Source of the DNA: an uncultured cyanobacterium
Lineage (GTDB): Bacteria > Cyanobacteriota > Cyanobacteriia > Pseudanabaenales > Pseudanabaenaceae
Direction of reading: 5' to 3'
DNA: 64,000 nucleotides
NCBI GenBank assembly: GCA_963703315.1
Contig: OY969811.1
Span: forward strand, 3,392,001 to 3,456,000
Position numbers and translations under genes: made by a program. Positions within the stretch are counted from its first letter, which is position 1; each line of letters starts with the position of its first letter. Shown piece by piece: positions 1-64,000 of the stretch. The notes under the pieces were generated by a model. It was not told where the DNA came from. It saw only the letters and a program-made list of their open reading frames with translations, and did not search any database.

Positions 1-711
1 GATCCTAATCCGAAAGTGAGAATTGCGGTACTCAATGGCTTGGGACAAAATAAGGTACAGAAGAGCCTCGATTTGATTAAGCCCTTCATCAAGAAAGGCG
101 ATCCTAGTTACAATGTGGAAGCGACCGCCGCTAGATTAATCGGTGATCTTGCACAGGCTCTCAGTGCCGAACGCGAACCTTCCAAAGTGGTGAAACTTCT
201 GCAAACAGTTCTCAAAGAGCGGGCTGGTTGGAATGAAGTTGTGCGTTCAGGCGCGATCGCTGGTTTAGCCAAAATCAAAGATTCCGATGAGGCTCTAGAA
301 ACAATCATCAAATATACGGAACCTGATGTCTCACAGCCTTTGCGCCTTGCTGCAATTAGAGCATTAGGTGCGATCGCGAAATCTCAAACTAAACCGAAAA
401 CGGAGCAGATTCTTAATCGTTTAAAGGTAATCTCTCAGGAGACATTCTTTTTAACCCAAGTTGCGACTGTTGCTGCTTTGGGACAAATCGATAATGCTGG
501 TGCAATTGGCGTATTGCGATCGCTTTCTGATTCCACACCCGATGGCAGAGTCCGCCGCGCCGCCGATGAAGCGATCCAACGAGTCCAAAAGGCGATCGGT
601 AAAGATGCAGGATTGAAGCAACTGCGCGAAGAACTCGATCAACTTCGCAAGGATAATCAAGATCTGAAGAGTCGATTAGAAGCGATCGAAGCAAAATCTA
701 AACCTGCCTAA
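1..711 (+). CDS. pepN: C-terminal part of an M1-family aminopeptidase N with HEAT repeats and coiled-coil tail (5'-truncated by the window)
   Basis: HEAT-like helical repeats (PSYNVEATAA, GWNEVVRSGAIAGL, LRLAAIRALG, DGRVRRAADEA) plus a terminal coiled coil, as in cyanobacterial PepN; catalytic domain lies outside the window. Confidence 0.7.
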   Translation, partial: DPNPKVRIAVLNGLGQNKVQKSLDLIKPFIKKGDPSYNVEATAARLIGDLAQALSAEREPSKVVKLLQTVLKERAGWNEVVRSGAIAGLAKIKDSDEALETIIKYTEPDVSQPLRLAAIRALGAIAKSQTKPKTEQILNRLKVISQETFFLTQVATVAALGQIDNAGAIGVLRSLSDSTPDGRVRRAADEAIQRVQKAIGKDAGLKQLREELDQLRKDNQDLKSRLEAIEAKSKPA

Positions 712-744
712 ACAAAAAGACATTGCAGATGTTCTATTTGCAAC

Positions 745-773
745 AGAAGCAAGTTGCGGCGCAACTTGCTTCT
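745..773. terminator. Palindrome between convergent genes; collapsed member of the dispersed hairpin family
   Basis: AGAAGCAAGTTGCG-G-CGCAACTTGCTTCT; arms resemble the hairpin at about 34915. Confidence 0.6.
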
Positions 774-797
774 ATTTCTATGTCCGAAGCGCGATCG

Positions 798-2408
798 CTA
801 CTTCACTTCTTGCAGATCTTTCTCGACTGACTGAACTTTGGGCTGAAGTACAGGAGGATTGGCGAGATAATCTGCAAGTTGGGCTTCAATTTGTTCGCGC
901 ACAATCGAACGATATTCAAGGAAATGCTCTCCTTGAGCGCAAACGGATAGATAGCTGGTGACCACATTTGGATAGCGCTTCATCAAATCAAATAAATTAA
1001 TCCAGAATTGGAAACGGGTTTTACGAACGAAACCTTGTCGCCATGCCAAAGTTAGCAATGCTTTGATCGTAGTCCAATCGATCTTTTTCTTTTGATCGGT
1101 TTTTTCTCGCTTGATGCGCTTGTATGGAGATTCACCAAGAATCAAGAAATGACGATAGGTACGATTGAGAAATACTAATGGATCATAAAGTGTCCAGAAA
1201 GCATGAACATATTCCGTCGCAATATCTTCCAATGGACGAGTGGGCATGAAATTCATCAAAGTAGTTTGATGCCCATTGCTATTCTGGGTAATCATGCGCC
1301 CTTCTTTATTTAAACGATGCCATAAACCAGTATCAGGTAAAGCTTGCAGCATACTGAAGAGAGCCGTAGGAACCGCCGTCAGTTCTACAAATTGGACAAT
1401 GCGATCGCCTGCACCTTTCTTCTCACCATCAAAGCCGATGATAAATCCTGCCATCACCCGAATCCCTGCTCTGGCGATATTGATTACCGATTCTGAGAGA
1501 GGATCGCGATTGTTTTGGAACTTCTTGGTAAGCGCTAAACTATCAGTATCAGGGGTTTCAATGCCGAGGAACACCGAACCAAAGTTACATTCCACCATCA
1601 TCTGCATCATTTCAGGATCTTGAGCAAGATCCACCGATGCCTCGGTAGCAAAGGAGAAGGGATAATTACGCTCCTTCATCCAAGGCTTTAGCTCTTGGAG
1701 CATTACTTTCACATTGCGCTTGTTGCCGATGAAGTTATCATCCACCATAAAAATACTGCGTCTCCAGCCAAGATCGTAGAGACATTGCAATTCCGCAAGA
1801 ATCTGAGCAGGAGTCTTGGTGCGAGGCTTACGTCCATAGAGAACGATGATGTCGCAAAATTCACATTGGAAGGGGCAACCGCGAGAAAACTGCACGGACA
1901 TTTCCGCATAGCGGTTCATTTCTAATAGATCAAATCGCGGGATAGGCGTATCAGTAACCGCAGGTTTTTCACCATTGGCTCTCAGAATACCTGTGCGATC
2001 GCCTCTTTCGATCGCTTCGACAAACATTGGCAAGGTAATTTCGCCTTCATCCAAAATTAAGAAATCTGCCCCTGAAACTTTTGCCTCTTCAGGTAAAGCG
2101 GTGGGATAAGGTCCCCCAACTGCAACTAATTTGCCACGTTTTTTCGCTTCTTGGATTTGGGCTAAGAAATCTGTCTTTTGGACGATCATTGCTGACAGTA
2201 TTACCACTTCTGCCCATTCCCATTCGGCTTCGGTGATATCGCGCACATTGCGATCGACTAATTTAAATTCCCATGTTTGAGGCAAGATCGCGGCAACTGT
2301 GACCATGCCAAGGGGAGGAAGCTGAGCCTTATAACCAACTAATTCCAGTGTTTTCTCAAACGACCAAAAGCTTTTTGGAAATAACGGATAGACGAGTAAA
2401 ACACGCAT
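798..2408 (-). CDS. B12-binding radical SAM protein with C-terminal DUF4070-type domain (HpnP/BchE-like class B family)
   Basis: N-terminal PPLG and GGPYPT cobalamin-binding motifs; SRGCPFQCEFC CxxxCxxC; VDDNFIGN. Confidence 0.85.
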   Translation of the reverse strand: MRVLLVYPLFPKSFWSFEKTLELVGYKAQLPPLGMVTVAAILPQTWEFKLVDRNVRDITEAEWEWAEVVILSAMIVQKTDFLAQIQEAKKRGKLVAVGGPYPTALPEEAKVSGADFLILDEGEITLPMFVEAIERGDRTGILRANGEKPAVTDTPIPRFDLLEMNRYAEMSVQFSRGCPFQCEFCDIIVLYGRKPRTKTPAQILAELQCLYDLGWRRSIFMVDDNFIGNKRNVKVMLQELKPWMKERNYPFSFATEASVDLAQDPEMMQMMVECNFGSVFLGIETPDTDSLALTKKFQNNRDPLSESVINIARAGIRVMAGFIIGFDGEKKGAGDRIVQFVELTAVPTALFSMLQALPDTGLWHRLNKEGRMITQNSNGHQTTLMNFMPTRPLEDIATEYVHAFWTLYDPLVFLNRTYRHFLILGESPYKRIKREKTDQKKKIDWTTIKALLTLAWRQGFVRKTRFQFWINLFDLMKRYPNVVTSYLSVCAQGEHFLEYRSIVREQIEAQLADYLANPPVLQPKVQSVEKDLQEVK

Positions 2409-2545
2409 TATTTATAGTTGGGGTTTATTTTTAATTAATTCTGAACTGTACATATTATAAGACGACTAATCTGCTTATACCAAAACACAAAATGGCGTAG
2501 CCATTTTGTGTTTTAACACCTTTACTGGGGTTGTTTTTTAATTTA

Positions 2546-2753
2546 TAGCCATAGCCAAGCAAGTTAAGATATAAAACCCAAAAATAGAGTTGCGGCACGA
2601 AGCGCCGCAACTCTATTTTTGGGTTTTGGTTTTGTTCTACTCCCTTCCCACTAAAAGAATAGGTGTTGTAAAGTGAATAATTAGTGGTGCGCGGCTCCGC
2701 CGCGCACCACTAATTATTCACTGGGAAGGGAGTAACATAACTGACTAGAGCTA
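2546..2753. mobile_element. MITE family B copy carrying a 93-bp insertion
   Basis: Matches the uninterrupted 111-bp copies at 8382-8492 and 16152-16262; TA on both sides. Confidence 0.8.
2640..2732. mobile_element. 93-bp MITE with CTCCCTTCCCA terminal inverted repeats and TA duplication
   Basis: TA|CTCCCTTCCCA...TGGGAAGGGAG|TA; internal long hairpin with GCTCCGC centre; absent from the sister copies of the host element. Confidence 0.8.
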
Positions 2754-2800
2754 TACAAAGGTGTGCCAACACTTTTGTGAATTGGTATAACTGGGATAGC

Positions 2801-2950
2801 TATAGGATACGTGTAAAAACCTGCAAGATGACCTTTAAAGCCATGGAGAGAGTAGATTTCAAAAATATAATTTTTAGTTTTTCGGGCGAAAAACTAACGA
2901 CATAATAAGTACTTGAGCGCGATCTTGCGGGTTTTTACACGTATCCTATA
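2801..2950. mobile_element. 150-bp MITE with 29-bp terminal inverted repeats
   Basis: TATAGGATACGTGTAAAAACCTGCAAGAT ... ATCTTGCGGGTTTTTACACGTATCCTATA, one mismatch; no ORF inside. Confidence 0.75.
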
Positions 2951-2977
2951 GCACCCCCTAATAGGGTGCATAGTAAG

Positions 2978-3020
2978 CTAACAAAAAGGGGCAAAGATTA
3001 TCTTTGCCCCTTTTTGTTAG
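2978..3020. terminator. 21-bp perfect inverted repeat overlapping the tpsA stop codon
   Basis: CTAACAAAAAGGGGCAAAGAT-T-ATCTTTGCCCCTTTTTGTTAG. Confidence 0.7.
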
Positions 3021-6000
3021 GGAGATTTGTCTTCAGGCTTTTTGCAAGTGGGAATGGAAGTTGTCTGGGTAATTGCGAGGGAAGGATCAAGGCAGAGAAC
3101 CTGTGAGAAACTTAGTTCTAGATCTTGCTCGTCTAATCTGGAAGAGCGCACTTCTAAATTCTCACGGCTAGGAAATACACCACCAAATCCATTGGCAACT
3201 TTCTGGGTTGCGGGTAAAGCAGAATTGGTCAGTGAAAATGATGCGGGGGTAAATCCAGTTGCTGTCGCTGCAACTGTGTAACTACCTGAAACTCCATTTG
3301 CGGTAAATGCAGGAGCTACGGCAATACCGAGATTATTGGTTAGTACGTTAGCACTACCCGCAAAAACACCACTGGCTCCGCTAGATGGTGGAGCAAAGGT
3401 AACGAGAATATTTGGTGCAGGAATTGGGCTATTCACGAAGTTTTCGGTGACTTGCACGCCTAGAGGCTGCGCGAAGCTGGTGTTGCCATCTGTACTCTGG
3501 GGTGTGGTGTTGGCTAGGGGCGTGAGGCTAAAGCCTTGAGATTCAAATGCACCAATATCGACAGTGCCACCAAAGATACGGGTTGCGCCGCGTTGATCGG
3601 TAGCTGCGACACCTGCGTTATTGCCTGCATTTAAGGCAAGGCTATTGGGTAAAAGGGCATGGGTTTGGGTTGTGCCGCCATAGTTGCCGAGGGGTGCGAG
3701 TTGGGGATTGATGGGTGCGGAGATCGTGCCGATGAGGGAGCTATTGGCAAATGTGGCGGCAACGCCATCATTTGCACCGATTAAATTATTGCCGCCATTG
3801 GCAAAAACTCCCATGTTAGTAATACTCAAGTCCTGAACTGTCGTACCTTTAAAGTTACCCGCCACAATCGAGTTGGTAATCGTAAATGTGCCTAAATTAC
3901 TGACAATCCCGCCACCAGTGCCTGTGCCATTGTTATCAGCATCGGCAGTATTGTTGGTAATCGTGCTGTTGGTGCTTGTGCCTCCACCACTGTTGATAAA
4001 AATCCCACCACCATTACCATTAGTCCTATTACCCGACACAGTGCTATTGGTGAGCGTCAACAAGACTCCTCCACCGTTAACAATCCCACCACCATTATTA
4101 GATGTATTACCCGACACAGTGCTATTGGTCAGAGTCACGCCTGCACCGCCAAAAATCCCACCACCAGAACCATTAGTAGACGTATTACCTGACACAGTGC
4201 TATTGGTGAGCGTCACGGCTCCATTGCCATTAATCCCACCACCATTAAATCTAGCCGTATTAGCCAACACATTGCTATTGGTGAGATTCACGGCTCCACT
4301 GCTATTAATCCCACCACCAGAACCATTAGTAGACGTATTACCCGACACAGTGCTATTGGTGATTGTCACGGCTCCATTGCTATTAATCCCACCACCAGCA
4401 CCACCAGCAGCCGTATTACCCGACACAGTGCTATTGGTGAGCGTCACGGCTCCATTGCTATTAATCCCACCACCACCACCACTCATACCAGCATTAGCCG
4501 TATTACCCGACACAGTGCTATTGGTGAGCGTCACGGCTCCATTGCTATTAATCCCACCACCACCACCAAAATCAGCCGTATTACCCGACACAGTGCTATT
4601 GGTGAGCGTCACGGCTCCATTGCTAAAAATCCCACCACCACCACCAAAATCAGCCGTATTACCCGACACAGTGCTATTGGTGAGCGTCACGGCTCCATTG
4701 CTATTAATCCCACCACCATTACCAGCAGCATTCCCATTTCTAATCGTGACACCATCGATCGCGAGAGGCACATTTGTAACATTAAAAATCCGACTATTGG
4801 CATTGCCATCAATAATTGTATTAGTGCTGCCATTGCCACTAATCGTAAGAGCTTCGGTAATTGTAATCTGTCCACTCGTAAGGACGATCGCTATACCATT
4901 GAGACTTGGGTTAAACCGAATCTCATCAGCACCTGCGGCAGCATTAGCCGCCACTATTTGATTTCTCAAAGAATCTGCGCCCGCATCATCAGTATTCAGT
5001 ACCGTAAAAATCGCTAGAACATTCTGATAAGCATTCGTCGCCGCATCATTAAAAATCACCGTCGCAGGATTCAGACCAGTCTGATATTCCAGATTCCAAT
5101 CACCACCGAGCGCCACCGCCCCCGTGCGATTCGTCGAAGCCGCCACATCATGCCCCGTATAGTTCTTCACCGCCTGAACCAGCGCCGCCCCATTATCGCC
5201 ATTGGCTAGATTACAGGCATAGAGCAGAATATTCGCCGCAGGAGATAGAGAAGTCTTCCAAGCTTGGAGATCATTGGCGTACTTAGCAATGTTCTCAGAA
5301 CTAACAAAATCCTTACCCAGCCAGAAATTACCAGCATCCCCCTCAGAGACAATATGCAAACTATTTGCACCCGTGACACTAGCCAAAGTTGCCGTCACCT
5401 GAGCAATCCCAAACTGGTCAGGATTAATCACCGTCACACTGCTACCACCCTTAGTACCATCTAGTAAGGTTTGATAATTTTTAACCGTGCTGTCGATGAA
5501 TACAAAATTCCAACCCTGTTGGATATTAGGCGCATTCAAAGACGCTTGAGTGGTGTCGTAACGATTAGCAAGAATATTGATATTTGCCGCCGAGAGATTA
5601 CCCGTAGCGATCGCCTCTCCTGCTTGTGTCGGTGTAGTAATTCCTGTTCCTGCTAGCAAATTTGGCAAATCTATCCCCGTTATCGGCTTCGCATTGCCCA
5701 ATTCTTGTTGTGTAGCGATGGGTAGATCGAAACTCAGCACCCCACCTTCAGGCGTAATCCGTACATACTTGCCATCGGGTACTGCCACGATGTTGATTGT
5801 GCCATTAGCTGTAGCGATTGAACCTGTATTAATGACAATGCCACCAACTAAAGAAATACTCTGTCCTGCCGAAGCGGTGAGATTGCCTTGATTGAGAATT
5901 ACGCCAGAAGTTTGTCCTTGAGTCAGTGGCGATGTCGGACTAGTAAAAGCAAAGGCATTGGGAGTGCCAGTAAGATTTTGGAGATCGCTAGCACTGGTAT

Positions 6001-6472
6001 TCATCCCAAACCAACTATTCCCAACTTGGATTCCATTAGCTGTAGTAGCCGTAAAGGAAGCTGGTACGTTTAAACTGGCATTATTCCCAAAGATGATCCC
6101 TGCGGGATTCATGATGTAGAGATTAGAATTGCCGCCTGTCAGTTGGATGATTCCATTAATTACGGAAGGGTCGCCGCCCACGACACGACCGAGAATATTT
6201 TGAATATTTGGTTGGCTTAAAAAATTAGCAATTTGTCCTTGATTTAAGCCAAATTGCTGAAAGCTATGGAAGAGATTTGTGCCTGCTTGAGTTCCACCTG
6301 TAATGTCAAATTTCTGTCCATTTGGCAATATTACTGTGCCTGTTCCATCTGGTGCGGCGGTGATTGGTATTGATTGGGCTGTGACTGGCGCTGTCAGCAA
6401 TAGTGCTGGAGATAAGGCGATCGCTGTCCAAAACATTCTTAAAACTGACTTCATCATCATCTCCAACCACAC
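3017..6472 (-). CDS. TpsA-type exoprotein: filamentous haemagglutinin N-terminal domain, DUF4347-like domain, beta-helix repeats, choice-of-anchor-Q-like segment and Ig-like domain
   Basis: Signal peptide; NLFHSFQQF and MNPAGIIFG TPS motifs; VFIDSTV...LYACNLA...GGDWNLE; GGGI/TNSTVSGN repeats; DQRG..R...VDIGAFE. Start may be an ATG near 6460. Confidence 0.85.
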   Translation of the reverse strand: MWLEMMMKSVLRMFWTAIALSPALLLTAPVTAQSIPITAAPDGTGTVILPNGQKFDITGGTQAGTNLFHSFQQFGLNQGQIANFLSQPNIQNILGRVVGGDPSVINGIIQLTGGNSNLYIMNPAGIIFGNNASLNVPASFTATTANGIQVGNSWFGMNTSASDLQNLTGTPNAFAFTSPTSPLTQGQTSGVILNQGNLTASAGQSISLVGGIVINTGSIATANGTINIVAVPDGKYVRITPEGGVLSFDLPIATQQELGNAKPITGIDLPNLLAGTGITTPTQAGEAIATGNLSAANINILANRYDTTQASLNAPNIQQGWNFVFIDSTVKNYQTLLDGTKGGSSVTVINPDQFGIAQVTATLASVTGANSLHIVSEGDAGNFWLGKDFVSSENIAKYANDLQAWKTSLSPAANILLYACNLANGDNGAALVQAVKNYTGHDVAASTNRTGAVALGGDWNLEYQTGLNPATVIFNDAATNAYQNVLAIFTVLNTDDAGADSLRNQIVAANAAAGADEIRFNPSLNGIAIVLTSGQITITEALTISGNGSTNTIIDGNANSRIFNVTNVPLAIDGVTIRNGNAAGNGGGINSNGAVTLTNSTVSGNTADFGGGGGIFSNGAVTLTNSTVSGNTADFGGGGGINSNGAVTLTNSTVSGNTANAGMSGGGGGINSNGAVTLTNSTVSGNTAAGGAGGGINSNGAVTITNSTVSGNTSTNGSGGGINSSGAVNLTNSNVLANTARFNGGGINGNGAVTLTNSTVSGNTSTNGSGGGIFGGAGVTLTNSTVSGNTSNNGGGIVNGGGVLLTLTNSTVSGNRTNGNGGGIFINSGGGTSTNSTITNNTADADNNGTGTGGGIVSNLGTFTITNSIVAGNFKGTTVQDLSITNMGVFANGGNNLIGANDGVAATFANSSLIGTISAPINPQLAPLGNYGGTTQTHALLPNSLALNAGNNAGVAATDQRGATRIFGGTVDIGAFESQGFSLTPLANTTPQSTDGNTSFAQPLGVQVTENFVNSPIPAPNILVTFAPPSSGASGVFAGSANVLTNNLGIAVAPAFTANGVSGSYTVAATATGFTPASFSLTNSALPATQKVANGFGGVFPSRENLEVRSSRLDEQDLELSFSQVLCLDPSLAITQTTSIPTCKKPEDKSP
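4031..4720 (-). repeat. Nine tandem about 78-bp intragenic repeats
   Basis: Anchor ACCCGACACAGTGCTATTGGT or a variant at 4031, 4109, 4187, 4262, 4340, 4418, 4505, 4583, 4661. Confidence 0.9.
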
Positions 6473-6606
6473 ACCAAAATTTTACTGAGACTTAACAATA
6501 CAAATTTATACTATATTTCCGTAAAATTCCCATAAAATATTTGATTGTGACTGAAATGTGCTAACGTTTTGACTGTCAGTGAGGAATCAATGTAAAAATA
6601 AGAACT

Positions 6607-8325
6607 ATGCGCCCAAAAATAGCGGAATCAAAGGTCAATCTCGAAAGGATTTATTCAGTATTATTAGGGCTTTCTACCCTTGCATTAGTAGCAACAGATT
6701 GCGGGTTATCGGTTAACGCCAAGCCAGTTTCCTCAGAGTTAACATCTTCACTATCAACTAGTTCTGTTTCCTCAAAAGAATCCGTTTCTTCTTCTCTGAC
6801 TTCTGACTCTGCAATTACTCAAATTCAAATTGCTCAAGCAATTCCAATTAAAAAAATCGAAGTTACTGGCAGCACAGTTTTCGATGCCGAAAAACTCGAC
6901 CTGATCATCAAACCCCTTGAAGGCAAAGCAGTCACTGAAGAACAATTAACAGCAGCAGCCAATGCCATTACCCAACTGTATGTCAGTAATGGCTATGTCA
7001 CTTCTCAAGCTCTGTATACTCCACAAAGTATCGTTGATGGCGTTGCCAAGATTCAGGTTTTAGAAGGAAAAGTCGAAAAAATCGAAGTTGTCGGCGTTAA
7101 TGCACTTAATCCTGACTACGTGCGATCGCGAACTGAACTAGGAATTGGTAATCCCCTCAACACCAATAACCTCGAAGATCAACTACGTCTTCTCCGTGCC
7201 GATCCTAATTTTACAAGCGTAGATGCGAGCCTCAAAGTAGGCAGCCAAGCTGGTTTGAGCATACTCACTATCACAGTTGTTGAAGCAAATCAACTTGCAG
7301 GTTCTGTCAGTTTTGATAACTTCTCTCCTCCTGCGGTTGGTTCTGAACGCATAGGCGCAGGGCTAAATTACCGCAATCTTTTTGGATTAGGAGATGTTTT
7401 CTCAGCCAATTACTACAGGACAACAACGGGTGGCTCTAACCAATACGATTTTGGTTTTAGCATTCCCGTCAACCCGATGAATGGAACTGTCTCACTTCGA
7501 TTTGCCCCTAGCAACTACCGCATTACCCAGTCACCATTCGATGTCTTCAATATTCGCGGCAACAGTGAAGTTTATGCTGCTAGCTATCGTCAGCCCCTAA
7601 TTCGCACTCCCCGTGAAGAATTTGCGCTGTCTCTAGGCTATGAATATCAAAGAGGTCAGACCTTCCTATTTAACGATCTTGCTGTACCATTTGGGATTGG
7701 AGCCGAAGCCGATGGGACTAGCCGCACCAGTGTATTTAAATTTGGGCAAGACTATACAAGTCGCGATACCGCAGGAGTTTGGTCATTGCGATCACAGTTT
7801 AGTCTCGGTACTGGGCTATTTGGTGCGACTTATGTGACTAGTCCTAGTGCAGCTTTCCTAAGCTGGTTGGGACAAATTCAACGAGTTCAGGTTCTTGGAA
7901 CTGACACAATTTTGATTGGTTCTTTAGATACTCAACTCTCGGCTGATCCACTTTTGCCATCACAGCAGTTTGTAGTTGGTGGTGGGCAATCAGTGCGCGG
8001 CTTCCGTCAAAATGCACGTTCTGGAGACAATGGTATTCGTCTTTCCTTGGAGAGTCGCTTTGTGATGGCCCGAAATGAAGAAGGTCGGACAATTTTTCAG
8101 TTAGCTCCTTTTGTCGATTTCGGCACAGTTTGGAACAACTCCAAAAATCTTAACGTGCTACCCAATCAGAACTTTTTAGCAGGTGGTGGTATAGGAGTTC
8201 TATTCGAGCCAATTAAACGACTCAACTTGCGTCTAGACTATGCAATTCCCTTTGTGAATCTTAGCGATCGCGGCTCTAATTTGCAAGAATCATCACTATA
8301 TTTCAGTATTGGTTACCTATTTTAG
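6607..8325 (+). CDS. TpsB (ShlB/FhaC/HecB family) outer-membrane transporter
   Basis: POTRA domain (ITQLYVSNGYVTS), VRGFRQN motif, C-terminal beta-signal ending in F; divergent from tpsA. Confidence 0.9.
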   Translation: MRPKIAESKVNLERIYSVLLGLSTLALVATDCGLSVNAKPVSSELTSSLSTSSVSSKESVSSSLTSDSAITQIQIAQAIPIKKIEVTGSTVFDAEKLDLIIKPLEGKAVTEEQLTAAANAITQLYVSNGYVTSQALYTPQSIVDGVAKIQVLEGKVEKIEVVGVNALNPDYVRSRTELGIGNPLNTNNLEDQLRLLRADPNFTSVDASLKVGSQAGLSILTITVVEANQLAGSVSFDNFSPPAVGSERIGAGLNYRNLFGLGDVFSANYYRTTTGGSNQYDFGFSIPVNPMNGTVSLRFAPSNYRITQSPFDVFNIRGNSEVYAASYRQPLIRTPREEFALSLGYEYQRGQTFLFNDLAVPFGIGAEADGTSRTSVFKFGQDYTSRDTAGVWSLRSQFSLGTGLFGATYVTSPSAAFLSWLGQIQRVQVLGTDTILIGSLDTQLSADPLLPSQQFVVGGGQSVRGFRQNARSGDNGIRLSLESRFVMARNEEGRTIFQLAPFVDFGTVWNNSKNLNVLPNQNFLAGGGIGVLFEPIKRLNLRLDYAIPFVNLSDRGSNLQESSLYFSIGYLF

Positions 8326-8381
8326 GAGGAAGTCGGGGTCAACGCACGAAATGGACAAATTGTCGAGTAACATTTTATTTA

Positions 8382-8492
8382 TAGCTATAGCCATTTTAGT
8401 TAAGACATAAAACCCAAAAGAGAGTTGCGGCGCGTAGCGCCGCAACTCTCTTTTGGGTTTTGGGTTTGTCCTAACATAACTGGCTACCGCTA
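8382..8492. mobile_element. MITE family B, 111 bp, TA-flanked
   Basis: TA|TAGC...GCTA|TA with central hairpin AAAACCCAAAAGAGAGTTGCGGCGC-GTA-GCGCCGCAACTCTCTTTTGGGTTTT. Confidence 0.8.
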
Positions 8493-8626
8493 TAATGTGC
8501 AGTCTGAAACATGAAAATGATGTTGCTCGGCAAACGTAAGCGCTTAGCCCGATGGCAACCAGCTTGATCAACTTGTATGATGATGGTACGGTCTGCAAAT
8601 TTCTCTGCTACAAGGTCAAGAAATAA
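8493..8626 (-). pseudogene. IS630-family transposase fragment (DDE region)
   Basis: Hand translation LFLDLVAEKFADRTIIIQVDQAGCHRAKRLRLPSNIIFMFQTAHY resembles the DxAxxH...FxPxYSPELNP segment; cut off at the MITE. Confidence 0.7.
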
Positions 8627-8961
8627 AGGCAAAAGCAAGGCACAGATATCTCAATATGTAGCGGTAGATAAATGCGCCTTACGACCTGCCTCCTATTCAT
8701 GGGGGAGCATGAACAACGAGGCATTACTGTAGAACTGGAATACGCATATTCCCTTGTATATAGCGTTTCACATTCTAATGAAGTATAGGATTATTTCCAT
8801 TCCTTCGGCGCGAAGACAATTTAATTTTATAAAACTTCTACCTATTCCCACAGACAAACAATAGCATATTTTTGAATAAATTGAATCATTGTCATAAAAA
8901 AACAGAGAGTTGCAGTGCTTTATATCACAACTCTCTGTATAACTATTTATAGCTATAAATT

Positions 8962-9564
8962 TCAGCTTAATGATAGCCACTTTGAGACTGCTGGTAAGCA
9001 AGCTAAGCTTTTATCTTGACAGTATCGATCAGTCTTTGGCTCTTTAAGCGAATAAATAGAGTCAGGATTGATCGGAGCAATGTACTTCAAGTTCGCTCTT
9101 ACATAGCATTCTCCTAGTTGCTCCCAAGTGGTGGGTTTGACAGGTTCCGCTAACTCATCACGCAATCCTTTTACCCGTAACCAAGGTGAGCCATTATCAT
9201 CAAGAACGATCGCATCATCAGCCCGTTCAGGAGCATTAGGAGTACGTCTATTTCCAGAACCCTTAAAAGCAGCCGTTAAAATCGCACCTCTAAGAATGCG
9301 TGACCTGATTTCTCCATTCGGTGAATATCGACAATTTAAACCATAACCATAGTCGCCAGATTCTGCGGGCTGCACCACTAACCATTTTTCGATCGCATAA
9401 AAGCCACGATTACCACGTTGAAATACCGTCATGAAGTTACCATTACTATCAGGATTAGGTACTTCGGCAACTTGGGCGATCGCGCGATCATCAGTAAAAA
9501 GCATAGAAACGCTCGAAAGTGCCGCTATCAGAAGCAAAGGCGATTTACTTAGATTCAATCTCAT
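8962..9564 (-). CDS. Secreted hypothetical protein
   Basis: Signal peptide ending AIA; four Cys in the mature part; no family recognised. Confidence 0.6.
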   Translation of the reverse strand: MRLNLSKSPLLLIAALSSVSMLFTDDRAIAQVAEVPNPDSNGNFMTVFQRGNRGFYAIEKWLVVQPAESGDYGYGLNCRYSPNGEIRSRILRGAILTAAFKGSGNRRTPNAPERADDAIVLDDNGSPWLRVKGLRDELAEPVKPTTWEQLGECYVRANLKYIAPINPDSIYSLKEPKTDRYCQDKSLACLPAVSKWLSLS

Positions 9565-9594
9565 GGTTTTATCCTAATTGATTGTCATCTAATT

Positions 9595-11175
9595 CTAGTT
9601 GGAACATCGGTATAAAGTCGCTATTCGTTCTATATTCTTAACAGGATCACGAAGTAAAAATGGTAAATGACCAGTGGGCGGTGATTGGAAATTGGGTTGA
9701 CGACCTTCAATATATTCCCAACGCGAAGTTTGGCGATCGTAGGCAGTGTTAATCACTTGTTCAGATGCATTAAACCAGCCAATGGTTTCGTAAGTTTTGC
9801 GAATATCTTTTCCTGTCTCTTCATAGATCTTTTTCTGGGCAGTCAAGCCTTGCTTACCATTAGTAGCCTGTGTCCAAAGTTGATCGATTAAAACTAGATC
9901 CGCGCAAGTAATCTGATTAAACTCATCGGGATGAAATGTGCCGTCATTATAAGAATTTTTGCCTGCGGCTTTTAAAAGTAAGAGATAGGTTTCATAATCA
10001 GCCGACTTCCAATTTTTGGCTTTGAGATAGATCCGCAGTTGGTTATAGCTAGTTTTGATTTCTGGAATAGGAGTAGGTGTAGGGATGCTTGGAGATGGAT
10101 TAAAACTAGGAGGTATGGTATTAATTGGGGTCGTAGGTATAGAAGAAATCCTAGAAAAATTCCAGCCTATACTCCATAGATAAGTAGCACCCGCTAAGAG
10201 CAGTAGGACGATCGCTGATGGCAATAACCAAGGCGATCGCCACATATTTGCCTGAATTTCTCGATCATCGGTAATGCGAGGCGACTCGGTACTGAGTTTT
10301 GGCAGTTTCTCAATATCTTTTAGCACTTCATCCACAGTCTGATAGCGATCGCGAGGATTGCATCGGGTCATTCGATCTAAAACTGCTGCAAATTCACGTC
10401 CAACTTTCGCATAACTACGCCAAATAACTTCGTTGTCACGATCCCTAGTAAATTGACTAGGATGTTTACCTGTCAAGGCTTGCAAAGCTACCATTCCCAG
10501 TGAATAGATATCACTGCAAGCTACAGATTGACCACGCTCCTGCTCATAAGACATATACCCTGGAGTGCCGATTGGTAAAGTAACTCTGGCTTTGTGGTGA
10601 GCGCTAGCAACTTCCATTTGGACTTGCTTCACTGTGCCGAAATCAATGAGAACTAATTTGCCATCACTATGACGACGGATCAAGTTACTAGGTTTAATAT
10701 CACGATGGATGACATTGTAAGTATGCACAAAGCGCAGAATTTCTAAAACTTCTTTAACAATCTGTGCAACTCTTGCCTCTGCCATTTGGCTTCCGGGGGA
10801 CATTTCGGTACTGAGGGGATGTCCTGCGATATATTCTTGAACTAGATAGAACTCCTTATTTTCTTGAAAATAGGCATAAAGTTGGGGAATTAGATCATGT
10901 CTTCCCAATTCTTGCAAAGTTTCGGCTTCCGCTTTAAAGAGTTCTAAAGCCTTTTGCGTAAAAACAGGGTCATCAATAGTGGGATTGAGATGTTTGACAA
11001 CGCACCTAGGATTTTTGGGCAAGCGCGTATCTTCCGCAAGGTAAGTTTGTGAAAAGCCTCCTTCTGCTAATTCTCTAATAATTCGATAGCGGCGGTCGAG
11101 TAGCTTGCCTAGCATGGTCACATTAACAATAAGGGTTTGTGGTTTTGATTTTGCCATAGGCAAAATCAAAACCAC
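9595..11175 (-). CDS. Membrane Ser/Thr protein kinase with C-terminal GUN4-like domain
   Basis: GGFSQTY, VVK, HRDIKPSN, DFG, GTPGY; TM helix; Pro/Thr linker; YNQLRIYLKAKNWKSADYET...IDQLW...PTGHLP. Confidence 0.9.
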   Translation of the reverse strand: MVLILPMAKSKPQTLIVNVTMLGKLLDRRYRIIRELAEGGFSQTYLAEDTRLPKNPRCVVKHLNPTIDDPVFTQKALELFKAEAETLQELGRHDLIPQLYAYFQENKEFYLVQEYIAGHPLSTEMSPGSQMAEARVAQIVKEVLEILRFVHTYNVIHRDIKPSNLIRRHSDGKLVLIDFGTVKQVQMEVASAHHKARVTLPIGTPGYMSYEQERGQSVACSDIYSLGMVALQALTGKHPSQFTRDRDNEVIWRSYAKVGREFAAVLDRMTRCNPRDRYQTVDEVLKDIEKLPKLSTESPRITDDREIQANMWRSPWLLPSAIVLLLLAGATYLWSIGWNFSRISSIPTTPINTIPPSFNPSPSIPTPTPIPEIKTSYNQLRIYLKAKNWKSADYETYLLLLKAAGKNSYNDGTFHPDEFNQITCADLVLIDQLWTQATNGKQGLTAQKKIYEETGKDIRKTYETIGWFNASEQVINTAYDRQTSRWEYIEGRQPNFQSPPTGHLPFLLRDPVKNIERIATLYRCSN

Positions 11176-11750
11176 TATCTGATGTATTTTGCCTCAAGGG
11201 GAGGTCGATCGCGCTTTACCTGCGTAGTTTTTTTAGATTTTAATTTCTGGCGATCGCCGTAGGGGACAGTATCAGGATCATTGTCTTCTTCTTCAAAATA
11301 CTCATCCTCTTCTTCATCCCAGTCATCCTCTTCGTCCCAATCGTCTTCAACTTGCTCCTCCTCCTCAACCTGATCGTTACTAGCGTAATTACCCTGATCA
11401 CGATCAGGCTTGACCTGTTCCTTTTTTGGTTCATTTTGGGGTTCATTTTGAGAACCTGTCGCAACTATGGCTTGGCGAATTGCTACATTTTGTCGCCAGC
11501 TAGCGATCGCATTAAACACAAAAGCAATCAATCCACCGATAGCAAATGCCCCTAACATCGCCACACTGAGAGGTATTGCTACTGTCTTTTGTCCTAAAAA
11601 CACAATCTGGATCGCGGGCTGTAAATTTTGGACAAAGATCGCTGCTAGTAAAGTAATCACAAAACCCAAAATTATAATTTGGGCGATCGGGATGGCTTTG
11701 GAACTTTTACGAACTGAATTATTTATCTGCGAAAAGCGCGATCGTGTCAT
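11175..11750 (-). CDS. LapA/DUF1049-like membrane protein with acidic tail
   Basis: Two TM helices around IFVQNLQP..VFLG; D/E/W-rich tail; ATG at 11750 overlaps the ubiX stop (ATGA), preferred over the TTG at 11795. Confidence 0.65.
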   Translation of the reverse strand: MTRSRFSQINNSVRKSSKAIPIAQIIILGFVITLLAAIFVQNLQPAIQIVFLGQKTVAIPLSVAMLGAFAIGGLIAFVFNAIASWRQNVAIRQAIVATGSQNEPQNEPKKEQVKPDRDQGNYASNDQVEEEEQVEDDWDEEDDWDEEEDEYFEEEDNDPDTVPYGDRQKLKSKKTTQVKRDRPPLEAKYIR

Positions 11751-12391
11751 TGCTCTGAACCTCCTGCGGAAATATTCGCGATCCGACCTTGCCAACGCTG
11801 GATGAGATCGCTATCAATATCAAGTTGATCCAGCGCCCTTGCAACTACAAAGTCTACCAAATCCTCGATGGTTTGCGGGTTGTGATACCAAGCAGGAATC
11901 GCGGGGACAATTCGCGCCCCTGCTTCGGCTAAGGCGGTGAGGTTACGCAAATGAATTAGGCTCAAAGGAGTCTCGCGAGGGACAAGTACTAATCTGCGAC
12001 CTTCCTTAAGATGGACATCGGCGGCTCGCTCTAATAAATCAGAACTCAGTCCATGAGCGATTTTAGCAACTGTTGCCATGCTGCAAGGAATGACGAGCAT
12101 TCCCAATGTCCGAAACGATCCACTAGCGATCGTCGCGCCCACATCGGCAAATTGATGACAAACTAGTTTACCCCCATGAGTTTCGCTGCGATCGCGCCAA
12201 AACTGTTCTTGCGATTGCAAATTGCTGGGCATGGCAATATTATTTTCCGATTGCCAAACCATCATCGCCGCCTTAGAAGCCACCAGATCGACGTTGTAGT
12301 TATGATTTAACAAAAACTTGAGCGATCGCACTGCATAGATCATGCCTGATGCCCCAGATACGCCTAACACAATTGCCCGTTTATTTTCCAT
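11747..12391 (-). CDS. ubiX: Flavin prenyltransferase UbiX
   Basis: GVSGASG, IASGS, PCSM, ERAADVHLKEGRRLVLVPRETP. Confidence 0.95.
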   Translation of the reverse strand: MENKRAIVLGVSGASGMIYAVRSLKFLLNHNYNVDLVASKAAMMVWQSENNIAMPSNLQSQEQFWRDRSETHGGKLVCHQFADVGATIASGSFRTLGMLVIPCSMATVAKIAHGLSSDLLERAADVHLKEGRRLVLVPRETPLSLIHLRNLTALAEAGARIVPAIPAWYHNPQTIEDLVDFVVARALDQLDIDSDLIQRWQGRIANISAGGSEQ

Positions 12392-12444
12392 TCAATATCT
12401 TTAATCTATAGCTCAATCATATCTCTGTTTGTTAAGCTTAGAGA

Positions 12445-12523
12445 TATAGCGTTTCGCAGTCTAGTTTAGTACAGAGGATTGTTTCCCCGATGAAGGCGGG
12501 GAAACAATCCTCTGTACTAAACT
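12445..12523. repeat. Family C element end plus a 27-bp-arm palindrome overlapping the cyclase stop
   Basis: TATAGCGTTT..CAGTCTAGT start shared with about 8759 and 56029; arms 12463-12489 and 12497-12523. Confidence 0.65.
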
Positions 12524-14193
12524 TTAGGAAAAATTGTTCTAGTCTTGCTCAGCATTTCCTTAACATCCACATTTTGCCAATGGACTCGATATAGCTGTAA
12601 CAGTTCTTGTTTCCCTTTCACTTTTACGAGATCTAGTTTCTCTAAGGGTAGATTGAATTGAGAAATATGAGACATCGTACTTTCGGAAATGAAAACCTCA
12701 CCCGCTTTCGCTTCTGTACAAATGCGGCTAGCCACATTCATCGTATCGCCAATATTGGTGTACTGAATTAAGTTCTCGGAACCAATATTCCCTGCGGCAA
12801 CCATGCCAGTATTTAAACCAATGTGAATCTGGATTTGGAGATCACGACCTTGCTTTGTCCATTCTTCATTTAACTGACGCATTGCCCATTGCATCGCGAT
12901 CGCGGCACTAACTGCCATAATCGCATCATCATCTTTTTGATAGGGAGAACCCCATACTGCCAGAAGAGCATCAGCAATATATTTCTCTAATGTGCCTCCA
13001 AAGGGAAAGACAATATCTTCGACCATCACCTTGAAGTATTCATTGAGAAACTCTAAAACCTTGCGAGGCTGCATTTGGGAAGTCATCTCCGTAAAGCCGC
13101 TAATATCAGAAAACAAAGCCGTGACTTCGGTTTCGACAATGCGATTTAAGTCCCAACCCTCTTCAATTTTTTGGCTAACTGCCGCAGGGAAGAATCGCTC
13201 TAGTTTGGTACGGCGAATCACTTCTGACTGCATATTTTGATAGAGATTGGCATTCTCGATCGCGATCGCCGCTTGGTTCGCTAAGCTACTCAAAAATTCT
13301 AAATCTTCTTTATGATAAGCATGACCATGAGAAAGATTATCCACATACAAAACGCCGATTACCTTATCTCTTGGCTTTAATGGCGCACACATCGCTGCTT
13401 GAATCGATTGCAAAAGGATCGACTGTGAACTATCAAAACGGCGATCGAGAGAAGCATCATCACTAATAATTGCATCCCCTTGTTTCATCACAAAACTAGT
13501 GATTTTACGACTATAAAAATCCAGATCAGTAGTTGCATTAGGATTACTAAACTTATATGCTTTCGGCTCCAAATTTCCTGTTTGCTCATTTACGAGTAAC
13601 AACACAGCGCGATCGACTGACATAATCTTCAGCAATAGTTCTAAGATTTTTTCAGGTAAAGCCGAATAAGCCTCTGGCGAAGCAAGCTCTTGGCTAACTT
13701 CCAGCAATACCCTGAGCTTTGCCGAGGTACGCTGAGTCTCATCAGTTCCCTGAATCATCAATACGGAGCCTGCTGGCGCTTGCTGCTGATTTTGCAGTAA
13801 ATCTTGGATGTCAACACGAGATTTTTCTGGTGAAACTCGCATCAAAATTGATAGACCAGAACTTGCATTTAGCGGCGAAATAGGATTAGGAGATTGCATC
13901 TCATCTACTACTAATCGAAATATGACACTGCCAAACTGCACCAAATCGCCATGATTGAGCTTTTGTTGAATAATTTTCTGTTGATTAACAAAAGTCCCAT
14001 TACTACTATTGAGATCGGTAACAAATATCCCCTTATCCGTCACCTGAATTTCAGCATGATGACGCGAGAGGCTCCGAGCATCATCTTCAATGACAATACT
14101 ATTGTGTAAGTCTCGACCAATCGTATTGTTACCATGACGGAGATCGCAAATACGTTCTTGGGGAGTTCCTTGATTTTGAATAATGTATGGCAT
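12517..14193 (-). CDS. cyaD: FHA-GAF class III adenylate cyclase (CyaD type)
   Basis: FHA (IGR, SRHHA, SSNGT), GAF (IGVLYVD), cyclase (FSDISGFT, EKYIADA, YTNIGDTMNVASR, VKGK). Confidence 0.85.
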   Translation of the reverse strand: MPYIIQNQGTPQERICDLRHGNNTIGRDLHNSIVIEDDARSLSRHHAEIQVTDKGIFVTDLNSSNGTFVNQQKIIQQKLNHGDLVQFGSVIFRLVVDEMQSPNPISPLNASSGLSILMRVSPEKSRVDIQDLLQNQQQAPAGSVLMIQGTDETQRTSAKLRVLLEVSQELASPEAYSALPEKILELLLKIMSVDRAVLLLVNEQTGNLEPKAYKFSNPNATTDLDFYSRKITSFVMKQGDAIISDDASLDRRFDSSQSILLQSIQAAMCAPLKPRDKVIGVLYVDNLSHGHAYHKEDLEFLSSLANQAAIAIENANLYQNMQSEVIRRTKLERFFPAAVSQKIEEGWDLNRIVETEVTALFSDISGFTEMTSQMQPRKVLEFLNEYFKVMVEDIVFPFGGTLEKYIADALLAVWGSPYQKDDDAIMAVSAAIAMQWAMRQLNEEWTKQGRDLQIQIHIGLNTGMVAAGNIGSENLIQYTNIGDTMNVASRICTEAKAGEVFISESTMSHISQFNLPLEKLDLVKVKGKQELLQLYRVHWQNVDVKEMLSKTRTIFPKV

Positions 14194-14310
14194 ATTTTTT
14201 ACCTGCTGCGCTTACTTCTGTAGTTTAATTAGCTAACTCCACTACAGAAGTGCCTACGAAAACTCTCGTATCATTCATAATGAATTAATAGCATTATCCC
14301 ATTTTTATCC

Positions 14311-15576
14311 ATGTCGCCAACTACGCTAGAAGTACAATCTCAGTCTCAGGAAACTACGAATGTTTCGCTTGACGCGATCGCTGAGTTTAATCAATATGTG
14401 ATGAGTACCTATGCTCGTTTTCCGATCGCCCTAGAGCGTGGCGAAGGTAGTCGAGTGTGGGACAGTACAGGCAAGGAATATCTGGATTTTGTGGCTGGCA
14501 TTGCGACTTGTACGTTGGGACACGCACATCCTGCAATGGTAAAAGCGGTAACTGATCAAATCCAAACTTTGCACCATGCGTCTAATTTGTTTTACTTTGC
14601 ACCCCAAGGTCAATTAGCAAAATGGCTGGTGCAAAACTCCTGTGCGGATAAAGCCTTTTTTTGTAACTCTGGGGCTGAGGCAAATGAGGGAGCGATCAAG
14701 CTAGCCCGTAAATATGCCCATACTAAGCTCGGCATCGAGAGTCCTGTAATTTTGACAGCAAATGCCAGTTTTCATGGACGCACGCTGGCTACCGTCACTG
14801 CCACAGGTCAGCCAAAATATCACAAAAATTTTGCGCCCCTTGTATCAGGTTTTGACTACATTCCTTACAACGATATTGCGGCACTGGAAACTGCGGTCAA
14901 GAAATATGCAGGTAGACTGAGTGCGATCATGCTCGAACCTTTGCAAGGTGAAGGTGGGGTGAATCCTGGCGATCGCGCCTATTTTGCCCGTGTGCGTGAG
15001 CTTTGCGACGAAACGAAAGCATTGCTAATCATCGATGAAGTGCAAGTGGGCATGGGACGCAGTGGCAAACTCTGGGGTTACGAAAATCTCGGTATTGAAC
15101 CAGACATCTTTACTTCCGCTAAGGGGCTAGGCGGCGGCATTCCCATCGGCGCGATGATGTGTAAAGCTTCCTGTGATGTATTTGAAGCGGGTGATCACGC
15201 CAGTACCTTTGGCGGCAATCCTTTTGCCTGTGCAGTGGCGCTGTCAGTTTGCAAAACCATCGAGGACGAGAATCTAATCGCTAATGCCAGAGAGCGTGGT
15301 CAACAATTGAGAACGGGGCTACAGGCGATCGCTGAGCGCTATCCTCAACATATTGACTCAGTACGTGGTTGGGGCTTGATCGATGGTTTAGTTCTGCAAG
15401 AGTCTAGCAATATTCAAGCCCGTGATGTGGTTGCCGCAGGGATTGAGCATGGTTTGCTGCTCGTACCTGCGGGTGTGAAAGTGGTGCGGTTTGTGCCACC
15501 TTTGACTGTCTCTGCATCGGAGATTGATCAAGCACTAAGCATTGTCGAACAGGCGATCGCAGGTTTTGCATCCTAA
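14311..15576 (+). CDS. argD: Acetylornithine aminotransferase
   Basis: CNSGAEANE, FHGRT, DEVQ, AKGLGGG, HASTFGGN. Confidence 0.95.
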   Translation: MSPTTLEVQSQSQETTNVSLDAIAEFNQYVMSTYARFPIALERGEGSRVWDSTGKEYLDFVAGIATCTLGHAHPAMVKAVTDQIQTLHHASNLFYFAPQGQLAKWLVQNSCADKAFFCNSGAEANEGAIKLARKYAHTKLGIESPVILTANASFHGRTLATVTATGQPKYHKNFAPLVSGFDYIPYNDIAALETAVKKYAGRLSAIMLEPLQGEGGVNPGDRAYFARVRELCDETKALLIIDEVQVGMGRSGKLWGYENLGIEPDIFTSAKGLGGGIPIGAMMCKASCDVFEAGDHASTFGGNPFACAVALSVCKTIEDENLIANARERGQQLRTGLQAIAERYPQHIDSVRGWGLIDGLVLQESSNIQARDVVAAGIEHGLLLVPAGVKVVRFVPPLTVSASEIDQALSIVEQAIAGFAS

Positions 15577-15599
15577 AAAAGCAACTCTTAAATGGTTTC

Positions 15600-15640
15600 T
15601 AACAAAAAGAAGGAGCGCAAAGCGCTCCTTCTTTTTGTTA
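15600..15640. terminator. Bidirectional hairpin between convergent genes
   Basis: TAACAAAAAGAAGGAGCGC-AAA-GCGCTCCTTCTTTTTGTTA. Confidence 0.75.
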
Positions 15641-16114
15641 AGATTGCTCTATATAGCTTTTGATATTCCCAAGACAAATCTCTTGAGAGCGTTGAAATGG
15701 ATTTTTCACCAATAAAAGGAAAATCCAATATGCAAAGATATTCCGCACCTCAAAGTTAAACTCCCAAGTAATCTTGGTTCTAGTATCAATCGCTTCATAT
15801 AGCCAACTGCCAGAGGCAATACTAACTAGCCATGAGAATGGAGGCTTTAACCCTTTGATCAATTGGTATTTCTGGATAGTCGGTCGCCTAACTTCAACAA
15901 TAATTTCCTCCACTGATGAACCATCACTGTTATTGACGATTCTTGTACTCCCTTTCTGAAGAGGTAGTCCATCAATAGTTTTGGCACTTATGATCGCAGG
16001 TATTGCTTTATAACCAGTGAAAAATTTGGGGAGATTTTGACAATCCGTTGAGATATCAAACACGCTCTCAATCGAATCATTGATCGTAACCTGTGCATTA
16101 GTTTGAATTTGCAT
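15638..16114 (-). CDS. SRPBCC (polyketide cyclase/dehydrase-like) family protein
   Basis: Size and pattern (VTI...VF, GSTR, TKITWEF, C-terminal helix LGNIKSYIE). Confidence 0.7.
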   Translation of the reverse strand: MQIQTNAQVTINDSIESVFDISTDCQNLPKFFTGYKAIPAIISAKTIDGLPLQKGSTRIVNNSDGSSVEEIIVEVRRPTIQKYQLIKGLKPPFSWLVSIASGSWLYEAIDTRTKITWEFNFEVRNIFAYWIFLLLVKNPFQRSQEICLGNIKSYIEQS

Positions 16115-16151
16115 CTCAAAAACCTGACAGATCTAAAAAACTTAAGCATTA

Positions 16152-16262
16152 TAGCCATAGCCAAGCAAGTTAAGACATAAAACCCAAAAGAGAGTTGCGG
16201 CGCTTCGCGCCGCAACTCTCTTTTGGGTTTTGGTTTTGTCCTAACGTAACTGACTACAGCTA
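16152..16262. mobile_element. MITE family B, 111 bp, TA-flanked
   Basis: Near-identical to 8382-8492 but the hairpin loop is TTC. Confidence 0.8.
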
Positions 16263-16268
16263 TATTGT

Positions 16269-18071
16269 TTAAATATTAGCCTTTATTGCCGCCGCTTGTT
16301 CTAGTAAAGATTCTGCAAAAGCGATCGCCTGAGACACAGTATTCACACCCTCCTTAACCACAGTTTTTCCTTTTTCCTTTTTCCTTTTTCCTTCTTCCAC
16401 CGTCATTCCCGAAGCAATTTGAGCAAGCTCCTGTTTACGCTCCTCTAATGCCAATAGCCGAATCTGGACTTGAGTGCGATCGCCAATTACTTGCTTGCTA
16501 ACGTGGAAATGTCGATCAGCGATCGCCGCAATCAGTGGCTGGTGGGTCACACAGAGAACTTGCGAACTACGGCTCAGTTGCCAAAGTTGGGTAGCGATCG
16601 CTTGGGCAACCCGACCTGACACTCCTGCATCGATTTCATCAAATACCATTGTGCCGACATTGGCATGATTAAATTCTGAAGCTACGGGTTGAGCTAATTC
16701 CTGATTTTTATCTTGAGTTTTTTGCTTTACAAAACAGGTTTTCAGTGCCAATAGAAATCGACTCATTTCGCCGCCCGAAGCAGTTTCCGCAAGGGGTTGC
16801 AGAGGTTCGCCGAGGTTGGGGCTAAATTCAAACACAATGCGATCTCCACCGAAAGTCGTTGGTTCCATTGCATAAATGCCAACTTGAAAGCGCACTTTTT
16901 CCATCGCCAACATTTTTAGAGCATCGATTTGCACTTGTTCGAGGGCGATCGCCGCTTGACGGCGTAGTTCTGTGAGTTTTTTACAAGCCTTGAGTAACGC
17001 TTGTAAATCAGCCTCGGCTTTACGTTCTAGATCTTCAATAGAAATACTTTGATCGGTAAGTTCCGCTAGTTCATTTTGCAACTTCTCGGTATAGGCGATC
17101 GCTTCAGGAAGCGTACCGTATTTACGACAGATTTGCTTAATTTGATTAATCCGTTGCTCGATTACTTCCAATTGCTCAGGATCGGATTCCAGACGATTGG
17201 CGTAATTATTAACTTGTCTACCTGCTTCTTCTACTTGAGCAAGGGCGCTAGATACCAATTCCAGAATTCCTTCCGCTTCCCGATCCAGTGTCACCATCTC
17301 AGTCAGCATGGACTCCGCTTGTCCTAATAAATCGGCACAGGCATTACCCCCATCATTCTGATAGAGCGCTTCATAAACCGCATAGCTCTGTTTCTGTAAC
17401 TCGACGCTATGGGCTAACCGATTGCGATCGCTTTCCAGATTGTCCAACTCATCGGGATCATCGAGATTTGCGGCTTCTAATTCCTTTAATTGATAGCGCA
17501 ACATATCCAAATGCTGCAACCGACTGCGATCATTTTGTTGACGTTCTAAGAGAGTCTTCCGAGATTTCTCTTTAATCTCAAACAACTTAGCCACTTTCTG
17601 ACGCTGTGCTAATAAAGTGCCATCGCCAAAATTATCGAGCCATTCCCGTTGTTGCGCTGCCTGACTGAGTAAGATTGTCTGCCCTTGTGCTGTAATCTCC
17701 ACAAGGCGATCTCGCAATTCTTGAATCTGTTGCTTATTCACGACCACGCCATTAATGCGGGTACGATTACTCCGCACCGTGATTTCACGACTACAAATCA
17801 GGGTTTCGGCATCTAGAGCATCAATTTCTTGAATTTCTAACCATTGGGCGATCGCCGCATTCATCGAAAAAGTCGCCTCAATATTGGCACGATCTGTTCC
17901 TGTTCGCAGCATTCGCGCTGACACCTTACCCCCAAGCGCCGCATCGAGGGCATCAAGGACAATTGATTTACCTGCTCCTGTTTCCCCTGTAAGGATGTTC
18001 AGACCAGCATATAACTCTAGTTCTAGGCGATCGATCAGGGCAAAATTTTCAATTTTGAGACTCAGGAGCAT
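16269..18071 (-). CDS. recN: DNA repair protein RecN
   Basis: IENFALI, TGETGAGKS, ASGGEMSR, FDEIDAGVSG, VTHQP. Confidence 0.97.
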   Translation of the reverse strand: MLLSLKIENFALIDRLELELYAGLNILTGETGAGKSIVLDALDAALGGKVSARMLRTGTDRANIEATFSMNAAIAQWLEIQEIDALDAETLICSREITVRSNRTRINGVVVNKQQIQELRDRLVEITAQGQTILLSQAAQQREWLDNFGDGTLLAQRQKVAKLFEIKEKSRKTLLERQQNDRSRLQHLDMLRYQLKELEAANLDDPDELDNLESDRNRLAHSVELQKQSYAVYEALYQNDGGNACADLLGQAESMLTEMVTLDREAEGILELVSSALAQVEEAGRQVNNYANRLESDPEQLEVIEQRINQIKQICRKYGTLPEAIAYTEKLQNELAELTDQSISIEDLERKAEADLQALLKACKKLTELRRQAAIALEQVQIDALKMLAMEKVRFQVGIYAMEPTTFGGDRIVFEFSPNLGEPLQPLAETASGGEMSRFLLALKTCFVKQKTQDKNQELAQPVASEFNHANVGTMVFDEIDAGVSGRVAQAIATQLWQLSRSSQVLCVTHQPLIAAIADRHFHVSKQVIGDRTQVQIRLLALEERKQELAQIASGMTVEEGKRKKEKGKTVVKEGVNTVSQAIAFAESLLEQAAAIKANI

Positions 18072-18223
18072 AATCTGGTAATTCGTCGCTGGTGGGCAGA
18101 TGTTTGAGATCGATTTGGAACATCGAGATTACCTCAAAAGCTTAGCTATCTGGTTGGTATTATAGGCGATCGCTTTGATTAGTTATAATCATCCCAATAG
18201 TCAAGTTTTAGGAGGCGATCGCT

Positions 18224-18796
18224 ATGGTTTTAGCAGCTACTAAGCGATATACCGTGTCGGAATACTTAGCCCTAGAGGACAAAGCCGAATTTAAGAGTGA
18301 ATTTATCAATGGAGAAATTATCCCGATGGCAGGAGCTTCCGCAAATCACAATAAAATTGCCTTAAATTTGTGTCGGCTATTACCTCTAGTAATTGGCGAT
18401 CAAACCTACGAGATCTTCATGAGCGATATGCGGCTATGGATGCCTGCATATAGTCGCTATACCTATCCTGATGTCATGGTGGTTGCAGGCGAGCCAGTTT
18501 TTGTGGATCAAAGACAAATGGAAGTTACTAATCCCTGTTTGATTGTGGAAATTCTATCTAGCTCCACCCAAGCCTATGATCATGATAGTAAGTTCCGTCA
18601 ATATCATTCTATTCCTAGCTTTCAGGAATATATTTTGGTTTATCAAAATGGCTATGAAGTTGATCACTATGTCAAGGAGTCAGAGGATCGATGGGTTTTG
18701 ATGACCCATAAGGGAGAAGACTCTATGATTAAGTTGGTGTCAGTGCAGTTAGAAATCAGGTTAAGTGATTTGTATAAGCGCGTGAAGTTTGATTGA
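18224..18796 (+). CDS. Uma2 (DUF820) family endonuclease-like protein
   Basis: EFINGEIIPMAG, YPDVMV, IVEILSSST, EYILV. Confidence 0.9.
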   Translation: MVLAATKRYTVSEYLALEDKAEFKSEFINGEIIPMAGASANHNKIALNLCRLLPLVIGDQTYEIFMSDMRLWMPAYSRYTYPDVMVVAGEPVFVDQRQMEVTNPCLIVEILSSSTQAYDHDSKFRQYHSIPSFQEYILVYQNGYEVDHYVKESEDRWVLMTHKGEDSMIKLVSVQLEIRLSDLYKRVKFD

Positions 18797-18807
18797 TTAA
18801 CTAAGTA

Positions 18808-18924
18808 TCAAACAATAATGCCAAGCGATCGCAGCTTTGCCAATAATAATTCCACCTGTTCTTGAGCAGCATCAGCCCGATATTTCTCGATATCAGCTTT
18901 TTCTTCGCCTGTAAGATAATTTCG
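18808..18924 (-). pseudogene. Orphan Uma2-type coiled-coil tail in frame behind a TAG stop
   Basis: Hand translation RNYLTGEEKADIEKYRADAAQEQVELLLAKLRSLGIIV*. Confidence 0.6.
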
Positions 18925-19488
18925 CTAAAAAGTAACATCTTCGTAGAGATCCACAAATTTCCCCTCAAAATTAATACTTGATAATTGGAAACTTTCTTGT
19001 TCTCCAGAATAGGTTTCTAAAAACCAGCGTCCACCTTCTTTCCGAAAGCAATCAAGGCGTTGACGTTTAGTGTTGACTAGAACGTATTCTTCTAGAGTTT
19101 CTAGTTGTTGGTAATCGGCAAACTTATCGCCTCGATCAAACCCTTCCGTAGATTTGGATAGAACTTCGATAATTAGTTTAGGAAATCGCTTGTGATTTGG
19201 GGTTTGGGCATCTCTAAGATCGCAAGTCACCATCACATCTGGGTAATAAAAGCGATTTAATGAGTCTATTCTCGCTTTCATGTCTGACATATAGACACGG
19301 CAATTAGAACCGCGCAAGTGGTTGCGGATTACAAAAGCCATATTTAAGGCGATCGTGACGTGGGGATCGTTTGCACCAGCCATTGCATAAACATATCCAT
19401 CGATATATTCATGTTTAATCTCGCTTTGCTCTTCCATTGCGAGATATTCTTCGGGAGTTATGTAATCAAACTTTGGTTTGGCAATCAT
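18925..19488 (-). CDS. Uma2 (DUF820) family protein
   Basis: HEYIDG, YYPDVMV, IEVLSKST, DRGDKF. Confidence 0.9.
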   Translation of the reverse strand: MIAKPKFDYITPEEYLAMEEQSEIKHEYIDGYVYAMAGANDPHVTIALNMAFVIRNHLRGSNCRVYMSDMKARIDSLNRFYYPDVMVTCDLRDAQTPNHKRFPKLIIEVLSKSTEGFDRGDKFADYQQLETLEEYVLVNTKRQRLDCFRKEGGRWFLETYSGEQESFQLSSINFEGKFVDLYEDVTF

Positions 19489-20099
19489 AATTTACCTGAT
19501 GAGATAGGAGGAAGTATAGAGGCTATAGCGATCGCAACATCAGGAAATGCTAAAGGCGAGGCTTGATTTGGCTCAGTAAGAATGAGATGTTCGGTGTAAC
19601 CGATCGCTGTTGGTTTACGAAAGATATGCAGTTGACGTTTTTGAGGAGCTAGTACCCAATAGTCTGTGATACCAGCTTTGGCATAGAGCTTATCTTTGAT
19701 TTCACAATCTTGTTTTAGTGTGGAGTCGGCAACTTCTACGATGAGATAAATTTGCTCAGGGCTTGGATGTTGTTCAGCGTAATCTAAAACTGTTCCTCGG
19801 ACGATCGCTAAATCTGGTTCTGGTTCTGAAAAATTATCTAAATGAATGGGGTCTTGGGTGCGAACTAATGCAGAATTACCAAGGCGATCGCGTAAAATAT
19901 TGGCAAGCAAATGTAATGAGGTGACATGGGGATTTCCTTTGGCAGCCATTAGTGTGATGTGTCCGTCAATTAGTTCAGTACGTTCGTTGCAATCAAGAAT
20001 TCCAAATTCACTCATACGCCGATAATCGTTAGCTGTCCAGCGTTTAATGGCGCTTGGCTCTAGAGTAATCCAAGGAATAGACTGGTCTACAAGAGTCAT
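19485..20099 (-). CDS. Uma2 (DUF820) family protein
   Basis: ELIDG, SEPEPD, VEVADST, LYAKAGI.DYWV. Confidence 0.9.
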   Translation of the reverse strand: MTLVDQSIPWITLEPSAIKRWTANDYRRMSEFGILDCNERTELIDGHITLMAAKGNPHVTSLHLLANILRDRLGNSALVRTQDPIHLDNFSEPEPDLAIVRGTVLDYAEQHPSPEQIYLIVEVADSTLKQDCEIKDKLYAKAGITDYWVLAPQKRQLHIFRKPTAIGYTEHLILTEPNQASPLAFPDVAIAIASILPPISSGKL

Positions 20100-20183
20100 A
20101 GTTTGCTTGATTAGTTATTTGAGAATGATCAAATTAGGAGCATAGCGCGATTGTATAGTAATGCAAGGGTGACGGTCTTGTTC

Positions 20184-23100
20184 TTAGATCGGCAAAGTCT
20201 CGCCTGCTAAGAGACGCTTCGAGGCACTTAGTAATTCTTCTTCAAGATAAGGCTTCGTGAAGTAACCCTTCGCTCCCAGTTGAATGGCTGACTGACGGTG
20301 GCGATCGGCTCCACGCGAAGTTAACATCGCTACAGGAATTTCCTTAAGTCGTGAATCTTTTTGGAGTCTCGATAGAAGATCCAAGCCATCCATGCGAGGC
20401 ATCTCAATGTCACAGAAGATCATGTCGCAGGGCAGACCAGCACGGAGTTTTTCCCATGCATCCTGTCCGTCTTTAGCTTGTTCCACGCGATAGCCTACCT
20501 TCGCAAAGGTCAACGATAGTAACTCCCGTACCGTAATCGAGTCATCAACAATCAGTACTGTCGGATCGGCAGCAACCTCTTCTTCGATTGTCGGCTGGAT
20601 TGTTGCTCCAGAGGTGGAAGGACGCAATCTGCCACTCGCGATGTCAAATAGCTCTAGTACGTTGGCGATCGCCATAACGCGACCATCCCCTAGCACCGTT
20701 GCCCCTGCAATCCCCGCAGGTTGGGGAATTGGTCCTTCTAATTGCTTGATTACAATTTCGTATTCACCGAGGAACTGATCAACTTGTAGCGCTAAATAAC
20801 TAGTGTCATTGCGGAGAATAATGATACAGAGTTCATCATTTTCTTGCTTACCATAAATGCTACTACGGCTGAGATGGCGGCTATAGGACAGCAGATTAGA
20901 CAGGTGCTGGAATGGCAACAGTGTATCGCGCCAAGGTAAGCAAGGCTGACCTTTGTCGTTTAGCATAATCTGACTCTGAGGCACTTCCACCATATCCTCG
21001 AAACCATCTACAGGGAAGGCAATTCTGGCGCGATCGCTAATACAGAACATCGCCTTAGAAATACTCAAAGTAAGTGGTAAGCGAATCGTAAAGGTTGTCC
21101 CCTTACCAACCACTGATTCCACAATAATCACACCGCGAATATCATCAAGACAGGTTTTGACCACATCCAGACCGACTCCACGACCCTTAAATTCATCGGC
21201 TTGAGCCGCAGTACTAAATCCGGGTTCAAAGAGCAGGGCGTATACTTCCGTATCATTGAGGCGATCAACTTCCGCTTGCGATCGCACTCCCTTCGAGACA
21301 GCGCTTTTCTTCACTTTGTCTGTACTGATCCCAGCGCCATCATCACTTATGGAAATAACGGTTTGGTTACCTTGGTGATAGGCGCGTACTGTCAGTTTAC
21401 CAGTTGCCGATTTACCTGCTGCTTGACGGGTAGCAGGATCTTCCAATCCATGATCGATCGCATTGTTGACAAGGTGTGTCAGTGGATCGGTGAGAGATTC
21501 TAGAATCGCTTTATCGATCAGTGTCTCCCGTCCAAAGATTTCTAAATCAGCTTGTTTACCAGTTTTGAGGGCGCGATCGCGAATACCTCTAGGCAAGCGA
21601 TCGGCAATTTGGGCAAAGGGAACCATGCGCGACTGTTTTAAATCATCTTGCACTTGAGTCGTAATCGTTCCCAATTGGCGAGTGACCTGATCCGTCTCAC
21701 CCACCACGAACTCAATGTCTGAGGCAGATTCCCGAACGCGAACAATTAACTCAATAATTTCCTGTGATAGAACGTGGAAAGTATTGTAGCGATCAAACTC
21801 AATGCCTTCAAAATCATTGGTAACAGAATTATTCGAGCCGCCGCCTTCGCCGCTTGAATAGGATGCATCAAAACTACTAGTATACGAGCGTCCACGTCCT
21901 GCACTCAAGGAAGCTTCTAGCAAAGAGCGATCGTACTGATCACGCATTCTTTGTGACACATCGCTCAATAATTGAACTTGGTGCAATAGGTTCGTAATAA
22001 ACTGTTGCAAGCGTTCTTGATCCTGTTCCAACAGATTGCGGTTAACAACTAGTTCCCCAACAAGGTTGTTCAAGCTATCAAGATACTTAACATCAACCCG
22101 CATTGTTGAATCAGTAAACTTTGACTTACGGGTAGTTGTGGGAGGACGTACAGAGGTCTTAGTTTTAAGTGTTCCAATTTCTTGAGAATATTTCTCTTGT
22201 AACAGATTCTCCAAATCATCAAAGTCATCGTTAGGTTTTGATGCAGGCTTAGAAACTGCTGTTATATTGTCTAGATTATTGCCTCCTCCAGATTTAGAAT
22301 TACTAGCTCCATCAAAAGAATTGCCTAGCAGTGCTTCTAATTCATCAAAATTCATATCATCAGATTGAGCAGATGGTTGCTCATTGCTAACAAATGCTGA
22401 AGCTTGGCTATTCACTGATTGATCAACTGATTGATCATTCGATTCATTGATGTTGCTAGAATCGCCAATCATCGATTCTAAGTCATCAAAATTAAAATCA
22501 TCATCGATTCCATTAAGTTCTTGAGGCTGCGATCGCTGATGATCCTCCATCGTAGTTGCAAAATTTGCAGTGGAAATATCTGAGGTTTCGCCGCGATCGC
22601 TACCAAAATCAGCAAATTCATTAAATTCAGCAAATTCAATATTAGAATTGACTTCTATACTTTCTAGATCGTCAGAAGTTTTCAATGAGCTAATTTCTGA
22701 ATCATCATCACCTTGGAAGAAGTCTGCGAGATTGTCAATAGTAGTCTTTGCCGTAATATCATCTTCCCCAAAGTCATCTTCCTGCATCAGTGCAAGATTA
22801 CCTTCTGAGGTCTCGGAAGCTGCATCTTGAAAGTCGTTATCCAGAATATCTGCTAAACCATTAATATCATTAGCATCCTGAGTCAGCGATCGCTGGTCTT
22901 CTTCAAAGTTAAAATCATTTTCTAAAATAGTCAAATCGTTTTCATCAGCGTTAGTAAATAAATTTGCTAAATCAGAATCGTCTGAAGAGGTAGCTTGATC
23001 TAGAAATTGTTCTGATATATTGCCTTCTGTATTTACTTCAGCAATATTGTCTTCTACCACCAAAAAGTTTGAATCAACATCTTGATCAGACTCAAAATCC

Positions 23101-26100
23101 ATGAATGCATCTACATAGCTATCATCGGTATTGATTACATCAGTCTGATTGCTTTGCTCACTACCTATCAGGTCTGCACCTAGTTCATCCCAATCGTTAT
23201 CAGTAATATTTCCATTTAAACCTTGAGGAGCATCTACTTCGCTAAAGAAGTTACCCAAATCATCAATATTGCTTGTATCGTTAGGCTCAGCCAATTCTCT
23301 GTCAAGCTCACTGGAACTATCTTCGTAGTCTTCAGCACCTGCAAAGAAATCACCCAGTTCATCAGAACTATCCATATTGCCAAAGTCATCAACCAATTTG
23401 TCAATACTAGTAACATTGGGAGCTTCAGAACTATTTTCTGACTCCAAAGACTCTGCAAAGAAGTCATCTAAACCATCAACATCACTCACTTCTTCTGATA
23501 CAAAGCTATTAACCTCATCAGAAATAGTTGCTACCTCTGCTGAAGCAAAGAAATCACCTAGTTCATCAGTACTATCCACCTGATTGTCGAAAACATCTAA
23601 TTCATGCTTCGCATCAGTAACAGCCAAGTTTGGTTGTGCGGAGTCAGTCAAGAAATCGCCTAGTTCATCATCATTACTAAGCAGATGAATATCTTCATCA
23701 ATATTCATGTTAGAAGAATTATCCTCATTCGGAAAACCCTCGGATTCTCCAAAGAAATCCCCTAATTTGTCAGCATTATCAACTTCATTACTATCAGTAA
23801 AATCCCCAAATTCTGATGACAAGGTATCTGTTACTGAAGAACTTGAATTGTCATCAAAGTCAAGGTTATTAGCATCAAAGCTTGAATTATCAATTGAATG
23901 ATCGGATATCAGTAAATTATCAAAATTTTCGTCAGATGAAATATGGGATGGAGTGCCTGTAGATTCATCACTATCAAATCCTAACTCATCAAACATATTC
24001 AAGTTAGCAGTATTAAGAGAATCAAAACTCTCACTGCTTGACAAAGAATCTGCAAAGCTATCAGATACAGCATCTTCAGATAAACTATCAATATCTGAAT
24101 TAGCAACCTCATTATTGATATTATCTAGAGTATTGTCTGAAGAAATACCTAACAGAAATTCATCAAAGTTCTCATCGATCGCAAATGGGTCTTCCAATAA
24201 ACCCATATCTGACTCAGAAAAAGTTAAAGCAAATGGTTCGCTACCACCACTCCTAGCAAGCTCATTTTCTTGTCTTTCTATCTCAGCAAAATATTCTCCA
24301 CTAGATAGAGACTCAGAATTATCTTGATCATTATCATGATTTTGAGAGTCAACAAATCCACTTTCTAGGAACTGATCAGATTCAGAAATAGCTGCTAGAT
24401 TATCTGATGAATCAGAAAAATCAAGATCATCAATACTAAAATTATCGATACTAATATCACTTGTTTGGGTATGATCATCAACTTGAGGTTCATTGATATT
24501 ACTGATCAAATCAATGCCTAAATTATCAATTTGAGGTTCATTGATTTGATCAATAATATCAACACCTAAATCGTCAATATTTAGATCAAATTGATTGTCT
24601 AAGGAATTATCAGTACCAAAATCATCAGTGACTAAATCATCTAGGTTTGACTGAGCCAAATCCATCTCATCCTGTTGCCATGAAGCATTTAGCTCCTCTG
24701 GAAATAGGGGGTCACTGTTTTCGACATTTGTAATTGTATCAGTAGCAAAATCGCCAAATAGATGCTTAAGACTAGATTGTTGATCAGTACCTAGACTAGG
24801 GATTCCTGATTCAATATTGACCGACGAAGTATGATCATCAAGCAGATCGGCAAACTCATCATTAACTGGTACAGTTGGGACGGCTCCATGATTCAATATC
24901 TGTGTTTCATTAGATTCAATGTCTTCCCAAGCAGCATCAAAATCAATATCATCATTTTCAAATAAAATCGCTAAGGATTTCAACTCCGATGAACCAACTT
25001 TAGGTCCATCAATATGTTGACCCTCAGTAATATCAACATCGTATCCTTGATCCATCCAATCTATCTGAGCCAATTGATTCTCAGGAATTTCTGCCAAATC
25101 AAACCCTTCTTCATTGATTGAGTCGGCAAATAGATCAATATCTTCTGTAACTGTCTCTAAGTCTGGTTCTACAGCAGCATCAACTTCTAGATTTGCAATT
25201 GCTAGATCCTCTACAAATGATGCCTCTTCTGTAAGATCTGCCAGATCCCCTGAAGCGGTGGTAAAAATTGTGCTGACTTCATCATCTTCTGGTTCAGAAA
25301 ATCGATAGGGCAGTAAACTTTGAATTTGTGCGGAAACGGTAATTTCTGCTTCACGATTTGTCAGTACTAAATCTTGAGCTTCTCGCAGTTCTCTGATCAA
25401 AATAGGCGCAAGGGTACGGAAGTCATTATTATGCTGGGCGATCGCATTCTTAATCTGGGTGGCTAAATATGTCCAGTTTCTCAAGTTAAAGTTATCGCCA
25501 AGATCTTGGAAGTAGGTACAAATAGTCTGTAACTGCGATCGGCTTTCGACAGTATCTTCACCACGAAACAGTTGCAGCATATCGCGCATTTTGGTTGTGA
25601 CATCTTGCTGAAAAGCTGACTCCAAAGGAATAGCTGGCTGCTGTGGTGGTGCTAATGCTGCTTCAGGTTGTAGATGCAATACAGGCGCTTTGCCATTGGC
25701 ATCAGCAACTAACTGATGCAGATAGGACTCTAATTCGGCAAATACAGGTTTGACACGGTTGCTAGTCTCAGCAGTTAGTTCATCGGAGATCTTAAAGCCA
25801 ACTTGCAATTCGTCTAGGAGTTCTGACAAAGGATCAAAGCCAGCTAATAATAGGCTTTTTAAGCGTTCATCAACATTTATTTGAGGATTCTCTTTGAGAA
25901 TTTTGAAAAAGTCTTCCAATCGGTGAGAAACGTGCTGAATACTGCCTACTCCCAACATTGCAGCACCACCTTTAATCGAGTGAGCAGCCCGAAAAAGTTC
26001 ATTAACTGATTCAGGATCATCGAGAATATCTTGCAAGTTTAATACGCCTTGCTCAATGGTCTGAAGATGTTCACGGGCTTCTTCGATGAAGTAGCCCATA

Positions 26101-26129
26101 ATCCGTTGCTGTTGTTGTTCCGAGTTCAT
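20184..26129 (-). CDS. cheA: Hybrid CheA-like kinase (HmpE/PilL type): HPT, long acidic linker, dimerisation, HATPase, CheW, REC
   Basis: FRAAHSIKGGA; HLVNNAIDHG; DDGAGI; GRGVGLDVV; C-terminal IVDDS/CDIEMPRMDG/KP. Confidence 0.92.
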   Translation of the reverse strand: MNSEQQQQRIMGYFIEEAREHLQTIEQGVLNLQDILDDPESVNELFRAAHSIKGGAAMLGVGSIQHVSHRLEDFFKILKENPQINVDERLKSLLLAGFDPLSELLDELQVGFKISDELTAETSNRVKPVFAELESYLHQLVADANGKAPVLHLQPEAALAPPQQPAIPLESAFQQDVTTKMRDMLQLFRGEDTVESRSQLQTICTYFQDLGDNFNLRNWTYLATQIKNAIAQHNNDFRTLAPILIRELREAQDLVLTNREAEITVSAQIQSLLPYRFSEPEDDEVSTIFTTASGDLADLTEEASFVEDLAIANLEVDAAVEPDLETVTEDIDLFADSINEEGFDLAEIPENQLAQIDWMDQGYDVDITEGQHIDGPKVGSSELKSLAILFENDDIDFDAAWEDIESNETQILNHGAVPTVPVNDEFADLLDDHTSSVNIESGIPSLGTDQQSSLKHLFGDFATDTITNVENSDPLFPEELNASWQQDEMDLAQSNLDDLVTDDFGTDNSLDNQFDLNIDDLGVDIIDQINEPQIDNLGIDLISNINEPQVDDHTQTSDISIDNFSIDDLDFSDSSDNLAAISESDQFLESGFVDSQNHDNDQDNSESLSSGEYFAEIERQENELARSGGSEPFALTFSESDMGLLEDPFAIDENFDEFLLGISSDNTLDNINNEVANSDIDSLSEDAVSDSFADSLSSSESFDSLNTANLNMFDELGFDSDESTGTPSHISSDENFDNLLISDHSIDNSSFDANNLDFDDNSSSSVTDTLSSEFGDFTDSNEVDNADKLGDFFGESEGFPNEDNSSNMNIDEDIHLLSNDDELGDFLTDSAQPNLAVTDAKHELDVFDNQVDSTDELGDFFASAEVATISDEVNSFVSEEVSDVDGLDDFFAESLESENSSEAPNVTSIDKLVDDFGNMDSSDELGDFFAGAEDYEDSSSELDRELAEPNDTSNIDDLGNFFSEVDAPQGLNGNITDNDWDELGADLIGSEQSNQTDVINTDDSYVDAFMDFESDQDVDSNFLVVEDNIAEVNTEGNISEQFLDQATSSDDSDLANLFTNADENDLTILENDFNFEEDQRSLTQDANDINGLADILDNDFQDAASETSEGNLALMQEDDFGEDDITAKTTIDNLADFFQGDDDSEISSLKTSDDLESIEVNSNIEFAEFNEFADFGSDRGETSDISTANFATTMEDHQRSQPQELNGIDDDFNFDDLESMIGDSSNINESNDQSVDQSVNSQASAFVSNEQPSAQSDDMNFDELEALLGNSFDGASNSKSGGGNNLDNITAVSKPASKPNDDFDDLENLLQEKYSQEIGTLKTKTSVRPPTTTRKSKFTDSTMRVDVKYLDSLNNLVGELVVNRNLLEQDQERLQQFITNLLHQVQLLSDVSQRMRDQYDRSLLEASLSAGRGRSYTSSFDASYSSGEGGGSNNSVTNDFEGIEFDRYNTFHVLSQEIIELIVRVRESASDIEFVVGETDQVTRQLGTITTQVQDDLKQSRMVPFAQIADRLPRGIRDRALKTGKQADLEIFGRETLIDKAILESLTDPLTHLVNNAIDHGLEDPATRQAAGKSATGKLTVRAYHQGNQTVISISDDGAGISTDKVKKSAVSKGVRSQAEVDRLNDTEVYALLFEPGFSTAAQADEFKGRGVGLDVVKTCLDDIRGVIIVESVVGKGTTFTIRLPLTLSISKAMFCISDRARIAFPVDGFEDMVEVPQSQIMLNDKGQPCLPWRDTLLPFQHLSNLLSYSRHLSRSSIYGKQENDELCIIILRNDTSYLALQVDQFLGEYEIVIKQLEGPIPQPAGIAGATVLGDGRVMAIANVLELFDIASGRLRPSTSGATIQPTIEEEVAADPTVLIVDDSITVRELLSLTFAKVGYRVEQAKDGQDAWEKLRAGLPCDMIFCDIEMPRMDGLDLLSRLQKDSRLKEIPVAMLTSRGADRHRQSAIQLGAKGYFTKPYLEEELLSASKRLLAGETLPI

Positions 26130-26183
26130 GACAGAATCCTCTCAAATATTAGGGTATGAGTAGCTAGGCTAGAGATGCTAAGG

Positions 26184-28508
26184 CTAACGACCTCCCGTTT
26201 TATCAGTGGAGTCAACGCGGAATCGTTCCACAGAGTCTTGAAGGCTACGGGCAACACCTACCAGATTTTGGAGTGAAGCTGACACCCTTTGGGACTCTTG
26301 GGATGTTTCTTGGGCGGTTAACTCAACTGATTGCATAACCTGTGATACGGTTCGTGATGTCTCGGTTTGTTTAACTGTATCTTCAGTAATCGAAAATACT
26401 AAGGTTTCAATGCGGTGCGCCACTTGAATAATATCGGTTAGCGATTGGCGGGCTTGTTCAGCACGTTTAGTACCATCGATAACCTGTTGTGTGCCGACTT
26501 CCATCGCTTGTTGCACGTTACTGGTTTCACTTTGAATTTGCAATACGATTTGTTCGATTTCTTTCGATGCTTTGGCAGCCCGATCAGCGAGTTGTCGAAC
26601 TTCGTCCGCCACGATCGCAAATCCTCTACCTGCATCTCCTGCTCTCGCAGCTTCAATACTAGCGTTCAGTGCGAGTAAGTTGGTACGGGAGGCGATCGAA
26701 GAAATTAAACCAACGATCTTAGAAATTTCCTGTGAAGACTCACCAAGACGCTTAACCTTGCGAGTAGTTTCGGCAACCGTTTCCCGAATGTCGAGAATAC
26801 CTGCTACGGTACGTTCTACCGCGTCACCGCCCTTGATCGCTGTCTCAGACGCGAGCTTCGCAACTTGATCCGCTTCCCGCGCACTCTCAGCCACACGTTG
26901 AATCGATTCGGTCATCATTTGCACAGAGTTCAAAGTTACGCTTAACTCTTCCGCTTGGCGTAACGCATCCGATGACAAACTGCGGGCAAATGCTTCATTC
27001 TCACGAGAGCTATCGTTAACTTGACGCGCCGCAATTTTTACTTGGTTAACAATCTCACGCAGGTTTTGAATCGTGAGGTTAAAGGAGTCAGCTACCGCGC
27101 CGAGTACGTTGGCGGTCACCTCCGCTTGTACAGTCAAGTCACCTCGTGCCGCGCCTTCTACGTCATCCAGCAAGCGGATGACCTGACGTTGTAAATCTTC
27201 TTTGGCTTGCTCTTGTTCCGCCGCTTTGCGCTGGGCTTCAGTGGTGTTTGACACAATCGACTGAATCATTTGGTTAAAGCTGGCTGCCAATTTGCCAAAC
27301 TCATCTTCACTATAGACCGCAGCACGGGGATTCATGTCACCACGAATGACAGCTTCAAACTGAGCTTGCAGGTTTTCAGTTGATTGCTCAATTAGCTTAG
27401 ACGAGCGTTTACCTAACCCCCAAGCGATCGAACCACTAGCGATCGCGCCAGCCGCAGCCATCATCAAACCAGTATTGCGAAGCTGTTCACGTTGTCCCTG
27501 CTCTTTGATTGTGCCTATAGTTAAAGTGATCACTACGCCTGCGGTGACCGCTCCCACAACTCCAGCCGCGATCGCCGTGATCAGGCTCTTGGTCTTGAGA
27601 GGCATATTATCAAAGGGAGAGAATAGCCCCCCCTGCTCAGAGGATTCAGCCACAACCTCAACATTGACTCGCTTTGTTCCTACTGGTGCATTAATTGCCC
27701 CTAATCCAAATAACTCTGCCTCACTTTCCGATTGATTAAATCTTGCTGTAGATGCATCCTGCCCTACTGACTTCATATTGCGCCCAGAGGTTGTAAAGTC
27801 TTGATTACCAAAGTCTGCTAGCGATCGATCAGATGCCATCTGAGTTGCCTCTGAATCACTAAAGGAACTGGAAAAAGATGATTCACTAATGTCATCAAAA
27901 TCATCAAATTCATCCATAAACACAACATCATTGGCAGCAAGATTGCCTGAATCGTTAGGACTATGATTAGAATTAAAGTTGGCTGATCCTGTAATCTGGG
28001 TTTCCGCACTATAGTCATACTGGCTAGAACCGTTATTCATCCCCCCCCCAGTACTAAAGTCTTCAAAGTCAAAATCTTCAACGTGGGTTGAGCCACTTTG
28101 TCCACTACTATTATCTGAAGACCAAGCGCCCTGCATATAGGTTGATTGGGTATTGTAAGCATATTGATTATTGCTAAAGTCGTCTACTGATGACTTGCCT
28201 ATATCTCCTAGACCGTAGCTATCATCATTAAGATCTAATCTTTCTTTGGCAGCCGCAATACCACTATGTGCATATTCCAAAATTGAGTTGTCATCAGTCA
28301 ATTGCAGAACTGTTTCATATTCACCAATTGAATCTTGGTAGCGCTCTAGGGCGAGGTTAATATGAGCATGAAGTAAACGATACATAGGATCGCTAGGACA
28401 GACTTTAACGAGTTCCTGTGTTAATCTGCCAGCCTGACTGTAGTCTCCCTGCATATATGCTAGGGAAGCTTTTTCGTATTCTTTTTGGTATTGCGTACTT
28501 GATGCCAT
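26184..28508 (-). CDS. pilJ: Methyl-accepting chemotaxis protein with N-terminal TPR (HmpD/PilJ type)
   Basis: TPR-like N-terminus, two TM helices, [33 protein letters not shown]. Confidence 0.9.
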
Positions 28509-28645
28509 GTGCTTTCTCCTAAAGTCCCTAAAACCAATGTCAATTGCTCGAAATCATCTGGAAATTACTGAAAATTATCTGTCTGGTAGCTTTTGCCTGT
28601 TGCTATATATTTAATGTCATTCACATACATTCGCACAGGCTTTGT

Positions 28646-29173
28646 CTAGGATGCCCACCTTGCTGACCGCAAAATATTGACTTGATCTAGCAGCTTTAGG
28701 GGTTCACTTTCTTCCATTATCCACTCACCTTTGATGAATGGAGCCATACTATCAGAACTATTTCTAGAGACGTGTAATTGTGAAGAATCAAGCCAAGCCA
28801 TCACACCGATTTGCTCTACTGCTAACCCTAACATCATGCCTTGATCCTCGATCGCAATGATTGAAATTTCAGCCCGATCCGTATTTACAGGCGGAGCCTC
28901 TCCCAAAAATTGACCGAGATCGCCTACCCAAACTACTCTACCCCGAATATTTACGGTTCCTAGCAACAGAGGAGAAACATTGGGCATCGGGTTGATCTTA
29001 TCAGGCGCATATTCTAAAACTTGACTGACTCCAATTGCAGGTAAAGCAAACTCAATTCCAGAAGCCACAAAAAATCTTAAGTGCAGCTCACCTTCTGGAG
29101 CTTCGATACCTTGGTCAAAGTCAGTTGCCTGATCTTGTCCCATGCCAGGGAAGAATTCTTGATTTCCTACCAT
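28646..29173 (-). CDS. cheW: CheW-like adaptor (HmpC/PilI type)
   Basis: PMPNVSPLLLGTVNIRGRVVWV; ATG at 29173 preferred to TTG at 29197. Confidence 0.9.
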   Translation of the reverse strand: MVGNQEFFPGMGQDQATDFDQGIEAPEGELHLRFFVASGIEFALPAIGVSQVLEYAPDKINPMPNVSPLLLGTVNIRGRVVWVGDLGQFLGEAPPVNTDRAEISIIAIEDQGMMLGLAVEQIGVMAWLDSSQLHVSRNSSDSMAPFIKGEWIMEESEPLKLLDQVNILRSARWAS

Positions 29174-29337
29174 AATTTGAGGATCTCTACCTTGCAAAAT
29201 AGCAACTTTATAAGTTAAGTGTCTTGAAGCTTTAAAAAATATTGAGAATATTGAGAAAATATTAAAGTATTGATGTTAACCAACAGACTTTAAATAATCA
29301 ATAATTGTGCATACTTTTAGTGTCTTTAGTGAGACTT

Positions 29338-29706
29338 TTAAGTTTTTCTAAGTAACTGCTTGACAGTGCCAACTAGTTCTTGAGGCTGAAAAGGCTTAGC
29401 TATGTATGCGTCAGCCCCTTGCTTCATACCCCAGTAGCGATCAAATTCTTCCCCCTTAGATGAACACATTACGACAGGAACGCGTTCGGTTTTAGGGTCA
29501 GTTTTAATCCGCCGACATAGTTCATAGCCATTCATGCGGGGCATGACGATGTCCATAACTACGATATCTGGGCAAGTACCTTGCATTTGCTCTAGTGCTT
29601 CCACACCGTCGCCTGCTGTCTTTACAGTTAAGCCACTACCTTTGAGTAAGTCCTCAATCATTTCTCGTTGTGTCACGCTGTCTTCAACCACCAGAACTGT
29701 ACTCAT
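29338..29706 (-). CDS. pilH: CheY-like response regulator (HmpB/PilH type)
   Basis: VVEDS, DIVMPRMNG, FDRYWGMKQGADAYIAKPF. Confidence 0.92.
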   Translation of the reverse strand: MSTVLVVEDSVTQREMIEDLLKGSGLTVKTAGDGVEALEQMQGTCPDIVVMDIVMPRMNGYELCRRIKTDPKTERVPVVMCSSKGEEFDRYWGMKQGADAYIAKPFQPQELVGTVKQLLRKT

Positions 29707-29952
29707 ACACGAATGCCCCGATAGGATTCTTCCACTAGCAACTCACTAAATACATTAGGAATATTTAAGATTAGTATCTGCTGGATGCAGCACATACTAA
29801 CTTTTAGATCGATTAGATCCAAGTTATTGCTTAATTATTTATCAAACTGCTCATATTTTAGTCTTCTCTGGACAGAGAGATTAAGATTAGAGCCAAAAGT
29901 CAAGACACAAAATAGCACGTATAGTACTTGACGCTCCAAATTAAAGGTAAAT

Positions 29953-30001
29953 AATTTTTAGATGATGTCCCACGCGAAGCGTGGGACATCATCTAAAAAT
30001 T
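29953..30001 (-). terminator. Hairpin directly after the comM stop
   Basis: TTTTAGATGATGTCCCACGC-GAA-GCGTGGGACATCATCTAAAA. Confidence 0.7.
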
Positions 30002-31523
30002 AAGTGGCACGATCAAGGGTTCGGTATTGAACTGCTTCGGCAATATGGACTATTTGAATATTTTCGGCATTGGCAAGATCCGCGATCGTCCGCGATACCT
30101 TGAGAATGCGATCGGTTGCCCGCGCTGACAAACCTAAACGCTTAATTGCTGCTTCTAATAAATCGCGAGAAGGATCATCTAATTTGCACCATTGACGTAA
30201 ATGCCTAGACTGCATCTGAGCATTGCAATTTACCTTGATTTCTGATTGAAAGCGGTTTTGTTGGATTTTACGTGATGCTTGTACCCTTTCTTTAACCGCG
30301 CTGGAGTTTTCTCCCTCATGAGATCTCGTCATCTCGTCAGGCTTTAATCTAGCGACAGTTACTTGCAAATCAATCCGATCCATTAAAGGTCCTGACAGTT
30401 TTGCCCAATATTGTTCACGCTGTCGGGGTGTGCAGGTACAAGGCTGTACCGAATCGCCGTAATAACCACACTGGCAAGGGTTTGTACTGGCGACGAGCGT
30501 AAATTGGGCTGGAAAAGTTACCGATTGTCTGGTGCGCGAAATGCTCACAAAGCCGTCTTCTAAAGGTTGTCGCAAAAATTCTAAGACATCCCGCTTAAAT
30601 TCAGTAAGCTCATCCAGAAACAAAACCCCATTAGTAGCAAGGGTAATTTCTCCTGGTCTGGGGAAACTCCCACCACCGACTAATGAAGGTCCAGAAGCAG
30701 AATGATGCGGACTCCGAAAGGGGCGATCGCTTACGAGTCCTTTACCTTTTAATAAACCAGCTACAGAGTGAATTCTGGTTACTTCTAAGGCTTCATCAAA
30801 GTTCATGTTCGGCAAAATGCTGGGTAAGCGTCTTGCGAGGAGAGTTTTTCCTGATCCAGGAGGACCAACAAAAATTAAATTATGTCCACCTGCGGCGGCA
30901 ATTTCTAAGGCGCGACGAGCGTGTTGCTGACCTTTAACATCTTTAAGATCTAGCTTAAATTCACTGTCATTCCACTTCAGGTCGGGATTAGCGACTACTG
31001 GTCGATATTTATCGGGATGCGCTAAGAAATCACCGACTTCAGTAATGCTTTGCAAGCCGTACACTGCCATGCCTTTAACTAAAGCGGCTTCCTGAGCATT
31101 TTCCTTTGGGACGATCATCCCCATGATGCCTAGTCGCTGGGCGGCGGCGGCGATCGGTAATACACCTGAAACAGGACGGAGGGAACCATCAAGAGATACT
31201 TCGCCTAAGAATAAATGATCACCTAATAACTGTGGATCAACCTGCTCCGAGGCGGCTAAGATGCCAATACTAATTGGTAGGTCAAAAATAGGACCTTCTT
31301 TACGCAGGTCAGCAGGAGTGAGGTTAATCACAATCTTTCGCATTGGGAAAGCATATCCCGCATTTTTGATTGCTGCCTTAACACGTTCGCGGCTTTCTTG
31401 AACTGCGGTATCGGGTAATCCGACGAGGGTAATTCCGGGCAAGCCACCCAACACATCCACTTCCACCCCTACTTGGATGGCATCGATACCTAAAATTGCG
31501 GCACTCCAAACCCTTGCTAGCAC
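30000..31523 (-). CDS. comM: YifB/ComM Mg-chelatase-like AAA+ ATPase
   Basis: VGLPDTAVQESRERV, GPPGSGKT, RPFRSPHHSAS, FLDEL, NPCQCG. Confidence 0.95.
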   Translation of the reverse strand: MLARVWSAAILGIDAIQVGVEVDVLGGLPGITLVGLPDTAVQESRERVKAAIKNAGYAFPMRKIVINLTPADLRKEGPIFDLPISIGILAASEQVDPQLLGDHLFLGEVSLDGSLRPVSGVLPIAAAAQRLGIMGMIVPKENAQEAALVKGMAVYGLQSITEVGDFLAHPDKYRPVVANPDLKWNDSEFKLDLKDVKGQQHARRALEIAAAGGHNLIFVGPPGSGKTLLARRLPSILPNMNFDEALEVTRIHSVAGLLKGKGLVSDRPFRSPHHSASGPSLVGGGSFPRPGEITLATNGVLFLDELTEFKRDVLEFLRQPLEDGFVSISRTRQSVTFPAQFTLVASTNPCQCGYYGDSVQPCTCTPRQREQYWAKLSGPLMDRIDLQVTVARLKPDEMTRSHEGENSSAVKERVQASRKIQQNRFQSEIKVNCNAQMQSRHLRQWCKLDDPSRDLLEAAIKRLGLSARATDRILKVSRTIADLANAENIQIVHIAEAVQYRTLDRAT

Positions 31524-31670
31524 TTTTTTCTGTGACCAAGCCTTACAAAATTTACTGAATACAAATTACTGTGAGCCAAGACTACCATAAAAAACAAGAG
31601 GCGATTTGCAGTGCAAATCCCCGCAAATCGCCATCTAAAGAGAGTTGATACGCTTCATGATTTAGCTCTT

Positions 31671-31955
31671 TTAATGCTCCGACAAACTAAGCGATCGCAT
31701 ATTAATTTCTTGTAATTCGGGAATTTCTACTAATGTGACAGTTGCCACTCTTTCATGGAAGGATTCATTTAAGAATGAATTGCGGGCATCGGTGGAGTAC
31801 CAAGATGATTCAAAAGGATGGTCTGCAAGGCTACAAGCTTCCCATGTAGAAATAACAGGCACATCTAATTTTCCACAAAATCCGCCCCTTCTTCCTTCAG
31901 GATTATAATGCTGACACAATTTGCAAGCTGTAACTGAGTTACCTGAAGTGTTCAT
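31671..31955 (-). CDS. Small Cys-rich cyanobacterial hypothetical protein, possibly metal-binding
   Basis: CKLCQHYNPEGRRGGFC...WEAC. Confidence 0.7.
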   Translation of the reverse strand: MNTSGNSVTACKLCQHYNPEGRRGGFCGKLDVPVISTWEACSLADHPFESSWYSTDARNSFLNESFHERVATVTLVEIPELQEINMRSLSLSEH

Positions 31956-32269
31956 ATATCTAAATTTGGCTTTGCCAAAATTATTAAAATTAATTTTGTT
32001 AATTGATTTAATTATGACGCTCAGGTTTTAGCTATAAATTAGCTTCTATCCCTTGCCTAGATAGGATTTCAGTGATCCCGAACAAAAGATTAACTTAATA
32101 ATGTTTTAACTCAATCCTGTAATGCTTTGGTGACAATCTTCTTGGGATTTTTGTTGATCTAAATTAATTACTTGAATAATTAAAAAAACATAAAAATCCC
32201 TCCTAGATCCCCCTAATAAGGAAAGTATGCCCTGAACAAGCATATTTTTTTCACTCATCCCAAAATAAT

Positions 32270-34705
32270 TCATTTCTTGGTTTTGGATATGGCTGTTTTG
32301 CCCTGTAATGTTTCCTCGGCTTTGACAGTAGTTGGTTGTGAGCAAAGATGCTCAGGCAATGCTGAGCCTGAAGGATCAAGCTTATCGGCTAGGTGAGGAT
32401 ATTTAATCCTGCCATGATTGCGCTCTTGCCAGACTTTGATAAACACAGGGGCAATCCGATCTAAATCTTCCCAAGTTAATGAGCAATCCTTAAGTTGTCC
32501 ATCATCCCATCGAGCTTGAAAAATTTTCATCAGTAAACTTTTAGCTGCTTCGAGCGTAGTTTCAGTACCAAGCGATCGCAAAGCCGCTTCACAAGCATCT
32601 GCCAGCATCACAATCCCAGTTTCACGAGATTGGGGGATGGGACCAACATAGCGAAATTCCGACTCGACAACGTGGTCAGATCGCTTTTTAGCTTGATGAT
32701 AGAAATATGCTATCGCAATTGTCCCTTGATGTTCTGGGATAAAGGCTTGCAACATTTCAGGAAGATGATACTTTTGGGCAAGTTTAATGCCTCCTGAAAC
32801 GTGTTCTTTGACAATTTGAGCGCTTCGCCAAGGATCATTAAGGATGTCATGGGGATTAGGCTGTCCCATTTGATTTTCGATAAAATATTCAGGGCGAATC
32901 GTCTTGCCAATGTCGTGATAGAGCGTACCTGTTCTCACTAGGGTCGTATCGGCTCCTAGTTCACGGGCGGCGGCTTCCGCAAGGTTTGCGACAAATAAAG
33001 TGTGCTGAAAGGTGCCGGGGGTTTCGCTGACTAAGCGCCGTAGTAAAGGGCGATCAAGGTTAGCTAGTTCCGCAAGCCGAAATGGGGTGAGGGCGTAAGA
33101 AATATGTTCTAGATAGGGAATTGCCCCAAGAGCGACGATCGCGGAAATTAGTCCTCCTGAAGCATACTGAAGTGCTGTGATTACGATCAAGATCGGTGGT
33201 GTAGAGCCGCCAATAATGACGATCGCCATGTATACAGCCGCTTGCAAAAATCCTATTAGTAAACCTGTAGCCGCAAGGTGCGATCGCGTGAGAGGACGGT
33301 TAGTAAGGGCGGCAGCGACGATTGCTCCAATCAGTACAGGTGTAAGAGCGAGTAAGTTAGGACTAATGGCGATCGCTAGCAAGCTCGATGTCAGACAGGT
33401 AATCAACAGGGCAAGGCGAGAGCTATAAAAACTACCGATGATTAAACCCATACTCGCTAAGGGGACAAATACCAGCATATTAGGAGCCATTAGCACTGTC
33501 GCTAAGATACTACCTGTGCAGATAATGCCAAGCGCTAACAGATCTTTAGTGTGGAGTCTGACCTTTAGTAAATATTGCCATCGTTGATTTGCATAACCCA
33601 AAATGCCAAAGGCGATCGCTGTAGTACCGACCATCAAAGCTAATCCCGTGAGATTAATTTGTCTTTGCGTCATTTTCAGTTCATCTAAAATCACAAACTG
33701 ACGCTCAGTAATTTTTTCGCCCCCTTTGACAATCACATCACCTGCTTTTAGGGAAATTCTATGCGGTTGCACTGATTCCGAAGCTTTGATTGCTCTTTCA
33801 GTTGTACTAACATAGTCAATTGTCATATTTGGCTTGACTGTAGCACTGAGCAATGCGATCGCCATTGCCCGATGTTCTTCACTAGTCGGTAAATTGTTGA
33901 GACTTCTGAGCCTTCTAACCAGCATTTCCTCGGGTAATCCCATCACCAAACCTGAAGACTGCATATCGAGTAATGCTTGGCGGGTCAGTTTTTTGTTAGT
34001 CTCCCACTCCTCATTGGTCATTTCTAAGAGGCGATCGCGAAACATGGCGGGACCTTTTGCTGCTTTCTCCTGAGTCATCGCATAGGCTTTGCGAACCTCA
34101 GTGATCTTATTGATCAGATTTTGATAATTTTGAGGAAGCGCATTGATTTTGTATAAAGTTAGCTCAGCCAATGCTACAGAAGGAGATTCTTGATCTTTAT
34201 TGATCGCGCTTGATATTGCCGAAACCTGATTATTAACACTAATGGCTAATCTATTCACTCGTCCCTGTAGCTGTTCCCACTCTAGGTCAGCAATGCGCCG
34301 TAAATACCTCTGGACATCATCACTGAGGATTGTGCGATCAACGTAGGGCAAACTACCAGAGGACACCCGCAATTTGTCACCAACTTGCAATAGCTCTTCC
34401 AAATGATTGACAGCGTTAGCATCAATCTCAGGATTTCGGCGATAGATGGGGATTACTTGCTGCTTGGCTAACTCTTGTGCCTGTTTGGTCGCCTCAATGT
34501 CAGTTGCGGTGATTGTTTTTGGTGCTTTTAAATCTTGATCAACAAATGTGCCAATAGTTAAGCGTGGTTCAGAATAAAACCTAATGCTCAAGGTTGAAAT
34601 GATGCAGACAAAGGTAATTCCGATAACAGCTCTACAAGACCACTTTCGAGATATGCGATGGGTCGTCTCAGGAAGAACCGATGAATGGGTGGGAGCAATT
34701 CCCAT
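32270..34705 (-). CDS. 7TM-HDIG phosphohydrolase (PgpH-like, candidate c-di-AMP phosphodiesterase)
   Basis: N-terminal TM, large extracellular domain, multi-TM block, PGTFQH, YHDIGK, EHQGT, MLADACEAA. Confidence 0.88.
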   Translation of the reverse strand: MGIAPTHSSVLPETTHRISRKWSCRAVIGITFVCIISTLSIRFYSEPRLTIGTFVDQDLKAPKTITATDIEATKQAQELAKQQVIPIYRRNPEIDANAVNHLEELLQVGDKLRVSSGSLPYVDRTILSDDVQRYLRRIADLEWEQLQGRVNRLAISVNNQVSAISSAINKDQESPSVALAELTLYKINALPQNYQNLINKITEVRKAYAMTQEKAAKGPAMFRDRLLEMTNEEWETNKKLTRQALLDMQSSGLVMGLPEEMLVRRLRSLNNLPTSEEHRAMAIALLSATVKPNMTIDYVSTTERAIKASESVQPHRISLKAGDVIVKGGEKITERQFVILDELKMTQRQINLTGLALMVGTTAIAFGILGYANQRWQYLLKVRLHTKDLLALGIICTGSILATVLMAPNMLVFVPLASMGLIIGSFYSSRLALLITCLTSSLLAIAISPNLLALTPVLIGAIVAAALTNRPLTRSHLAATGLLIGFLQAAVYMAIVIIGGSTPPILIVITALQYASGGLISAIVALGAIPYLEHISYALTPFRLAELANLDRPLLRRLVSETPGTFQHTLFVANLAEAAARELGADTTLVRTGTLYHDIGKTIRPEYFIENQMGQPNPHDILNDPWRSAQIVKEHVSGGIKLAQKYHLPEMLQAFIPEHQGTIAIAYFYHQAKKRSDHVVESEFRYVGPIPQSRETGIVMLADACEAALRSLGTETTLEAAKSLLMKIFQARWDDGQLKDCSLTWEDLDRIAPVFIKVWQERNHGRIKYPHLADKLDPSGSALPEHLCSQPTTVKAEETLQGKTAISKTKK

Positions 34706-34895
34706 AGTTTAATTACTCTTATTTAAAAGGGTGCGTGAATATTAAGTGCTATTTTTTTAAGATTGCCGTTATACAAGTTGCCGCTTGGTGATCTTTTGTA
34801 GTCTAGATGTACCAGATCCCCAAGGTTAATTTCAATCAAAAAACTTAAAATCTGCCTTTTGTTTTTTGACTGACTATGTTTGCCTGACTGTGACA

Positions 34896-34986
34896 TATAG
34901 CTATAGCTGTCACCGAAGCAAGTTGTGGCGCGAAGCGCCGCAACTTGCTTTTGGTTTTGTGTCCTAACAAGACTTGCGACAGCTAT
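34896..34986. mobile_element. Degenerate family B-like MITE
   Basis: TATAGCTATAGC...GCAAGTTGTGGCGC-GAA-GCGCCGCAACTTGC...GTCCTAAC...AGCTATA. Confidence 0.6.
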
Positions 34987-35070
34987 AAAAATCCAAAAAT
35001 ATTGGGTTTTTTAAGATGAGGATATATAACGTAAAGCTTCTCAAATCCTTATCTCTAAAGAATTTTAATA

Positions 35071-35524
35071 GGAAGAGCAAGACATAAGCCGGGTTCTGTT
35101 TTAGGAGTTTTAGAAACTGCCTTAGCGGTTATCTATCTGGGATATTTGTTACCAAATACCTCTTGCGGCACACACTTAATGGCGATCGCCTAGTTTTCAC
35201 TAGTCTCCGCATTAAGCAACGAATCCAAGATCAATTGAAGATCGCAACACTTGGCTCCTCTCGCCTTGCTTCCAACTGGGGTTTACCGAGCCAGAGCCTC
35301 ACGACTCTGCTGGTGCGCTCTTAACACACCTTTGCACCCTTACCGATTGTGGAATCCACAATCGGCGGTATTTTTCTGTGGCACTATCCTCACGATCACT
35401 CGCACTGGGAGTTATCCAGCAGCCTGATCTTCGTGGAAGCCCGGACTTTCCTCAAAACCTGTACTCAAAATAAACTTTAGGTAATATTCTGAGACAAATT
35501 TCGCAACCGCACGCTTACTCTTCC
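35071..35524 (-). ncRNA. rnpB: RNase P RNA, type A
   Basis: Minus strand has GAGGAAAGTCCGGGCT, AGTGCCACAGAAAA, GGTAAACCCC and AACAGAACCCGGCTTA; P1 ends GGAAGAG/CTCTTCC pair. Confidence 0.97.
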
Positions 35525-35542
35525 TTAATTACCATTATGTAC

Positions 35543-35646
35543 TAAGTAGCTGGGCATAATTACAAAACAGAGCCAAAAGCTGTGGCGCACGCTGTGCGTG
35601 CGCCACAGCTTTTGGGATTTTATATTTAATTGCGCCTAGCTACTGA
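35543..35646. mobile_element. MITE family D, 104 bp
   Basis: AGTAGCTGGGCATAATTA ... TAATTGCGCCTAGCTACT imperfect TIRs; central hairpin CCAAAAGCTGTGGCGCACGC-TGT-GCGTGCGCCACAGCTTTTGG. Confidence 0.7.
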
Positions 35647-35886
35647 CAATCATGGGGAATAGAAATGGTTTCCTAAGATGAGTTGAGAGGGCGCAACAAA
35701 AGTCTGACTGGTAAAATCCATACAAAAGCTGCTATAAGTATGCGGAAATAATGTTTATCAAAATCAAATAGTTTTGCTAAACTATCTGGTTATTCGAGGT
35801 TTCACTAAAAAGCCTCAATTCAGCCGATCTAAATCACATTAAAAATCCAATACATTCTTTGCTTACAGGTGTGAGTGACTAACTAA

Positions 35887-36705
35887 ATGATGAAACACTT
35901 CTCCAAAGGGATGTACACGCTACTTTTGTCCTTGATAATAGTGCTAGTTGCAGGCGTATCTCAGGCTGCTGCATCTGGTTTATTGAGGGTTTTGGTTAAA
36001 GAGGAAAATAGCTCCAAAATGTCTGTAGCTGTAACTCAACCAGCAACTCTGCAAGCTTCAGGACAGGCAAGCCGCCGTCTTGACCCCGGTAAGTGGTATA
36101 CATTGCCCCTTACTTCGGCATATCGGATTACTCCTAGCAATAACGGATTGGTACAAGTCGGTAGCAATCTTTATCCAGGGGAAATCGAATTGCGGGCTTG
36201 GAATAATAAGGCGATCGCGGTTAACGTTTTATCCCTTGAGGAATATCTTCGCAGCGTTGTCCCTAGCGAAATGCCCGCCAGTTGGCACATGGATGCATTA
36301 ATGGCGCAAGCAGTGGCGGCTCGTAGCTATGCGATCAATACTCAACGTCAACGTAAATGGGGTGAGGCTCCTTACGATTTGGTAAGTGATACTCGCGATC
36401 AAGTGTACAAAGGCTTTTATCGCTTTGATCCGAAAACTGGTCAAGCGATCGCCTTAATCCATAGTCGTAGTGATCAAGCGGTTGCCTCAACCGCAGGTTA
36501 TATGCTTAAACCCGGATTTAAAGGCTACTATCGCGCCCGTCTACCCCGCAACTGGATTAGCTGGGGTGGTGGCTATATGCCCGTCTCCGATGGTCAGCAT
36601 CTTGATCAAGAGATGACTCAACAAATGGCAGAACAGGGTTGGAATTGGGTACAAATTTTAGCTTGGTGGTATCGAGATCAACCGATTACACCAAAGAAAA
36701 ATTAA
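35887..36705 (+). CDS. SpoIID/LytB domain protein
   Basis: Signal peptide; VNVLSLEEYLRSVVPSEMPASW..ALMAQAVAARSYA; DQVY. Confidence 0.88.
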   Translation: MMKHFSKGMYTLLLSLIIVLVAGVSQAAASGLLRVLVKEENSSKMSVAVTQPATLQASGQASRRLDPGKWYTLPLTSAYRITPSNNGLVQVGSNLYPGEIELRAWNNKAIAVNVLSLEEYLRSVVPSEMPASWHMDALMAQAVAARSYAINTQRQRKWGEAPYDLVSDTRDQVYKGFYRFDPKTGQAIALIHSRSDQAVASTAGYMLKPGFKGYYRARLPRNWISWGGGYMPVSDGQHLDQEMTQQMAEQGWNWVQILAWWYRDQPITPKKN

Positions 36706-36806
36706 GTAGCTCAGCATAGTTAAAACCCAAAACCAGAGCTTGTGCCGCCCGCTACGCGGGCGGCACAAGCTTCTAGGTTTTAAGTTTACTTATGCCTAGC
36801 TAATTA
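36703..36806. mobile_element. MITE family D, 104 bp, starting at the spoIID-like stop codon
   Basis: TAAGTAGCTCAGCATAG ... TTATGCCTAGCTAATTA; different central hairpin with GCTACGC centre. Confidence 0.65.
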
Positions 36807-36890
36807 AATGTTGATTTCTTCCAAAAGAAGGGGGGGTGACAGTTAGTGTTACCCCTCTTTTTTACTTTTATGTGACTATGGATTTAATCA

Positions 36891-37005
36891 TATAGCAAAG
36901 CAAGTTTTGCTTAGGACATAAAACCAGAAGATGAGTTGCGGCACGATGCGCCGCAACTCGCTTCTTGGGTTTTGGTTTGTACTAGCTAACTCTTTTTTTG
37001 CTATA
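36891..37005. mobile_element. MITE subfamily B2
   Basis: TATAGCAAA...TTTGCTATA ends; inverted sister copy at 54586-54690. Confidence 0.7.
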
Positions 37006-37023
37006 AATATTTTGAGAAAATCT

Positions 37024-37308
37024 ATGGCTATTAAGAAGTTATCTGAAGTGGAAATCTCATCAGCGATCGCCCAGTTAGCTGGCTGGGCAGTAGTCGATCA
37101 AAAGTTACAAAAAAACTTTAAATTTAGTAATTTTGTCGAAGCCTTTGGATTTATCAGCAAAGTGGCGATCGTTGCCGAAAAGATGGGACATCATCCCGAA
37201 CTTTTCAATGTATATAACAAAGTCAGAATTGACCTGACTACCCATGATGCTGATGGTATTAGCGCCCTTGATTTTGAACTAGCCCAAAAAATCGACAAGC
37301 TTTTATAA
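37024..37308 (+). CDS. phhB: 4a-hydroxytetrahydrobiopterin dehydratase (PCD)
   Basis: AEKMGHHPE and [10 protein letters not shown] motifs; the N-terminal extension in the ORF track comes from the MITE. Confidence 0.9.
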
Positions 37309-37340
37309 GCAAAGAGTCGCGCAAAGCGCGACTCTTTGCT

Positions 37341-38330
37341 TTATGCATGGCGTTTTTGATGCCATTGCCATGCGTGTTGCAAAATCAGATTAATATCGGC
37401 ATATTTCGGTTGCCAATTCAAGGTTTTGCGAGCTTTATCAGCACTGCCCACTAAAGCAGGTGGATCACCTACGCGGCGATCGCCAAAAATCACATTAATC
37501 GGCTTCCCTGTAATTTGCTTGGCAGCATCAATCACTTCCTTTACCGAAAAGCCATTGCCATTACCAAGATTAAAAATTTCACTCTTGTTCCCGTTGAGCA
37601 AATATTGCAAGCCCAGTACATGAGCATCAGCAAGGTCATTCACATGAATATAGTCACGGATGCAAGTACCATCAGCAGTCGGATAATCCGTGCCATAGAC
37701 AGTAATTGCCTCCCGCTTGCCCAAAGCTGTTTGCAGGACTAATGGAATTAAGTGAGTTTCAGGATTGTGATCCTCACCGATCGCCCCATCAGGATCGGCT
37801 CCTGCGGCGTTGAAATATCTAAAAATTACAGACTTTAAGTTATAGGCAACATCAAAATCCTGCAAAATGCGCTCCACCATCAACTTAGTTGCCCCGTAAG
37901 GATTGATCGGTGATTGGGGATGATCTTCGGTAATTGGAGTTTGTTGTGGGACTCCGTAAGTCGCACAGGTGGAGGAAAAAACGAAAGTCTTAATATTCGC
38001 TGCCACCATTGCCTCTAACAGTGACAAAGTTCCCATTACATTGTTGCGATAGTACTTGTCGGGCTGATTTACCGACTCACCAACGTAGGCATAAGCGGCA
38101 AAGTGCATGACCGCGCTAATCGCGCGATCGCTAAATAATTGATCGAGCAATGCGCGATCGTTAGTATCACCAACAATTAATTCCGCCCCTAGTGTTTCCG
38201 CAATATCTTGGTGACCATAGACCAGATTATCTAAAATCAAAACCTCATAACCTGATCGTTGCAGCGCTTTGACTGCATGGGAGCCGATATAGCCCGCACC
38301 ACCTGTGACGAGAATTGTTTGCTTGCTCAT
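37341..38330 (-). CDS. galE: UDP-glucose 4-epimerase
   Basis: TGGAGYIGSH, HFAA, YGATK, RYFNAAG, RDYIHV; ATG at 38330. Confidence 0.95.
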   Translation of the reverse strand: MSKQTILVTGGAGYIGSHAVKALQRSGYEVLILDNLVYGHQDIAETLGAELIVGDTNDRALLDQLFSDRAISAVMHFAAYAYVGESVNQPDKYYRNNVMGTLSLLEAMVAANIKTFVFSSTCATYGVPQQTPITEDHPQSPINPYGATKLMVERILQDFDVAYNLKSVIFRYFNAAGADPDGAIGEDHNPETHLIPLVLQTALGKREAITVYGTDYPTADGTCIRDYIHVNDLADAHVLGLQYLLNGNKSEIFNLGNGNGFSVKEVIDAAKQITGKPINVIFGDRRVGDPPALVGSADKARKTLNWQPKYADINLILQHAWQWHQKRHA

Positions 38331-38394
38331 GACTTTACTAGTTAGGGTAAGGAACCAAATTTTTGTGGCGAGGCAAAGCCTCGCCACAAACTTA

Positions 38395-38679
38395 CTAATT
38401 TAAACGCGATTTCAGAATATCAAAGATTTCAGGAGGAATAGGTGTACGCAGCGATCGCCCTAAGCGATTTTTCTTTTGAGCAATTTGCAAGCATTCTAGT
38501 TTCTTGCATAGGTATGCCGATCGCCCCAAGCCCTGATCAAGTTGAATTTGAAAATGTTTAGTATCGTTCTGATCAACAGGACTAGTCGAGGCGATCGGCA
38601 CACGTACTACTCGCCAGAAATGATCGCGCATGGCGATACATTGGCAACTAACACAACGACGGTGTAGCTTCAGAGCCAA
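38395..38679 (-). CDS. ylxR: YlxR/DUF448 RNA-binding protein
   Basis: RRCVSC, GRSAYLC; follows nusA. Confidence 0.88.
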   Translation of the reverse strand: MALKLHRRCVSCQCIAMRDHFWRVVRVPIASTSPVDQNDTKHFQIQLDQGLGRSAYLCKKLECLQIAQKKNRLGRSLRTPIPPEIFDILKSRLN

Positions 38680-38685
38680 ACTGAT

Positions 38686-39915
38686 TTACTCCTCATTCTC
38701 TTCTTCATTTTCCTGCTCTTGGTCAAGGTTTCTCACCACCCTTGTCGAACTTTCCAGAGCCTTACGCTCTTCCTCATCGTAATCATATTTCGCCGAATTT
38801 TTGATATCGATTTTCCAACCCGTCAGACGCGCCGCCAATCGTACATTTTGTCCTTCTTTGCCGATCGCCAAACTTAGCTGATCTTCAGGCACAAGAACAT
38901 GGGCGATTCTCTCATCTGCATTAATCAACCGCACTTCCTGAATCCGTGCAGGACTGAGGGAGTTGGCAATATAGGTCGAAGGATCGGGAGACCATCGGAT
39001 CACATCAATTTTTTCGCCACGCAGTTCAGCTACAACCGCTTGAATTCTTGCTCCTCGCGCCCCAATGCAAGCACCTACAGGATCAACATCGCGCTCTAAT
39101 GTATCGACAGCAATTTTCGTGCGAGGACCAACGGCAGGCGATGGGGGATTGGCTTCTCTTGCCACAGCGACGATCCGTACAATTTCTTCCTCAATTTCAG
39201 GCACTTCATTGGCAAACAAATACACCACTAAGCCTGCATCTGCCCGTGAGACTAGTAGCTGTGGTCCCCGTCGTGAGCCTTCAAACACTTTCTTGAGATA
39301 AACCTTGATTGTCGTATTGGGGCGATAGGGTCTTTCCCCTGCCAGTTGCTCTCGCTTCGGTAATTCAGCCTCAACTTCAGGCTGTCCAAACCCACTGCTC
39401 ACTGCCACGATTACCGAAGTTGTTTCAAATCGCAGTACCCGACCTTGGAGAACAGTACCTTCAACATCTTGAAATTCTTCTTGGATGATCTTGCGTTGTT
39501 GATCTCTCAGTTTTTGAGCTAGGACTTGTTTAGTTTGGATCGCTGCCATGCGTCCAAAGTCGCCCTGTTCTGGAGTCACATCCACTACTACAGTTCCACC
39601 CGCTTGGGCTTCAGGAGCAACTTCACGCACTTCTGACAGTCCAATTTCATGATCCGAATCGCCTACTTCATCGACAATCGTTTTGGTCGCTAAAACCCGA
39701 AATCCCTCACCTTCGAGATCTAGCTCTACATCAAAATTATTGAAATGCTCTTCTTCAAAGTTAATGCCATCGGAACGGTAGGTCTTACGAAATTTTTCGT
39801 AGCCTTTCAGTAATGCCTCACGGAGAGCATTTTGGACAGCGTGCTTAGGAAGATTACGCTCCTTGCTAATCACTTCCACCATCTGACCTAATCCAGGTAA
39901 ATTCAACAATGACAT
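38686..39915 (-). CDS. nusA: Transcription elongation factor NusA
   Basis: FGRMAAIQTKQ, EVPEI, DPVGACIG, SLAIGKEGQNVRLA. Confidence 0.97.
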   Translation of the reverse strand: MSLLNLPGLGQMVEVISKERNLPKHAVQNALREALLKGYEKFRKTYRSDGINFEEEHFNNFDVELDLEGEGFRVLATKTIVDEVGDSDHEIGLSEVREVAPEAQAGGTVVVDVTPEQGDFGRMAAIQTKQVLAQKLRDQQRKIIQEEFQDVEGTVLQGRVLRFETTSVIVAVSSGFGQPEVEAELPKREQLAGERPYRPNTTIKVYLKKVFEGSRRGPQLLVSRADAGLVVYLFANEVPEIEEEIVRIVAVAREANPPSPAVGPRTKIAVDTLERDVDPVGACIGARGARIQAVVAELRGEKIDVIRWSPDPSTYIANSLSPARIQEVRLINADERIAHVLVPEDQLSLAIGKEGQNVRLAARLTGWKIDIKNSAKYDYDEEERKALESSTRVVRNLDQEQENEEENEE

Positions 39916-40018
39916 AAGTTTTTCTCGTTTTTTGATTCTATTTAATTTTTATAAAAATTCAAAAACTGGCATTACCAGTTTTTGAATTTAAAAACCTTAC
40001 TGGGTTTAGTTGGCAGGA

Positions 40019-40480
40019 TTATTCGGCTTTTGCAAGCTCAACGCGATCAACAAGTTCACGAGGAATATTGACAATGCGCCCCTTGATGCTAATCGTGACC
40101 TGCGTCTCATTGCGTGAGACTAAATGCCCAACCCAACTTTGTTTGCCTTCATGGGGAACGGTCGTGCTAACTGTCACCATAAAACCTTTGAAAGCAATAA
40201 ATTCGCGATCGCCCTGTAACTGACGTTCTGCCCCTGGGCTAGAAATTTCTAACACATAGGCATGGGGAATTATATCAACCTCATCTAGAGTTGGCTCTAG
40301 CGCACGACTCATCCGTTCACAATCATCTAGCCCTGTATCTTGTTCAGGATTACGAATATCGACCCGCAACACCACAGGGTTTTTATTGGTATACAAAACC
40401 ACATCGACCACCTCTAACCCAAGGGGCGAGGCAACTTCTTCAGCAATTTGAAAAATTTGCGGAATTAGAGGATGACTCAT
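40019..40480 (-). CDS. rimP: Ribosome maturation factor RimP
   Basis: LDDCE, YVLEISSPGAER; upstream of nusA. Confidence 0.95.
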   Translation of the reverse strand: MSHPLIPQIFQIAEEVASPLGLEVVDVVLYTNKNPVVLRVDIRNPEQDTGLDDCERMSRALEPTLDEVDIIPHAYVLEISSPGAERQLQGDREFIAFKGFMVTVSTTVPHEGKQSWVGHLVSRNETQVTISIKGRIVNIPRELVDRVELAKAE

Positions 40481-40630
40481 AGAATTTAAAATATGAACGT
40501 TTATTCTGGTTTTAATACCAAAACTAAAAATGGCTACGCCATTTTTAGTTTTGAGTCAAGCCGATAAAAAGCGAGTTTCAGAGCAGGTTTATTTGTAAAT
40601 TAAAAAAACAAACTTACAAAACAAGCCTAC

Positions 40631-40665
40631 AAAACAAAAAAGTGGGACAATCGCCCACTCTTTGA
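40631..40665 (-). promoter_or_regulatory. rimP leader terminator hairpin (attenuator)
   Basis: Minus strand AAAGAGTGGGCGATTGTCCCACTTTTTTGTTTT about 150 nt upstream of rimP; GAGTGGG..CCCACT hairpin plus U tract is typical of rimP leaders. Confidence 0.65.
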
Positions 40666-40946
40666 GTGCTTTTATCTGTAACCGATCGCAGCGAAAAAAC
40701 ATCACAGTTGCGATGCTTTTGCTGTTATAGACTCAAGCGTTACTTACAAAATATGTATCAAGTATCGATCGAGTGCATCTCTTCGGAGCTTGTGTACTAC
40801 AGGAAAAAACACGATTATCTCACGCACGATACTTAGTGTTTAGTCTTTACTGCTTACCTGTTAGCACTTAAATGTATCCTATCACGCGCTTTCCAAATCT
40901 GAAATAATTTAGGATCACTAGCCCGTGCTTGCGCCGCCCAGTCATC

Positions 40947-41168
40947 CTAGCATAATACTAATTCTGGTCGCTCTTCAGGCAAGATAGCACCTTGAATCGG
41001 ACATACTTGCAAACAAACACCACAGTCAATGCAAATTGAGGCATCAATCTTAAACCAAATCGTACCTTTGCTGTTTGCACCTTCTCCCTGTTCGATACAA
41101 GCAACTGGACAGGCAGGTACACAGTTGGCAATGCCTTCACAAATATTTGATGCGATCGTGTAAGCCAT
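40947..41168 (-). CDS. Small dicluster Fe-S ferredoxin
   Basis: CEGIANCVPACP and CIDCGVCLQVCP. Confidence 0.9.
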   Translation of the reverse strand: MAYTIASNICEGIANCVPACPVACIEQGEGANSKGTIWFKIDASICIDCGVCLQVCPIQGAILPEERPELVLC

Positions 41169-41208
41169 TTGGATTTCAACTACTAGAGCGTTACTACTGT
41201 ATCAAAAG

Positions 41209-41250
41209 TAACTAAATATAACTTATCCATAACCCAATATATAACTTTTT
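41209..41250 (+). promoter_or_regulatory. Phased TAAC-box array 1
   Basis: TAAC at 41209, 41219, 41230, 41242. Confidence 0.5.
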
Positions 41251-41635
41251 TGTGAAAAATAGGATGAATTAGTCTCCCCATCGTAAATTTCTTCGTGTAG
41301 AATATGAGCATACAAGTATTACAGATAAACCGTAGGAAGTTCACTGTAAGAAATGTTTACATCCCTCTTATTCATTTGTGTGAATAGAGAAGATAAATCA
41401 ATCTCATGTAATTAGTCTATTCATTAAGAATGAAATCAGATAGATAGGGATATTTGATTTGTAAGGCTAAGTTACGATAGGTTTACGCAACCTATTCTTT
41501 TCTACTAGTTGAGTCCATACATAGATAGTAGTCTTAGCGTAAATAAGTATGTAACTGAAATATCAACACAACTTAACATCGGCTCTTTTGTGGATTACTT
41601 AAATACAAACTCTTAAAAAATAGGTTTATCCGATC

Positions 41636-42313
41636 ATGAAATATTTATCTTCTGCAATTATTTCCACCAGCGTTCTTGCTGTTGCTCTTGTTGCAGGTTC
41701 TGCCAACGCTGCTAGCATCAGTTACAGTTTTAGTCCTATTGACACTTCTGAACTATCTGCGTTTGATGATGGTACAACTCCTGGCTATACCTTTGAATTA
41801 GGTGGGCTATCGGCTGAACAAAATATTAGAACTGGCTCTGTTGAGTTTCAGAATGCTCAACCCGCAGGTGATCAGACTAATTACTTGGCAGTACAACCTG
41901 ATCCTACAATTGAAGATGGAGTTCCAGGATTTGCTTTAGGCGCTATCATCTACAACTCGCCTCAGCTACTTAGCAACTTCAGCATTTATTGGGGTTCTGC
42001 CGATAAGTCTAATAAAGTTGAATTTTTTAACGGTGACACTTTTATTCAAGCGCTCACTGGTTTAGATGTGTTTGGTAGCAACGCTAATGGTGATTGGTAC
42101 GATCCTGCGGCAAACCGTTATGTAACATTTACTGGGATCAATACCCAATTCAACAAGATCAGATTCTCTACAGGTCAAATCGCTTTCGAGTTTGATCAGA
42201 AGCGTCCTGTTCCTGTTCCTGCAATTGTTCCTGGTATTGCTTTGGCAGCAGCTTTCTTTGGTAGTAAGGCTCTCAAGCGTAAGCAAAATGAAGCTAGTAA
42301 GCTAATTGCTTAG
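41636..42313 (+). CDS. Exosortase-type surface protein with PEP-CTERM-like tail (Npun_F0296-like)
   Basis: Signal peptide (ANA), YWGSADKSN motif, C-terminal PVPVPAIVPG + TM + KRK. Confidence 0.75.
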   Translation: MKYLSSAIISTSVLAVALVAGSANAASISYSFSPIDTSELSAFDDGTTPGYTFELGGLSAEQNIRTGSVEFQNAQPAGDQTNYLAVQPDPTIEDGVPGFALGAIIYNSPQLLSNFSIYWGSADKSNKVEFFNGDTFIQALTGLDVFGSNANGDWYDPAANRYVTFTGINTQFNKIRFSTGQIAFEFDQKRPVPVPAIVPGIALAAAFFGSKALKRKQNEASKLIA

Positions 42314-42393
42314 TTTTTCACATCAACTCACCTGTTGTAAAAGAGAGTGGCAGCGCATTGCGCCGCCACTCTCTTTTGGATTATTGAAAATTT

Positions 42394-43539
42394 ATGCAAA
42401 CATTACAGATAGGTACAAGCTGGTTTCCAGAAGAGGCAGGTGGTTTGGCGCGTGTTTATTATGGATGTGTAAACTATCTGCCAAAAGTTGGTGTTGAAGT
42501 AAATGGCTTAGTTACTGGTTCCGATCGCGTTATCCAAAGTTCAGGCGGCAAAGTGACAGCCTTTGCGATCGCCGATAGCTCAACATTGAGGCGATCGCTA
42601 GATCTTAGAAAGGCGGTTAAGCTAGCTTTAAGCAATTCTGATTATGATTTAGTTGCCACACATTTCGCACTCTATGCATTACCTGCACTAGATTTACTGG
42701 GTAGTCTGCCATTAGTGACACATTTTCATGGACCTTGGGCATTGGAGAGTAAAGCCGAAGGTGCGGGATCGTTATCGACTTGGGGAAAGTGGGCGATTGA
42801 GAAATTGGTTTATCAACGGTCAAATGGATTTATTGTGTTGTCGGAAGCATTTCGGCAAATTTTGCATCAGTATTACAATGTGCCGCTAGAAAAGATTTTT
42901 GTTGTGGGTGGGGGGATTGATACTGCCGCGTTTAATGTGGGGTTAACGATCGCCGAAGCTAGAGCCAAGCTGGGATGGCAGCAAGATCGACGGATCATTC
43001 TTTGTGTGCGTCGCTTAGTCCAGCGTATGGGGTTGGAGAATTTGATTGCGGCGATCGCTCTAGTCCGCAAAGAGCATCCCGATGTGTTGTTATTAATTGC
43101 AGGTAGAGGAGCGATCTCGGAATCATTGCGATCGCAAATTCAAGAGTTACAACTGGAAAATCACGTTCAACTATTGGGTTTTGTTGCCGATCAGGACTTG
43201 GCGATCGCCTATCGTGCTGCTGAGCTATCAATTGTACCAACTGTCTCCTTAGAAGGATTTGGACTGATTGTGATTGAGTCTTTGGCAGCAGGTACACCTG
43301 TTTTAGGCACGCCCATCGGTGGTATTCCTGAAATTTTACAGCCCTTAAATCCTGATCTGGTATTAGCAGGTACTCAGGTCGAGCAGTTAGCCCAAGGCAT
43401 GATCGAGGCTCTCTCAGGTGAGCGACAAATTCCTAGCGCTGAAGCTTGTCAAGACTATGTACGTCAACATTATGATTGGCAAGCGATCGCTGAACAAATG
43501 CGATCTGTGTATCAACAAGTCATCCAAAAAAGTGATTAA
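42394..43539 (+). CDS. GT4 glycosyltransferase, HepB-like
   Basis: WFP..GGL.R, HFALY, FHGPW..ES, RRLVQRMGL, EGFGLIVIESLA; HepB likeness is from recall, not alignment. Confidence 0.8.
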   Translation: MQTLQIGTSWFPEEAGGLARVYYGCVNYLPKVGVEVNGLVTGSDRVIQSSGGKVTAFAIADSSTLRRSLDLRKAVKLALSNSDYDLVATHFALYALPALDLLGSLPLVTHFHGPWALESKAEGAGSLSTWGKWAIEKLVYQRSNGFIVLSEAFRQILHQYYNVPLEKIFVVGGGIDTAAFNVGLTIAEARAKLGWQQDRRIILCVRRLVQRMGLENLIAAIALVRKEHPDVLLLIAGRGAISESLRSQIQELQLENHVQLLGFVADQDLAIAYRAAELSIVPTVSLEGFGLIVIESLAAGTPVLGTPIGGIPEILQPLNPDLVLAGTQVEQLAQGMIEALSGERQIPSAEACQDYVRQHYDWQAIAEQMRSVYQQVIQKSD

Positions 43540-43576
43540 AAGCATTGCTTTGCAATGCTTTTAATCACTTTTTTGG
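43524..43576. terminator. 25-bp perfect inverted repeat between convergent genes
   Basis: CCAAAAAAGTGATTAAAAGCATTGC-TTT-GCAATGCTTTTAATCACTTTTTTGG. Confidence 0.75.
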
Positions 43577-43599
43577 GAACGGTTTGCGCCGCCATTAGC

Positions 43600-46500
43600 C
43601 TAGTCTTCGATCGCTCCAAGAGCAATTAGCTTTGCTTTTTGAGCAGGAGTTAAACCCGATGCTTCTTTAATATTCAGTCCCTCATAGGGGCGGGGATCGC
43701 GATAGGTCATTATGCATTCTCCTGTGGCAATATCCCAAAGTTTGACAGTTTCATCACGACTACCACTTGCGATTAAATTGCCATGAGGAGCAAATGACAC
43801 TGCATAGACATTTCCAGTATGTCCAACTAGCGTATTGATAGCTTTACCAGTCTGCCAGTTCCAAATATTAATTTGGGTATCTTCACCTGCACTAGCTAGC
43901 AACATTCCTTTAGGGTCAGCCGCAACTGTTAAGACATTGCCCTCATGACCAATGGGTTCTTGGATTAGTTCACCACTTTTGAGATTCCATCGATAGATCA
44001 TTTTGTCACCACATCCAAAGGCAATATGGGGTTGCGATGGCATAAATGCAATATTAGAAGTAAGTGTAGGAAGTTGATCCATTGTTTGTAGACAACCTCC
44101 TGTTTGTGTATCCCAAATTTTTACAGTTTTATCGCGACTACTGCTGATGATATAGCGATCATCGGGACTAAAGGCGATCGCTAAAATTGCGGAACTATGA
44201 CCTTGCAAAACTTGGAAACAGTTGCCAGTGACGATATCTCTGAGTTTGATCACTTTACTCGTTTCACCCGTAGCCAGAAACTTACTATCATGACTAAATA
44301 CTAAGGTTCTCGCTAAATCAGGATGCTCGGTAATTGTAGCTAGGCAATTGCCACTACTGACATCCCATAGTTTGATCGTGCAGTCTTCGGCACAACTGGC
44401 GATGAGAGTCCCGCTAGGACTAAAGGCAACTTGCCAGACATGACCCGCATGACCATGCAAAGCCCGAATGCATTTACCTGACTTGATATCCCACAGACGA
44501 ATAATCGAGTCATCACCGCCACTCGCTAAGATGGTTTGCTCAAGGTTAAAAGCAACCGATCGCACCGCATTGGTATAGCCTTGCAAAATCCGAAATTGCT
44601 GTCCTGAAGTGACTTCCCACAGGTTTAGCAAATGTTCATTGGAGATATTACTGGTCGTTTGGCTCTCATTTTTGTCTGTCCACGATCGCCCCGTATGACC
44701 TTGAAACGTCCGCATACAAAAGCCTGTATCAATTTCCCAAAGCTTAACCATCTCATCACCACTACTACTAGCGAGAATCAAGCGTTCAGGGTGAAAAGCA
44801 ACGGAGCGAACCCAATGGTTATGTCCCGTTAAGGTTTTAAAGCATTGCGCTGTCTTCAGATCCCAAAGCCGAATCGTGCGATCGCCACTTCCCGTTGCCA
44901 ATGTCGAACCGTCGTGACTAAAACTGACAGCAAAAACAGTATGGGTATGCCCTGTAAAGGTTTTGATGCAAGCACCTGTTTCCGTATTCCATAGGCGTGT
45001 AGTTTTGTCTTCACTACCACTAGCTAACACATTGCCATTATGACTAAAGGCGATCGACCAGATGATATCTTCATGTCCTTGGAATACCCGCAGACATTCT
45101 CCAGTTTCAGTATCCCAAAGTCTCACCGAGCAGTCGTCACTACTGCTCGCCAGTAAGTTGCCCTTAGGGCTAAAAGCGACATCTTCAACAATATCTTCAT
45201 GTCCATACAATACTTTAATACATTGCCCCGATCGCCACAGTCTCACCGTGCGATCAGCATGACCACTAGCCAAAGTCGTACCATCGGGACTAAACCCTAC
45301 CGACATCACCGCACCGATATATCCTTGAAGAGTGCTGAGGCAATCCCCTGTCGATACATCCCATAACTTGATCGATTGATCGACACTACTGCTAGCTAAG
45401 ACAGTTCCTTCAGGATTGAAAGAGACGGAAACCACCCATCCCTTATGACCTCGATAAGTTAGCAAAGGCTTGCCATCACTGACTCGCCAAAGATGGATAT
45501 CGCCTTTAGTATCACCGATCGCTAATAACTTGCCATTAGCACTAAAGGCAACTGACAGGACACCACCAATTACTTCCGCAAATACCGATTTAATCAAAGC
45601 CGTTTGAGCAAAGTTTACTCGGTGTAATTTGACTTCGGGTAAATAAGCTTGACGGATCGCCAGATAGGAAAAGTCAGTACCTGTTAAGTCAATCCCCAGA
45701 TTGCATAACAAATTGATAATGTTCCCACCGCCATAGCCAAAGGTGGATTTAAGTTCCCCTTCAGGTCGCAGTTCTCTTCTGCGTAATTCGGCAACGGTTT
45801 GGAATAGTTCTTTCACCACCATTTGCTTACTACCCAAACGCCCTAACAGCTTTGTCACCAAAGGTTCGAGAATCAGGCGAATTTGACTTTGGCGAATATA
45901 GTCTTTAGCAGTGGCTTTAATCAGTGCATAATGCCGTAGATAGAAAAGTTGTCTATTGAGCTTAGATTGAATACCTGGTAAAACGCCGAGGGGATGCTCT
46001 TGAGTAATTTCTTGATAAATTTGATCGATTAATAGATTAGTCACAAACTCCATGACTACAGGCTGCTGGGTAAAACCTGCGGCAGTTTGTTCAACTAGCG
46101 ATCGCCGCTTTAGCGATCGTAGAGACATCATTAAATAGTTTTGTTCGATTGTTGGCACAATGTCCGAACGTAACTCACTAGGCTGGACTGGCTCACGATT
46201 AATTGCCAGCCACAACATAATTTGCTTTTCATAGGCAGTCAGTCTCTGGTATTGCTGCTCAATGAGATTGCCAATCCCACTAAAAATAATGGTCTTCTGT
46301 TCTAAAAACCGATCAATACTCCCTGAATAAAGATCCTTAATCGAAGTTGCCGCAATTTTCAGAGCCAAGGGATTACCGCGATACCAGTCCACTAAACGAT
46401 GCAAATCGGTTGCCATCGCTTTGATCCCCTTGGCTTCAAGGACTCGCTCTGCCGCCGATTCATCTAGCCCCGTTAATTGCAACGCTCTGACGGGCAGAAT

Positions 46501-47328
46501 ATCGCCCTCTAGGGTTGCCACTTCCTCAGGCATTTCACGACTGGTAATAATCACACAACTGCGATGGACAACTTCACCCGCCCTTCTTAATAGAGAGCCA
46601 TAACCTTCATAATCCTTGCGGTATGCTCCCGCTTGAGCTTCATCTTTGAGGACTGACTCAAAATTGTCTAACACTAATAAACAGCGATAGCGCTGCAAAT
46701 ATTCCATCAGGCGGGAAATGAGGGCATTGGTATCGGTGGTATCAGGGGTTTCACGCTGGTGAGAGAGAAAATGGATCACCGCCGTTAACATCTCACTTGG
46801 CGTTTTGGCATTATTTAGCGATCGCCACACCACAAAGTCAAATTTTTCTTGCAACTGCTGAGCTAGTTTCACGGATAGCGCTGTTTTACCCAAACCACCC
46901 ATACCCAAAAGGGCGATCAACCGACAGCGATCGCGGTCAACCCATTGCTCTAGAGTATTTAGCTCTGCTTCCCGTCCATAGAAAAAAGAGACATCAATAA
47001 CCTCACCCCAATCTTGGTGACCATTTGGTACAGGATTTAAATCAGGGATTGTCGCAGCAGTAGCATCTACTTTTTGACTTTGCAGCTTGCGACGGATTAT
47101 GCTCTGCACTGTACTTTTAGTGACTTTTTCACCAAAAGTTTCTGTCAATAAGTGCCAAAGCTTATGGCTAACTAATTTAATGTAACCTGCATCATAGCCA
47201 GTCTGCTTCGCGATCTCAGAGTAAGACTGCCCTTGCCATACACCAAGAAAGACAGACTGCTCAACTCGAGTCAGACTGCGCTGTGCTAAAGACAACTCTA
47301 TAAATGCTACCGCTTCATCAGCCGTCAT
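43600..47328 (-). CDS. STAND NTPase: N-terminal HTH, NB-ARC, pentapeptide-like segment, WD40 repeats
   Basis: WQGQSYSEIA..GY..GYIK HTH; DWGE, FYGR, GMGGLGKT, LLVLDNFE, GNPLAL; more than a dozen GH..WD repeats; RPYEGLNI tail. Confidence 0.9.
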   Translation of the reverse strand: MTADEAVAFIELSLAQRSLTRVEQSVFLGVWQGQSYSEIAKQTGYDAGYIKLVSHKLWHLLTETFGEKVTKSTVQSIIRRKLQSQKVDATAATIPDLNPVPNGHQDWGEVIDVSFFYGREAELNTLEQWVDRDRCRLIALLGMGGLGKTALSVKLAQQLQEKFDFVVWRSLNNAKTPSEMLTAVIHFLSHQRETPDTTDTNALISRLMEYLQRYRCLLVLDNFESVLKDEAQAGAYRKDYEGYGSLLRRAGEVVHRSCVIITSREMPEEVATLEGDILPVRALQLTGLDESAAERVLEAKGIKAMATDLHRLVDWYRGNPLALKIAATSIKDLYSGSIDRFLEQKTIIFSGIGNLIEQQYQRLTAYEKQIMLWLAINREPVQPSELRSDIVPTIEQNYLMMSLRSLKRRSLVEQTAAGFTQQPVVMEFVTNLLIDQIYQEITQEHPLGVLPGIQSKLNRQLFYLRHYALIKATAKDYIRQSQIRLILEPLVTKLLGRLGSKQMVVKELFQTVAELRRRELRPEGELKSTFGYGGGNIINLLCNLGIDLTGTDFSYLAIRQAYLPEVKLHRVNFAQTALIKSVFAEVIGGVLSVAFSANGKLLAIGDTKGDIHLWRVSDGKPLLTYRGHKGWVVSVSFNPEGTVLASSSVDQSIKLWDVSTGDCLSTLQGYIGAVMSVGFSPDGTTLASGHADRTVRLWRSGQCIKVLYGHEDIVEDVAFSPKGNLLASSSDDCSVRLWDTETGECLRVFQGHEDIIWSIAFSHNGNVLASGSEDKTTRLWNTETGACIKTFTGHTHTVFAVSFSHDGSTLATGSGDRTIRLWDLKTAQCFKTLTGHNHWVRSVAFHPERLILASSSGDEMVKLWEIDTGFCMRTFQGHTGRSWTDKNESQTTSNISNEHLLNLWEVTSGQQFRILQGYTNAVRSVAFNLEQTILASGGDDSIIRLWDIKSGKCIRALHGHAGHVWQVAFSPSGTLIASCAEDCTIKLWDVSSGNCLATITEHPDLARTLVFSHDSKFLATGETSKVIKLRDIVTGNCFQVLQGHSSAILAIAFSPDDRYIISSSRDKTVKIWDTQTGGCLQTMDQLPTLTSNIAFMPSQPHIAFGCGDKMIYRWNLKSGELIQEPIGHEGNVLTVAADPKGMLLASAGEDTQINIWNWQTGKAINTLVGHTGNVYAVSFAPHGNLIASGSRDETVKLWDIATGECIMTYRDPRPYEGLNIKEASGLTPAQKAKLIALGAIED

Positions 47329-47347
47329 AGATGCGCCTTAAATATAC

Positions 47348-47395
47348 CAATATAACTTTTATATAACCTCGCTCTTGTCATTCTATGACGTTTTA
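47348..47395 (+). promoter_or_regulatory. Phased TAAC-box array 2
   Basis: CAATATAACTTTTATATAAC (47348-47367), TAAC at 47353 and 47364, TGAC at 47386. Confidence 0.6.
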
Positions 47396-47614
47396 TGGTT
47401 TGTGGTATTTTGTTGCAAATATTGTTTTTTGTGGTTAGCAACCCTAGATAGCCCAATTACACCCAAATAGTCTCTGCATCTATAGTTATTGGAGGTTTGT
47501 GTGAGTGATTTCTAACTAAGTATGCTTAAGCCTTAAAAGTTGTGGCAACAGGCTGTGTGATCGCCACAGCTTTGAGATCTGGTCATCGTGACGAGGTAAT
47601 TAGTTTAGTAATTA

Positions 47615-47650
47615 CATTCATAGTGCCATTCATAGTGCCATTCATAGTGC
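47615..47650. repeat. Three perfect 12-bp tandem repeats
   Basis: CATTCATAGTGC x3. Confidence 0.9.
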
Positions 47651-47895
47651 TAAAGCAAAGGCACTTACAAGTATTGCTATACCACACTTGTTCAATGATT
47701 GCTATATACTCTCCCAATGCATAGTTATCATAAAGGCAAGAATTGCTATACAGGATAAAATTTTCATGTTCTCTAAGTAACTGGGCGCAATTAAATATAA
47801 AACTCCAAAATCTGTGGCGCGACTACCCACAAGAAATCTAGTTATCAAATCGCAGAAACTTTTAGTATTTCTAAAGACCAACAAAGTATAAAACT

Positions 47896-50085
47896 ATGAA
47901 TGTCAATACTGCTAAATTACCTAGCTCAGCGATCGCTGAACAAGATCCAGGATATGGGAAAATTTTTGCAGTTCTACTTCGTAGGCGGTTTTGGTTTTTA
48001 GGAGGCTTAGGGCTAGGACTAGTAATTGCCATTTTTATGAACATTTACGCCAAACCCAAATACACAAGTATTATGCGACTATTGGTCGAGTCAACTTATA
48101 AGTCTCGCTCCACCTCCTTTATTGACTCCAATGTGCAAATTGACTACGCAACGCAACTTAACTTGCTGCAAAGTTCATCAATGTTTCAAAAAGCAGCGAA
48201 TTTACTAGCTACTGAGTATCCAGGTATTACTGGCTCTGAGCTGCAATCATTAAAAATTGGAATGTTAGGAGGTAAAGAGGCTCCAACTAAAATTGTTGAA
48301 GTGCAATATACTGCCTTAGATCCTGTCAAAACCCGACAAGTTTTAAGAGCTTTTCAAAAAGTATATACAGACTATAATCGAGAGCAACAAGAAAAGCGCT
48401 TGCAAACGGGTTTAGCAGGTATTGATGAGCAAGTTACGAATGTTCGCAAAAGCATTGCCGAAGCCACTGAGGCCATTGAGGTCTTTCGGCGAAAAAACAA
48501 CTTATTTGATGCGAATCAACGGGTTACAGAAGTTACTTCGGCTCTAAATGGAATCGAACAACAAAAACGTGCCGCCAAATTAGAATATGAGCAAGCAACT
48601 ACGAAGTTAAACTCCTTACAGGAAAAACTAAATCTATCTTCACAAGATGCTGTATTAATAACTCGATTAAATCAGTCTCAACGCTATCAAACTCTCATTT
48701 CAGAAATGCAAGGAATTGAAGTTGCCCTAAATCGTGAAAAGTCGAGATTTCAGTCTAATAGCCCTGTTGTTGATGCTCTAGAACTACGATTTAAACAGCA
48801 ACAAGCTAGTCTTGAAGAAGAAAGAAGAAGTATTCTCGGAGATGCAAAATTAGCGAGTTATCCTAAATGGAATGGGGATCAACTGAGCGGTATTGACTTG
48901 AGTTTGGCAAATCAAATTGTTGAGACCCAAAGTCAACTTACTCTGTTACAGTCACGTCTTGAATCTTTATCATCTCAAGAAGCATCTCTGCGTAACGAGA
49001 TTAATCGCTTGCCCAAGTTACTTGGTGAATATGAAACGTTAAAACCAAAACTCCAAATTCAACAGGAGACTTTGCAAACACTACTCAAAAATCGCCAAGA
49101 GTTGAGTTTAGAGATTGCACGTGGTGGTTTTGATTGGCAGGTAGTTGAGGAACCTAGTCTTGGTTCGAGCGATGCTTCTGAGAGTCTACGCAGAAATTTA
49201 TTGTTGGGTGTAGTTGCTGGTTTATTTATTGGGGGATCAGCCGCCTTTATTCGAGATATGCAGGATGACACGATGCATACCTATGATGAGTTAGAGCAGC
49301 AAATTTCTTCCATATCTTTATTAGGTATGACTCCTCAATATTTACAAACTGAAGAGTCTGGATCTAATTTTTTACCACAGTTTCTCAAGGGGCAGTCAGT
49401 TTCACCACTTACGCTGGAGATCATTCAATGGTTACCTTTCCGTGAGTCGTTAGATCTGATTTATAAAAATATTCAGCTCAATACCTATGCCCAAGAAACC
49501 GAACTGCGATCGCTGGTGATCACCTCAGCAATACCTAGTGAGGGCAAATCAACGATCGCCCTCGGACTCGCCACTAGTGCCGCAAGGCTGCACAAACGGG
49601 TGCTACTAATTGATGGTGATATGCGATCGCCATCTTTACATAAGCAGCTTAACCTTCCTAATGAAAGAGGTTTGTCAACATTACTAGCGAGCAAAGGTAG
49701 CGTGGATAGCCGCGATGTGATCCAGTCATCTAACTCAGCGATCGATATCCTGACCGCAGGACCAATTCCTAGTGATTCCGTAACCTTACTTAGTTCAGAA
49801 TGGATGCAAAAGTTAATTGCTAGTTTTGAGCAGGATTATGATCTGGTGATTATTGACTCGCCACCGATTTTGGGGACAGTTGATACCATTCAAATTGCTT
49901 CTTGTAGTGGTGGTGTCGTTGCTGTTGCGAGGATTGATCGCATTACTCGTGGTGACTTTTCGCAAGCAATTTCTGTTCTCCAAAAGCTAAATTTGATTGG
50001 GGTAATTGCTAACGCCGCGAAAGATCTACCCCACAGTTATAAATCAGTTACCACCAACGATGATGACGATGAAGAAGAGGAATAA
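47896..50085 (+). CDS. wzc: Wzc/GumC polysaccharide co-polymerase and BY-kinase
   Basis: Two TM helices flanking a coiled-coil periplasmic domain; ITSAIPSEGKST, LIDGDMRSP, IIDSPP. Confidence 0.9.
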   Translation: MNVNTAKLPSSAIAEQDPGYGKIFAVLLRRRFWFLGGLGLGLVIAIFMNIYAKPKYTSIMRLLVESTYKSRSTSFIDSNVQIDYATQLNLLQSSSMFQKAANLLATEYPGITGSELQSLKIGMLGGKEAPTKIVEVQYTALDPVKTRQVLRAFQKVYTDYNREQQEKRLQTGLAGIDEQVTNVRKSIAEATEAIEVFRRKNNLFDANQRVTEVTSALNGIEQQKRAAKLEYEQATTKLNSLQEKLNLSSQDAVLITRLNQSQRYQTLISEMQGIEVALNREKSRFQSNSPVVDALELRFKQQQASLEEERRSILGDAKLASYPKWNGDQLSGIDLSLANQIVETQSQLTLLQSRLESLSSQEASLRNEINRLPKLLGEYETLKPKLQIQQETLQTLLKNRQELSLEIARGGFDWQVVEEPSLGSSDASESLRRNLLLGVVAGLFIGGSAAFIRDMQDDTMHTYDELEQQISSISLLGMTPQYLQTEESGSNFLPQFLKGQSVSPLTLEIIQWLPFRESLDLIYKNIQLNTYAQETELRSLVITSAIPSEGKSTIALGLATSAARLHKRVLLIDGDMRSPSLHKQLNLPNERGLSTLLASKGSVDSRDVIQSSNSAIDILTAGPIPSDSVTLLSSEWMQKLIASFEQDYDLVIIDSPPILGTVDTIQIASCSGGVVAVARIDRITRGDFSQAISVLQKLNLIGVIANAAKDLPHSYKSVTTNDDDDEEEE

Positions 50086-50132
50086 TCCCCAATCCGAATA
50101 ATTTGTACAGCGAAGCCACACAAATTATTTGG

Positions 50133-50192
50133 ATGAAAACCCTAAAAGCTGTGGCGCACGCTCCGCGTGCGCCACAGCTTTTAGGGTTTTCA
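50133..50192. repeat. Long palindrome with family D hairpin core downstream of wzc
   Basis: TGAAAACCCTAAAAGCTGTGGCGCACGC-TCC-GCGTGCGCCACAGCTTTTAGGGTTTTCA. Confidence 0.8.
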
Positions 50193-50246
50193 TTTTGTCC
50201 TCACTTGGCTAGAAATATTCCTAAATTTTCAGCAAAATATCTTTAG

Positions 50247-50292
50247 CAATATAACTTTTATATAACTTTTAGTATGACCTTTTAGTAACTTA
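50247..50292 (+). promoter_or_regulatory. Phased TAAC-box array 3
   Basis: Same 20-mer as 47348 at 50247-50266; boxes at 50252, 50263, 50275 (TGAC), 50286. Confidence 0.6.
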
Positions 50293-50579
50293 TAGTGGTT
50301 GCTATATCTATGGAATTAATGGATAAGTATAGATAGAAATATACGATATCTATCTTGCAAGTTATTGAAATATAGATACAGATATTCGCACTGAACGAAC
50401 ACGGAATACTGATTCACTCAACCCTATTTGGTGAATTCCTGTTTAGTGAAAGTGTATTTGTTTTTAGGGTTCCTCTAACATTCCTACTAACTTATTGGGA
50501 CTCTTAAATTCATATCAATACCGAATTTTTTAATTTACTTCGTTACAAGCAAGCTAAATAGAAGCTGGCACAGAGAGAC

Positions 50580-51533
50580 ATGAAATTGATTGTGAGGGAA
50601 AGTATGACTAGTTTTACTGCAAATAGTCCAGAAGCTATTGAGCTTACAGGTGAATCTCAAAGAAGTTCTTTGGCATCTGAATTAATGCTCAAACTAAAGC
50701 AAGGTCAAACTTTCGTAGATTCTTTTTTCCGTAGCCATCTCAACATATTTAGGTTTCTTGCAACGGATAGTTCTTATTTCGGTAGCCTTGTTCATAAGCC
50801 TAACTTCAAATTGATGCGCGTTGAGCCTGAGATTGGTGAAGCTGAACTTAAGCATTTGGCTGATGTCTGCCACAGATCTGACAAAGCTGTATTTCTCAAT
50901 TTGCCTCAAGCTCATGAACTACCACAGCAACACAAGGCGATCGCTTGGTCAGTAAAACGTGCTTTGGATTGGTTAGCGGCTTTCGTGATTCTGACAGTCC
51001 TTAGCCCAGTCATGCTTTGCTTAGCGGTGATCATCTCTAGCACATCAAGTGGTTCCATTTTCTTCCATCAATGGCGTGTTGGGGAGGGTGGCAAGCTATT
51101 TCGGATTATTAAGTTTCGCACCATGATCACCGATGCTGACAAACTACACCATCTCGTCATGAGTGGTCAAACAGGTCTGCATAAGTGTGAGGATGATCCC
51201 CGCATTACACCCGTCGGACGATGGATGCGTAAATATAGCCTTGATGAACTGCCTCAACTATTTAATGTGTTGCGTGGTGAAATGAGTCTTGTCGGTCCTC
51301 GTCCTTGGGCTTTGTATGACGCTTTACGCATTAATGGCAATGGTAAAAGAAGATTAAATTCATTACCAGGAGTGACAGGAGCTTGGCAAGTAAGTCTGAG
51401 ATCGACCATGCTTGATCTAGATGCAGTTACAGAGTGCGATTTAAATTACCTGCGTAATTGGACTTTATGGTCAGACTTGAAAATTCTATTAATGACCGTT
51501 CCTAAAGTTTTGTCTGGATTTGGAGCTTGCTAA
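50580..51533 (+). CDS. Priming sugar transferase (WcaJ/WbaP C-terminal type), HepC-like
   Basis: KRALD + TM, KFRTM, DPRIT.VG..MRKYSLDELPQLFNVLRGEMSLVGPRP; N-terminal extension with LADVC..SDKAVFL. Confidence 0.85.
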   Translation: MKLIVRESMTSFTANSPEAIELTGESQRSSLASELMLKLKQGQTFVDSFFRSHLNIFRFLATDSSYFGSLVHKPNFKLMRVEPEIGEAELKHLADVCHRSDKAVFLNLPQAHELPQQHKAIAWSVKRALDWLAAFVILTVLSPVMLCLAVIISSTSSGSIFFHQWRVGEGGKLFRIIKFRTMITDADKLHHLVMSGQTGLHKCEDDPRITPVGRWMRKYSLDELPQLFNVLRGEMSLVGPRPWALYDALRINGNGKRRLNSLPGVTGAWQVSLRSTMLDLDAVTECDLNYLRNWTLWSDLKILLMTVPKVLSGFGAC

Positions 51534-51759
51534 ATTTTCCCAAGGTTTGTAGGTAGATGAGCAGATATTTACTATCTTTTCAGAGCTGATTTGGAAGTAA
51601 TGCTTGAATTAAATTAATCACTTTATTTCACAAAAATATCTGTCTGTCATATATCAAAAAGTTTGCCCATGTATTTACGTGGGCTTTTCTGTATTTACTA
51701 GTAGCAATGCAAGTTTTGCTATATGGGTTATAGTGGCGGCGCAAAGCGCCGCCACTATA

Positions 51760-52050
51760 TTAACGGTTATGCAATCGTGGATGCATAATCGATGGAATTT
51801 TTGCATTTCCGAGTAAATGTTTTTCAATAATTGTCTGAGCTTTTTTCGGTGTGATATGCCAGTAATAAACTTCGTCAGGCAAAACAACCACAATTGGACC
51901 AGAGCCGCATAGTCCTAGACAGCCACAAGCTTCTACCGTTACATTATCAATTTCCTGTTGTTGGAAAGTTGCCAACACTTCAACCGCACCATCTTTAGCG
52001 CAGGTGCGATGTTGACATACAAGAACTTTACGCACAGGAACATCATCCAC
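51760..52050 (-). CDS. Thioredoxin-like [2Fe-2S] ferredoxin
   Basis: VC...C..DG and CLGLCGSGP, YYW. Confidence 0.85.
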   Translation of the reverse strand: MDDVPVRKVLVCQHRTCAKDGAVEVLATFQQQEIDNVTVEACGCLGLCGSGPIVVVLPDEVYYWHITPKKAQTIIEKHLLGNAKIPSIMHPRLHNR

Positions 52051-52093
52051 AATCGCGATCGCTATTTTGACTAGAGTTTTTTAAATTTTTAAA

Positions 52094-52188
52094 TTTAGGA
52101 CTTACGCAAAAAACTTGAAACCCATATTTTACTGTAGGGGCAATTCATGAATTGCCCCTACAGTTCGTCCTTTTGCGTAAGTCCTAAA
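52094..52188. mobile_element. 95-bp MITE with 18-bp perfect TIRs enclosing a GTAG-type REP palindrome
   Basis: TTTAGGACTTACGCAAAA ... TTTTGCGTAAGTCCTAAA; inner ACTGTAGGGGCAATTCATGAATTGCCCCTACAGT. Confidence 0.8.
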
Positions 52189-52245
52189 ATTGTCTCAAAC
52201 AAATCGGAACCTCAAAAAACTAACAAAAATTTAGAGTAGAAAATC

Positions 52246-52698
52246 TTAGCGTACGACTAAAACAGGTGAAACGCAGTGGTGTACAACATAATCACTGACA
52301 CTGCCTAACATCAACCGTTCAAGGGAGCCGAGTCCCCGTGATCCCAAGATTACTAAGTCAGGATTTTCCTCTTTTGCCACATAACAAATTACATCACGAG
52401 GTTGACCTGTCTCTAATCGGGTACGACTCTCTAGTTTGGCAGCTTGAGCAGTGTCTTGAGCTTTTTGGAGTAGCGCTTGTCCTGCACTCAAGATTTTGCG
52501 CTCTAGTTCGACATCGGGCAAGCCACGCCAGCCAACCCAATCGCCTGTGGGTAGCATCACTTCAGGAACATAGCTACTGAGTGGCTCAACCACAGTCAGC
52601 AAGACAATTTCAGCCTTGAGAGGCTCTGCAAAAACTAACGCTTTAGCCAGAGCGTGTTCGCTAGCTTGAGAGCCATCAATGGGAACTAAGAATTTCAT
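52246..52698 (-). CDS. Universal stress protein
   Basis: VPIDGS, GSRGLG, LGSVSDYVVHH..PVLVVR. Confidence 0.93.
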   Translation of the reverse strand: MKFLVPIDGSQASEHALAKALVFAEPLKAEIVLLTVVEPLSSYVPEVMLPTGDWVGWRGLPDVELERKILSAGQALLQKAQDTAQAAKLESRTRLETGQPRDVICYVAKEENPDLVILGSRGLGSLERLMLGSVSDYVVHHCVSPVLVVR

Positions 52699-53050
52699 AT
52701 ATTTATTCAGGTATAGAGCTTATATTGTCTGTAATGCATTTTGCAATGCATCCGTAATGCTTGGCAAATGTGTAATATCAAAGGGTAACTAACTTAGGCT
52801 ACCTACAAGACATCTGTAAAACATATATAGCGATCGCATGACCCATTTAACTTCTGAAATAAATTTACTGGAAAATTTTGAAGATATGGTTAATTAAATG
52901 CGTTTTTTTACAATTGACGGCGTTTATCCTTAATAAACCAAAGAAAATGAGAATTTGCAAATCCCTATATAACTAATTACAGACCCAAATATACTGAAGT
53001 TGATAAACAAGTTGTAAATCTTTGCTGTAGTTCATCTCTTGTAATATTCC

Positions 53051-54058
53051 ATGACACGTGATATTCGTATTGGTTTTGCAAACTCTGTGGGTAACACCCC
53101 TTTAATTGAAATTGAGTCACTTTCTAAGGCGACAGGATGCACCATTTTGGGTAAAGCCGAATTTTTAAATCCTGGTGGCAGTGTTAAAGATCGAGCAGCG
53201 CTATTTATGGTGCTAGAAGCTGAAAAAGCAGGAACCATTCAGGCTGGTGGCACAATTGTAGAAGGGACGGCGGGTAATACTGGTATTGGACTGTCGCTAG
53301 TTGCCAATGCTCGTGGTTATCGCAGCGTGATCGTCATGCCTAGCAACCAATCTCAAGAAAAAATTGATTTGCTAAGGACTTTAGGTGCTGAAGTAGAACT
53401 AACTAACCCTGTACCTTTCTCTAATCCTGACAATTACTATCACGTTGCCCGTAGACGTGCCGAAGAAATTGAGAATGCGTTTTGGGCAAATCAGTTTGAA
53501 AATTTATCTAACTCTGACGCGCATTACCATACGACTGCCCCTGAAATCTGGAGACAAACAGGTGGTGAACTAGATGGAGTGGTGATGTCTTCTGGTACGG
53601 GTGGTACGATTGGCGGCGTGACGGCTTATCTCAAAGAGCAGAATCCTAAAATTGCGACTTATTTAATTGATCCCACTGGTTCTGGTTTATATAGTTACAT
53701 CACTACGGGTGAATTTAAAGCTGAAGGTAATTCGATTACTGAGGGTATCGGCATTAACCGAGCCACTGCAAATTTTAATCGCGCTCAATTAGATGGTGCT
53801 TTTCAGGGAACCGATCAGCAGGTAATTGAGATGGCACAATATTTACTAAAGCATGATGGCTTGTTTGTAGGAAGTTCGGCAGCGCTGAATGTAGTTGGAG
53901 CCGTAAAGTTAGCAAGGAAACTCGGTAAAGGACATACGATCGCTACAATTCTCTGTGATGGTGGTGGGCGATATCAGAGTCGAATGTATAACCCAGAGTG
54001 GCTAGCCGAAAAGGGCTTAACTCCTGTGGCTCAAGGATTGGAGTTTATTGATGAGTAA
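53051..54058 (+). CDS. cysK: Cysteine synthase
   Basis: KAEFLNPGGSVKDR, EGTAGNTG, GTGGT, TEGIG. Confidence 0.88.
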   Translation: MTRDIRIGFANSVGNTPLIEIESLSKATGCTILGKAEFLNPGGSVKDRAALFMVLEAEKAGTIQAGGTIVEGTAGNTGIGLSLVANARGYRSVIVMPSNQSQEKIDLLRTLGAEVELTNPVPFSNPDNYYHVARRRAEEIENAFWANQFENLSNSDAHYHTTAPEIWRQTGGELDGVVMSSGTGGTIGGVTAYLKEQNPKIATYLIDPTGSGLYSYITTGEFKAEGNSITEGIGINRATANFNRAQLDGAFQGTDQQVIEMAQYLLKHDGLFVGSSAALNVVGAVKLARKLGKGHTIATILCDGGGRYQSRMYNPEWLAEKGLTPVAQGLEFIDE

Positions 54059-54506
54059 TGCAGCTGTGAATCTAGAGACTAATCCTGAACCACCTCCCAA
54101 AAAATATCGACGTATTGGTGTCGGTGTGGTCTGGGATCGCGATCGCCAAAGGATCTTAATTGATCGCCGTTTACCTGAAGGTGAATTGGCAGGATATTGG
54201 GAATTCCCTGGGGGCAAGATTGAGCCTCATGAAGATGCGGCAACTTGCATCAAGCGGGAATTGCTAGAGGAATTAGCGATCAATATAGAGGTGGGCGATC
54301 ACTTGATTACGGTTGATCATGAATATCAGACTCTGAAGGTAAGTTTGATTGTGCATCATTGTATTCATGTTTCAGGTGAACCACAGGCGATCGCTTGTTC
54401 AGAATTTCTCTGGGTCACAGTTAATGATTTAGAAACCTATCAATTGCCAGCCGCCAATTATCAAATTGTCCAAGCTTTAAAGTTATCGCCATTCCCATTT
54501 TCCTAA
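54051..54506 (+). CDS. mutT: 8-oxo-dGTP diphosphatase (Nudix)
   Basis: WEFPGGKIE.....CIKRELLEEL, PAAN. Confidence 0.88.
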   Translation: MSNAAVNLETNPEPPPKKYRRIGVGVVWDRDRQRILIDRRLPEGELAGYWEFPGGKIEPHEDAATCIKRELLEELAINIEVGDHLITVDHEYQTLKVSLIVHHCIHVSGEPQAIACSEFLWVTVNDLETYQLPAANYQIVQALKLSPFPFS

Positions 54507-54512
54507 AGCCTC

Positions 54513-54748
54513 TCAAAAGATTGATAGCGGCGCTTCGCGCCGCTATCAATCTTTTGGCTTTTTGCTTCTTACCTAGCCAGACCCAGCAAGAGTTAGCTAG
54601 TACAAATCAAAACCCCAGAAATGAGTTGCGGCGCAAAGCGCCGCAACTCATTTCTGGTTTTATGTCCTAAGCAAAACTTGCATTGTTATAGATCTAAAAC
54701 CTGTAGCGCACGCTGCGCGTGCGCTACAGGTTTTAATTATGCCTACTT
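54513..54748. repeat. Cluster of three hairpin elements including an inverted B2 MITE (54586-54690)
   Basis: Hairpin centres GCTTCGC, GCAAAGC and GCTGCGC with long perfect stems. Confidence 0.8.
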
Positions 54749-54891
54749 AATTATGTAAAGAAATAAAACTAAATACAAATATTTCTTTACACTTTGCCTT
54801 TAAGCAAAAATCCTTAGAGAGATTGAATTATCAAGTTTTTTTAATGCCCCGCATAAGTTCTGCTCATAATCTGGGGATAACAGCGCGAACT

Positions 54892-54909
54892 TTGCACTAA
54901 ATCTGCACA
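54892..54909 (+). promoter_or_regulatory. L-box-like direct repeat (candidate RcaC site)
   Basis: TTGCACT-AAAT-CTGCACA versus consensus TTGCACA-N4-TTGCACA; about 195 nt upstream of the first linker gene. Confidence 0.65.
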
Positions 54910-55104
54910 AATTAGCTGTTTTAATCGCTCTATTAGGAATCAGCGTGAATGACTTTAATTATTACACCTGAATCTTAAATTTTTAGTTGATCTTTTTTTA
55001 TCTTTTTCACTAAGTTTCTATTTAATGTTTGGGAAATTATCTTTCTCAAACATCATCAAACATAAAAAACATCATAAAAAACATATTTTCAGGAGCTTCA
55101 ATAT

Positions 55105-55923
55105 ATGACAAGTTCTGCGGCAGCTACCCAGTTGGGATTTGAGCCTTTTGTTAATTTTTCTCCTCTAGAACTACGCACATATCGGAGTGATGCCGATGTT
55201 CAAGCCGTAATTAATGGTGCTTATCGTCAGGTTTTTGGGAATGAATACATCACTCTTTCCCAACGCCTCACTAGTGCTGAATCTTTGCTAACTAATGGCA
55301 GTATTTCCGTTCGGGATTTTGTCCGCGCTTTGGCTCAGTCAGAATTGTACCGCGACAAGTTCTTTTCTTCTACACCACAAGTTCGTTTCATCGAATTGAA
55401 CTTCAAACATCTCTTGGGTCGCGCTCCCAATGATGAGGCAGAGATTACAGAACACGTCAATCTCTATATTGAGAAAGGCTATGAAGCTGAAATCAATTCC
55501 TATGTTGATTCTGCTGAATATGAAGAGAGCTTTGGTGATGCGATCGTTCCTTACTACCGCACATTTGCCACTCAGCGTGGTCAAAAAACTGTAGCGTTTA
55601 ATCGCATTTTCCAACTCTATCGTGGTTATGCTAACAGCGATCGCTCTCAAGGCAAAAACAAATCTGCATGGTTGACTAACGACCTTGCTCAAAACAGTTC
55701 TAACCCCATTCGCACTGCCAATTTTGGACAAGGACTGGCTGGTAATACCAGTGATGATCGTGGACAACTTTATCGCATCAGTGCCGTTCAAGCTGAACGT
55801 GGAAAGACTACGCAAATTCGTCGCAGTGTCACTGAGTATTTAGTTCCCTATGATCAGCTATCTTCCATGTTGCAAAGGTTGAATAAGCGCGGTAGCCGTA
55901 TCACCCAAGTTGCCCTTGCTTAA
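55105..55923 (+). CDS. cpcH: Phycocyanin rod linker, CpcC family (CpcH-like)
   Basis: [24 protein letters not shown]-terminal CpcD-like domain; MTSSAAA..LGFEPF start recalls Fremyella CpcH. Confidence 0.75.
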   Translation: MTSSAAATQLGFEPFVNFSPLELRTYRSDADVQAVINGAYRQVFGNEYITLSQRLTSAESLLTNGSISVRDFVRALAQSELYRDKFFSSTPQVRFIELNFKHLLGRAPNDEAEITEHVNLYIEKGYEAEINSYVDSAEYEESFGDAIVPYYRTFATQRGQKTVAFNRIFQLYRGYANSDRSQGKNKSAWLTNDLAQNSSNPIRTANFGQGLAGNTSDDRGQLYRISAVQAERGKTTQIRRSVTEYLVPYDQLSSMLQRLNKRGSRITQVALA

Positions 55924-56028
55924 CGAGATTGTATTTATCACCGTTGGCAATTGCAATTTGTCAGGACTTCCGTAATAACTGTAGAGGCAATGTATTATTT
56001 GCCTCTACTAAGTTTCTTGTATATTCTT

Positions 56029-56106
56029 TATAGCGTTTTTCAGCCTAGTGAAGTACGGGTTTAGGAAACAAACCTATGTATCTCTCTTGCTTGAGAAGCA
56101 CTATAT
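56029..56106. mobile_element. Short family C TA-flanked element
   Basis: TATAGCGTTTTTCAG ... TTGAGAAGCACTATA imperfect TIRs. Confidence 0.55.
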
Positions 56107-56283
56107 AACAAGCAAATTGCAGTAAATAAGATATTTTGTAATTATTACTAATGTAATCACCCATATTTTTGTTAAAATGATCGTATAGTAACGATTTTGG
56201 CAAAAATACTGATTTTATTTCAAATCAATTATTACTTCAGCCTCAAGCGCTAGAATCTATCTAAAATTTAAGGAAAACAAACT

Positions 56284-57153
56284 ATGGCAATTACCGATGC
56301 CGCATCTCGTTTAGGAACTGCTCCTTTTAGCGATTTCAAACCAGTGGAACTACGTCCCAACTTTTCTCCAGAGGACGCTCAAATTGTGATCAATGCTGTC
56401 TATCGCCATGTATTAGGCAATGATTACATCTTGGCAGCCGATCGCTTGGTTGGACTAGAATCTTTGCTAACCAATGGTCAAATCACCGTGCGTGATTTTG
56501 TACGTGCAGTTGCCAAGTCTGACCTATACAAAACTAAGTTCCTCTATAGCAACTTCCATACTCGTGTCATTGAATTAAACTTCAAGCACTTGTTAGGACG
56601 CGCTCCCTATGCAGAAACTGAAGTAGTTGAGCATCTTGATCGCTATCAGAACGAAGGTTTTGATGCTGATATTGATTCTTTCATCGATTCTGATGAGTAC
56701 GAAGCAAGCTTTGGTGATTCCATCGTTCCTTACTATCGCAGTTTCAAAGTTGGCACTGGCGATAGAACCGTTGGCTTTACCAGAATCTTCCGTCTCTATC
56801 GTGGTTATGCCAACAGCGATCGCGCTCAAGTTGCTGGAGATGCTTCCAGACTAGCAACTGAACTTGCTCAAAATAGCATTTCCCCAATCGTTGGCGCTTC
56901 TGGCGGTAATGATGGTTGGGCATATCAACCTGCTAAGCAAGGTAATGCTCCTAACCGTGCATTTGGTCGTTCTTCTGTCGGTTCTACAGATCGTCTATAC
57001 AGAATCGAAGTTTCTGCGATCTCTCTACCTAGATACCCTCAAGTTCGTCGCAGCAACAGAGAGTACATTGTCTCCTACAAAGAGTTGAACAACACCCTAG
57101 CACGCATCAGCAAGTTGGGTGGCAAAGTCGCAAGTATTACGATCGCTCAATAG
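56284..57153 (+). CDS. cpcI: Phycocyanin rod linker, CpcC family (CpcI-like)
   Basis: [52 protein letters not shown]. Confidence 0.75.
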
Positions 57154-57350
57154 TTAGAGGCATTTGCACTCTTGCTGTACTTCCTTCGTAGTAATGCTTA
57201 ATTCCCAAAAGTGTGCCAATACTTTTGGGAATTAAAAACCAAATCCAGCAATGGTTTTAAAAGCTAAAAATAATTAGTGTGGCGCGGCTTTGCCGTGTAG
57301 CACTAATTATTCATTTCTATTTCCAAAATATACATTCAAAATTTATTACT

Positions 57351-57572
57351 ATGGCTCTTTCTACTTCAGCTACAGATACTCGTGTTTTTCTCTATGAAGT
57401 GTCAGGATTACGTCAAAATGATGTAACCGATAAAAACACCTATCCTATTCGCAACAGCAGTAACTTCTTTGTTCGTGTGCCTTTCAGCCGCCTCAATGAG
57501 CAAACACGTAAAATCACTCGTCTCGGTGGCACAATCGTGAGCATTCGCCCACTTACTGAGTCTGCATCTTAG
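57351..57572 (+). CDS. cpcD: Rod-capping linker CpcD
   Basis: RVFLYEVSGLRQ..YPIRNS..VPFSRLNE..KITRLGGTIVSI; ATG at 57351. Confidence 0.9.
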   Translation: MALSTSATDTRVFLYEVSGLRQNDVTDKNTYPIRNSSNFFVRVPFSRLNEQTRKITRLGGTIVSIRPLTESAS

Positions 57573-57613
57573 GCTGCTAAGCATCTCCATCAATTAATTT
57601 TCACATCAACAAA

Positions 57614-57745
57614 CACAAAATCAGAAAGAGAGTTGCGGCGCTCCGCGCCGCAACTCTCTTTCTGATTTTGTGTCCTAAGCAAAACTTTTTTCCTATAAAG
57701 AAGAAGAGGTTGCACTAAGTGCAACCTCTTCTTCTTTATAGGAAA
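57614..57745. terminator. Two long hairpins between convergent genes
   Basis: Family B hairpin with GCTCCGC centre, then TTCCTATAAAGAAGAAGAGGTTGCAC-TAA-GTGCAACCTCTTCTTCTTTATAGGAA. Confidence 0.7.
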
Positions 57746-57893
57746 TATCCCATCTCAACACAAAAAACTTCATTATCCCCGTTTGCCCTTTCTGTATGAA
57801 AATGGGCAAGCCACAAAAATATATAAATAGAACTTTTGTGGTTTTCAAGTTGTCTCTAACAGCTTGAAAATCGCGGTAGAGTAATTTAAACAA

Positions 57894-58346
57894 TTACCAC
57901 AAGGCAGGGACAGGACGGTTAGGTACTGCCGCTGGAGGCTCAAATCTGGGCATGGGAACCGCAGGAGCAGGTTCTTCAGGAGCAGCACAAGCATTAAATC
58001 CTTCAGAAAGCAAAGAAGAACAGTAAGAACTTGGCAAATCACGGGTACGAATAGTCGCATCGCTAAGAGTTTGCAAGTCTAGCATTTCTCGATTAATTGC
58101 TCGAACAGCATTGGCTTGACGTTCAATCCATTGATCCCTAAAGGTAGTTTGTATATAGGGATTAGGCAAGTTCGGATCAGAGGTCATATCTAAAACTTTG
58201 TTCTGTACCTGAGGATAGGTAGGAGGAAAGTTCCGAGGATATTGATCTTGATCCGTGAGTAGGGGATCGGCAAAAGCTGCACCACTAGCTAACAGCGTTG
58301 AAGCTACAACCATTGATGAAGCGAGCCACGAGAACCTAGTATTCAT
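57894..58346 (-). CDS. Secreted cyanobacterial hypothetical protein
   Basis: Signal peptide MNTRFSW..AFA; IRTRDLPS.Y.SSL motif; Pro-rich tail ending VPALW. Confidence 0.7.
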   Translation of the reverse strand: MNTRFSWLASSMVVASTLLASGAAFADPLLTDQDQYPRNFPPTYPQVQNKVLDMTSDPNLPNPYIQTTFRDQWIERQANAVRAINREMLDLQTLSDATIRTRDLPSSYCSSLLSEGFNACAAPEEPAPAVPMPRFEPPAAVPNRPVPALW

Positions 58347-58533
58347 ATAAATAGGCATCCTCACAGTTGGACGCTGACTAATGTAGCAGATCCAGTCATA
58401 AATTGACTGGTTTCTCAAAATTAGGTGGGGCAATTCAAAAAATAGCAGTGCCATTTTTTGAATCGGTATTAAGCAAGTGACAAGCGTTTACACTTAAAAA
58501 GGAATTTACAAACTCAAAATTTAATTCAACGTT

Positions 58534-59103
58534 GTGGAACATTCAAATCGTGAAAAGTTACTAGACCTGTTTTGTCGTCTGGCTTATAAAAGTGGGGACT
58601 TTACCCTGTCTTCTGGACAAAAAAGTACTTACTACATCAATGGCAAACTAGTTACACTGCATCCCTTTGGCGGACTATGGACTGGACAGGTATTACTGTC
58701 TCAGTTGCCAGAAGGCACAGGTGCAGTAGCGGGTTTAACCCTCGGTGCTGACCCGATTGTTAGCGCTGTCAGCGTAGTCTCTGCTTACGAAAATCGCCCG
58801 ATTCCTGCCCTAATTATTCGGAAGCAGCCTAAGGGTCATGGCACTGCGGCATGGATTGAGGGACCTGAACTTGCACCGAATACGAATGTGGTCGTACTAG
58901 AAGATGTCGTCACAACAGGTCAATCAGCCTTGTTTGCTGTTGAGAAGTTGCGTGATGCAGGTTATACCGTGACCCACGTATTAACACTAGTCGATCGCCA
59001 GCAGGGTGGTGCTGAGCTTTATGCTAAAGAAGGATTAAAGTTTGGAGCCGTATTTGAGATTAGCGAAATTCAAAGCTATGCCAAAGACACCCTAAAAAAT
59101 TAA
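58534..59103 (+). CDS. pyrE: Orotate phosphoribosyltransferase
   Basis: GDFTLSSG..STYYI, IRKQPKGHG, LEDVVTTG. Confidence 0.95.
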   Translation: MEHSNREKLLDLFCRLAYKSGDFTLSSGQKSTYYINGKLVTLHPFGGLWTGQVLLSQLPEGTGAVAGLTLGADPIVSAVSVVSAYENRPIPALIIRKQPKGHGTAAWIEGPELAPNTNVVVLEDVVTTGQSALFAVEKLRDAGYTVTHVLTLVDRQQGGAELYAKEGLKFGAVFEISEIQSYAKDTLKN

Positions 59104-59137
59104 AAATGCACCGCGCAAAGCGCGGTGCATTTTTAAT
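59097..59137. terminator. Bidirectional hairpin between convergent genes
   Basis: AATTAAAAATGCACCGCGC-AAA-GCGCGGTGCATTTTTAATT. Confidence 0.75.
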
Positions 59138-59929
59138 TTAATAAATAGCTTCCTTGGGCTTAACTAAATTAATTGCTCTCAAGCCTGAAATTACACCCGT
59201 GCCAATGACTGCTCCAGACAAGCCTCGCATCGCATTCTCGACAGGAACAATCGGAATCAGCGCATTCCAAATTGGTTCTGGCCAGTTGAAGAGATAGTAA
59301 GTAAAGGGAACTTGACTAAGGTGAGCCAGTCCACACACAGTCCAAGTACCAGCAAATATTCCGATCGCCACTTTGACAAGATTATCACTGCTAATTAAAT
59401 TGGCAAATAATGTCCGTGTTGGCAATGCAAACAACAGTAGCCCTGACCAATCGATAAAGGCTCCTAAAATAAAAGTATTTACAGGAATAGCATTACGGGC
59501 GATCGCTAAATAGGCATAGGTTACTAATTCCAGAACAAAGAGAACTGTTAAGCCTAAATACCAAAATTGTCTACTGCGATTTGTACCCATTGCTCCTGCC
59601 GCAAAACTAGCGATCACTGCGCCCCAAATCGCAACTGCGGGAACACTCCCTGCTGTATGGGGCGCAAGGAAGATGCCGATAAAAGTACCAATGCCACTTG
59701 CCAAAGCGCCTGCTAACGAGCCAAGTATCCAACCCAGCAAAGGATAGATACTTTGGCTGAGGGGAATACCTTTACCAGAGCCAAGCACAATCGAAAAAGG
59801 GATAAATGCTAACACCGTGACGACAGCAGCGAGGACGATGATGTAAGCGATCGGCGTGCCATCGATCGCCGCACCTCCGATCGTCTTTACTTCACGCTCT
59901 GAGCCTTCTGGGGTATGGTTTTCAGTCAT
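59138..59929 (-). CDS. Polytopic membrane protein, possibly an ECF-type S component
   Basis: About 7 TM helices; N-terminal LAAVV.VLAFIP..and G.ILG..AG pattern. Confidence 0.55.
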   Translation of the reverse strand: MTENHTPEGSEREVKTIGGAAIDGTPIAYIIVLAAVVTVLAFIPFSIVLGSGKGIPLSQSIYPLLGWILGSLAGALASGIGTFIGIFLAPHTAGSVPAVAIWGAVIASFAAGAMGTNRSRQFWYLGLTVLFVLELVTYAYLAIARNAIPVNTFILGAFIDWSGLLLFALPTRTLFANLISSDNLVKVAIGIFAGTWTVCGLAHLSQVPFTYYLFNWPEPIWNALIPIVPVENAMRGLSGAVIGTGVISGLRAINLVKPKEAIY

Positions 59930-60219
59930 GACAATTATTATAAGCTTTGATATTCTTGGCGATCGGAGTCTAGATACAAAGAATATACCTTATCCCTTAC
60001 CTCTAATCTTTACCAACAAAGTAAAACTATCATTCCATAGGATTTAGCTGTAAAGCTTACTAAACAAAGGCTTGAGTAGATATTAATAGATGGCTGCAAT
60101 AAAAATTTGATCAAAGTTTGGTCAAGTTATTGACTTAAATTCTCAAATAGGTTTAAGCTGTATTTAATAGTTATTGCGAGTAATTCTTTTTAATGCAGCG
60201 ATCTCTTTCTCCAAAATTA

Positions 60220-61239
60220 ATGAAAAAAAACTTGTTATCACCTATTCATTTTGCTGTAACCATAGGATTAGTAACATTAGTTGGCTTGACTTCCTGTAGC
60301 AACAATGAGCAAGCACCAACATCACAGCCTAATCCAACAACGACTAAAGCTGCTGATAAAGAACCTGCCAAAGACGCTAAACCTGCTCAAACTCAAGCAG
60401 CCCAAGCTCCCATTTCCGAAATCACGATCGCCTTTGCCACTCGTCGTGACACCAAAGATTTACAAACCAAAGTTGACCAAGTTGCCGCCATCCTATCCAA
60501 AGAAGTTGGCATTCCTGTTAAAGGTGTAATCGGTGACGAAACCGCATCAGTGGAAGCCCTCAGAGCTAATCGCGCTAGTGTTGCTTTTCTTAGTGGTCGT
60601 GCTGCACTCAAGGCAGAACAACTATCAGGCGCAAAAATGTACTTAGCAGAAGTACGCACTGATTATTCGGGTGGTAAATCTTACAATGCTGTATTTGTTG
60701 TTCCTGAAGAGAGTCCTTTAAAATCTCTGTCCGATCCTCAAAAAACTCTAGAACAGTTACGTGGTAAACGGATGGCATTTACTTCCCGTTCTTCTGGTTC
60801 AGGATTTATCTTTCCTGTGAGCGAATTGGTAGGGCTGAAGTTTGTAGATGGTCCTGATCGCTTAGAGCAGTTTTTTGGGAAAGTTACCTATGGGGATGGC
60901 TATAGCAGCGCCTTGCAAGCAGTATTGCGTGACCAAGCGGATGTGGCTGTAGTTTCAGAATATGCGTTGCTTCCACCTTGGATTACTGCCGAAGAGGGGA
61001 AAAAGTTGCGGGTTCTCCATGCTGTTCCCAATGTACCTGCTCATGGAATTTCCATTGATGACAGTGTGCCTGCGGATGTGCGCGAAAAGCTAGTTAATGC
61101 TTTTCTAAAACTAAATGAGCCTGCCAATAATGAACTATTCCGCAGTCTTTACAATTCCACGCAGCTAGTCAAGGTTGATCACGAGGCGCACTTGGCGACT
61201 ATGCGTACCGCTATTCAACGGGCGGGATTAAAACCATAA
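60220..61239 (+). CDS. phnD: Phosphonate/phosphite-family ABC substrate-binding lipoprotein
   Basis: Lipobox LTSC; LRGKRMAF...SGSGF; operon with phnC and phnE; alternative start 60193. Confidence 0.75.
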   Translation: MKKNLLSPIHFAVTIGLVTLVGLTSCSNNEQAPTSQPNPTTTKAADKEPAKDAKPAQTQAAQAPISEITIAFATRRDTKDLQTKVDQVAAILSKEVGIPVKGVIGDETASVEALRANRASVAFLSGRAALKAEQLSGAKMYLAEVRTDYSGGKSYNAVFVVPEESPLKSLSDPQKTLEQLRGKRMAFTSRSSGSGFIFPVSELVGLKFVDGPDRLEQFFGKVTYGDGYSSALQAVLRDQADVAVVSEYALLPPWITAEEGKKLRVLHAVPNVPAHGISIDDSVPADVREKLVNAFLKLNEPANNELFRSLYNSTQLVKVDHEAHLATMRTAIQRAGLKP

Positions 61240-61366
61240 ATTTATTGCCTAGCTTTGCTAGGCAATAAATTTATTTATATAAATAGGACTTACGCAGAAA
61301 TTGATTAAGCCCTCACCCCTCTCCCGCAGGAGAGGGGGAACAAGAAAAAATTAGAATTTCAAAACG

Positions 61367-62146
61367 ATGGAACCTTTACCAGATAACAATTTGCCTGCGA
61401 TCGCTTGTCACAATATCCGCACTGAATATCAATCAACTTTACATCGCCCAATTTTGAATGGAATTGATCTCCAAATCAATCATGGGGAATTTGTCGCTTT
61501 ATTGGGAATGAATGGAGCAGGAAAATCCACCTTACTGCGATCGCTTGTTGGCTTAGTGCCGATTAAACAAGGCGAAATTCAAATATGCGGTATTCCCGTT
61601 GAGCAGAGACATATTGGCGCTGTTCGCAAAAATATTGGCTTCCTCTTTCAAGGTGGTGGGCTAGTTGATCAGTTGACCTGTTTAGATAATGTCCTCTGTG
61701 GTTGTCTTGGTGAGTTGACTACGTGGCAGAGCCTCTGGGGATTTCCTCAACGCGATCGCCGTGTGGCTATGCAGCTATTGCAAAAAATGGGCTTGCAAGA
61801 GCAAATCTATCAAAAAGCGCGACAGCTAAGCGGTGGTCAACGTCAGAGAGTAGCGATCGCCCGTACCTTAATTCAGTCTCCCCATATTTTACTTGCCGAT
61901 GAGCCAACTACAGGCTTGGATGTATCAGGGATTAATCAAGTGATGGAATCTCTCTCAGAAATGCACAGCAAAGGCTTAACGGTAGTGGTGGTGATGCATG
62001 ATCTCGCACTGGCTGCCCAGTATGCTCAGAGAGCGATTATTCTCGATGAAGGGAAGGTCTGGTATGATGGGGATTGTCAAAATATTGAAAGACAGTTTGC
62101 CCGATTGCAAAGCCTGTCTCAATTTCCGTCCGCTAGCGCTGCCTAA
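61367..62146 (+). CDS. phnC: Phosphonate-type ABC ATPase
   Basis: GMNGAGKST, LSGGQRQRVAIAR, LADEP. Confidence 0.8.
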   Translation: MEPLPDNNLPAIACHNIRTEYQSTLHRPILNGIDLQINHGEFVALLGMNGAGKSTLLRSLVGLVPIKQGEIQICGIPVEQRHIGAVRKNIGFLFQGGGLVDQLTCLDNVLCGCLGELTTWQSLWGFPQRDRRVAMQLLQKMGLQEQIYQKARQLSGGQRQRVAIARTLIQSPHILLADEPTTGLDVSGINQVMESLSEMHSKGLTVVVVMHDLALAAQYAQRAIILDEGKVWYDGDCQNIERQFARLQSLSQFPSASAA

Positions 62147-62961
62147 TGAAATTTTCTGATTGGATTCGCCATAACATTTCTAAATTTACCTCTAACCATC
62201 ACCATATCTGGTTTGTCAGAGTTGGCATAATTGTTGGTTTAGGATGGGCTTATATCTGGTCATTAAATGGACTAAAGGTTAATCTAGAATTAATCAAAAC
62301 TAGTCTGCCCTACATGACAGATTTTCTGTCTAGGCTATTACCACCTGATTTGAGCATCCTTGATGTGGCGGTTAAAGCCCTAATTGAGACTGTGCAAATG
62401 TCTCTATGGGGAACGACTATTGGCGCAATTCTTTCCATTCCCCTTGCACTTTTATCTGCCCGCAATCTTTCTCCTTTTTGGTTGCGATCGCTTGCTAACT
62501 TATTCCAAAATGCAATCCGTTCGGTTCCATCAATTATTTTAGGATTATTCTTTGTGGCAGCGACAGGTTTAGGTGCGCCCGCAGGAACTCTTGCCCTAGG
62601 GATTTATACGATTGGCTATTTAGCCAAGTTCTATCAAGAAGCGATCGAATCTGTAGATCAGCGATCGCTAGAAGCCTTGCAAGTGAGCCGTGCCTCATGG
62701 TGGCAAATTGCTCAATATGGCGTGATGCCTCAAGTTTTGCCGCTTTGCCTTGGTTATACTATCTATATGTTTGAATATAATATTCGTGCCGCCTCAGTTT
62801 TAGGTGTAGTCGGTGCGGGTGGGATTGGCTTCGAGCTAGTTAGCTATATTCGTGGTTTTGAATATAACAAAGCGACAACAATGATGTTGGTTTTGTTAGT
62901 AGTTGTCACTAGTATTGATGCCCTCAGCAGTCAATTGCGGAATAAGTTTAAATCTAATTAA
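62146..62961 (+). CDS. phnE: Phosphonate-type ABC permease
   Basis: LLPPD, ETVQM, FEYNIRAASVLGVVGAGGIG. Confidence 0.88.
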   Translation: MKFSDWIRHNISKFTSNHHHIWFVRVGIIVGLGWAYIWSLNGLKVNLELIKTSLPYMTDFLSRLLPPDLSILDVAVKALIETVQMSLWGTTIGAILSIPLALLSARNLSPFWLRSLANLFQNAIRSVPSIILGLFFVAATGLGAPAGTLALGIYTIGYLAKFYQEAIESVDQRSLEALQVSRASWWQIAQYGVMPQVLPLCLGYTIYMFEYNIRAASVLGVVGAGGIGFELVSYIRGFEYNKATTMMLVLLVVVTSIDALSSQLRNKFKSN

Positions 62962-62966
62962 TCCGC

Positions 62967-63698
62967 CTAGATAAATACCATAGGCTTGTTCTTAAATGGA
63001 GCGAAAGCTTCGGCATCAAAACGGTATAGGCTAGCAGGGCGACCTGCCCCCCGTGACGCTTTGATTCCTGTATCACTGAGAAATCCTAATTTCAATAAGC
63101 GAGTGCGGAAATTGGAATAGTCAGAAAAATTTTCGCCCAAAACTGTTGTATAGAGTTGATAGAGATCGCTAAGAGTAAATGCTTCAGGCAAGACATCAAA
63201 GGCAACAGGGCTATATTCCAATTTGTTGCAGAGGCGGCAATGTCCATATTCAAGAATGCGATTGTGATCAAAGGCAAGTTCAGGAACTTGCTTCACAGGA
63301 TACCATGCGATGCCACTAACTCCATCGGCAATTAGTTCCGCTTGAGAGAATGGAACTAGCGCAAAATAGCTAACGGATAGATAGCGCACAGCATAACTAT
63401 CAGGTGCTTCGCGAGGATCGCGTCCGATATCGCCAAAGGTGAAGAGTTGCTCCAAATAGAGATTTTTAGCACGGATTTTTTCCGAGAGGATGCGATAGGC
63501 GGCTTCTTCGAGGGATTCACCTTGTCGCACGAGGGTTCCGGGGAGACACCAGCGATCGCGATAGGGTTCATGGTGTCGCATCACCAGTAGCACCAATAGA
63601 CGATTCTGCTCAGTATCTACGGAAAAGATCACGTTATCGACACCGACCTTGAAGTCTGCCAAGGGTTTGGGGGCTATGGGGCGGGAATTGTCTGCCAT
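62967..63698 (-). CDS. nrtR: NrtR regulator (Nudix + winged helix)
   Basis: YLEQLFTFG...RDPR, LAFDH, FTLSDL, NFR, GRPASLY. Confidence 0.9.
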   Translation of the reverse strand: MADNSRPIAPKPLADFKVGVDNVIFSVDTEQNRLLVLLVMRHHEPYRDRWCLPGTLVRQGESLEEAAYRILSEKIRAKNLYLEQLFTFGDIGRDPREAPDSYAVRYLSVSYFALVPFSQAELIADGVSGIAWYPVKQVPELAFDHNRILEYGHCRLCNKLEYSPVAFDVLPEAFTLSDLYQLYTTVLGENFSDYSNFRTRLLKLGFLSDTGIKASRGAGRPASLYRFDAEAFAPFKNKPMVFI

Positions 63699-64000
63699 GC
63701 GTAAAGCGACTCTTGTTGGATATATGCTGCGACTGTGGGTATTATGACTGAACTGTTGCCATTGTTGCGATAGTCTGACGAAGAAACATTAGGTATCGAG
63801 GTGGACTCAGGCGCGATCGCGACTTCAGTACCCATATTCACAAGGCGATCGATATCTGCATCAGCAATAGTTACACCTTGACGGGGAACTACTAGCAACT
63901 TAACCTGAGTGAGCAAATCTTCGGCGCGATACCATGTTGGTAACTGCGACACAAGGTCACCACCGATGACGAGGGTGAAGGTTGCCTCATGCCAGATTTG
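63674..64000 (-). CDS. nadD: Nicotinate-nucleotide adenylyltransferase, C-terminal part (truncated by the window)
   Basis: FTLVIGGDL..QLPTWY, VVPR, VSSSDYR, YIQQESLY; adjacent to nrtR. Confidence 0.85.
   Translation of the reverse strand, partial: QIWHEATFTLVIGGDLVSQLPTWYRAEDLLTQVKLLVVPRQGVTIADADIDRLVNMGTEVAIAPESTSIPNVSSSDYRNNGNSSVIIPTVAAYIQQESLYAWQTIPAP

Follow-up and report, generated by a model that had tools for sequence, protein, structure and literature searches.

A STAND protein with an N-terminal HTH as the probable reader of helically phased boxes and regulator of surface-glycan and surface-protein genes in Pseudanabaenaceae

The window analysed here is a stretch of 64,000 nt from an uncultured cyanobacterium of the Pseudanabaenaceae (GCA_963703315.1, contig OY969811.1, positions 3,392,001-3,456,000 of the forward strand; host genome 4.57 Mb, G000 in our genome comparisons), and the piece under study spans positions 41,209-51,533. 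Its plus strand encodes a 225-aa exosortase-dependent surface protein of the Npun_F0296 family (41636..42313; NF050191, 53.8 bits, cut-off 29) with a VPVP-TM-basic tail, a 381-aa GT4 glycosyltransferase (42394..43539; PF00534, PF13439), a 729-aa Wzc-type polysaccharide co-polymerase/tyrosine autokinase (47896..50085; TIGR01007 above cut-off) and a 317-aa HepC-like priming glycosyltransferase (50580..51533; NF045514, 221 bits, cut-off 140). The minus strand carries the gene of the proposed regulator, a 1242-aa STAND protein with the order HTH-NB-ARC-WD40 (43600..47328). This gene is syntenic within the exopolysaccharide (EPS) locus across relatives, with orthologues of 76-88% identity in 20 of the 24 genus genomes and a fragment besides in G011.

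Residues 1-87 of the STAND protein (47068..47328, minus strand) were assigned to PF26355 (HTH_VMAP-M9; Atlas 0.95). Structure prediction of the N-terminus, proposed earlier as a check, returned a LuxR/NarL-type HTH: the model of these residues has a pLDDT of 93.8, its best fold matches are RcsB/NarL (Z 7.9-7.7, rmsd 2.3-2.6, 64-66 residues aligned), and the matches, at Z 7.2-7.9 under the caution line of Z 8, are consistently LuxR/NarL-like across the top 11, while Foldseek with the HTH gave no match at E<=0.001. The recognition helix comprises aa 47-65, and on the covariation described below Leu52 is the candidate for the residue that sets specificity. The NB-ARC core (46354..46983, minus strand; PF00931, E 2e-14) carries Walker A GMGGLGKT (aa 142), Walker B LLVLDNFE (217), ITSRE (261) and GNP (318), all invariant or near-invariant among 25 homologues. 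Walker A/B, sensor arginine, GxP and the NBD-helical-winged-helix fold mark the protein as a STAND NTPase of the NB-ARC type, and a DNA-binding HTH is fused to this core as in STAND transcription activators. The WD40 sensor region follows (approximate limits 43640..45560, minus strand; PF00400, 11 stretches). A sigma70 factor was ruled out, as the match to Sigma70_r4_2 is sub-threshold (E 0.006) and no match to sigma70 region 2 was found in the protein.

Each array has 2-5 copies of the ATAACYTTT box, repeated once every helical turn. A four-box TAAC array (41206..41250, plus strand; cores 41209/41219/41230/41242) lies upstream of the surface-protein/GT4 pair, tandem ATATAACYT boxes (47350..47371, plus strand) lie between the STAND -10-like element and start codon, and a further four-box array (50249..50295, plus strand; cores 50252/50263/50275/50286, spacing 11/12/11) precedes the hepC-like gene. 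All 11 cores listed in the original prediction were found at their positions, and so was the identical 20-mer CAATATAACTTTTATATAAC at 47348 and 50247, which has two copies only in the 4.57-Mb genome and no further copy even at one mismatch. TATGAC(G/C)TTTTA does follow both copies, though at different spacings, 33 bp from the first core at the 47348 copy and 23 bp at the 50247 copy. Core-to-gene distances on the plus strand are 394-427, 510-543 and 294-328 bp for the three arrays in order, so that the predicted 300-500 bp is broadly right and slightly exceeded by the second. Two details hold in the window but not generally in relatives. The core at 47386, predicted as a TATGAC box, is TATGAC in just 3/20 orthologous promoters and TAAGAC in 11/20, and the divergent STAND/wzc gap in which the second array was placed is not shared by relatives, where a GT4 gene located elsewhere in the window genome faces the array.

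To determine whether such arrays arise by chance, we ran the scan that had been proposed for them, comparing 2701 intergenic segments with 20 dinucleotide shuffles. Runs of four T[AG]AC cores spaced 10-12 bp apart occurred 7 times against a shuffle mean of 0.15 (maximum 1), and ATAACY pairs exactly 11 bp apart occurred 10 times against 0.7 (10 shuffles). A loose three-core definition gave 14 real against 5.3 shuffled (maximum 8) and is unspecific because it also picks up CTTAACCT-type arrays. The arrays are commoner than in shuffled intergenic DNA, and the boxes are real, beyond chance.

Conservation at orthologous loci, on which the original prediction depended, was evident at the STAND promoter and upstream of the hepC-like gene. 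The ATAACYTTT tandem upstream of the STAND gene is present in 20/20 orthologues, one of which has CAAC as second core; in G044 and G045 the 260 bp before the STAND start contain no array. Core 47386 adjoins a minus-strand hexamer, TAGAAT in the window (47380..47385), which is kept as TANAAT in 20/20 orthologues and is the putative -10 element of the STAND promoter. Given that the tandem lies downstream of this hexamer, binding would repress the STAND gene, and we infer a self-repression operator that may also be a shared site for the divergent gene. The four-box array before the hepC-like gene was found in 19/19 genus genomes with full upstream DNA, window genome included, and alignment of these 19 upstream regions revealed promoter-like elements, TTGCTA...GATAAGT, downstream of the array (putative; 50299..50328, plus strand). 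Surface-protein-like genes in the same slot in relatives have an array upstream in 6/8 cases.

Unlinked genes with arrays encode a STAS protein (G000:567261), a 435-aa protein (G000:1622399) and PEP-CTERM-like proteins. Using a score matrix trained on the window's own boxes (genome 99.5th percentile, 15.8), we found the STAS array in 21/21 STAND-bearing genus genomes, with scores of 16-28, and in 4/6 STAND-bearing genomes of other genera, the scores being low in G085 (5.7) and G086 (9.9). The 435-aa gene has the array in 25/28 cases and is itself present in 29/41 STAND-bearing genus genomes compared with 0/7 STAND-less ones; an Atlas search with its protein gave no informative match (recognition 1224). 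Two unlinked targets have the same distance between last core and GTGAATAAT, an arrangement that occurs nowhere else in the genome, and at the STAS, 435-aa and hepC genes conserved promoter-like elements lie beyond the downstream end of the array. Two candidates were rejected. The array of sigF is unique to the window genome, reaching a score of at least 15.8 in 1/24 genus genomes with upstream DNA, and sigF is therefore not a conserved target. PEP-CTERM genes of N. punctiforme are indirectly SigJ-dependent according to the available part of PMC12188702; a link to them was dismissed, as the PEP-CTERM gene on pNPUN05, the single N. punctiforme promoter examined, has no array. No relative of the window's surface protein turned up in a scan of N. 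punctiforme.

Analysis of STAND-less genomes revealed that the exact tandem occurs in 41/41 STAND-bearing genus genomes, a count that includes the STAND-linked box itself, versus 2/7 STAND-less ones, and none of these 7 yielded a hepC-like orthologue. The STAS array is absent from the loss clade G021/G023/G069/G073, and in G061, a single contig from which STAND was lost, its cores are individually mutated in place. In G018 the STAND locus was cleanly lost, leaving usp and rimP 1 kb apart, yet the STAS array was kept; the branch is very short (0.015), marking a very recent loss. G066 also keeps the STAS array, and there a contig breaks off on either side of the locus (an assembly gap). The losses linking STAND to its arrays number just two independent old ones. 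The expectation that arrays disappear without STAND was thus borne out in both old lineages and contradicted by G018, and arrays are kept and lost together with STAND, G018 apart.

Antisense phased ACYT chains were detected upstream of 33/72 homologues compared with 14/201 control genes, and their box core changes with the recognition-helix residue: TAAC with L/F/H/Y, YGAC with D/N/T and GAAC/GCAC with Q. Among 99 homologues, whose rows are kin and whose residue classes were set after the data had been seen, YGAC pairs were present for 25/41 D/N/T members and TAAC pairs for none, TAAC pairs for 16/24 L/F/H/Y members and G[AC]AC pairs for 6/10 Q members; 8/24 L/F/H/Y rows and 16/41 D/N/T rows had no class array. 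The homologue tree was built by a quick method and has a weak backbone. Many homologues are plasmid-borne, and the 4/4 classifiable plasmid homologues examined later fit the residue-box rule. We lean towards the view that the widespread cyanobacterial HTH-NB-ARC-WD40 proteins are transcription factors of Apaf-1 shape and make up a large family hitherto unrecognised, in which each paralogue would oligomerise on a signal of its own, read its own phased array with largely one-residue specificity and activate divergent surface or secreted genes, one member in Pseudanabaenaceae having become the master switch for slime and surface-protein genes dispersed over the genome. This family claim is directly testable, since CCGAC-box members reside on plasmids of tractable strains, PCC7120DELTA_RS29010 in Nostoc PCC 7120 and NPUN_RS36870 in N. 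punctiforme, where large surface-protein genes lie divergent to them.

Together, the sequence data suggest that the STAND protein is probably a self-repressing transcription factor of Pseudanabaenaceae that activates a surface-glycan and surface-protein regulon. That it reads the boxes is very probable: the HTH would contact the box, and residue 52 would determine which two bases precede AC. By analogy with other STANDs, ligand gating through an oligomer is reasonably likely, the resting protein being an ADP-bound monomer that would oligomerise on signal binding at the WD40 region and so line up several HTHs along the same side of the double helix; the signal may be a cytoplasmic protein partner, which is a guess. 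Activation of the targets is likely, as the arrays would stop ~35-55 bp short of a conserved -10-like element on its upstream side, a position from which binding would activate, whereas occupation of the tandem at its own gene would repress STAND transcription. The output would be a programme of surface polysaccharide and exosortase-sorted surface proteins, and the STAS protein might provide a feedback link.

Another regulator lost with the locus, of OmpR/PhoB, LuxR or other type, could read the arrays instead. OmpR/PhoB binding sites are typically 11-bp direct repeats, CTTAACCT-type arrays exist in the window genome, and G018 has an array without STAND. We checked the 12 OmpR-type proteins, named in the original prediction as alternative readers, and they do not track the boxes: 8 have orthologues of 76-99% in G061, a genome with decayed boxes, two further ones are missing also from box-bearing G002, and the remaining two are present in genomes that lack the boxes. 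As an unrelated reader would moreover leave the change of box with the STAND helix residue unexplained, we consider this alternative unlikely. A 699-aa HTH-NB-ARC paralogue encoded close to STAS was also rejected as box reader, because genomes without the boxes still have similar proteins and its own promoters carry an ATGTCTC-type repeat. Slightly less probable still is that the STAND protein reads the boxes but represses its targets until the signal releases it, or that its binding involves no ligand-gated oligomerisation. The array geometry at its own gene suggests repression, and box decay after STAND loss is compatible with either sign of control, but the arrays at the STAS, 435-aa and hepC genes end on the upstream side of the promoter-like elements, the NB-ARC switch motifs are intact, and loss of hepC with STAND in 7/7 genomes is expected if hepC expression depends on STAND.

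The protein that activates exopolysaccharide genes in Synechocystis, XssQ, has a full-length orthologue in the window genome (XRE-HTH-NACHT, G000:2022795; 35% identity), which might read the boxes, the WD40 STAND protein being then merely a member of the XssQ regulon. XssQ binds AAGTTNNAC, single or tandem, upstream of EPS genes in the portion of PMC8205485 available, and 5/11 window boxes are one mismatch from that site. None of the 11 matches it exactly, however, and the window boxes are oriented opposite to XssQ boxes relative to their targets. No XssQ orthologue turned up in G001-G006, of which two are single contigs and where the arrays remain (hepC 5/5, STAS 6/6), and one is present in G021, G023, G069 and G073, all without the STAS array. 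XssQ as reader of the boxes is thus strongly disfavoured and very improbable. A short XssQ-type HTH protein is kept in G003 and G006, and none above 44% was found in G001, G002 and G005.

Bacterial NLR-like proteins are mostly interpreted as defence or death proteins, and a defence or cell-death NLR with unrelated boxes is the least credible reading here, for although ZAR1, Apaf-1 and CED-4 are the closest folds and sequences, the Pfam name HTH_VMAP-M9 links the HTH to vWA-MoxR conflict systems and many homologues sit on plasmids, we found no enzymatic or pore-forming effector domain in the protein, PADLOC (2023 library) gave only partial matches (the WD region and one weak NTPase match), the gene is conserved at 76-88% in its EPS context, and the box covariation would be left to be explained. 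A transcriptional response of the STAND protein to a phage signal is possible. The claim that it is a transcription factor rather than a cell-death effector is supported by the excess of arrays over shuffled DNA, conservation, loss, HTH fold and the OmpR check. If true, an Apaf-1-shaped family gains a testable transcription-factor role for which binding sites, target genes and a specificity switch of one residue are predicted, and the STAND protein becomes a candidate for master control of exopolysaccharide and of PEP-CTERM-type surface proteins in a family of filamentous freshwater cyanobacteria that is common.

Among known systems, XssQ (Slr5058) of Synechocystis PCC 6803 is a STAND activator of exopolysaccharide genes within the XssS/XssR/XssQ synechan regulon, as described in the accessible parts of PMC8205485 and bioRxiv 10.64898/2025.12.18.694786. 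According to these parts, it too is a cyanobacterial STAND with an N-terminal HTH and short single or tandem boxes at glycosyltransferase genes including a priming transferase. In our analysis its boxes on pSYSM lie 12 and 23 bp apart, and its site is one base off the window box AAGTTATAT. XssQ differs in being a 783-aa HTH-NACHT-NCH2 protein without WD40, whereas the window protein has 1242 aa with NB-ARC and WD40, and the window boxes are reversed in direction, with 2-5 per array. Tblastn with XssQ gave no match to the window STAND protein, the XssQ orthologue being a separate gene of the same genome; no XssS/XssR-like kinase/receiver pair was found among the window locus genes, and xssA/xssE sulfotransferase had no match at E<1e-5 in the window genome. 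Apaf-1 and plant NLRs share the order effector-NB-ARC-helical-WD40, with CARD, CC or TIR in the slot that the HTH occupies here. MalT has a LuxR-type DNA-binding domain, and its NOD is among the fold matches of the window STAND protein (8bob, E 8e-8). In E. coli it is a STAND activator that oligomerises on inducer and binds cooperatively at several promoter sites (available text of PMC10427625); unlike the window protein, with its N-terminal HTH and WD40 sensor, it has, on that text, a C-terminal DNA-binding domain and a helical/TPR-like sensor. The available text of PMC11119718 catalogues the PF26355-type domain and this architecture ('sigma70 r4_2 + NB-ARC/WD40') as accessory domains of sigma-like proteins and gives no binding site, regulon or function for them. 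In open-access PMC and bioRxiv we found no literature on the Pfam name HTH_VMAP-M9 and no description of the HTH-NB-ARC-WD40 family as a regulator or of its box. The regulon had been put forward as undescribed; the concept, with a similar box, is already published for XssQ (PMC8205485, as far as its available text goes), and the protein family and its box may be new. On sequence comparison, the best reading is that the window STAND protein would work like XssQ and MalT while belonging to neither family.

The host genome (G000) is a single contig of 4.57 Mb, and the 20-mer noted at 47348 and 50247 was found at both positions and nowhere else in it. The core positions of the original prediction were likewise all confirmed (11/11). 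A comparison of 2701 intergenic segments of the genome with 20 shuffles counted 7 runs of four T[AG]AC cores at 10-12 bp spacing, versus 0.15 in shuffled sequence, and showed that the spacing of ATAACY pairs peaks at 11 bp (10 real versus 0.7 shuffled). The loose three-core rule (14 real versus 5.3 shuffled) retained an excess but discriminated weakly.

The locus carries rimP, a surface protein gene (Npun_F0296 family), a GT4 gene, the reverse-oriented gene of the 1242-aa HTH-NB-ARC-WD40 protein (STAND; 43600..47328), wzc and the gene of a HepC-like transferase. Most relatives share this order, usually with a second GT4 gene inserted between STAND and wzc, and a STAND-proximal array lies <=600 bp upstream of the inserted gene in 27/30 loci holding it; in the window's genome the second GT4 is found away from the locus (G000:2299238), with no array. 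The STAND gene, whose closest named relatives are in Pseudanabaena strains, encodes a PF00931 match, whose Walker A/B, sensor and GxP motifs are intact, and 11 WD40 stretches. A model of residues 1-600 matched the folds of ZAR1, Apaf-1, CED-4 and MalT, and the predicted structure of residues 1-87 (pLDDT 93.8) had LuxR/NarL-type DNA-binding domains as all of its top 11 fold matches, at modest Z scores of 6.9-7.9; the Atlas assigns this N-terminal domain to PF26355. Short intergenic GTGGCG...CGCCAC palindromes flank the locus genes (42345-42375, 47540-47575, 50145-50185 and 51730-51760) like a dispersed repeat family, and the STAND/wzc gap holds TTCATAGTGCCA three times in tandem (47616-47652).

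The two-box tandem at the STAND promoter is conserved in 20/20 orthologues. Its position between a TANAAT hexamer (20/20 orthologues) and the start codon suggests that STAND represses its own gene. The hepC array was present in 19/19 genus genomes with full upstream DNA, leaving out one truncated upstream region, and absent from one homologue of another family. The array of an unlinked STAS gene was found in 21/21 scored STAND-bearing genus genomes and in 4/6 STAND-bearing genomes of other genera, and that of a gene encoding a 435-aa protein without Pfam match (G000:1622399-1623706; L346:2400-3707) in 25/28. In the window's genome the spacing from the last core to GTGAATAAT is identical at the STAS and 435-aa promoters, and 23/32 motifs of this type in STAS loci are located 42-44 bases after a core. 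GTGAATAAT resembles the SigJ J-box GGGaAtacT (PMC6495340); any assignment of a sigma factor to it is putative.

Outside the locus, arrays in the window's genome, most with TAAC on the sense strand of the target, lie ahead of two STAS genes in total, the 435-aa gene, sigF, a cellulose-synthase-like gene, the gene of a giant RTX-repeat protein and a small gene preceding a CDP-glucose dehydratase cluster. Among VPVP/VPTP-tail surface proteins, a seventh regex match being left out as a membrane protein, 4/6 have an upstream array (scores 12.9-21.0) and 2/6 none. Comparison across relatives covered the STAS, hepC, 435-aa and sigF genes and the surface-protein slot, and sigF failed it as a conserved target. 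The SigF-type protein (424 aa; G000:2951817-2953091, L035) has an N-terminal extension of ~170 aa that is kept across the genus and unmatched in the other families searched.

The STAND clade is present in 41/48 genus genomes and absent from 7/48. The 435-aa gene occurs in 29/41 genomes with STAND and 0/7 without, making its product a candidate partner or output of the system; the seven STAND-less genomes lack both it (7/7) and the hepC orthologue (7/7). A tree built from 26 STAS loci places these seven in four lineages. The STAS array is gone from the clade G021/G023/G069/G073 (stem 0.17), and in G061 (single contig, branch 0.18) the STAS region is alignable with every core mutated; these two old losses support the link between STAND and the boxes. 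In G018 (branch 0.015) the locus is cleanly deleted and the STAS array retained, which either counts against the link or reflects a loss too young. G066 also retains the array, with both locus flanks stopping at contig breaks, and was counted neither way. In some genomes (L022, L081, G011:C457) the boxes are still there with a split or interrupted STAND orthologue, possibly early stages of loss. The strongest rival reader is an XssQ orthologue, because the published XssQ box, AAGTTNNAC (PMC8205485), differs by one base; however, this orthologue is absent from six genomes that have boxes and present in four without them. The presence of OmpR-type proteins does not follow the boxes across genomes either.

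Leu52, a candidate specificity residue of the STAND recognition helix, was compared with the boxes of homologues. The best 80 of 470 relatives were kept, 72 of them with enough upstream DNA. Antisense-strand phased ACYT chains occurred in 33/72 homologues versus 14/201 control genes and a shuffle mean of 5.1, and chains of three or more units in 10/72 versus 2/201. Among 99 distinct homologues aligned at Leu52 (22 rows in other groups), D/N/T went with YGAC pairs in 25/41 and TAAC pairs in 0/41, L/F/H/Y with TAAC pairs in 16/24, Q with G[AC]AC pairs in 6/10 and E with CCAC pairs in 1/2. Because the classes were defined post hoc, on rows that are related to each other, these counts are a strong suggestion, not a test statistic, that this residue predicts the core. 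TAAC-type members fall in three separate regions of a quickly built tree whose backbone is weak, and same-genus paralogues with the helix YIKDVGSE have three CCGACCTTT units with an 11-bp period in place of TAAC-type boxes. Of 15 plasmid homologues examined subsequently, 4 were classifiable and fit the code (4/4), 5 belong to an unclassified subfamily, 5 were uncallable and 1 has Lys. The divergent neighbours that were checked often encode secreted or surface proteins (RTX-repeat, Calx-beta, subtilase, amidase/LysM, porin, Ig-domain, PEP-CTERM). On a Gloeothece PCC 7822 plasmid (L394 932-1108), three CCTAACG units at 12-13 bp separate a homologous STAND from a divergent PEP-CTERM gene.

Other STAND-like genes and repeats were seen in the genome. 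Four GGCTGACTT-like units with a 10-bp period directly upstream of the gene for a NACHT protein whose N-terminal domain is different (G000:2610009-2612330, L348) suggest another self-regulating STAND. A 699-aa HTH-NB-ARC paralogue without WD40 (G000:553443-555542, L036), common across the genus, has an ATGTCTC-type repeat upstream, and a 172-aa HTH-only protein is encoded at G000:2229723. Four-unit YTTAAC arrays (10-12 bp) at G000:3837797 and 2882354, distinct from the ATAAC boxes, resemble cyanobacterial Pho boxes. The XssQ orthologue (G000:2022795-2025110, L044) has single AAGTTATAC boxes close by and, in place of an EPS cluster, a hybrid kinase and small stress-type genes in its neighbourhood; its regulon may differ from that in Synechocystis.

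Beside the domains, arrays, conservation, co-loss and covariation observed here, STAND biology and the MalT model (PMC10427625) point to a protein that would be a monomer at rest, bind a signal at its WD40 region and then form an ATP-bound oligomer; this would bind the boxes cooperatively on one helix face, switching targets on and damping its own gene. We regard this mechanism as a whole as probable. Searches of the open-access literature yielded nothing on this STAND family, its box, regulon or residue code. STAND would work similarly to XssQ and to MalT yet belongs to neither family by the features compared, and a STAND activator is a kind of regulator already known, cyanobacterial EPS included.
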